DNA of 40,994 nucleotides from the sequence record SRR31156797_3164; one strand, written 5' to 3'. Positions 1 through 40,994 of this stretch are shown piece after piece. The notes beneath the pieces are model-generated. The model was not told where the DNA came from, searched no databases, and saw nothing but the letters and a program-made list of their open reading frames with translations. The position numbers and the translations under genes were made by a program. The stretch's first letter is position 1. Each line of letters starts with the position of its first letter.

Positions 1-98
1 GTACGCATCTGGAGCACTCCTGAACAGTTACACAGCGAGGTTAAGGCACGTTTTTTTATCATTGCTGAATAGTTACGTACCAATAAAGGAGATGCCTG

Positions 99-362
99 AT
101 GAGCGAACCAAAAGTAAAGAAACAGCGCCGAGTGGTTCGGGCGACTGCCCCTGATACGGCCTGTGGCGATGTCGGCCACATGACTGTGGATGAACTCGTA
201 GCCATTGCCGCTGATTCTGATTTTGAAGTTAACTGCCCTGCATGCGGACAAATTCATCTCAGTAGGGAAGAAATAGAAGAGATCGACCAAGAAAAATTTA
301 CCGACACCGAAGAATACAAGGAAACAGTACGCCAAGCCGAAGCACCAGGCAAGTGCTGCTAG
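99..362 (+). CDS. Small acidic protein with a probable zinc ribbon
   Basis: 87-aa ORF with AGGGAG RBS; ACGDVGH and CPACGQIH Cys/His motifs; acidic C-terminus. Confidence 0.75.
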   Translation: MSEPKVKKQRRVVRATAPDTACGDVGHMTVDELVAIAADSDFEVNCPACGQIHLSREEIEEIDQEKFTDTEEYKETVRQAEAPGKCC

Positions 363-613
363 ACATAACTTCTTATGACCTTTTTGATTTCAAACTCAAC
401 TAACTGATATTATCAGTTTAAAGAGCATTAGCAACACTAACAGTCTGTTTTTCCTTTTAAATCAAAAAGTTCCTCACTTCGGGGCAATAGATTTCTCCAC
501 AGGGTCTGCGCTACAAACCACTTGCGGTAGTTTACTTCCGGAGTCCTCGCTACCTGCTACGCGGCTTGTTTCTTGCCCTGCGAAAAATGTTATGGACGAG
601 AAATGCGGGCTAG
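359..613. repeat. Structured non-coding element bounded by CTAG; probable MITE/REP-like insertion
   Basis: CTAG at 359-362 and 610-613; both ends carry CATAAC in inverted orientation; internal inverted repeats 380-390/459-469 and 480-487/573-580, palindrome 402-418. Confidence 0.45.
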
Positions 614-633
614 AACTATAAACGGTTTCCGTC

Positions 634-655
634 AGTAGTTAGTAAGTAGTTAGTA
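634..655. repeat. 11-bp tandem duplication
   Basis: AGTAGTTAGTA x2 (634-644, 645-655). Confidence 0.8.
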
Positions 656-663
656 ATATACCG

Positions 664-694
664 GGCACAATATCTCGGCAAGAGATGTTGTGCC
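664..694. terminator. Hairpin between convergent genes, likely terminator of the cobT-fusion operon
   Basis: GGCACAATATCTC-GGCAA-GAGATGTTGTGCC stem, 36 nt past the stop at 731; no clear U tract. Confidence 0.5.
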
Positions 695-730
695 TTGTTC
701 CAATATCGACTGCATTACCCTGGCGCTGGG

Positions 731-2830
731 CTAGAGTTGTTCATCAACACCAGCTTCTGTAAAAGACGCCATATCACACATCACCTTTGCTGCCAGCTCC
801 GCTACCTGCATAGTCATGGCTGCTCCGGTCCCCTCTCCAAGCCGCATATCCATGTCCAGCACAGGCTCCAGGCCCATGAACGCAAGTGCTGCTCCCTGGC
901 CCTGTTCAACTGATTTATGGCCGGCAACAAGGTAGCCGGCAACATCGGGACAAAGCAGATAAGCAAGCAGCCCTGCCGCCGTTGAAATAATACCATCCAA
1001 GACAACACAGGATCCATTACCTGCGGCAGCTAGCACTGCTCCACAAATACCACCGAGCTCAAACCCGCCGACCTTGGAGAGGATATCAAGCCCGTTCTCT
1101 GGGTCGGGTCGATGCAACGAAAGCGCTTTCTCAAGCACCTCAATCTTTCGCTGCAGCCCTTCATTATCAACCCCGGTCCCTCTACCTGCAAGCTTTGCAG
1201 GCGCTATTCCGGTAACTGCACTGATTACGGCGGTGGCAACGGTCGTATTACCGATCCCCATTTCCCCCAGACCGACAATCTCAGTCTTTGATGCAGCATT
1301 GCCACTGCCAATCACCTGCGCCCCACATTCGATAGACAACAGAGCTTCATCCTTGCTCATGGCCTTCTCTATGGCAAAATTGCGTGTACCGGCTGCAACC
1401 TTTTTATCTATCAATAAGGGATGGGGAGCAAAAGAACCCTTCACACCCATATCGACCACCGTCAAATCGATATCATAAAAATCACAAAACACATTGATTG
1501 CAGCTCCACCAGCTAAAAAATTCTCAACCATCTGCACTGTCACTTTGGCCGGATATGCAGAGACACCTTCCTCGACGATACCGTGATCACCTGCAAAAAC
1601 AACCATTCTCCGCCGCTGTATCGTGGGCTGTAAGGAATGCTGGATCACACTTAAAGTAATTGCCAGGGGCTCTATCCGCCCCAGAGCGCCGAGTGGTTTG
1701 GTCTTAAGATCGATCTTCTTCTCTGCTGCCCGACGCACATCGTCGGCAACAGGCACAACTTTTTCTACTAATGATTTCAGCCGACCTGACACAACCGCAC
1801 CAGGACGTCTAATAGCCTTGCCCGATTCAGCAGTAACAGGCTTATGGCTAACCGGCACTGACTGGCTGAAATCAATGATATATTTAAATGATCCACCGCT
1901 GAGCACCTCGGGCATCAGAGATGGCACCTCGTCCGGCCAAACGATGCCTTCAACCAGGTTATCGAGTTGCCCTTGGTGCGAGGCACAAAATGCAGCGGCC
2001 TCAACAACATGCTCACGCCGTGGGCCGTAGGAACCGAAGACTTCGAGCTCTTTGTAGTGGATCAAATTGAGGAGGTTAAACCCTATTTCATCATTTTTAC
2101 GGACACCGGAAAAATAGGCAAACTGCCCTCCTTTGCGTAGTTTCGTCAGACCGAGACTAAAGGCAGCGCTACTATCGCAGGCATTAATACCGCAATCAAA
2201 ATCGCTTTCCACTGTCTCCTTGCAGATCTGTATGGACGTATTTTCCACAAACGCCTGGGCCTTGGCTATTTTTTCCGCACTCCACTCAACCACCACCGGT
2301 TCCGCACCCTGAGACTCAGCCACAAGGGCAGCCAAAAGACCAAGGACTCCTCCGCCATATATAATAACCTTGGAACCCCGGCCAATGGACAAGTTTGCAA
2401 ACCCATTGAAAATACAGGCAACAGGTTCGGCAAAACAATAAAGGTGGGGCGACTCTATCACCTCGACCGGAACCAGACTTGCCTTTGACACCACCACTGT
2501 ATCGGCAAAGCCACCATCGCGATGAAACCCGGTAATACGCATGGCATCGCATAAATTTTCTCGGCCGTGTTCACAATACCAGCATCTGCCGCAGGCCTCC
2601 CCCGGCCAAACGGTGTACCAGTTGCCGGTCTCCTCTTCAATGCCAACCAGTTCATGACCAAGCACTCTGGGAAGGACAAGGTCACGATGCCCCTGTTCCC
2701 ACATTTTTGCATCCGTACGGCAGATAGCACAGTAGCAGACCTTGAGTCGTACATTGAAGCTATCGCATGGGTAAACTATATCAGCATGCTCCGAATGGAG
2801 CTTTCCTGGGCCGAGAAGAGAAAGTTTCAT
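731..2830 (-). CDS. cobT: Fusion: N-terminal Zn-dependent MDR alcohol/polyol dehydrogenase plus C-terminal nicotinate-nucleotide:dimethylbenzimidazole phosphoribosyltransferase (CobT)
   Basis: N-half (~1868-2830): CRTD, GHE, CxxCxxCx7C, GGGVLG. C-half (~731-1783): KTKPLGALGRIE, FAGDHG, GEMGIGNTT, GGFELG, LDG, MRLGEGTGA. One uninterrupted 699-aa frame. Confidence 0.92.
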   Translation of the reverse strand: MKLSLLGPGKLHSEHADIVYPCDSFNVRLKVCYCAICRTDAKMWEQGHRDLVLPRVLGHELVGIEEETGNWYTVWPGEACGRCWYCEHGRENLCDAMRITGFHRDGGFADTVVVSKASLVPVEVIESPHLYCFAEPVACIFNGFANLSIGRGSKVIIYGGGVLGLLAALVAESQGAEPVVVEWSAEKIAKAQAFVENTSIQICKETVESDFDCGINACDSSAAFSLGLTKLRKGGQFAYFSGVRKNDEIGFNLLNLIHYKELEVFGSYGPRREHVVEAAAFCASHQGQLDNLVEGIVWPDEVPSLMPEVLSGGSFKYIIDFSQSVPVSHKPVTAESGKAIRRPGAVVSGRLKSLVEKVVPVADDVRRAAEKKIDLKTKPLGALGRIEPLAITLSVIQHSLQPTIQRRRMVVFAGDHGIVEEGVSAYPAKVTVQMVENFLAGGAAINVFCDFYDIDLTVVDMGVKGSFAPHPLLIDKKVAAGTRNFAIEKAMSKDEALLSIECGAQVIGSGNAASKTEIVGLGEMGIGNTTVATAVISAVTGIAPAKLAGRGTGVDNEGLQRKIEVLEKALSLHRPDPENGLDILSKVGGFELGGICGAVLAAAGNGSCVVLDGIISTAAGLLAYLLCPDVAGYLVAGHKSVEQGQGAALAFMGLEPVLDMDMRLGEGTGAAMTMQVAELAAKVMCDMASFTEAGVDEQL

Positions 2831-3054
2831 TTTTTACTGCCTGACATTTCGGTAAATGGTTTTTCGGTAAGGGTCAAAATAAATAGAGCAGCATCATCAA
2901 TGCCATCGTTTTGCAGCTGTCGAAGCATTTGTTTTGCCGTCTCTAAAGAATCCATGGGATAAACACTAGCCTTTTGCAGGGAACAGCGCGTGTACTCGAT
3001 ATCGGTAAAACGAAAATAATCGGTTCCTGATTTAAGTATAAAAAGCTGCTGCAT
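2827..3054 (-). CDS. 75-aa hypothetical protein, translationally coupled to the MDR-CobT gene
   Basis: ATG at 3054 (MQQLFILKSG) 2 nt after the upstream stop; its TGA overlaps the next ATG (ATGA, 2827-2830); motif KASVYP. Confidence 0.75.
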   Translation of the reverse strand: MQQLFILKSGTDYFRFTDIEYTRCSLQKASVYPMDSLETAKQMLRQLQNDGIDDAALFILTLTEKPFTEMSGSKK

Positions 3055-3056
3055 GA

Positions 3057-4163
3057 CTATACCTTCTGTATAAGGGCATTCAATTTCGCCAAACCCTGAT
3101 CCGGATTCCGGTTTTGCGCAGTGACCCACCTGGTTAAAACTTCAATCGGCTGACCGTCTTTCATACATTCCCTCGCCATAGCTACCCCTTGATCGAGAGA
3201 CGAGACCTTACCGGTTACCTCAAAGAGCAGACCACTGTTGAGCAGCACCGCATCCCTGCGGGCAGCATCACTTTTATCGTGCAGCAACTCTACCATTTTC
3301 AGGGCTGCCTGATCTAAGTCGGGGTCAGCGGCAAGGGCTTCTGGCCGATGAGTCTTTACCCCGCATTCCTCGGGGGTAAAAGAAAACTCACTGATTTTTC
3401 CGTCAACAAGCCGTGCACCGTATGTGATACCGCACACAGAGGCTTCATCCATCCCCTTGCTGCTCCCATCAATCCCACCGTACACAACAATGGCCTTTGT
3501 ATAGCCTATAGACTGCATAACTTTAGCGACCGGCATAATCAATTCTTTTGCATACACACCGCGTACGGCCATCTTTGGCAAGGCTGGGTTTGCCAGTGAG
3601 GCAGCTATATTTAAGGGGGAACCAAAATAAATTTGTGATAAAATTCTTCCCAAAGCCATGGGGTGAACCTTAGGACTCATACCATTGAACAACCCGACCC
3701 CGACCTTATCTATTGCCTCCGCCACGTAGGCAACATCGCACTCAACGTCCACCCCCAGTGCCTCAACAATATCGACAGTCCCACAAGAGGAGGTAATACC
3801 TCTTGCACCATGGCGGGCTACAGTTATCCCCCCCGAGGCTGCAACCAGGGAGGCAGCAGTGCTGATATTAAAGGTCTTATAGGTATCCATACCAGTCCCG
3901 CAATTATCAACAACAGGCCCTTTCCCGTTAAGAGAGACCTTGGTTGTGTCCAGTTCATAGATAGCCTTCCACCCGCCGGCAACTTCTTCGGCTGTCTCCC
4001 CTTTTGCGGTCAACGCAGCAAGAAAAGCTCCCTGCTGCATTTCACTTATATCATTATTTAAAATATGCCAAAATGCATGGTACGCCTCTTCCGCGTTCAA
4101 GTTCTCACCACGGATCAGACCCGTAACAATCTGTCCAAAATCTTTATTTAAGGCAATATCCAT
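3057..4163 (-). CDS. TrpD-fold (anthranilate phosphoribosyltransferase-like) protein with divergent acceptor site
   Basis: GAFLAALTAKGETAEE, DNCGTGMD, TFNISTA, RHGARG, GMDE; start chosen at ATG 4163 behind AAAGGAG; no other trp genes nearby. Confidence 0.85.
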   Translation of the reverse strand: MDIALNKDFGQIVTGLIRGENLNAEEAYHAFWHILNNDISEMQQGAFLAALTAKGETAEEVAGGWKAIYELDTTKVSLNGKGPVVDNCGTGMDTYKTFNISTAASLVAASGGITVARHGARGITSSCGTVDIVEALGVDVECDVAYVAEAIDKVGVGLFNGMSPKVHPMALGRILSQIYFGSPLNIAASLANPALPKMAVRGVYAKELIMPVAKVMQSIGYTKAIVVYGGIDGSSKGMDEASVCGITYGARLVDGKISEFSFTPEECGVKTHRPEALAADPDLDQAALKMVELLHDKSDAARRDAVLLNSGLLFEVTGKVSSLDQGVAMARECMKDGQPIEVLTRWVTAQNRNPDQGLAKLNALIQKV

Positions 4164-4349
4164 AACCAGTTCTCCTTTCTGGTTGTGACCTGCTGCATCT
4201 CTCTGCAACTTCCCCCTTTACCTCACAGAGCAAAGCGGGAACAGAGGGCGCAAGGACTATTTAGCAGAATGTGGCTTTAATGTTATACAAGAATGATAAA
4301 ACACAGAAATCCAGTGGTTGGCTGTGATCACAGATAATAGTTATCGGTG

Positions 4350-4551
4350 CATTCAGGCAGGCTTTCTGACTTACAAAGTATACTGCAGAGGCAGCCTTCC
4401 CAGAGGGCAAGGCCTCCAGTGACTCTCTTAACCGAGATGCAAACCCGTATTGCACGGGAAACAGCTTCTACAGACTTTGAATACAGCAATGACTGGTTTG
4501 TGGCGGATTCCCACCGCCTTTCCTTTTACCATACGGTAAAGCACCTGAATG
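4350..4551 (-). promoter_or_regulatory. Cobalamin (B12) riboswitch, long AdoCbl-type architecture
   Basis: Minus strand reads CATTCAGGTGC...AAAAGGAAAGGCGGTGGGAATCCGCCAC...GCTGTA...GTCACTGG...CTGGGAAGGC...AAGTCAGAAAGCCTGCCTGAATG: conserved blocks in order, closed by P1 CATTCAGG/CCTGAATG, upstream of a cobT operon. Confidence 0.9.
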
Positions 4552-4556
4552 AAGCT

Positions 4557-4584
4557 ACTATACAAAAACTCCCTTATTTATCAA
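4557..4584 (-). promoter_or_regulatory. Putative sigma70 promoter of the riboswitch operon
   Basis: TTGATA-16 nt-TATAGT ending 5 nt before riboswitch P1. Confidence 0.55.
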
Positions 4585-4646
4585 CGGATATAGAAGGCTT
4601 TAAGTGGAGAAGCAGTGCTGAGAGATTGATGCTGAAAGGATAATCT

Positions 4647-4727
4647 AAAAAAGAGGCACCCTGACCAGGGGTGCTGGGCGAAAGGAGGGCCAGGGTGCTG
4701 TCTTCAATAAAGGAGAGATGAAGACAT
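4647..4727 (-). ncRNA. Candidate small RNA with CU-rich anti-SD loops and intrinsic terminator
   Basis: Stems TGTCTTCA/TGAAGACA and GCACCCTG/CAGGGTGC, U6 tail, promoter directly upstream. Confidence 0.6.
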
Positions 4728-4729
4728 AG

Positions 4730-4760
4730 ATTATAATAATTATTCTCGCCCCCTTGTCAA
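4730..4760 (-). promoter_or_regulatory. sigma70 promoter of the candidate sRNA
   Basis: Perfect TTGACA (4755-4760), then TATTAT at 16 nt or TATAAT at 19 nt spacing. Confidence 0.6.
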
Positions 4761-4798
4761 CGTACCAGTAGAAAATTATATTCACGCGCCTATGGCAT

Positions 4799-4845
4799 TT
4801 TTTATGTCAGTCAGCTATTATGCGTTATTCTAAAAAGAAACAATG
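4799..4845 (+). promoter_or_regulatory. Possible ModE-type operator(s) upstream of modE
   Basis: CGTTATTCT-AAAA-AGAAACAATG imperfect dyad and adjacent TTATGTCA, resembling CGTTAT..ATAACG ModE boxes. Confidence 0.35.
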
Positions 4846-4868
4846 AGATTACAGAGGACACAAATACG

Positions 4869-5675
4869 TTGAAAAAAATTACCCAGGTTATCTCGTCAGC
4901 GATGCTGCTTCACCAAATGAGCGACACAACAGATACAGAAGATCCGGTCATTACTCTGCTGCAGGCTATTGCCACAAACGGCTCCATTAACAAAGCGGCA
5001 AAATCGATTGGACTTAGCTACAAAGCTACCTGGGAGAGAATTGAAACTATCAATAATCTCTCCCCCAGGCCACTCATCAGCCGCCAAACCGGAGGCAGTG
5101 GTGGCGGCGGGACTGTTCTCACCGAAGAAGGCCAAACCTTTTTAGCCAGAGCTTCCCTTTTTCGAGTTCAGCTGCAAAAATTCATCAATTTCTTTCACGA
5201 TACACCAGAAGAAGCATATGCCATGCTTAGAACGCTCAGGGGGATGGAAATGAAACTCAGTGCCCGCAACGTGTGGCTCGGCAATGTTACGCACATTGAA
5301 CAAGGGGTTGTCAATAGCGTCGTCACCATTGGCCTGAAAGGAAAGGACATTATTGTTTCCAACATTACAGATAACTCCGTGAAGCGGCTAGGACTTGAGG
5401 TTGACAAAGAAGTTTACGCTATTGTTAAAGCTTCCTCTGTAATGCTCAGCCTGGATGTTGTCCCGGGAAAGATTTCTGCACGAAATGTCCTCCGGGGAAC
5501 AATCAATCGTATTGCACCTGGAGCAGTAAACGATGAGGTCATCATCGACATTGCTAATGGTAATACGGTTACATCCATACTGACCAGTGACAGTGTCCGA
5601 AACCTTGGCCTTACAAGTGGAACGGAAGTGTCTGCCATTATTAAGGCATCGAGTGTTTTACTCGCAATTCCATAG
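4869..5675 (+). CDS. modE: Molybdate-responsive regulator ModE (wHTH plus two TOBE/Mop domains)
   Basis: GSINKAAKSIGLSYKATW, GGSGGGGTVLT, two SARN...IVKASSV repeats; exact start uncertain (TTG 4869 or a later ATG). Confidence 0.9.
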   Translation: MKKITQVISSAMLLHQMSDTTDTEDPVITLLQAIATNGSINKAAKSIGLSYKATWERIETINNLSPRPLISRQTGGSGGGGTVLTEEGQTFLARASLFRVQLQKFINFFHDTPEEAYAMLRTLRGMEMKLSARNVWLGNVTHIEQGVVNSVVTIGLKGKDIIVSNITDNSVKRLGLEVDKEVYAIVKASSVMLSLDVVPGKISARNVLRGTINRIAPGAVNDEVIIDIANGNTVTSILTSDSVRNLGLTSGTEVSAIIKASSVLLAIP

Positions 5676-5754
5676 CACACCAAAAAACTTTCGCTTATTG
5701 CCAACAAGAAAAACCAATCTGTGAGAACAAAAAAATCAGAGAAGAGAGACGCTC

Positions 5755-6501
5755 ATGACGCTCGATGTCAAGCTTCACAAACAACTCAAATTTTATAATT
5801 TAGAGGTCTCTCTCAGCTGTTCCAAGGGAACCCTCACTGCAATTGTCGGTCCTTCAGGGGCTGGAAAAAGTACCCTGATACGAATCATATCCGGCTTAGA
5901 ACGTCCAGACAAAGGCACTATTTTTTTTGACGATAGATGCTGGAATGATTGTGCGATGAATATACATGTAACTCCTCAAGACCGCAGAGTCAGTATGGTT
6001 TTCCAGGAATACACCTTATTTCCGCATCTCACAGTTCGCCAAAATATCGTTTTTGGAGCGGCAAACGATAAAGGTATTGATACATTGCTCGATCAATTCA
6101 AAATCAGCCATATTGCACATCGTAGGCCTACGCATATTTCAGGTGGAGAACGCCAGCGGGCTGCTTTCTGTCAGGCCCTTGCCCGTGATCCGGTTTTACT
6201 GCTGCTTGACGAACCTTTTTCAGCTCTGGACAGAGCAACACGGGGATCCCTTCGTGAAAAACTCAGAGAACTGAAGCAGGATCTGAATATCCCCATAGTT
6301 CACATCACTCACGACCTGGAAGAGGCATATGACCTTGCTGACAACATCTATGTCATGGAAAGCGGTAAAGCCTCTCCGCAATGGCTGGAACAGTATCAAC
6401 CGCCTAGAGCCTCTCCTGCCAAAGAATCTCTCCCCCGCAGTAAGAAGTGGCAACATCCGGAAACAATTGTTCCTCATTTGTCTCCCATGAGTATTTTTTA
6501 A
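5755..6501 (+). CDS. modC: Molybdate ABC transporter ATPase (short, no TOBE domain)
   Basis: Walker A GPSGAGKS, FQEYTLFPHL, ISGGERQR, LLLDEPFSALD, THD; mod context. Confidence 0.88.
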   Translation: MTLDVKLHKQLKFYNLEVSLSCSKGTLTAIVGPSGAGKSTLIRIISGLERPDKGTIFFDDRCWNDCAMNIHVTPQDRRVSMVFQEYTLFPHLTVRQNIVFGAANDKGIDTLLDQFKISHIAHRRPTHISGGERQRAAFCQALARDPVLLLLDEPFSALDRATRGSLREKLRELKQDLNIPIVHITHDLEEAYDLADNIYVMESGKASPQWLEQYQPPRASPAKESLPRSKKWQHPETIVPHLSPMSIF

Positions 6502-6528
6502 TCACTAAAACATAAAGGAGAATACGTA

Positions 6529-7251
6529 ATGCGCCTTCAACAGATATGGTTATTTATTGTGCTGCTCATGTTTACGCCCGTTGCAGTGCAAGCCAAAACA
6601 GTCCTCGCATCAGGCGCAGGATACCGTTCCTTTGTTGACGACCTTGCAGATGCTTATACCCTTGAAACCGGGAACGAAATTGAACGTATCTTTGGAAATA
6701 TGGCACGTATTGTTGCCCAGGCACGTTCCAGTGGAACCGTAGATTTGCTGCTGGGAGACATTGTTTTTCTGGAACAGGCAAAGCTTCCTTTTATAGCAAA
6801 AGAGGTTGTGGGCAACGGCAGGCTTGTTGCTGCATTTCCAAAGGGGAGCAGTTTTCACGACATACGAGATCTGCTGGCACCAGAGGTAAACAGGATAGCT
6901 ATTCCTGATACTACCAGGGCTATCTATGGTAAAGCTGCCCTGCAGTATATCCGGAACAAAGGGGTGTACGATGACGTGCAGCCGAAACTTATGGTCGTTT
7001 CCACAGTGCCCCAGGCGGCATCATATGTAATTGCCGGCGAGGTTGATTTTGCATTAATCAACCTCACTCATGCCCAAAAAATCCAGAAAAATATCGGCGG
7101 TTACACCATAATTGATGAAAAAGCCTACTCACCCATAAAAATTATCATAGGACAACTGCAAACAAAATCAGGATCTTTTGAGTCCAGTACATTTCTTGCG
7201 TTTCTGCAGTCAGATACTGCTCAAAAAATCAGAGCCCGTCACGGTATGTAA
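6529..7251 (+). CDS. modA: Molybdate/tungstate ABC periplasmic binding protein
   Basis: Signal peptide (VQA-K), IAIPD..AIYGKAA, TVPQ, YSPI; lies between modC and modB. Confidence 0.85.
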   Translation: MRLQQIWLFIVLLMFTPVAVQAKTVLASGAGYRSFVDDLADAYTLETGNEIERIFGNMARIVAQARSSGTVDLLLGDIVFLEQAKLPFIAKEVVGNGRLVAAFPKGSSFHDIRDLLAPEVNRIAIPDTTRAIYGKAALQYIRNKGVYDDVQPKLMVVSTVPQAASYVIAGEVDFALINLTHAQKIQKNIGGYTIIDEKAYSPIKIIIGQLQTKSGSFESSTFLAFLQSDTAQKIRARHGM

Positions 7252-7259
7252 AATCCGCT

Positions 7260-7931
7260 ATGGATCTGATTACCTTTTTCGCGACCAATGTACCCATGCA
7301 CCCGTTGATACTTTCAGGACAGGTGCTGCTTGCTTCAACGCTTATTCAACTGTTCCTGAGTGTTCCTCTGGCCTGCTGGCTCGCCCGATCACACGGCATA
7401 ATGAATACCATTATTGACACCGCCGTTACCCTGCCCCTCGTGTTCCCGCCGGTGGCAATGGGGTTTGCACTGCTTATGTTGCTTGGCCGCCATGGTCCGC
7501 TTGGACAACTTTTTGGCGAAAGCATAATTTTCAGTTTTCCTGCTCTTGTTATTGCCGCAGTAACTGCCGGCTTGCCGCTGGCAGTTAAACCAATCCAGGC
7601 AGCATTATGTTCTCCAGAAGCTACCAAACTTACAGAGGTGGCGGCAGTGCTCGGAAAATCGAGAACAACCATCTTCCTCCGCGTTCTTCTTCCCTATGCA
7701 AAACGAAGCATTATTGCAGGAGTACTGCTTGCCGCAGGAAGATCTCTTGGTGAAGTAGGAATGACGCTGATGCTTGGCGGCAATGTCATAGGCAGAACAA
7801 ATACGGTTTCGCTTGAAATATATAATGCTGTATTTAACGGTGAATTAGAAAAAGCAGGAGTACTCACGGTGCTTGTTGGATGTGTATCAATCTGTATGTT
7901 CATCGTTTTAAAAAAGATATCCGACATATAA
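7260..7931 (+). CDS. modB: Molybdate ABC permease
   Basis: LPLVFPPVAMGF, RSLGEVGMTLMLGGN..GRTNT, hydrophobic helices. Confidence 0.9.
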   Translation: MDLITFFATNVPMHPLILSGQVLLASTLIQLFLSVPLACWLARSHGIMNTIIDTAVTLPLVFPPVAMGFALLMLLGRHGPLGQLFGESIIFSFPALVIAAVTAGLPLAVKPIQAALCSPEATKLTEVAAVLGKSRTTIFLRVLLPYAKRSIIAGVLLAAGRSLGEVGMTLMLGGNVIGRTNTVSLEIYNAVFNGELEKAGVLTVLVGCVSICMFIVLKKISDI

Positions 7932-7944
7932 CCCTTAAAAAACA

Positions 7945-7980
7945 AGGGTCTCCTGGAAAAGGAATTTTTCAGGAGACCCT
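7945..7980. terminator. Strong hairpin after modB (terminator or mRNA-stabilising stem)
   Basis: AGGGTCTCCTGGAAAA...TTTTTCAGGAGACCCT. Confidence 0.5.
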
Positions 7981-8033
7981 GTAATCTATATCCCCATAGA
8001 CACATGGGCGACGATACCAACAGGAATGAGACA

Positions 8034-8765
8034 ATGAAAAATTCAATTTTAGATACAATACAGGCAAAGGCCCATTCTCTTTGGGAAAAAGAAGGCATAC
8101 TTGATGAAAACATCCACATCAATGCACGTACACTGAGCGTGGAAGAGGCGATTGGTAACCCGGAAGGTGATGACTTCCCCCTGCAGCGTGGAAAAGAGAA
8201 GCTGATGGAGGCTACATTTCGAAATGCTCGCGGTCAGGCATTCACAGACCGTTTTGGAAATTTCAGTTCCCCATTACGTGAAATTGTAGAGATGGATCTT
8301 GATAATAATTTTCGTCGGGCAATTTTTGTATCCGCATTCAATGCTGTTCAGCGTAGTCTCAATCAAGCCCCGAACACTATCCATTGCCGCGACGAGGGGC
8401 CAGCTCTTTGTGCACCGCAGTTTGCAAAACAGGTCATGAAAACCTATGGAAAAGTCCGTATTGCCATGATCGGTTATCAGCCAAAAATGATAGAAGCCTT
8501 TGCCGAAAAATTTGAACTTCGGGTAGTTGATCTTGATCCCGACAATATAGGCAGTCAAAAATGCGGACTCACCATCGAAGGTCCAGCAGATACCGAAGAT
8601 GCGATTAACGACGCTGAGCTATTAGTTGTTACGGGTTCTACTCTTGTCAACGATACGCTGGGTGATTTTTTACTGGAAAATAAACCTACTCTTTTTTTCG
8701 GAACAACCGTAGCCGCCGCAGCTGAACTTATGGGGTGGTCCCGTTTTTGTTGCGAAAGCAATTAA
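8034..8765 (+). CDS. DUF364-like Rossmann-fold protein
   Basis: AIGNP..DDFPL..GKE, GQAFTD, IGYQP, VTGSTLVN, FFGTT; start 8034 or 8004. Confidence 0.7.
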   Translation: MKNSILDTIQAKAHSLWEKEGILDENIHINARTLSVEEAIGNPEGDDFPLQRGKEKLMEATFRNARGQAFTDRFGNFSSPLREIVEMDLDNNFRRAIFVSAFNAVQRSLNQAPNTIHCRDEGPALCAPQFAKQVMKTYGKVRIAMIGYQPKMIEAFAEKFELRVVDLDPDNIGSQKCGLTIEGPADTEDAINDAELLVVTGSTLVNDTLGDFLLENKPTLFFGTTVAAAAELMGWSRFCCESN

Positions 8766-8811
8766 AAACTGCGACGAGTAATTGTTATTTTCTCAAATCA
8801 AGGCAAACAGC

Positions 8812-8856
8812 AATTGAAGTTGCGATAGTATCGACAGCTTCAATTACGTTTTTTTT
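8812..8856 (+). terminator. Probable intrinsic terminator of the mod cluster
   Basis: AATTGAAGTTG..CAGCTTCAATT stem followed by a long T tract. Confidence 0.55.
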
Positions 8857-9544
8857 ATTTTTTTCAATCCTGCAGGTACCATTTCATCATCAGACGAATG
8901 TTCCATCACATGGTGATGAAAGATGCCGCATATAAATGCTCAAGGATTCATACGTGTAGCCCCATCAGCTCAACAGGGACACCAGTGTTCCCTTTACTCA
9001 TCCATTTGAGGCATTCTTCAAAAAAAGAGGGTATCTTGAAAAGTTGGATTTTTCGATCAAGGTCAGGTACGCCCATACTCCAAGACGCGCGATAAATTTT
9101 ACCGCAGATATCGTTTTGAAAATCAAGCTATTTTTCATGGCATCTTAAAGCACTAGTAATAGTAAAAGGATCGCATAACAAGGCTATATCTGTCCACGCA
9201 GCACGGCTGCCCCTATTAGCGAGCCGGGAGCGAGATGCCGATGCGTTGCTATACAAATCAAATCCAGGCGGTAATTTTTGCTCACCACCAGGGAGGTTAT
9301 ATGAACGCACTATAAGGTAGAGTCTAACCTTTTCTCGTTCAGGCACGGATTAATGATTTGGGGCTACCTTGATTTCGTGCAAATCCTTCTTAACAGTTAT
9401 GAAGCAGCCAAAGACCACAAGTGGTTGCGCAAAAAAGCAATCTGACCAGAACAAACTATCGTCTGACCATGGCTATGCTCCCTTACCAATATAAAGTTAA
9501 TAGCAGATTATAAAACCACGATCCGATGCAACAGGAGACACTTT

Positions 9545-10762
9545 ATGGAAAAAATCACAGTTAAAAATCCCATTGTTGAGCTTGACGGCGATGAAATGAC
9601 CAGAATCATCTGGGATTTTATCAAACAAAAGCTGATTCTCCCTTACCTGGATGTTGATATTAAGTATTATGATCTTTCCATTCAGAAACGGGATGAGACC
9701 GATGACCAGATTACGATTGATGCAGCAAACGCTATAAAGAAATACGGTGTCGGAGTAAAATGCGCCACTATCACCCCTGACGAGGCAAGGGTTGAGGAGT
9801 TCGACCTCCAGCAAATGTGGAAATCACCCAATGGTACCATCCGTAATATCATTGGCGGGACAGTCTTTCGTCAGCCCATCATTTGCAACAACATCCCCCG
9901 GCTTGTACCTGGTTGGAAAAAACCAATCGTGATCGGCAGACATGCCTTTGGCGACCAGTATCGTGCCACCGACTTTCTTGTTCCCGGCCCGGGGAAACTC
10001 ACCATGAAATTTGAACCGGCAGACGGTAGTGCTTCAGTTGAGTATGAAGTATTTGAATTTCCGGACAGCGGCTGCGCCATGGGAATGTATAACCTGGACG
10101 CATCCATCCGCGGTTTTGCTCGTTCCTGTATGAACTATGGGCTCAACCTAGGCTGGCCGGTGTACCTTTCCACCAAAAACACCATCCTTAAAAAATATGA
10201 CGGTCGTTTTAAGGATATCTTTCAAGAAGTATATGAGCAGGAGTTTGCCGAGCGATTTGATGCAGCAGGAATCACCTATGAACACAGGCTTATAGATGAC
10301 ATGGTTGCGGCCGCCCTCAAGTGGGAAGGAGGCTTTATCTGGGCCTGTAAAAATTACGATGGTGATGTCCAGTCAGACACTGTTGCCCAGGGATTCGGCT
10401 CCCTTGGTCTCATGACATCCGTCTTAATGACAGAAGACGGTAAAACTGTTGAAGCAGAAGCAGCCCACGGTACCGTTACTCGCCACTATCGGGAACACCA
10501 GAAAGGTAACAAAACCTCGACCAACCCTATTGCCTCTATCTTTGCCTGGACCCGCGGTCTGGCTTACCGTGGCAAATACGACGAGACCCCAGAGGTAATC
10601 AGCTTTGCTGAAACCCTTGAACAGGTATGTATAGATACAGTTGAATCGGGTGCCATGACCAAAGACCTGGCATTGCTGGTTGGTGGAGATCAGACGTTTC
10701 TCACCACCGAGGAATTCCTGGCCAAACTCGACCAAAACCTGCAGGCCGCGCTGCAAAAATAA
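9545..10762 (+). CDS. icd: NADP-dependent isocitrate dehydrogenase (eukaryote-like subfamily II)
   Basis: [56 protein letters not shown]. Confidence 0.97.
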
Positions 10763-10812
10763 CTGGTCAAACAGAATCTTCTTCAGCACACCATAAACAG
10801 AGGATAAACCTA

Positions 10813-10848
10813 CAGATCGTCGTATCATATTCAAGATACGACGATCTG
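10813..10848. repeat. Perfect 14-bp inverted repeat downstream of icd
   Basis: CAGATCGTCGTATC-8 nt-GATACGACGATCTG. Confidence 0.75.
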
Positions 10849-10928
10849 ATCCAGGTGCATCCAAACGACTCTCCCCGGTATAAGCTCACAAGATCGACCA
10901 CTTCCTCGAAAAAGTCTGAAGGACAACG

Positions 10929-10967
10929 AAAAAGGCGGAGTCAACCATCGCTGACTCCGCCTTTTTT
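10929..10967. terminator. Bidirectional intrinsic terminator
   Basis: AAAAAGGCGGAGTCA-loop-TGACTCCGCCTTTTTT between convergent genes. Confidence 0.88.
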
Positions 10968-10989
10968 CGATCTATATAGTTATTCGGTT

Positions 10990-12216
10990 TTATAGCTTCC
11001 AGGACACCCCTATGGTCAAAAGGTGGGCAGCGGCATCATCAAAAGTTCCATTAATGGTATCCTGGGTAACTGTTCGGCTGTCTTTATTATCATAAAGATA
11101 GGCAATCCCCACTTCTATATCTTCGGTTGCCTGATAACGTAACCCTATGGAATAAAGCTGTGCATCCGAATCGGGTAACTCAAAGCCAAGAGTATCATCT
11201 GGGGCGGGGTTTTCATCCAGTGCAAAACCTGCCATGAGCACAAAATCATTTTTAAAATCATACTCTATACTGATGCGAAAGGTATCAGTATCCGACCAAT
11301 TTCTTGCCATGGGTTGGTCAAACGCCGCATTGAGCACAGGGTTAGTGAGGGAACCCGAATAATCAAAATCAAGTGTTTCATACTCTGACCAGTAGGTTCT
11401 ATCATACTCCAACTCAACCGTCAGCTGATCAAAAAACGTATAGGATGCTGCAATGGCTAAAACCGCAGGAACAGGAATAACTACATCAGCATCACCGTTG
11501 TAGGTACCGGAATCAAAGGAGGTGGCCAGTCTGGCAGAACCGGCTATATCAAGATCAATCTTAGAGCGGTAGGTAACCGAAATATTCAAATCCTCAACCG
11601 GGCGTGCGGTCAGGGCAAGGTTATAACCAGCTTCCCAGGCATCACCGTCCATATCGCGACTTATGCTAGCCCCTGTGGAGGTCATACCCGAACTCTTCAC
11701 CTTGCCATCAGCATAGATTCCCCGAATGCCGACCCCAGCGGTAAACTGATCACAAAACCGGTAAGACAAGGTGGGATTTGCCTCAAAAACCTTGAGGGTA
11801 AATTCTTCAGCAAAAGTTTTAGGGTATGGATCGTGCCATTGCTTTGACAAACCTGCGGGTGCGGTAACAGAAAAACCTACTCTGAAATTGCCATAATAGG
11901 GAGACACAGCAAAAAAGGTTGGCACAAAGAAATTTTCTTTTTCTGATTCACCATTGAACGATGGGGTTCTATTATCGGTGTATGAAATTGATGCAAGATG
12001 TATCCAGGTAGCATCAATTTCCAAATACCCCCGGTCATCGAGCCACGACATGTTTGCCGGATTAAAATACGTTGCATCAGCACCAGGGGTATACGCTACA
12101 TAGGCTCCTGACCGTGCTGTGGAATTGACAGACTGCTCTGGCAACCTCCATCCTGAGCCATATGCAGAACCAGCTCCCACAAGTAAAGCTGCTGCCACCA
12201 CCGCTGTTTTCTTCAT
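10990..12216 (-). CDS. OmpP1/FadL family outer-membrane long-chain fatty-acid channel
   Basis: Signal peptide, FNPANM hatch motif, LPDSD, amphipathic beta strands, C-terminal GVSWKL. Confidence 0.9.
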   Translation of the reverse strand: MKKTAVVAAALLVGAGSAYGSGWRLPEQSVNSTARSGAYVAYTPGADATYFNPANMSWLDDRGYLEIDATWIHLASISYTDNRTPSFNGESEKENFFVPTFFAVSPYYGNFRVGFSVTAPAGLSKQWHDPYPKTFAEEFTLKVFEANPTLSYRFCDQFTAGVGIRGIYADGKVKSSGMTSTGASISRDMDGDAWEAGYNLALTARPVEDLNISVTYRSKIDLDIAGSARLATSFDSGTYNGDADVVIPVPAVLAIAASYTFFDQLTVELEYDRTYWSEYETLDFDYSGSLTNPVLNAAFDQPMARNWSDTDTFRISIEYDFKNDFVLMAGFALDENPAPDDTLGFELPDSDAQLYSIGLRYQATEDIEVGIAYLYDNKDSRTVTQDTINGTFDDAAAHLLTIGVSWKL

Positions 12217-12244
12217 CTCCCCTCCTTACCTATTATCGGTTTAA

Positions 12245-14020
12245 TCACACATGCATATTGCCAGCTGAATACAGGTATCTTTTAATTTTATGGGTTGCGG
12301 TTTTTATGAATGGTTCACGTCGCTCCAACACGCGAGAGAGCCTTGAAGAAGGGGGCAGTTTTTCATTTACCTCTACCCGCATCTCTTCCAACATGGACGA
12401 GATAAAATGATGCCTTTGCGTTCGGTTCTTACCCACAGTTTTATTGTCAATAAATTCATAATCAGGGTATACCCATACTTCCAATACCCCACGATTTTCC
12501 ACGACAAGGGACTCAACCACAAAAGATGATGCATTAACTTTGTGTTCAATGCCCTCTGGATAGACATTTTCCCCATTTGACAGAACGATAACCGATTTTG
12601 AGCGCCCCTTAATATACAAATTCCCTTCACTGTCTAAGAAACCTAGATCACCGGTTTTCAACCAGCCATCTTCGGTAAAACTGTCTTTGGTCGCCTCAGG
12701 GTCGTTGAGGTAGCCCTGCATAACATTGGGACCTCTTGCCTGAATCTCACCAATACCATCACTGGAACGCCCTTCATCTATACGAATTTCCACCCTTGGC
12801 ATAGGCTTCCCCACAGATCCCAAATTAACCGTCTTATCTCCATGAGGGCCACCGGCTAGCAACGGAGAGGATTCAGTAAGTCCGTAGCCAACCAAAAAGG
12901 GAAATCCTGCATCACGCAGAAAGGTCTCGACCTCAGGGTTGAGAGCTGCCCCACCGATCCCCATGAGTTCCATCCGACCACCAAAAAAATCGGTGAGCTT
13001 ACTGCCAATCTTTCGATACACCATCTTTCTGCCCATATTGAAACGACAGGCAAAAGAGAGCATCTTACTTTTCTCAACCGCCGGGACCACCCGCTTCTTG
13101 TAAATCTTTTCAATTACCAACGGTACAACCAACATCACATGGGGCCGCTCTTTTGCACAAATTCGCTGTAAGATGGCAGGGGTAGGTGTCTTGCCAGCAT
13201 ACACAACACGACAACCGGTCAACAGGGGAAGTAAAAAACCAGTTGTAAACTCATAGGTGTGTGAAATCGGCAGTACAGACAGAAAAACCCATCCTGCCAG
13301 GATATCCATAACTCCACTTGCCGAATACGCATTGGAGCACAGATTTTGGTGACTCAACATCACGGCTTTTGAAAATCCAGAGGTCCCTGAAGTATATAAT
13401 ACAGATGCAATATCTTCGGGTTTTACAACGGAAAAAGTCAACGTTTCATTTTCCGCCTCCACACTGAACTGGCTAAGTGCCTTATCCAGAAAGCTACTGA
13501 AAGTCTGCAGAGGAATAAGTCCGGTATCATCGATGTAATCATCAAGAGTTACAACTGTGCTAAGATCTTTTTTGAGATCATAGATCTTCTCTATTTGTCT
13601 CTGGGTGAGAAAAATAATATCACACTCCATTTCATTGAGAATGTGATGCACGTCGGCTTCCGGCAAATCCGGAAAAAGTGGCACGGTATGGGCTCCCAAT
13701 CTGACAATGGCAAAATATACCATTCCCCAATAATGAGAATTTTCGCTGAGGATGGCGACTCTGTCGCCCCTCTTGACTCCCAAGGAACCGAGATAGGCCG
13801 CTAGGCTGAGTATCCTTACATGAAACTCCTTATAACTCAAGGGCTCCTCAAGAGCCATTCCGGTAGCAGGTAAATGGCGAAATCGCCTGCAGCTTATGTC
13901 AATAAGCTCATTTAAAGTTGCCGCATTTTCCTGGATAGCTGGCAGATTTTCAATGGAGACGGTATCAACTGGTATTTCTCCATCATCCACCTTTTTTTCT
14001 ATTTTAGGTTCATCGTTCAT
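12245..14020 (-). CDS. Long-chain fatty acyl-CoA synthetase (AMP-binding enzyme)
   Basis: YTSGTSGFSK, GYGLTE, GWLKTGDLG, GENVYPE; ATG 14020 behind GGAG; co-oriented with FadL gene. Confidence 0.9.
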   Translation of the reverse strand: MNDEPKIEKKVDDGEIPVDTVSIENLPAIQENAATLNELIDISCRRFRHLPATGMALEEPLSYKEFHVRILSLAAYLGSLGVKRGDRVAILSENSHYWGMVYFAIVRLGAHTVPLFPDLPEADVHHILNEMECDIIFLTQRQIEKIYDLKKDLSTVVTLDDYIDDTGLIPLQTFSSFLDKALSQFSVEAENETLTFSVVKPEDIASVLYTSGTSGFSKAVMLSHQNLCSNAYSASGVMDILAGWVFLSVLPISHTYEFTTGFLLPLLTGCRVVYAGKTPTPAILQRICAKERPHVMLVVPLVIEKIYKKRVVPAVEKSKMLSFACRFNMGRKMVYRKIGSKLTDFFGGRMELMGIGGAALNPEVETFLRDAGFPFLVGYGLTESSPLLAGGPHGDKTVNLGSVGKPMPRVEIRIDEGRSSDGIGEIQARGPNVMQGYLNDPEATKDSFTEDGWLKTGDLGFLDSEGNLYIKGRSKSVIVLSNGENVYPEGIEHKVNASSFVVESLVVENRGVLEVWVYPDYEFIDNKTVGKNRTQRHHFISSMLEEMRVEVNEKLPPSSRLSRVLERREPFIKTATHKIKRYLYSAGNMHV

Positions 14021-14187
14021 GCTATTCTCCAAATACAGACCTTAGCCATTGTCATTTTTGGACTGTTGATACCATAAACAACGAGAGTTTTCAAAGGAAA
14101 CGGGATCAAATGGCTTGACAGTGAACCGGCACAGATATTAAAATTCCAATTCTTTTTCAATTGATCAAAATCGAGTGATTCATTCTC

Positions 14188-15243
14188 ATGCAACGAGGCA
14201 TACCTTTTTTAATCCTTCTCTTTTTTCTCTGTACGCTCTTCCACGTCCAGGAAGTTGCAGCAGTACAGCTCCCTGTCCTGAAAGCCAGTGCCAAAAAGAG
14301 ACCTGACACTCAACCTCGAAAAGGTGCAGCCTCTGCCTCCGCTCCCAATCGATCCACCACATACAACAGCAAGACCTCAACGGTTATTTCCCTGGGTGAA
14401 GCAAACAAGATCACAGCCGTTAAAAAAAGAGTGAGCACACTCCATAAGAACAAAAACATCCGTCTGCCCAAAATCAACAAACAGATCAGTTCCAAATGTG
14501 TGATGGTGATGGATGCAGTTACCGGAAAAACAATCTTTGCAAAGTCACCCGATACACCTCGCCAACCAGCTTCCACCATCAAGGTACTCACAGGCTCTAT
14601 TGCCCTGAAAGTATTACAAAAAAGTGATAAAATTGCAGTGAGCCACAAGGCATCCAGGATGCCGAGCTCCAAGGTCTACCTCGACCCCAAAAAAAATTAT
14701 CTGGCAACAGACCTTATCAATGCAGTGCTCTTGGCCTCAGCAAATGATGCCAGTGTAGCATTGGCAGAAAAAATAGCTGGTAACGAAAAAAAATTCGCCT
14801 ACATGATGACCTTAAGAGCAAAGCTGTGGGGAGCAAAGCGGACTATCTGTAAAACAGCATCTGGACTCACGGCCAAGGGCCAGCAGTCCACTGCAAGAGA
14901 CCTGGCAAACATTTTCAGACATGCCATGAAAAACCCTGAATTTGCCCGCCGGATGAAAAAACGCAGAGCAGTGACCACCGAAGGAAAAACGCTATACAAT
15001 CACAACAAGGCCCTGTGGAGGGTAAAAGGGACGCAGGCCGGAAAAACAGGCTACACAGCAGCAGCCCGCCAGACCTATGTGGGACAATTCTCCCGAGACG
15101 GGGAAAGTATAGTGGTTGCGATCATGGGAAGCGAAACGATGTGGAGTGATGTCAAAAAACTTGTCGACTACGGCTTCAAGAAAAAACAGCAGATTCGCTA
15201 CGCCCAAGCGGCGGATTCCACACCGGCAACTGCCATCAACTAG
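14188..15243 (+). CDS. D-alanyl-D-alanine carboxypeptidase/endopeptidase (peptidase S11)
   Basis: PASTIK (SxxK), SAN (SxN), KTGYT; signal peptide and basic N-terminal extension. Confidence 0.92.
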   Translation: MQRGIPFLILLFFLCTLFHVQEVAAVQLPVLKASAKKRPDTQPRKGAASASAPNRSTTYNSKTSTVISLGEANKITAVKKRVSTLHKNKNIRLPKINKQISSKCVMVMDAVTGKTIFAKSPDTPRQPASTIKVLTGSIALKVLQKSDKIAVSHKASRMPSSKVYLDPKKNYLATDLINAVLLASANDASVALAEKIAGNEKKFAYMMTLRAKLWGAKRTICKTASGLTAKGQQSTARDLANIFRHAMKNPEFARRMKKRRAVTTEGKTLYNHNKALWRVKGTQAGKTGYTAAARQTYVGQFSRDGESIVVAIMGSETMWSDVKKLVDYGFKKKQQIRYAQAADSTPATAIN

Positions 15244-15246
15244 TTA

Positions 15247-15282
15247 CAAAAAAAGCCTGCATTTACATGCAGGCTTTTTTTT
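15247..15282. terminator. Bidirectional intrinsic terminator
   Basis: A7-GCCTGCAT-TTAC-ATGCAGGC-T8. Confidence 0.88.
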
Positions 15283-15649
15283 ATTTTTCCAGCTGTTGAC
15301 TTACCAGGCTAAGAAGAACATCACGTTTGAAGGGTTTCTCAAGAGTTGCAATATCACCTAAATAGCCAGCCATGGTCAAGTAGCGTTCAGCCTTAATTGC
15401 CCCGCCGCCTGAGATAGCCAGTATCTTGAGGTCGGGATAATCCCGCACCAATTCCATGATAAACTTGAGCCCATCCTTCACAGGCATAATCATATCTGTG
15501 ATAACAAGGTCAAAAGAATACTTGCCCACTAGTGACATACCATCCTCACCGTTCTCTGCTGTGTGCACCTCATATCCTTCCTGTGACAGCATCTGTGTCA
15601 GCATCGTCCGAATCTGATCCTCATCATCTACAACTAATATCCGCTTCAA
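15281..15649 (-). CDS. Single-domain response regulator (CheY-like receiver)
   Basis: ILVVDDE, DLVITDMIMP, ISGGG, KPF; TTG 15649 fits AGGAG spacing better than 15658. Confidence 0.9.
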   Translation of the reverse strand: MKRILVVDDEDQIRTMLTQMLSQEGYEVHTAENGEDGMSLVGKYSFDLVITDMIMPVKDGLKFIMELVRDYPDLKILAISGGGAIKAERYLTMAGYLGDIATLEKPFKRDVLLSLVSQQLEK

Positions 15650-15744
15650 AGGACGCAACTCCTGGTAAAGGGTAATAATGTAAACCTATTACCTCTATAA
15701 TAGCAGTGTGACGAGCAGCCAGGCAACTGCTTTTTAATATTTTT

Positions 15745-16680
15745 CTATTTTACCCGTCTACATAGCCTCCCAAAACCACCAGGAATGGTACCGGAAGCCC
15801 AAAATGCTCTACCGTGCTTATAGTCAACAAACCAGTATCCACCCGGCTTTCGGGTAGCATCCACAAAAACAAACGGCTGCGCGGATGAAAAACAGGGGTG
15901 GGTATATTGGTCTTTACTATTTTTTTCTTTGCACATTAACGAGAGTCCTTCGGCCATGGTCGGCAGGCGCCAGTCATCATATCCTGCAAATTTTGCCTTA
16001 TTATATTTTTCCACCTCCCGCCGCATCGAACGATTGCTCATGATATCAGCACCTTCTCGCTGCCACATCAAACCGGACTTATTATCAATAACAGTCTTCC
16101 CATCTCCACTGTCAACAAGACAACTCTCATAGCTCCCATCAGGGCTGCGTTCATGGTCAACGAGATTGTACTTCTTAACCAATTCCACTACATCTTCTTC
16201 GCTCAAGTCAGATGGCTGGTCAGGTAACTCTACCGATGCTACAACCTCGCCAGCTTCACCAACACCCGGCAGTCCGGTGGGACCAAGAATATCTATACTT
16301 TCGTCTTCAATGGGGATAATTTTTGATTCATCCTCAGTTTCGATCACATGCTCAACCAACCACGTTCTAAGCCGTTCATTGATGGGATGGGTACGCTCAA
16401 ACATGGCCACCTTCCCTTGCTCGTCGACACATTCTTCGACCAATTCCTGCGGAGCAAGAATTTCTGCAACAACCCTGGCATGCTTAATCCCCCGCTCCAT
16501 AAGGCATAACTTTGAGGGCTCTCCCCAGGCATCAATAAAAAAGTAATAAATCCGCTCATTCTTACTACGAACACGCTCGACCCCACCCCAACTTTCAAAG
16601 GTTCCAAAAGTGTATTCCGGGGTCATCTCCCAGTCAATGGTTGGCATTCCCGAAATTTGCAGTCTTTTGAACAGTCCCAT
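15745..16680 (-). CDS. DVU0772-like N-terminal domain fused to a DUF1566/Lcl C-terminal domain
   Basis: IDWEMTPE..YFFIDAW N-terminus; C-terminal GKTVIDNKSGLMWQ, AGYDDWRLPT. Confidence 0.7.
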   Translation of the reverse strand: MGLFKRLQISGMPTIDWEMTPEYTFGTFESWGGVERVRSKNERIYYFFIDAWGEPSKLCLMERGIKHARVVAEILAPQELVEECVDEQGKVAMFERTHPINERLRTWLVEHVIETEDESKIIPIEDESIDILGPTGLPGVGEAGEVVASVELPDQPSDLSEEDVVELVKKYNLVDHERSPDGSYESCLVDSGDGKTVIDNKSGLMWQREGADIMSNRSMRREVEKYNKAKFAGYDDWRLPTMAEGLSLMCKEKNSKDQYTHPCFSSAQPFVFVDATRKPGGYWFVDYKHGRAFWASGTIPGGFGRLCRRVK

Positions 16681-16782
16681 AAATCCTCCTTAAGTATTTA
16701 GAAAAAATCTAAAACCAAGTAGAGTGTTTGCGAAAATAAATCTCCTCTCACTTTATATAATGATTATTATTATCAGGTCAAG

Positions 16783-18903
16783 ATGAATAAGCTAACAACC
16801 TACCCGGCTGGCTGTCCTCTGCCACTGGGAACTTCGCCAACGCCTGACGGGATTAACTTCGCTCTTTTTTCTAGAAATGCAGTAGCAGTAACCCTGATTC
16901 TCGAACTCAACGAGCATGGGAGACGTCATCAACTCGAGATCAAGCTGCATCCAAAAATAAATAAAACCGGTGACATATGGCACATCCTCATTCCTGACCT
17001 AAGCATACCCTGCTATTACGGCTATCGAATATCCGGCCCCTTTGACCCGGAAGGCAGCGGTCACGCCTATGACGATTCCCTCATTATCTTAGATCCCTAC
17101 GCCAAAGAGCTTCGATCCTCTCATTGGGGAGACAAATGGGGAGGGCTGGGCCAGCAGCCTTGCTGCCGCATTCAGTCGCCGCAATATGAGTGGGAAGACG
17201 ATCGCCCATTAAACATTCCCCTTAAGGACTCCATTATTTACGAACTCCATGTTCGTGGATTCACCAAGGATCCTTCCTCAAATGTCACTTCCCCCGGCAC
17301 CTTCAAAGGAATCACCGAAAAAATACCATATTTAAAACACTTGGGGGTTACTGCTGTAGAGTTAATGCCAGTAACCGAATTCAATGAGAACGAGACACTC
17401 TTCGCCAACCCAGAAACAGGTGAAAAGCTAAAAAATTACTGGGGCTACAGCCCACTCTCCTTCTTCTCTCCCAAATCGGGTTATTGCAGCCAACCGGACA
17501 ATCCTATCAATGAATTCAGGGATATGGTCAAAGCACTGCACAAGGCGGGCATTGAAGTTATTTTAGACATTGTCTACAACCATACTGCCGAAGGGGGCAT
17601 CGACGGGCCGACAACAAGCTTCAGGGGAATCGATAATACCATCTACTATCTGCTTGATCCCTGGACCAGAACCTATCTCAACTTTTCGGGCTGCGGCAAC
17701 ACCTGCAACTGCAATCACCCCATTGTCCGTAGCCTTATAATAGACGCTCTCCACTGGTGGGTTATTGAAATGCATGTGGACGGTTTCCGTTTTGATCTAG
17801 CTTCCATCCTCGGCAGAGATTCAAATGGCCAGGTCCTGGCCAATCCACCCATGGTGGAAATGATTGCCGAAGACCCTGTTCTTGCCGACACCAAAATCAT
17901 TGCAGAGGCATGGGATGCTGCTGGCTTGTATCAGGTAGGGAGCTTTTCAACGCATCATCGTTGGGCAGAGTGGAACGGCAAATTCCGTGACGATATACGG
18001 TCTTTCATGTGTGGTCATGAGAATACGGTTGCATCACTTGCGACCCGCATCGCAGGCAGCTCTGATCTCTACCAACACAATAACAGACGCCCCTGTAACT
18101 CGATCAATTTTATCACGAGCCATGACGGGTTCACCTTAACTGACCTTGTCAGCTACAACAATAAACACAACCTTCTCAACGGAGAAGGCAACCGTGATGG
18201 CGACAATAATAACATCAGTTGGAACAGTGGAACCGAAGGACCAACAAACGACAAAACTATCCTGGCACTCCGTTCTCGTCGATGCAGAACCATGCTCGCT
18301 ATCCTCTTTCTCTCCCAGGGAGTGCCAATGATTGTTGCAGGAGATGAGTTCTCTCGAAGCCAGCAAGGCAACAATAATGCTTGGTGCCAGGACAACAAGA
18401 CAAGCTGGCTCAACTGGCAGCTCTGGGAACAGAATCAGACCATGTTCCGCTTTGTACAGCAGCTGATCAGGTTACGAAAAGAACATATTGTTTTCAGACG
18501 AGATGATTTTTTTCTCACTGCCGACAATCCCGATGAGCCCCCTCACATGCAGGAAATATGCTGGCATGGTATGGTACCTGGTCAACAAAATTGGTCTGGC
18601 GAGTGTCACACGCTAAGCTTTCTCTTAAACGGCTCCCAGCTGCCTGAAGAAGACGATGATTTTTACGTTATGCTGAACGGTAATATAAAGACAGCAAAGA
18701 CTTTCACCATTCCGGCACCACCAATACGACCACACCAGAGGATCTGGAAAAAAATAATTGATACAGGACTCAATGGCCCTCAGGATTTCCAGGAACTGCC
18801 TGAGGCTCCGAGCGTTAATAATGGAGCAGCTGTTTCTGTCCCCAATATGGGCTGTGTGGTACTGCAGTCAACCATCGCAAAAAATGATAAGGAAATAAGA
18901 TGA
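16783..18903 (+). CDS. glgX: Glycogen debranching enzyme (GH13 isoamylase)
   Basis: IIYELHVRGFT, NYWGY, DIVYNHTAEG, DGFRFDLA, IAEAWD, HDGFTL. Confidence 0.95.
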   Translation: MNKLTTYPAGCPLPLGTSPTPDGINFALFSRNAVAVTLILELNEHGRRHQLEIKLHPKINKTGDIWHILIPDLSIPCYYGYRISGPFDPEGSGHAYDDSLIILDPYAKELRSSHWGDKWGGLGQQPCCRIQSPQYEWEDDRPLNIPLKDSIIYELHVRGFTKDPSSNVTSPGTFKGITEKIPYLKHLGVTAVELMPVTEFNENETLFANPETGEKLKNYWGYSPLSFFSPKSGYCSQPDNPINEFRDMVKALHKAGIEVILDIVYNHTAEGGIDGPTTSFRGIDNTIYYLLDPWTRTYLNFSGCGNTCNCNHPIVRSLIIDALHWWVIEMHVDGFRFDLASILGRDSNGQVLANPPMVEMIAEDPVLADTKIIAEAWDAAGLYQVGSFSTHHRWAEWNGKFRDDIRSFMCGHENTVASLATRIAGSSDLYQHNNRRPCNSINFITSHDGFTLTDLVSYNNKHNLLNGEGNRDGDNNNISWNSGTEGPTNDKTILALRSRRCRTMLAILFLSQGVPMIVAGDEFSRSQQGNNNAWCQDNKTSWLNWQLWEQNQTMFRFVQQLIRLRKEHIVFRRDDFFLTADNPDEPPHMQEICWHGMVPGQQNWSGECHTLSFLLNGSQLPEEDDDFYVMLNGNIKTAKTFTIPAPPIRPHQRIWKKIIDTGLNGPQDFQELPEAPSVNNGAAVSVPNMGCVVLQSTIAKNDKEIR

Positions 18904-19424
18904 AAACAGTGCTCATGCTTGGCGACTCGCTTGTCGAATGGGGTGATTGGCAGTCCTTACTGCCGGGATACAACATCATAAATAGAGGCATGGCCGGTGA
19001 ATACACCGAAGGGCTTGCAGGACGAATCATAGATGAAATTAACAGCGTAGCTGAACCTGATGCTGTCCTTCTTCAGTCTGGGACCAACAACCTGCTCATG
19101 GGTTCACCCCACTTTCCCGCGATCCTCTCCAGCATGGTGCCAACCATCCGTACTTTTTACCCTCACTGTCCTATTATTATCAATTCTCTCATGCCCATGT
19201 CCATTGTTCCAACCCATAAGCTGGAAGAGGTCAACAAACAGCTTCAGGATACAGCCAACCAAACAGAAAACTGTTTTTATCTTGATATGGTGCCCCCGTT
19301 TAATGAAAAATGCCTGCCAATAACCCAGCCAGGATTCCTTAATGACAAGGTACACCTAAGCACAAGAGGCTACTTGGTATGGGCAGAAGAAATAGATGCA
19401 TATTTACAGGATATATGGCCTTGA
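18900..19424 (+). CDS. GDSL/SGNH family esterase
   Basis: GDSL, NRGMAG, GTNN, DKVH; ATGA overlap with glgX. Confidence 0.9.
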   Translation: MKTVLMLGDSLVEWGDWQSLLPGYNIINRGMAGEYTEGLAGRIIDEINSVAEPDAVLLQSGTNNLLMGSPHFPAILSSMVPTIRTFYPHCPIIINSLMPMSIVPTHKLEEVNKQLQDTANQTENCFYLDMVPPFNEKCLPITQPGFLNDKVHLSTRGYLVWAEEIDAYLQDIWP

Positions 19425-19558
19425 GGAACAGCGTTGACAATCTGCCGGTCACAGCTTATCAGTTATGCTGTTATAAGTGGCGCAAGCTTCATTTCCCCCA
19501 ACAAACTCACTAATAGAGAGCCACTTCGCACTAAAAAAATACCATTGGAGACACCAGT

Positions 19559-20386
19559 ATGAATCGCGTTTTTTCTGCTTTGTGCACGGCAACCCTGTTC
19601 CTGCTGCCTGCAACTGCTTTTACCGCTACCGAGACTACACCACCAGCCAAAATGACCGCCGAAGAGGGCTTAAAAGGAACTGTCACCGAGACCATGAATA
19701 CCGGGGGGTATACCTACCTCCAGCTCAGCAAGGGCAGCCAATCTGTCTGGGTAGCCATCCCTGAGACAAAGGTGGAAAAAGGTGCAGAGATTATATGTAG
19801 GCCTGGCATGGAGATGCAAAATTTTGAATCCAAAACACTCAAACGCACCTTTCCATCCATTATCTTTTCACCAGGGCTCGCAAATGCACAGGAAGCCCCT
19901 GTGGCATCCCCCCACGGTATAACTGCACAAGCACCAGCAAAAGAGTCTGGATTTGCCCAAGCCTTACAGGCTGAACAGCAACAGCCAACCGCCGAGGCCA
20001 TGGGGGGTCAACCTGTTGGTCAATCACCGGGAAGTCTTGGTGCAATTGTACCTTCAAAAGATATTGTAGTTAAAAAAGCCGCTGGTGACAGCAGTTATGC
20101 TGTGGGAGAGTGTTACTCCAAAGCGAAAGAACTGGATAACAGCCCGATAACAGTTCGCGGTAAAGTGGTCAAAGTATCTCCAAAAATTATGGGTAAAAAC
20201 TGGGTTCACCTCCAGGATGGCACAGGAAGCCCCATGCAAAACACCCATGACCTTGTCCTTACAACCCAAGACCTACCCGAACTGGGGGAAGTTGTAACCT
20301 TCAGCGGCACCCTCCACGCCAACCGTGACTTTGGTGCAGGCTACAAATATGCTGTGATTATCGAAAACGCATCACTCAAACATTGA
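19559..20386 (+). CDS. Exported protein with two OB-fold-like domains (NrfJ-related)
   Basis: Signal peptide; GGYTYLQL..WVAIP; GKVVKV..IMGKNWVHLQDGTG; DFGAGYKY. Confidence 0.7.
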   Translation: MNRVFSALCTATLFLLPATAFTATETTPPAKMTAEEGLKGTVTETMNTGGYTYLQLSKGSQSVWVAIPETKVEKGAEIICRPGMEMQNFESKTLKRTFPSIIFSPGLANAQEAPVASPHGITAQAPAKESGFAQALQAEQQQPTAEAMGGQPVGQSPGSLGAIVPSKDIVVKKAAGDSSYAVGECYSKAKELDNSPITVRGKVVKVSPKIMGKNWVHLQDGTGSPMQNTHDLVLTTQDLPELGEVVTFSGTLHANRDFGAGYKYAVIIENASLKH

Positions 20387-20530
20387 TATGTAACTATCCA
20401 GCAGCACCCCACGGAGTCTGCACTTACCCCTGCCCACAACCATTCAGGATTATTTTTGTAATCCTGAATGGTTGCACGCATCTGGAGTACTGCTGAAGAT
20501 ACTATATAATTTCCAAAACCTGATTCATCC

Positions 20531-21106
20531 ATGGAACAAAAAATTCATCCCGGCCAGATAGGATTTGACTTTGATGGAGTCATTGCTGACACGGCAGAGG
20601 CTTTTATCCGGATTGCCTGTGAGCAGTTCGATTATTGCGGTATCCAGCTCGAACATATCACCCAGTTTCAAGTGGAAGAGTGCACAGAGGTTGAAGTCGC
20701 AGTTGTGGAGGAGATCTTTACGCGCATACTCCACGATTCTGTAGGCACTCAATTACTGCCGATGCCAGGGGCTATAAGAGTTCTTGAGGAGCTTAGCCTG
20801 CATGCACCGGTTACCATTATTACAGCAAGACCATTGGCAGAACCGGTGCACCGCTGGATGGAGGAACATATGCCCGCAGCCCTTATTGATCAGATCCAAC
20901 TGGTTGCCATGGGAGATCATGACGACAAGACCCGCCATGTTCGCAGGCTGGATCTCTCCCACTTCATTGACGACCGGGCTGAAACCTGCAAACAGCTTGA
21001 ACAGGCCGGGGTCAGATCCATACTTTTTTCCCAACCCTGGAACCGTTCCCACACCACTCTGCCCGCCGTACAAAACTGGAAAGAGATCCGAGAACTTTGT
21101 CTCTAG
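20531..21106 (+). CDS. HAD-superfamily 5'(3')-nucleotidase-like phosphatase
   Basis: FDFDGVIADT, ITAR, K, FIDD, QPWN. Confidence 0.85.
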   Translation: MEQKIHPGQIGFDFDGVIADTAEAFIRIACEQFDYCGIQLEHITQFQVEECTEVEVAVVEEIFTRILHDSVGTQLLPMPGAIRVLEELSLHAPVTIITARPLAEPVHRWMEEHMPAALIDQIQLVAMGDHDDKTRHVRRLDLSHFIDDRAETCKQLEQAGVRSILFSQPWNRSHTTLPAVQNWKEIRELCL

Positions 21107-21145
21107 GAGCCTCACAAGAAGCATCACCCCCACTAAAAGAAAGCC

Positions 21146-21592
21146 ATGAATACCTCCACGACTGACACCGCTCCCATTGTCTACCGAAACCCCACGCCAA
21201 CAGTGGATATCATCATCGAAATAGATGGTGGAATTGTATTGATTGAACGCAAGAATGAACCACGTGGCTGGGCATTGCCCGGTGGTTTTGTAGATTACGG
21301 GGAATCATTTGAAAATGCTGCCCGGAGGGAAGCTGCCGAAGAAACGGGGTTACAGGTCTTTCTCACCCACCAGTTTCATACTTACTCCGACCCTGCCAGG
21401 GATGCTCGGCAGCATAACAGCTCCACCGTTTTTATAGGCACGGCAAGCGGCAAGCCCAAAGGCGCCGACGATGCAGCACAGGCAGAAATTTATGCGGAGG
21501 ATAATCTCCCACCCCTCGCCTTTGACCACCAGCGAATACTGGAAGACTATTTTCACTTTCGGAAAACGGGCAATAGGCCGACAATAGATTAA
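21146..21592 (+). CDS. Nudix hydrolase
   Basis: Nudix box [36 protein letters not shown]. Confidence 0.93.
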
Positions 21593-21608
21593 TGCCCAGA
21601 AAAAAACG

Positions 21609-21642
21609 GCCAGTGATAGATAAAAAATAGTCTATCACTGGC
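21609..21642. terminator. Hairpin between convergent Nudix and typA genes
   Basis: GCCAGTGATAGA..TCTATCACTGGC with an A tract on the left (U tract on minus strand). Confidence 0.65.
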
Positions 21643-21843
21643 ATCAAACACCGTATAGGACCGTTAAAAAACTGTTTTTAACAGTAGATAACTCACAAGC
21701 CCCACACCTATGGAGCCATAGATCAATAGTCAGGGCGTACAGTTATCCCCCGCCTTTTTTGCAATAACCGTCAAGGCTACCACTCCAACCAGGACTGCTG
21801 CTGCCAGTAATAATATATCTTTCACAGCCTGCTCCTACTCGTT

Positions 21844-23643
21844 TTATCCCCTGACACGCACACCGGTCTTTTTTCTCAGACGAATGGCCTTGGGAGTAAT
21901 TTCTACTAGTTCATCGTCATTAATATATGCTATGCACTCTTCCAGGCTCATGTCAACCGGCGGGGTAAGAACAACAGCATCATCTGAACCAGAGGCACGC
22001 ACGTTGGTTAACTTCTTCCCCTTTGCAGGGTTAACAACCAAATCTGCAGGACGACAGTTTTCACCGATAATCTGTCCCTGGTAGGTATCGATGCCAGGAC
22101 CGATAAAAAGCTCTCCCCTTTCCTGGAGGTTAAAAAGTGCGTAAGCCACAGTTGTACTCGTTTCCTTGACCACCATTACTCCGTTAATACGCTGCTGCAG
22201 TTCGCCAGCATGTGGACCCCACTCGGCAAACACATAGTTCATCACACCCATGCCTCTGGTATCGGTCAAAAACTGTGAACGATACCCAAGCAAACCGCGG
22301 GTGGGTACCTTGAACTTCATTTTGGACATCTGATTCTCGACCTGCATGTCGAGCAGCTGCCCTTTCAGTTTACCCAGCTTCTCAATCACTATACCCTGGT
22401 ACTGTTCATCCACATCCACCGAGAGTTCCTCATAGGGTTCCATCATTTTCCCGTCTTGCTCCATCATAATGACTTGGGGACGGGTGACCTGGAACTCGTA
22501 GTTTTCGCGGCGCATTTTTTCAATCAGAATGGAAAGGTGCAATTCCCCCCTGCCTGAAACTTTGAACCCAACGCCTTCGGTCAGAGTTTCAACTTTTAGG
22601 GCAACGTCGCCCAAGGTTTCCTTTGCCAATCTTTCTTCCAGGTGGCGCGAGGTAACATATTTACCATCCTGGCCTGCAAAGGGAGAGTCATTGGGAATAA
22701 AATGCATGGAGATGGTAGGTGGATCGATTTCAATCAGCGGCATTGGCTGCGGATCATCGGGATCAGTAAAGGTAACCCCGACCGTTACATCTACCATCCC
22801 GGCAACAGCTACAATATCTCCCACCGTGGCCCTTTCTGCCGGCACTTTCTGGTCGCCGTCAAAAAGAAAAATTTTGTTTATCCGAACCGGAGTGATGGTT
22901 CCGTCACGCCGAGCAACAGCAAGACTGGAACGTAAATCCAACTTCCCGTTGGCCACCTTGCCAATACCTAATCGACCCATATATTGGGAGTAATCTATTG
23001 TATTTACCTGCATTTGCAGTGGGGCTTCCGGGTCACCTGTGGGTGGTGGAACGTGGGCGACAATCATATCTGAGACAACCTGCATTCCTGTTTCAGGCGA
23101 GACAGGATCATCCAGCTCATTAATAGCATAACCGGCTTTAGCAGAAGCATATATAACCGGAAAATCAAGCACATCGTCAGGAGCGTCCAATCGGACGAGC
23201 ATGTCAAACACCTGATCAACCACCCAATCACAACGGGCTGCAGGTTTATCGATCTTGTTTATCACCACAAGTATGGGAAGTCCTGCAGCAAGAGCCTTTT
23301 TCACCACAAAAAAGGTCTGCGGCATCGGCCCTTCCTGGGCATCGACAAGAAGCACTGCCCCGTCTGCCATGCGCAGAACTCTTTCCACCTGTCCACCGAA
23401 GTCGGCATGACCAGGAGTGTCAATAATGTTTATTTTATACCCTTTATGGACATAGGAACCATTTTTGGATGCAATGGTGATCCCGCGCTCACGCTCAAGA
23501 TCCATGGAATCCATCAAACGCTCGGCAACTTCCTGATTGTCACGAAACATGCCGCTCTGGCGAAATAACTGATCAACAAGGGTTGTTTTGCCGTGATCGA
23601 CATGAGCGATAATTGCAACGTTTCGAATATTTTTCTGCTCCAT
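21844..23643 (-). CDS. typA: Translational GTPase TypA/BipA
   Basis: IAHVDHGKTT, ERGITI, DTPGHADFGG, NKID, VSGRGELHL, KKLTNVRASG, DELVEITP. Confidence 0.97.
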   Translation of the reverse strand: MEQKNIRNVAIIAHVDHGKTTLVDQLFRQSGMFRDNQEVAERLMDSMDLERERGITIASKNGSYVHKGYKINIIDTPGHADFGGQVERVLRMADGAVLLVDAQEGPMPQTFFVVKKALAAGLPILVVINKIDKPAARCDWVVDQVFDMLVRLDAPDDVLDFPVIYASAKAGYAINELDDPVSPETGMQVVSDMIVAHVPPPTGDPEAPLQMQVNTIDYSQYMGRLGIGKVANGKLDLRSSLAVARRDGTITPVRINKIFLFDGDQKVPAERATVGDIVAVAGMVDVTVGVTFTDPDDPQPMPLIEIDPPTISMHFIPNDSPFAGQDGKYVTSRHLEERLAKETLGDVALKVETLTEGVGFKVSGRGELHLSILIEKMRRENYEFQVTRPQVIMMEQDGKMMEPYEELSVDVDEQYQGIVIEKLGKLKGQLLDMQVENQMSKMKFKVPTRGLLGYRSQFLTDTRGMGVMNYVFAEWGPHAGELQQRINGVMVVKETSTTVAYALFNLQERGELFIGPGIDTYQGQIIGENCRPADLVVNPAKGKKLTNVRASGSDDAVVLTPPVDMSLEECIAYINDDELVEITPKAIRLRKKTGVRVRG

Positions 23644-23924
23644 ACTTTCCCGCCTCTGTCAGGAAGATTTGTCTCTCTGTCCCCACAAAGGGGTTAGATG
23701 ACATGCATACATTATCAGCAATGATAATTTTGCTATAATGTTAATTTAGGTAACTTTTAGAAGAAAGCATACACTGTCTTGCATGCCAAAGGTTGTTAAA
23801 AAAAGCGCAGAGTCTACCGCAAGAGACACAAAAGCACAAGCAAACTCTTGTAAAAAACGCACTTACAAGCACATAAACTCCAAGGCAGTTACATTCAGCG
23901 ATTGTCAGCGATAACTAAGCCTTC

Positions 23925-25340
23925 TCACCAACTGGTGGCAAACAACTCTTTGCGATTGACTGCAGACCGGCGAAGAACGGGGACATACTCGTCAATATAA
24001 TCAATAACCACTGCTTTTTTCCCCGGAGCCGGACGCATAATCCGTCCGACTACCTGCAGCAGACGACCTGCAAATTTAATGGGAGTGGCTAAAATAAGGG
24101 TTGTTAACCCAGGACAATCGAACCCTTCACCGATAAGCTGAATGGTGGCTATCAGCACCTCTACCTCACCCTGTAACACATTCTGCACCACCTGCTCCCG
24201 CTGCTCTTTACTTACCTGTCCTGTCAGCAGGGCGACATGGATACCTCTTGCCCGCAACAACTCAGCAAAAATTTCACAGTGGGCAACCCGGTCAGATACA
24301 AGTAATATAGTCCCTTGGTGCCCTTTCTCAATTAATGCTGCAGCATCACCTGCAATTTGCAAGTTGCGTTGCTCATTTTTTGCCAACGCTTTCATCAACT
24401 TGGCATATTCACCGCGATACCCATACTTAAATGCTGTTTGTCGCTGAATAAACGTAGGCAAAACAACAGCTCCACTGGCAGCCAAATCTTCACTGGCAAC
24501 CCTGTGGACCCGATCGCCCATATAAGTATAAATTAACTTTGTCATGCCATCTTCTCTGCGAAACGCGGTTGCAGACAGGCCCAACATATAATAACTGTCA
24601 AAGGCTGCCACTACGTCTGTAAAAAGACTGGCCGGAACCCGGTGGCATTCATCGACAATAATGTGACCAAACAGCTGCGGCAGGGTATCCAACTGTTTAC
24701 GAGCTGTGTTGACTATGGCAACTGTCACCGGCTGTAAATCCACCACCCCGTCACCTGCCTGTCCGGCGCTGATGCCTAGAAACTGTGTAATTCGTTCTTT
24801 CCACTGAAAGAGCAGTTCTTTGGAATGGACAATAACCAAGGTTGGCTGCTGACGTCGGGCAATCACATCAAGGGCCATAACGGTTTTCCCAGACCCTGTT
24901 CCTGCCTCAAGCACCCCAAAAGAATGCCTGCATACAGCTTCCACAGCATCACACTGATAGGGGCGCAGCTCCCCGTTAAACTTGACGGCAAGGGTATCAC
25001 AGCGCCGCCGCTTATCTGTCAACTGCGGCGCAGCACCGGTCAGGTCTCGACAGATACGAACCGCCTGATTGCCAAATCCCCGAGGAAAACAGAGGTCGCA
25101 GCCGCGATCTGTATAAAAAGAGAGGGTCGGTTTAAGCTGTTTGCCTATCCACCTTCCATAGCGTTGAGCATCCTTATACTTAGGATTATCAATGGTCAGT
25201 GCCGTGCGTATTTTTTTTTGTAACGCTGCAGGAGCCCCTTTTAGGCAACACTCCTTGCCGACCACCAGTTCAACCTGTTGCTGGGACTGCTTGCCATGCC
25301 GTTCCCTCTCTGTTACCTTGCCAGTGGTACCCACTCCCAT
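23925..25340 (-). CDS. Superfamily 2 DExH helicase (ResIII/XPB-like)
   Basis: LRPYQ, GTGSGKT, DECH, LSAT, EGFDCP, QVVGRIMR; start 25340 behind AGGAG (uncertain). Confidence 0.88.
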   Translation of the reverse strand: MGVGTTGKVTERERHGKQSQQQVELVVGKECCLKGAPAALQKKIRTALTIDNPKYKDAQRYGRWIGKQLKPTLSFYTDRGCDLCFPRGFGNQAVRICRDLTGAAPQLTDKRRRCDTLAVKFNGELRPYQCDAVEAVCRHSFGVLEAGTGSGKTVMALDVIARRQQPTLVIVHSKELLFQWKERITQFLGISAGQAGDGVVDLQPVTVAIVNTARKQLDTLPQLFGHIIVDECHRVPASLFTDVVAAFDSYYMLGLSATAFRREDGMTKLIYTYMGDRVHRVASEDLAASGAVVLPTFIQRQTAFKYGYRGEYAKLMKALAKNEQRNLQIAGDAAALIEKGHQGTILLVSDRVAHCEIFAELLRARGIHVALLTGQVSKEQREQVVQNVLQGEVEVLIATIQLIGEGFDCPGLTTLILATPIKFAGRLLQVVGRIMRPAPGKKAVVIDYIDEYVPVLRRSAVNRKELFATSW

Positions 25341-25359
25341 TTCTTCTCCTGAAAATGCC

Positions 25360-26256
25360 ATGCCAAATACCCTTGCCCATCTTGGGGTACAGACCATAGC
25401 CACCAAGGCGGTTGATCATACGATTGACGTAAAGTGGATTGCTGTTGGTTGCATTATCCCCGATTTACCGTGGATAATGCAACGTATTGTTCACTGGTTT
25501 GCCCCTGGCATTGATCCCATCAGCCTACGTGCATATGCCATGGTGCAGGCTTCATTGTTTTTCTGCCTGCTCCTTAGTGGTGCCTTGTGTCTACTCGTTC
25601 ACAAGAAAAAAACACTGTTTTTTGTGTTAAGCGGCAATAGCCTGCTCCATCTATTATTAGACAGCTTCCAAACGAAATGGGCCAACGGGGTCCACCTGCT
25701 GGCGCCCTTTTCCTGGCACTTGACCTCTTTAGATTTTTTCTGGCCTGAGCATTGGATCACCAAGGCTCTTTCTCTTTTTGGATGCGTTGTGCTGTTGGTC
25801 TTTGCTGTTGTAGATCGGCACCAGCAACTTCATTTCGTTATCAAACCACTCAACACTCTTATTACCTGCCTCCTAGTGCTTCTTTATCTGGCAGCACCGC
25901 CATTTTTCATGGACGGCCCTTTTGCCAACAATAACCACTTTATCCAAACGCTTCGCGATCAAGAAAAAAGACCAGGTAAAAGCATTGCCATAGACCGCGG
26001 CAGGTATGACCCGCAGACATTAACTCTTCAGGTTTTTACCGGAGAGAAACTACTTATCGATAAAATTCCGATTCTTGAAGAAACAAAAATTTCCCTACGG
26101 GGAACCTTTCAAGACCTCGACACTGTGCGCGTGACAGCCTATCACGTTCATTCCAGCCAACGAGACCTCTATTCCGTTGCCGGCCTTTTTGCTGTGCTTA
26201 TCATCTGGCTGCTTGCGATCTTAAAAAAAGGAAGTAAAGTAGCTCAAAGTAAATAA
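25360..26256 (+). CDS. Membrane protein with YdjM-like metal-dependent hydrolase motifs
   Basis: MPNTLAH, IPDLPW, LHLLLD, several TM helices; the ORF-track extension to 25192 is antisense to the helicase. Confidence 0.65.
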   Translation: MPNTLAHLGVQTIATKAVDHTIDVKWIAVGCIIPDLPWIMQRIVHWFAPGIDPISLRAYAMVQASLFFCLLLSGALCLLVHKKKTLFFVLSGNSLLHLLLDSFQTKWANGVHLLAPFSWHLTSLDFFWPEHWITKALSLFGCVVLLVFAVVDRHQQLHFVIKPLNTLITCLLVLLYLAAPPFFMDGPFANNNHFIQTLRDQEKRPGKSIAIDRGRYDPQTLTLQVFTGEKLLIDKIPILEETKISLRGTFQDLDTVRVTAYHVHSSQRDLYSVAGLFAVLIIWLLAILKKGSKVAQSK

Positions 26257-26289
26257 ATCCAATCACTTTTTACCTACCACGTTCTTTTT

Positions 26290-26907
26290 ATGACACGCTA
26301 TTATTTTAAACTCTTGTTGTTTGTATGTGCCCTTACTTTTTTTGTCCCCCTTGCAGCTCAGGCCGCTGAAAAGAGCCGTGACAGAGATATCGTTATAACC
26401 CTTCCAGCAGAAACAGTATTGCACTCCTTACAAAAGATGCTCCCTCTGAAAATCAACACTAACAATCCTGATCTGCAGGGTCAGATAACACTCCAAACAC
26501 TAAAAAAACTAGTGATTAATAATAATACGCTTTCCGTCCAAGGCGTTGTTGGAGGAAAAAATCTGTCCATGGTAACCACCATTGCCAATCAAAAAATACG
26601 TCTAAAATTAGGAGAAGTTCACCTTCCTGTTACCTGTGACCTTCAAACCCGATTTGACAAAGGGAAAAAACAGCTTTTTGTCACCCCTTTTTTCCCTTTG
26701 GCCGACCAATCGACACCTGGGTCCAATGCTATCACCCCCCTGCTGAAAGCGCTTGAGGGCAAAGAATATCCGCTGCAACTGGACACCCTTAAGCTGAGCA
26801 ATATTAAACTTGGAGAAAAACAATTTCCTTTGACCATGGTACCCGTTGACATTTCAGGACGTGATAACGCCCTGATGATCAATCTACAGCCGCAACCAAC
26901 ACTTTAA
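26290..26907 (+). CDS. Exported hypothetical protein
   Basis: Signal peptide (AQA-A), beta-rich, operonic spacing. Confidence 0.75.
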   Translation: MTRYYFKLLLFVCALTFFVPLAAQAAEKSRDRDIVITLPAETVLHSLQKMLPLKINTNNPDLQGQITLQTLKKLVINNNTLSVQGVVGGKNLSMVTTIANQKIRLKLGEVHLPVTCDLQTRFDKGKKQLFVTPFFPLADQSTPGSNAITPLLKALEGKEYPLQLDTLKLSNIKLGEKQFPLTMVPVDISGRDNALMINLQPQPTL

Positions 26908-26918
26908 GAGGAAAAAAA

Positions 26919-27260
26919 ATGGAAACCAATTGTCTATTTTGCAAAATAATTGCAGGAGAGATACCCGCCGACATACTGTACGAAGATGACGATGTACTGG
27001 CTTTTAGGGATATTGCTCCGCAGGCACCGGTCCACTTCCTTGTTATCCCTAAAAAACACATAAAAGGGCCAGCGACAGTAACCAGCGAGGATGATAAACT
27101 GATCGGCAAAATCATGCGTATCGGCAATGAACTCGCTGCTAAAGAGGGTATTGCCCAGTACCGGGTGGTGTTCAACAATGGTGAACAGGCCGGGCAATCA
27201 GTCTTCCACATCCACATGCATATACTGGGCGGACGCAGCATGCAGTGGCCCCCCGGCTGA
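26919..27260 (+). CDS. hinT: Histidine triad nucleotide-binding protein (HINT)
   Basis: CLFCKI, DIAPQAPVHFLVIPK, HIHMH, WPPG. Confidence 0.93.
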   Translation: METNCLFCKIIAGEIPADILYEDDDVLAFRDIAPQAPVHFLVIPKKHIKGPATVTSEDDKLIGKIMRIGNELAAKEGIAQYRVVFNNGEQAGQSVFHIHMHILGGRSMQWPPG

Positions 27261-27268
27261 TAAAAGTA

Positions 27269-28567
27269 TCATTCCGGCAGCATCCCGTACAGATAGTTAA
27301 TAATATCTGTACGGGTCACAATCCCGATAATATCTTTTCCTTGCTGCACTGGCAGGTGACCGATATTTTTAGCCACCATCAATTCCGCGGCCTCGCTGGC
27401 AAGGGCATCGGGATGAATAGTTGCAACATCTCTTTTCATAAATGCTTTCACTGGGCTGTTCCACTGTTTTTCCAATTTAAGCTTTTTCAGATCCCATAAC
27501 ACAATAATCCCCTGTATTCCCTGCTCATCAGCAACAATTACTCCCCGAATGTTTTCCTGCTCCATGATGGCTCGCACCTGATACATGGGTGTTTCTGCAG
27601 GCACTGTTGTTACAGGAAAAGACATCATATCAGCCACCAAGGCACGACCGCTCTGATCCTCTTTAAGAGCAGTAATAATTTTCTGACGCGTTAGTCCCGG
27701 TGTTACGTCAGCTTCACGAACAACGGCTGAACCTGCTCCTGGATGACCTCCACCTCCAAACTGGGCAAGAATGGCATGCACATTAATGTCGGCAACACCA
27801 CTGCGGCCAATGACAAACTGTTTTTCATCCTGGTTAACAAAGATGGCAAACACGGCATCAGCATTGACAATTTTCCGGTACAGCTGGACCACCATGGCAA
27901 GTTCTGTATATTTATGTACCCATACAACACCAATGCTGACATGGTGGCCCTTAATATCTATCTCCTCAGCATCACGCAGGAGGCGAAACAGTACTTTCTT
28001 TTGTGTCTCACCATAGGCCATATTTAAAAAATCTACGGCAATGGTTAAATCGGCTCCCTGTTCCAATAAAAATGCTGCAACACGCGCATCAGCAGGTGTT
28101 GTTGAGCTGAAAGTCAGCTGCCCGGTATCTTCATACAATCCAAGCAGAAATACCGTAGCCTGAAGCGGAGTCAGTTCAATATGCTGCTTTTGAAGCGCCT
28201 GCACAAACAAGGTAATAGTTGCGCCCACGGGGGCTACATTCTGCCATTGCGAATTGATATCACCGAGCCCCATGTGATGATCCCAAAGCAATATTTCCAC
28301 ACCCTGCCGATCTCTGAGTTTTTCCATCCGGTCAAGCCGACTCCACTGATTGGTATCAGCTATGATCAAGCTGTCCACTTGATCCATATCTATTTCCTTA
28401 GGCAAAACAACGGTGAATGCCGTTTTGTGCAAGGCTAAAAATCGTTTAACGTTAGGATTAACACTTTTGGGACAAACAGCCACACATCCGGGGTAAAGAA
28501 GTGTCGCAGCCAGGATGGATGCTAATCCGTCAAAATCAGTATTCTTATGGGTCGTTGCTATTTGCAT
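27269..28567 (-). CDS. DHH/DHHA1 phosphoesterase with C-terminal CBS pair
   Basis: HKNTDFDG, DT, DHH, GLYEDTG, GGGGH, then two CBS domains ending GIVTRTD. Confidence 0.88.
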   Translation of the reverse strand: MQIATTHKNTDFDGLASILAATLLYPGCVAVCPKSVNPNVKRFLALHKTAFTVVLPKEIDMDQVDSLIIADTNQWSRLDRMEKLRDRQGVEILLWDHHMGLGDINSQWQNVAPVGATITLFVQALQKQHIELTPLQATVFLLGLYEDTGQLTFSSTTPADARVAAFLLEQGADLTIAVDFLNMAYGETQKKVLFRLLRDAEEIDIKGHHVSIGVVWVHKYTELAMVVQLYRKIVNADAVFAIFVNQDEKQFVIGRSGVADINVHAILAQFGGGGHPGAGSAVVREADVTPGLTRQKIITALKEDQSGRALVADMMSFPVTTVPAETPMYQVRAIMEQENIRGVIVADEQGIQGIIVLWDLKKLKLEKQWNSPVKAFMKRDVATIHPDALASEAAELMVAKNIGHLPVQQGKDIIGIVTRTDIINYLYGMLPE

Positions 28568-28922
28568 GCAATACTCTTAAATAGAAAAATAATACCTTGC
28601 CATACGCCTGTTTTACACACCCCATAAAAAAGAAGATATGTAATCGCAATGGGTTCCAGTCGACAACCTAACTTCAGTGTATATGGTTACGGGGAACTGT
28701 CAACCTAAAGAGTTGGTAGAGGGCCCTGCTGGTTATCCGCCCTCCTCCATTTCTCAAGCCATCCAGCTTGTCGAATTGTAAGACATCTGGTAAATTGTTC
28801 CTTTCATACGCCATATTCAATGCAGGAGCAATGAGCCTTGTGCCTCTCCAGGCACAAAACACATTTTCTTGCTCTGCTACCTCCATATTGAGCTATTTTT
28901 TCATCCGGACCACAAGGACATG

Positions 28923-34821
<5,899 letters not shown>

Positions 34822-34867
34822 TTTTATTGCTCTCAGCAGCTTGCTTTGCAAAAATTTTCACCGCTCG

Positions 34868-35593
34868 TCAGAGTTCAATCACCCCCTGACTATTATCGAC
34901 CAATGAGGGTAAAAGGCCCTGTACCTCTGCCTCACTCCAATGCCGGGCTCCAGAGAGGGTTGCCGCATTGATATGATTCAGGCCCTGGGCAATCTCAGCG
35001 TAACTCTTGCCACGCTGACGGAGCCTCAGAATAGAGTCGGACAACTCTTCTCTGCTGAATTTTTTTTTATCATCATCAATATCGACTGCAAGGGTTCCGC
35101 TATCGGTGTCCATCTCAACCTGCTGTATCTTTTCCGCAGGTTCGGGATTATACTCAAGCTGTAATCCGACCATCAATCGCATAAGATCATCAATTTGACG
35201 ATCCCGCCGCGCAAGCTGGCCCCGCATATCTTCCAGTTGTTCACGCAGGAGTTGAATTTGCCCCTTATAGACTTCTAGCAGTTCCGCTAGATAATCGTTG
35301 GTGGCTGCCTGCTGTGATGCAGGCAAGGTACTCTGTGGGGTTGCAACCGAGGCCTGCTGAGTACTCTGTGCTCCGGGTTTCCCCTCCTGCCCATACGTTG
35401 CCAGTAACTGCCGACCCTCATGCCATCGTTCAAGATCTTGCTGACGAAACCGAACCTCCTGTTTACCGGTGACAGGATTCAATATCATTTTGTACGGCAA
35501 CCCTTTTTTTCGATACCTGCTGATGGTTTTGGTAGAGACATTGAGATAATCGGCAGCCTGCTTCTGTGTTACCTGGAAATCACTCTCACTCAT
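34868..35593 (-). CDS. MerR/excisionase-type HTH plus coiled coil plus C-terminal HTH-like domain
   Basis: TQKQAADYLNVSTKTISRY; heptad segment LREQLEDMRGQLARRDRQIDDL; GKSYAEIAQGLN; ATG 35593 behind GAGG. Confidence 0.75.
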   Translation of the reverse strand: MSESDFQVTQKQAADYLNVSTKTISRYRKKGLPYKMILNPVTGKQEVRFRQQDLERWHEGRQLLATYGQEGKPGAQSTQQASVATPQSTLPASQQAATNDYLAELLEVYKGQIQLLREQLEDMRGQLARRDRQIDDLMRLMVGLQLEYNPEPAEKIQQVEMDTDSGTLAVDIDDDKKKFSREELSDSILRLRQRGKSYAEIAQGLNHINAATLSGARHWSEAEVQGLLPSLVDNSQGVIEL

Positions 35594-36149
35594 TAATACC
35601 CACCTCTTTTCCACTCAAATTCTTGGTACAGACAATAGCTGGTAAGTAATAAAACGTAGAAAAGTCCATCCTGCAATCTTATCTTGTCAAAAAAAAGACA
35701 AAATAGTGCGTTAAAGAAAGCGATAAAGGGCTGACCAAAGAACGGAGCTCTCCTTTTTTCTGCCCTAACCAAACAGAAAAAGTGCCCTTTTTTGTGATCC
35801 ACACGTCTATATGACACACCTGCTCTCTATAAAACGGAGAGCTGCAGTGTCTGAAGCAAGTTGACACCTCACTTTCTTCAAGTCGCTTGGCTCAGAGTCA
35901 TTTAATAATATCGGTCACCTTCCAAAGCCCCAGTTCCCCCAAACACCTGCTGTCCGATTTCGAGACACACAAAAAACCTTTTTATATCAACAGATAAGGT
36001 GATTCCCAGATATCATTGTATCGCTTACGGACATTTTAAAGATGCACGGTGCCTCAAACCGAGGACACAACCGCCCCGACCTTCCAGCCAGCACAGCCCA
36101 CTTGGCATAACTACTTGACATAAAAAAGAAATACATGAAAAACAAAATA

Positions 36150-36166
36150 TGGCACAGTTCCTGTAA
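36150..36166 (+). promoter_or_regulatory. Possible sigma54 (-24/-12) promoter
   Basis: TGGCAC-AGTTCCT-GT: GG-N10-GT variant about 55 nt upstream of ATG 36221. Confidence 0.3.
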
Positions 36167-36220
36167 TAAACTGAAAAAGCACATACCGTTACTTAAAAAC
36201 AAAAACAGGGAAGAGAAAAA

Positions 36221-36661
36221 ATGATGAAAAAAATGATTACACATTCAATCGTATTAGGATTTGTTCTTTGTACAAGCACAGCGTGCATGAGTACACAGCC
36301 AGGCTATGGCGGAGCCATCTCTTCTCAGATTGGCATGGTTCAAAATCATAGTTCAAACGCTGAAAACATTGAATTGCAGGGCACTTCAAATGATGGCTTA
36401 AGAGCAGCAAGGTACCGCAGCGGTATTAGAGCTGACATTGCAACAAACAGAGCGGCTACCCAACATGCCGAACTCGGTGTTGTAAATCATCAATTAGATA
36501 CAGCCAGAAAAGCTCAAGTCTATGACCACCGAGCACACATGGATAAAAATCGTGAGGTTAGAGATGATTTTGGTACAGTGAGCAGCTCTGCTGGATCTGT
36601 GAGCAGCACGGTCAACAGTATCAATAGAACAATTCGCGGTATTGATCGAATTTTCAAATAA
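36221..36661 (+). CDS. Hypothetical lipoprotein
   Basis: Basic N-terminus, hydrophobic core, STA-C lipobox-like site. Confidence 0.7.
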   Translation: MMKKMITHSIVLGFVLCTSTACMSTQPGYGGAISSQIGMVQNHSSNAENIELQGTSNDGLRAARYRSGIRADIATNRAATQHAELGVVNHQLDTARKAQVYDHRAHMDKNREVRDDFGTVSSSAGSVSSTVNSINRTIRGIDRIFK

Positions 36662-36686
36662 TACAGCTCTATACAGGTACAATACT

Positions 36687-37031
36687 ATGAAATTTCTCTT
36701 CCCGATAGTTGCTCTCTTGTTGATGTGTGGTGCATGCGCAAACCAACGGGCCATCACCTCCAACTGGCAGCCTACTCAGATGGTGGTAGCAAACACTAGT
36801 ACAAAAACAATACCAGACAATGTTCTTCATGATTTTGATGCCGCTGCCGATGAAGCGAAATACAACCAAGGGCCGCGTACGACGTACATTCCATATTACG
36901 GCTCTCAATATTACGGATCTCCATACTACGCCCGCTACCCTAACAATCGATATTGGTATGCTGGGAATCATCACGGACGTCCCTACAGATATTGGCGACA
37001 TGGCTGCAGAAGCACAAGATACTGTCACTGA
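36687..37031 (+). CDS. Hypothetical lipoprotein with Tyr/Arg-rich tail
   Basis: MKFLFPIVALLLMCGA-C; YYGSQYYGSPYY repeats. Confidence 0.7.
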   Translation: MKFLFPIVALLLMCGACANQRAITSNWQPTQMVVANTSTKTIPDNVLHDFDAAADEAKYNQGPRTTYIPYYGSQYYGSPYYARYPNNRYWYAGNHHGRPYRYWRHGCRSTRYCH

Positions 37032-37438
37032 ATCAACTACCTTCTCATATTGCCTGAGGAGTGAAAGATAGACATCACAATCAACGATTATATCGCAACA
37101 GAAGTTTTAAATCTTTATATAATCCACACAAAGGGTTGAGTATTTCAAAAAGAAGAACCGACAAGTTATTCTTGATCACCAAGCAAGCATAGAGAAAGGG
37201 AAGTATGGAAATAACGGCGATACTTCCACTGTACCACAACTCCAGCCTCTATCTGACAATTTCTGAATACTGATTATGATTTTATTGGACAGGCAGCACA
37301 CGGGACATCAAGTTCGAGGACACTCTGTAAGAATCTTTTTTTGAATATAACAGTTTGTATACGTAATGCCCCTGTGACAATGATGATCGTTTGGAATGAC
37401 CACTACTAATCTTCTGTCTGGGGGACGCTAAATTATTA

Positions 37439-37470
37439 CAGAAGTGGTCACGCTATTTCGACCACTTCTG
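37439..37470. terminator. Hairpin downstream of the acyltransferase gene
   Basis: CAGAAGTGGTC-10 nt-GACCACTTCTG. Confidence 0.55.
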
Positions 37471-37488
37471 CTGAAAGCATTTTTACTC

Positions 37489-38604
37489 TTAAAAGATTTT
37501 GTTCAAAAGCGGTGTTCTTCTCATAATATTTGCCGTTCCCCAAGAAAGCAGGATGGCAGCAATAGAAACGATTGTATATTTAACAAAAATTGAAATTTGA
37601 GAAGGAACCATGTAGTAGGCAAGCCCAAAAACGATGAACATATGAACATAGTAAATTGCATACGAGCAATCTGAAAAATTCTTCCAAATTCCGTTGCCAC
37701 GATTAAAGAATTTTTGAAAAATTGCCAAGAGCGACATCAACGCGCTGAAGCAGAAGAGATTAAATAGAAGCGCATTTCCACTTTTCAAAAGTAGGGTTAC
37801 CTGCTTGTACTCAGGTATGGTTAATTTGTAACTGACGTAGCAAAATCCACTCATCAGAAAGAGTATGGTCCAGTAGGTGGATTTGGGGCGATACCCTTGA
37901 GGAGTGAACCAATTGTGCTTTTCTGCATAAATTCCAAGTATGAAATACGCCAGTAGCACCAATATCCGAACCGGCTGAAAACTCAGAATATATAAATGGT
38001 TAAACCAGGTATCCAGGGGAACGATTAGGTTCATTGAGAGAAAAGCGGCTGTCGCAACCAGGATAAATCCGATAAATAAGGGCAAAGTGGGCTTTCCGGC
38101 GCGCTCATCTTTTTGCAATAGTTCCGGTTTTATTTTAGCTGCAAGAAAAGCAATCAGAAAGAAAAGGAGTAGTACCCCAAGGAACCAGTAATGAGCTTGC
38201 TGGAACATTTCCCCCCAGTAATCCCCTGTCCAGAATTGGCCTAAAGTGACAGGTACATTTCTTGTAAAGTAAATGATGTAAGCAATCGGCGGGGCTATTA
38301 GCAAAACTCCTGTCACATAGGGAATGGTGATTCGAAATTGCTTATCTTTCCAAAATCGAGAAGCACCTTTAGTGCGCAGTGAAATATAGACAAAATAACC
38401 TGCACAAAAGAACATCACGGGCATGATGAAGACATCAACTACAATGACAATGATGGTAAAAAGGAAACTGCGCTCCGGGTCAAGAACATACCACCAGTCA
38501 GGTGCATACGCCATGTAGCAGAGGGCAGTGTGAAATACAATGAGCAGCCCTATAATGAAGCTGCGTAAGTTATCAATAAAGTGCAGCCTGTTGGCAACGT
38601 TCAT
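37489..38604 (-). CDS. Acyltransferase family 3 membrane protein (OpgC/MdoC-like)
   Basis: RLHFIDNLR..H, FIMPVMFF..GYF, RITIP, HYWFL, SYAIYYVH; about 10 TM helices. Confidence 0.9.
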   Translation of the reverse strand: MNVANRLHFIDNLRSFIIGLLIVFHTALCYMAYAPDWWYVLDPERSFLFTIIVIVVDVFIMPVMFFCAGYFVYISLRTKGASRFWKDKQFRITIPYVTGVLLIAPPIAYIIYFTRNVPVTLGQFWTGDYWGEMFQQAHYWFLGVLLLFFLIAFLAAKIKPELLQKDERAGKPTLPLFIGFILVATAAFLSMNLIVPLDTWFNHLYILSFQPVRILVLLAYFILGIYAEKHNWFTPQGYRPKSTYWTILFLMSGFCYVSYKLTIPEYKQVTLLLKSGNALLFNLFCFSALMSLLAIFQKFFNRGNGIWKNFSDCSYAIYYVHMFIVFGLAYYMVPSQISIFVKYTIVSIAAILLSWGTANIMRRTPLLNKIF

Positions 38605-38646
38605 AATCCAATCTCCGAAATTTGGGTTATACTCATAACTTTTCTG

Positions 38647-38662
38647 TGTACCGTTCGGTATA
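38647..38662. promoter_or_regulatory. TetR operator upstream of the acyltransferase gene
   Basis: TGTACCGTTCGGTATA; 14-nt core identical to 39285-39298. Confidence 0.8.
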
Positions 38663-38670
38663 TAACGGGC

Positions 38671-38702
38671 AAAAAAATAGCGCTACCTGGTAGCGCTATT
38701 TT
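38671..38702 (-). terminator. Intrinsic terminator after tetR
   Basis: AAAATAGCGCTACC-T-GGTAGCGCTATTTT with U7 on the minus strand. Confidence 0.75.
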
Positions 38703-38704
38703 GA

Positions 38705-39274
38705 TTACCTCGTGATGCCGTGTACAAAATTCTTGACTATAAAGTCAGTTATCTCCTTAGAAAGCTCAATGATCCCGTTCAAAAAAAGAGTTATATATTG
38801 GTGCACGATCCCAATAAAAGCTATCGCATGAGCCATGCAGATTTCATTTTTCTGGTCTTCTGGCAACTGCAATGCATTACCAAAAAGTTCCTGTAAGCTT
38901 TGATAGGGAGGATTGGCCAGTTTTCTGATAACATTTATTGGATCTCCTTCCAAAGGGCCGAACACCATCGCTAACTGCATTCGATAAAAATCTTTATTCT
39001 TCTTGGCAAATTTGAAATAAGCGGTTGCTACTTTGACCAGGCTTTTTTGAAGGTCACCGCCATATTCTGCTGCAGTCGAAATGTTTTGATTCAGTACCTG
39101 GTTGTATTGGGTTAGGAGGGTTTCCAGTAACCCTTGTTTATTGCCAAAATAGTGATAAAGAGTCGGCTTGGTGATTCCAGCCAGGCTGACTATCTCCTGC
39201 ACTCCGGTCGCTTCGTAGCCTTTGGCTCCAAAAAGTTTGAGCGCACTTGCAAGTATCTTAGCTTTATTATCCAT
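38705..39274 (-). CDS. TetR/AcrR family regulator
   Basis: ILASALKLF..KGYEATGVQEI..AGITKPTLYHYFGNK; ATG 39274. Confidence 0.93.
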   Translation of the reverse strand: MDNKAKILASALKLFGAKGYEATGVQEIVSLAGITKPTLYHYFGNKQGLLETLLTQYNQVLNQNISTAAEYGGDLQKSLVKVATAYFKFAKKNKDFYRMQLAMVFGPLEGDPINVIRKLANPPYQSLQELFGNALQLPEDQKNEICMAHAIAFIGIVHQYITLFLNGIIELSKEITDFIVKNFVHGITR

Positions 39275-39282
39275 CCCGCTCC

Positions 39283-39308
39283 TATACCGTTCGGTATACA
39301 AAATGTCA
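39283..39308 (-). promoter_or_regulatory. tetR promoter with overlapping operator
   Basis: Palindrome TATACCG-TT-CGGTATA (39283-39298) immediately downstream of TTGACA on the minus strand. Confidence 0.8.
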
Positions 39309-39929
39309 AATCTTTATATAGCGTTTCCTTAATAAAGTAGTTGCCCGTCTATCTAAAAATAAAGGGCAACGAGCAGAGTTGGGTCCGTTTCTGTAGCAGA
39401 TGAATACAATCATCCAACACCGACATGTGTCATTCTGTGAAAAGCATTTTTTATTATTGACCCCATCTTTCCCATAATTGCCAAAGGATATCTTTTGACA
39501 ATAGATATCAATCACCTGCCAGGTGTTTCTATTGGTTTCTGGCTGAAAAAAACCACCATAATCTTGGGGTGAGAATGGTATTTTCTGAATCCTAATCATG
39601 GATGATGTTGAATCATGTAGGAGGCACCTGCTCTCCGGTTATCGCTCCCTATTTAGTAATATCAACTTAGAAAAAAGCATTCCTCATTGTGCGGGAAAGG
39701 ACCTCTGGTACAACACGTTTTATAGCTTCTCTGAATTCTCGTGTGTCTTTCACGTACGACAGTTTAGGCTTGTTGAAAACCTCATCTGTGACTTTTTTGC
39801 ACAACATTTTGGTTTCCACTTTTTTCAACTTACCGCATTTCCCTCTCGTCCATATTTCTTCCACATTTATCAGGCAATAATCCGGTTTGTTTCGAGAAAG
39901 AAGAAAAAAGACTTTTAACAAGAGCCATT

Positions 39930-40829
39930 ATGGAAAATATGAAATCCAGCTATATGAATCCCCATACCTTAAGAAAAAATTTGCTCTCACCGTTGAGATG
40001 CTGTTCCGGGATAGCGTTTTTTCTACTCATACCCATACTCCTCAATGGTTGTGCTGATACAGCTGCCTCAAAAAGAATGGTCGATGATGAGAGCACCACC
40101 ATGAGGCATGAATCAAAATGGGCTGGAGCAAAAAGTTTTCAGATCGAAGATCATCACGTGATTATCGGGGTCCTGAATGATGAGAAAAACCTTTATGTCC
40201 GCGTCGCAACAACTGACAACGGCATACAGCAGAGTATTACGACATCCGGCTGTACGATATGGGTTGATGCTGATGGCGGCCAGAATAAAATTTATGGTAT
40301 TCACTATCCATCCATAAAACTGCCTGAACCTCGAGTGCAGACAACAAGTCCTCCGGTTCCGAATAGTTCCAATGAGAGAAAAGATGGTTCGCCGGATCAA
40401 CAGGGTTTGGAAATTGTTTCAAATGGCGGTGATGGGCGTACGCGGATCACGATGAGCGAGGCCCTGTCTCTCGGTATTGAAGCTGGCATCAAAAAGACAA
40501 ATGGATATCTTATGTATGATCTAACAATCCCGTATACCCAAATTATCGCCCAACATGGCCCACAAATGTCACTTCTTCCCCAATCTATTGCTATTGCACT
40601 TGAAATCGAAGGGATAACTCAGGTTAGAGGTGAAAGACCGGCGATGGTCGGATCCAGAGGTGAGGACCAGAGAGGTCAAGGTGGGATGGGCGGTGGTGGA
40701 AGAGGCGGTCGCGGGATGGGCGGCGGCGGGATGAGAGGTGGTGATAAACCGGAAGATATGGAAAAAACAGAATCCCATGGCCGGGAAGCCAACGAAACGT
40801 TAGAAGAATGGTTTATTGTTGACCTATAA
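39930..40829 (+). CDS. Hypothetical lipoprotein with Gly/Arg/Met-rich C-terminal segment
   Basis: LLNG-C lipobox; ND..NLYV, TIWVD..G, GIHYP; GGMGGGGRGGRGMGGGGMRGG; start uncertain. Confidence 0.75.
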   Translation: MENMKSSYMNPHTLRKNLLSPLRCCSGIAFFLLIPILLNGCADTAASKRMVDDESTTMRHESKWAGAKSFQIEDHHVIIGVLNDEKNLYVRVATTDNGIQQSITTSGCTIWVDADGGQNKIYGIHYPSIKLPEPRVQTTSPPVPNSSNERKDGSPDQQGLEIVSNGGDGRTRITMSEALSLGIEAGIKKTNGYLMYDLTIPYTQIIAQHGPQMSLLPQSIAIALEIEGITQVRGERPAMVGSRGEDQRGQGGMGGGGRGGRGMGGGGMRGGDKPEDMEKTESHGREANETLEEWFIVDL

Positions 40830-40994
40830 GAACCCGACAACAGTCCACAACCTGAATATTAGCGGTTTGCAAAGATAATTGGAAAATCTTACATTTTTCT
40901 CACAACAGAGCAGCAGGATACGGATCTTGAGGTTCTTCCTGCCTAGCGTTGCAAGAAGTTATTGTGTATTGGTTCAGCGGGAATTGGAAATTTT

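Follow-up and report, generated by a model that had tools for sequence, protein, structure and literature searches.

The locus lies within a window of 40,994 nt, this being the whole stretch of DNA analysed (sequence record SRR31156797_3164), and consists of a cobalamin riboswitch and three genes, all on the minus strand (Table 1). The original prediction placed the operon at positions 731 to 4,551 and described its genes as tightly coupled, and reading of both junctions agrees with this. The stop codon TAG of the first gene (3059-3057) is separated from the ATG of the second (3054) by only the two nucleotides TC, and the second and third genes overlap in an ATGA at 2830-2827. The third gene (2830..731, 699 aa) encodes a Zn-MDR::CobT fusion, as had been proposed, with ADH_N and ADH_zinc_N domains followed by a DBI_PRT/CobT domain. 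The reported absence of BluB and Bza genes from the window also holds: no ThiC/Bza- or BluB-type gene was present among the 27 larger open reading frames scanned outside the operon, taken from 32 listed frames of at least 150 aa, of which the remaining five all overlap larger frames on the opposite strand. Statements below about the rest of the host genome rest on the genomes of its relatives.

Table 1. Features of the operon and its leader, in order from the promoter-like site.
Feature	Position	Strand	Remarks
Promoter-like site TTGATA, 16 nt, TATAGT	4557..4584	-	10/12 consensus positions
Cobalamin riboswitch aptamer, RF00174	4339..4563	-	58.6 bits, full model
Expression platform and leader	4164..4338	-	without terminator-like site; Shine-Dalgarno GGAGA 8 nt before ATG
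TrpD-family phosphoribosyltransferase paralogue, 368 aa, 'GTGMD/RHGAR' subfamily	3057..4163	-	domains, motifs, tree
Conserved 75-aa protein, without family	2827..3054	-	between both enzyme genes
Zn-dependent MDR dehydrogenase domain of fusion, about residues 1-339	1814..2830	-	ADH_N and ADH_zinc_N
Linker (about residues 320-355) and C-terminal CobT domain of fusion	731..1813	-	DBI_PRT, TIGR03160

A complete cobalamin riboswitch had been proposed to precede the genes, and comparison with Rfam confirms it: the match is untruncated, covers model positions 1-189 of 189, and reaches 58.6 bits, where the gathering score is 31.5 (E 3.8e-12). The promoter-like site lies just upstream of this match and overlaps its first bases, but is a consensus match only, in a region that gave 8 such sites where 5.4 were expected from shuffled sequence. 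The leader folds no better than its shuffles (z = -0.37), and a search for terminator-like hairpins with a U-tract gave none between 4338 and 4164, which makes control by this riboswitch at translation initiation more likely than control by termination.

The three genes occur as a unit in other genomes. We distinguish loci with the TrpD-like gene, the small gene and the MDR::CobT fusion (class A), loci with a riboswitch followed by separate MDR and TrpD-like genes (class B), and loci with a sister MDR/TrpD-like pair (class C). The synteny of which a survey had been proposed is conserved, in that the three genes lie together in nine of ten loci that have the fusion and enough upstream sequence, and the riboswitch occupies the homologous place in the leader at or above the gathering score in 7/9 class-A loci, with another at 28.3 bits; it is also present in both class-B loci. 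The genes flanking the cassette are not conserved. The MDR and TrpD-like pair without CobT occurs in the two class-B loci, with a riboswitch, and in four class-C loci. One class-B locus (G314) has cbiJ and a corrin methylase gene upstream and reads riboswitch-MDR-TrpD-like-CbiZ (169 bits)-BtuB, while in the other an acyltransferase-family gene follows the pair. The class-C pairs had no riboswitch in the three testable loci and no cob neighbours, being found instead near genes for a Na/Pi symporter, SmpB and HrcA, and the chemistry of the pair may thus have no intrinsic connection with cobamides. In one genome (G211) the fusion is separated from the TrpD-like gene by more than 3 Mb, and both lack a riboswitch. 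The cassette was found in three orders of Desulfobacterota, with class-A records titled Desulfamplus, Desulfobacteraceae, Desulfobacula and Geopsychrobacteraceae in addition to relatives of Desulfogranum. Carriers are rare, with approximately 11 verified among 401 sampled genomes of the phylum, 7/201 in a sample of the order and 0/301 in Chloroflexota. Taken across these arrangements, gene order supports the view that the dehydrogenase and the TrpD-like enzyme are obligate partners linked to cobamide genes.

The first gene, for which a longer alternative start (TTG at 4208) also exists, encodes a protein that matches PF02885 and PF00591, the two-domain fold families that it has in common with TrpD (EC 2.4.2.18; TIGR01245; PDB 4yi7, 9ucw, 1zyk). 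Its score against the TIGR01245 trpD model, 252.6 bits, is above the equivalog-domain cut-off of 199.05, and its best PDB match is the AnPRT structure 4yi7 (150 bits). The original prediction had asked whether this gene is the only trpD of its genome, and in the relatives it is not: 10/10 related genomes have, in addition to the TrpD-like copy, a separate canonical trpD (356-433 bits), which in the two loci inspected lies within trpE-G-D-C/F (G001) and trpD-C-F (G002). In contrast to these tryptophan-pathway copies, the TrpD-like gene lies outside the trp operon and is paired with the MDR gene, and its product is only 31-36% identical to canonical TrpD of the relatives, with a 5-residue insert and a C-terminal extension; in the tree it forms a deep clade separate from canonical TrpD. 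In TrpD structures, GTGGD and KHGN(R) are the motifs of the PRPP and anthranilate sites. The paralogue retains GTGxD, NIST and GMDE, but in all 12 class-A and class-B sequences aligned GTGGD has become GTGMD, KHGNR has become RHGAR and SSKxGSAD has become TSxCGTVD, whereas GTGGD and KHGNR are kept in four canonical TrpDs from the same genomes. These differences support identification of the gene as a specialised paralogue rather than the housekeeping trpD, and its product still looks PRPP/Mg-dependent while lacking the anthranilate-contacting residues.

The dehydrogenase part of the fusion (ADH_N, PF08240, and ADH_zinc_N, PF00107; residues 26-283) has the features of a zinc-containing MDR enzyme. 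The ligands of the structural site (C80, C83, C86, C94) and, of the catalytic site, H59, E60 and E135 are invariant among the fusions, C37 of the latter site is nearly so, and all align with ligand positions of 3gfb and 4ej6; the Rossmann motif GGGVLG (GGGVxG) and E182 are also conserved. The best PDB match is 4ej6 (101 bits), with threonine dehydrogenases next. Like the polyol/threonine-dehydrogenase branch of the Zn-MDR superfamily (PDB 4ej6, 3gfb), the domain thus has both zinc sites and the Rossmann motif, but its stretch from the GHE motif to the structural-zinc loop is shorter, and it is either joined to CobT in one protein or found in a pair with a TrpD-like enzyme. Among named families L-threonine 3-dehydrogenase and polyol dehydrogenases are nearest, but the domain falls far short of all equivalog cut-offs (best 78 bits against 450). 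Assignment as L-threonine 3-dehydrogenase (TIGR00692 / NF003808) was rejected at 74.7 bits against 380 and 73.7 against 458.

Beyond a poorly conserved linker, the C-terminal part of the fusion is a full-length CobT domain (DBI_PRT/CobT, PF02277, residues 360-695, DBI_PRT 399.8 bits), which over residues 363-695 scores 411 bits with TIGR03160, above the equivalog cut-off of 319.3. Its LGEGTGA motif is intact; 14 fusions share RLGEGTGAA without change, opposite RLGEGSGAA of 4kqj in the alignment, and the catalytic glutamate of LGEG(T/S)GA corresponds to E317 of the Salmonella enzyme. The domain resembles the known CobT and ArsAB proteins (PDB 1wx1, 1d0s, 4hdk), with best PDB matches to 1wx1 (242 bits) and ArsA (240.7 bits), but differs from them in its fused N-terminal dehydrogenase and in its phylogeny, since the fused CobT domains form one long-branched clade of their own (100/100 support), to which the standalone CobTs from these genomes do not belong. 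The ArsAB phenolic-base system was considered and set aside, as there is a single CobT domain here and no tandem ArsA/ArsB pair, ArsA being just one among the best PDB matches. The 75-aa protein encoded between the two enzyme genes, in all nine class-A loci, matched no Pfam or NCBIfam family. Its AF2 model has a pLDDT of 90.3 and a PDB fold search gave nothing at E<=0.001. Its homologues comprise 203 cluster representatives at E<=0.001, with lengths of 38-135 aa among the 150 listed.

The carriers look like de novo cobamide producers, as judged from gene content, with CbiD in 14/15 and CobT-family genes in 15/15. The operon itself invites comparison with bza operons, which reportedly have the order B12 riboswitch - bzaF or bzaAB - cobT - bzaCDE and serve anaerobic lower-ligand synthesis. 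Both are found in strict anaerobes and both are short operons in which a cobalamin riboswitch is combined with a CobT gene and with enzymes assumed to supply the CobT substrate. However, no ThiC-family 5-hydroxybenzimidazole synthase gene (bzaF/bzaAB) lies in or beside the operon, and in place of the ThiC-family radical-SAM gene and the methyltransferases the cassette has a TrpD-fold transferase, the 75-aa protein and the Zn-MDR dehydrogenase fused to CobT. The anti-correlation with bzaF, bzaAB or bluB that was expected in the original prediction was not seen: 6/10 carrier genomes also hold a separate riboswitch-controlled ThiC paralogue (bzaF-like), in five of them beside a standalone cobT. 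Replacement of BzaF/BzaAB/BluB by the cassette is accordingly not supported; the cassette adds to the known anaerobic route rather than being an alternative to it, and in carriers that already have bzaF-like and cobT genes no missing step demands it. A separate bzaF-cobT operon is also present in most of the related carrier genomes examined.

We suggest that the locus is a putative accessory, cobamide-repressed module concerned with either the lower ligand or the nucleotide loop in cobamide (B12-family) biosynthesis, a reading to which we give a probability of roughly 0.55; the cassette probably performs a step, so far undescribed, in the making of the lower part of B12-type cofactors. The riboswitch would permit expression of the operon under cobamide shortage, probably at translation initiation. 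The core of the module would be the obligate pair of a TrpD-derived phosphoribosyltransferase and a Zn/NAD-type MDR dehydrogenase of the polyol/threonine-dehydrogenase kind, the latter fused in this lineage to a dedicated, divergent CobT, with the 75-aa protein encoded between the enzyme genes. The TrpD-like enzyme may join PRPP to a nitrogen nucleophile other than anthranilate, such as a base or base precursor, to give a beta-ribotide; the dehydrogenase domain could then oxidise or reduce the sugar or the base of this intermediate, and the fused CobT domain would pass an alpha-ribotide to CobS. The product would be a nucleotide-loop block unlike the 5-hydroxybenzimidazole ribotide of the separate bzaF-cobT operon. 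Only tentatively do we extend this to the more specific idea that the pair and its dedicated CobT constitute a PRPP-dependent, oxygen-independent route to a new cobamide building block. If this were true, the block could be a lower base that is synthesised or modified while attached to a beta-ribotide as a handle, or an alpha-ribotide whose sugar is altered, and carriers would produce, in addition to the 5-hydroxybenzimidazole type, a second cobamide that has so far gone unrecognised.

The pair might instead serve salvage or remodelling, processing imported corrinoids or environmental base conjugates to rebuild a preferred cobamide; for example, a base could be freed or converted from a beta-ribotide or riboside, with fused CobT, or CbiZ and BtuB, finishing the remodelling. 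The G314 operon contains CbiZ and BtuB, CbiZ-family genes are present in 12/15 carrier genomes, the TrpD fold is common to nucleoside and AMP phosphorylases, to which the paralogue gives weak NCBIfam matches, and an extra module fits salvage where a de novo bzaF-like base route already exists. We nevertheless consider this explanation unlikely, as the CbiZ/BtuB link is found in only one of the two class-B loci, the paralogue scores as TrpD and far below that score with every phosphorylase model, and class-A operons contain no transporter genes.

It is also conceivable that the TrpD-like enzyme regenerates the beta-ribotide donor of CobT, either NaMN from nicotinate and PRPP or another, such that base and PRPP would yield alpha-ribotide and PPi overall and NAD synthesis would be spared. 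TrpD-type enzymes invert PRPP to give beta-N-ribotides, CobT requires a beta-ribotide donor and releases nicotinate, and nicotinate, like anthranilate, is an aromatic carboxylate; loss of the KHGN asparagine would fit a reshaped acceptor pocket. However, a PncB-family nicotinate phosphoribosyltransferase is present in 4/5 carriers tested (208-261 bits in three, only 38.5 in G165), cobamide flux is tiny in comparison with NAD flux, and the obligately paired dehydrogenase would be left without a role, making this quite doubtful. Supply of the linker appears more doubtful still: here the threonine-dehydrogenase-like domain would provide the nucleotide loop with (R)-1-amino-2-propanol or a similar amino alcohol, threonine being oxidised and decarboxylated and the product re-reduced, and the TrpD-like enzyme would act on the resulting amine. 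This is in keeping with the nearest named families of the MDR domain, with the link to CbiZ, which releases aminopropanol, and with the many cobamide producers in which, to our knowledge, no L-threonine kinase is identifiable, but the domain falls well short of the threonine dehydrogenase cut-off, its fusion partner is CobT rather than CbiB or CobD, and we know of no role for an N-phosphoribosylated amino alcohol. That these are ordinary adjacent genes, a second tryptophan-pathway anthranilate phosphoribosyltransferase beside a CobT fused by chance to a generic alcohol dehydrogenase, is very improbable given the canonical trpD of the relatives, the changed acceptor- and PRPP-site motifs, and linkage to the MDR gene in three arrangements and to B12 riboswitches in two of the three, even though the gene passes the TIGR01245 cut-off, is called anthranilate phosphoribosyltransferase by all sources, and in G001 and G211 follows aroK, with aroQ nearby and without a riboswitch.

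Which organisms and enzymes are able to use a particular cobamide depends on the structure of its lower ligand, and we know of few lower-ligand routes, namely BluB, BzaAB/BzaF with BzaCDE, and ArsAB for activation of phenolic bases. Our literature search found no description of the cassette. Two enzyme families never before linked to the pathway are now tied to CobT by independent lines of evidence, namely gene fusion, gene order in three arrangements and B12 riboswitches. In databases the parts are named "TrpD", "CobT" and "iditol dehydrogenase", and genome-based predictions of tryptophan and cobamide metabolism will therefore miscount them. The source names attached to close homologues include Desulfogranum marinum, D. 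mediterraneum, Desulforhopalus singaporensis, Desulfopila, Desulfobacula phenolica and Desulfospira joergensenii, and as cultured strains are among the carriers the role of the cassette is directly testable.

Three genes of the cassette, encoding a paralogue of the anthranilate PRT TrpD, a 75-aa protein and a Zn-dependent dehydrogenase (MDR) physically fused to what reads as an intact but divergent CobT, are predicted to be regulated by a cobamide sensor. The cobalamin riboswitch that the original prediction had placed ahead of these genes was borne out by Infernal and was the only Rfam family in the window to exceed its gathering score, and the gene junctions also read as claimed, with a TAG stop separated by the two nucleotides TC from the next ATG and with an ATGA overlap at the second junction. 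No terminator-like hairpin was found between the aptamer and the start codon and the leader RNA folds no better than its shuffles; we infer that control by the riboswitch would be translational. A strong, terminator-like hairpin with a U-tract does lie upstream of the riboswitch (4656-4674 (-)), preceded by a promoter-like site (11/12, 4760..4733) with no ORF seen between the two; there could be a short transcript here, or the hairpin could terminate the divergent cluster as well, acting in both directions. The neighbours of the cassette are unrelated genes: the divergent cluster looks like a molybdate/tungstate-type uptake system, and the recognisable ones among the remaining larger ORFs scanned in the window are housekeeping genes.

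Features of the cassette and of the divergent gene cluster in the window
Feature	Coordinates	Strand	Basis or remark
Gene 1, TrpD-like, 368 aa	4163..3057	-	ATG 8 nt past GGAGA
Gene 2, small gene, 75 aa	3054..2827	-	ORF
Gene 3, MDR::CobT fusion, 699 aa	2830..731	-	ORF, domains
Cobalamin riboswitch RF00174	4563..4339	-	Infernal, full model, 58.6 bits against a gathering score of 31.5, E 3.8e-12
Sigma-70-like site, TTGATA, 16 nt, TATAGT	4584..4557	-	Sequence match
ModE-like regulator (HTH and two TOBE), ABC ATPase, SBP_bac_11 periplasmic binding protein, permease, DUF364 protein	4869-8765	+	Divergent from the riboswitch operon

The product of gene 1 carries both TrpD domains (TIGR01245, 252.6 bits against a cut-off of 199.05), and among solved structures it is closest to anthranilate PRTs (about 150 bits). 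Such paralogues, scoring about 229-260 bits where intact, accompany a canonical trpD (356-433 bits) in all ten related genomes tested, and in both loci inspected the canonical gene lies with trpE/G/C/F. Alignment with the canonical TrpDs of the related genomes showed that the paralogue retains NIST and GMDE, while GTGGD has become GTGMD, KHGNR has become RHGAR and SSKxGSAD has become TSxCGTVD; other sequence stands in place of LGIRS.FN, GMDE follows an insert of five residues, and the C-terminus is extended. If these motifs bind PRPP and anthranilate in the way that TrpD structures suggest, this is predicted to be an enzyme with an altered acceptor site in which the PRPP and Mg motifs are kept. 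Gene 2 encodes a real and conserved protein, since its model is confident (pLDDT 90.3; strands, one helix, one strand) and a search of 1.84 billion proteins yields 203 cluster representatives at E<=0.001, of which the 150 listed span 38-135 aa. Searches of Pfam/NCBIfam-type families gave no family for it, a fold search of the PDB gave no match at E<=0.001, and the Atlas returned unnamed clusters only, all below 0.9; a prediction of its complex with the MDR domain and the product of gene 1, made without supplied alignments, scored 0.02, which speaks neither for nor against an interaction.

Residues 1 to about 320 of the fusion form the MDR domain, apparently an active Zn/NAD dehydrogenase; a comparison of 14 fusions shows conservation of both zinc sites, of GGGVLG and of an acidic residue that follows strand 2. 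It scores far under every named equivalog, the best being scyllo-inosose 3-dehydrogenase (78 bits) and threonine dehydrogenase (75 bits). A poorly conserved linker leads to a complete CobT domain (411 bits against a cut-off of 319.3) that keeps the catalytic LGEGTGA motif and has eight clade-specific substitutions. At S80, Q88 and L175, pocket positions defined by variants of the Salmonella CobT, the fused domain has Y, M and M; these residues were rejected as a clue to specificity, as Thermus CobT and ArsA are the same at S80 and Q88, the two legible positions.

Full-length cluster representatives of the fusion number more than 120 (55-89% identity), of which the named ones (Desulfogranum, Desulforhopalus, Desulfopila and Desulfomarina) are all labelled CobT, and among species-representative genomes the fusion occurs in those with the record titles Desulfamplus, Desulfobacteraceae, Desulfobacula and Geopsychrobacteraceae and in further genomes. 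Ten loci combined the fusion with enough upstream DNA to be compared (the window and contigs L001, L002, L003, L007, L010, L117, L118, L119 and L120), and in nine a TrpD-like gene (55-69% identity) stands directly upstream with the small gene between, which upholds the conserved synteny that had been expected. The exception is genome G211, where the TrpD-like gene is more than 3 Mb from the fusion. No other flanking genes are shared among the loci of this three-gene type, and seven of the nine have a riboswitch that exceeds the gathering score in front of the TrpD-like gene, with one more at 28.3 bits. None was found before that gene in L001, where aroQ and aroK lie directly upstream. This is one of two such cases, in the sister genomes G001 and G211 (L001 5039-6170 (+); L128 8530-10883), where a shikimate kinase gene leads directly into the TrpD-like gene, a class II dehydroquinase gene adjoins and there is no riboswitch. 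The kinase gene of G211 is probably the housekeeping aroK, since it is the only SKI-family gene of that genome, and the adjacency may hint at a shikimate-derived acceptor or may be chance. Genome G094 has its TrpD-like gene in two frames with an internal stop (L119 6831-7915 (-)), beside an intact riboswitch, small gene and fusion; either the copy is decaying or the assembly is at fault.

Pairing of the dehydrogenase with the TrpD-like enzyme extends beyond the fusion. With a standalone homologue of the dehydrogenase as query, 15 of 401 sampled genomes of the phylum matched at E<=1e-45, and in all five newly fetched loci a TrpD-like gene follows the dehydrogenase gene; the two form an obligate core pair. 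In genomes G314 and G157 the TrpD-like enzyme is of the GTGMD/RHGAR type (45% identity) and a cobalamin riboswitch precedes the pair; the operon of G314 sits behind cbiJ and a corrin methylase gene, and its further genes encode CbiZ (169 bits) and a BtuB-type receptor. Four others (G400, G269, G395 and G397) pair the dehydrogenase with a sister-type enzyme (GTGSD/KKGAR, 30% identity), with no riboswitch in the three testable loci and no cob neighbours. The tree gives a long branch each, with 100/99 support, to the canonical TrpDs, to the GTGMD type and to the sister type. Relatives of the standalone dehydrogenase number 875 at E<=1e-40, including ones from Geobacter, Desulfuromonadales, Syntrophorhabdaceae and Thermodesulfovibrionales, which their sources name L-iditol 2-dehydrogenase or alcohol dehydrogenase.

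The cassette represents a second CobT system, and its fused CobT domains group in a single clade (100/100, branch length 1.12) that excludes the standalone CobTs encoded by these genomes. A second ThiC-family gene with its own cobalamin riboswitch is present in six of ten carriers (G001, G002, G003, G004, G165 and G211), and in five of the six this bzaF-like gene directly adjoins a standalone cobT, which is the layout of a bzaF-cobT operon. No ThiC-family gene was present in G005 or G150, a partial one in G400 and a single copy in G094; three of these four genomes are many-contig drafts of 1.9-3.9 Mb that may be incomplete. BluB exceeded its cut-off in none of five genomes tested. The bzaF-like gene occurs in six of the ten carriers, and the predicted anti-correlation with bzaF and bluB therefore fails. 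In G165, the closest genome, an FMN riboswitch (116 bits, L127 7308-7452 (-)) lies about 2.3 kb downstream of the bzaF-like gene and cobT on the same strand.

CbiD was found in 14 of 15 carrier genomes and CbiZ in 12; the cassette co-occurs with complete cobamide pathways, and its carriers look like de novo cobamide producers. At a probability of roughly 55%, we favour a role in which the pair produces, modifies or releases a compound, different from the bzaF product, that CobT turns into the alpha-ribotide of the nucleotide loop. One specific order, in which the TrpD-like enzyme would transfer PRPP, the dehydrogenase would carry out a redox reaction and CobT would then form the alpha-ribotide, is about half as probable. 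The CbiZ/BtuB context would instead suit a pair that acts in salvage or remodelling, and supply of the amino-alcohol linker is a further rival. Regeneration of the beta-ribotide donor of CobT by nicotinate recycling is weakened by the PncB-family genes of four of five carriers tested, and would leave no role for the dehydrogenase. Mere adjacency of ordinary genes is contradicted by the conserved linkage, the core pairing, the separate canonical trpD and the cassette's own CobT clade. CbiZ domains lie in open frames of about 675-726 aa in six carriers (G165, G002, G003, G005, G094 and G397), where it is apparently joined to a further domain.

The module is uncommon and patchily distributed, with carriers verified in about 11 of the 401 sampled phylum genomes and presence in 7 of 201 genomes of the closest genome's order; neither it nor the MDR subfamily was found in 301 sampled Chloroflexota genomes, nor the subfamily in five assorted genomes with standalone CobT. 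The survey of the order includes the fusion carriers G807, G793, G800 and G866, and that of the phylum also gave weak MDR matches in G299, G032, G349 and G383. Riboswitch-controlled CobT operons are of a known kind, and what differs here is the enzyme families, which are not known to have been linked to the cobamide pathway. Our full-text literature search, outside which lie the supplementary tables of PMC8620254, a possible gene list, found no description of the module. The legend of Fig. 4 in that paper, on the population genomics of Antarctic Chlorobium, places 'trpD' and 'DH' beside cbiZ without comment, in variable regions that also contain btuB and cobalamin riboswitches, and therefore the riboswitch-MDR-TrpD-like-CbiZ arrangement may reach green sulphur bacteria too. 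The Dehalococcoidia contig L035 carries two cobalamin riboswitches (116 and 51 bits; 2964-5879 (+)), the first before a CobT-like match whose resemblance to the MDR spans 86 residues only; these N-terminal residues are 35% identical to the MDR start, and the match may be a remnant or a different fusion.
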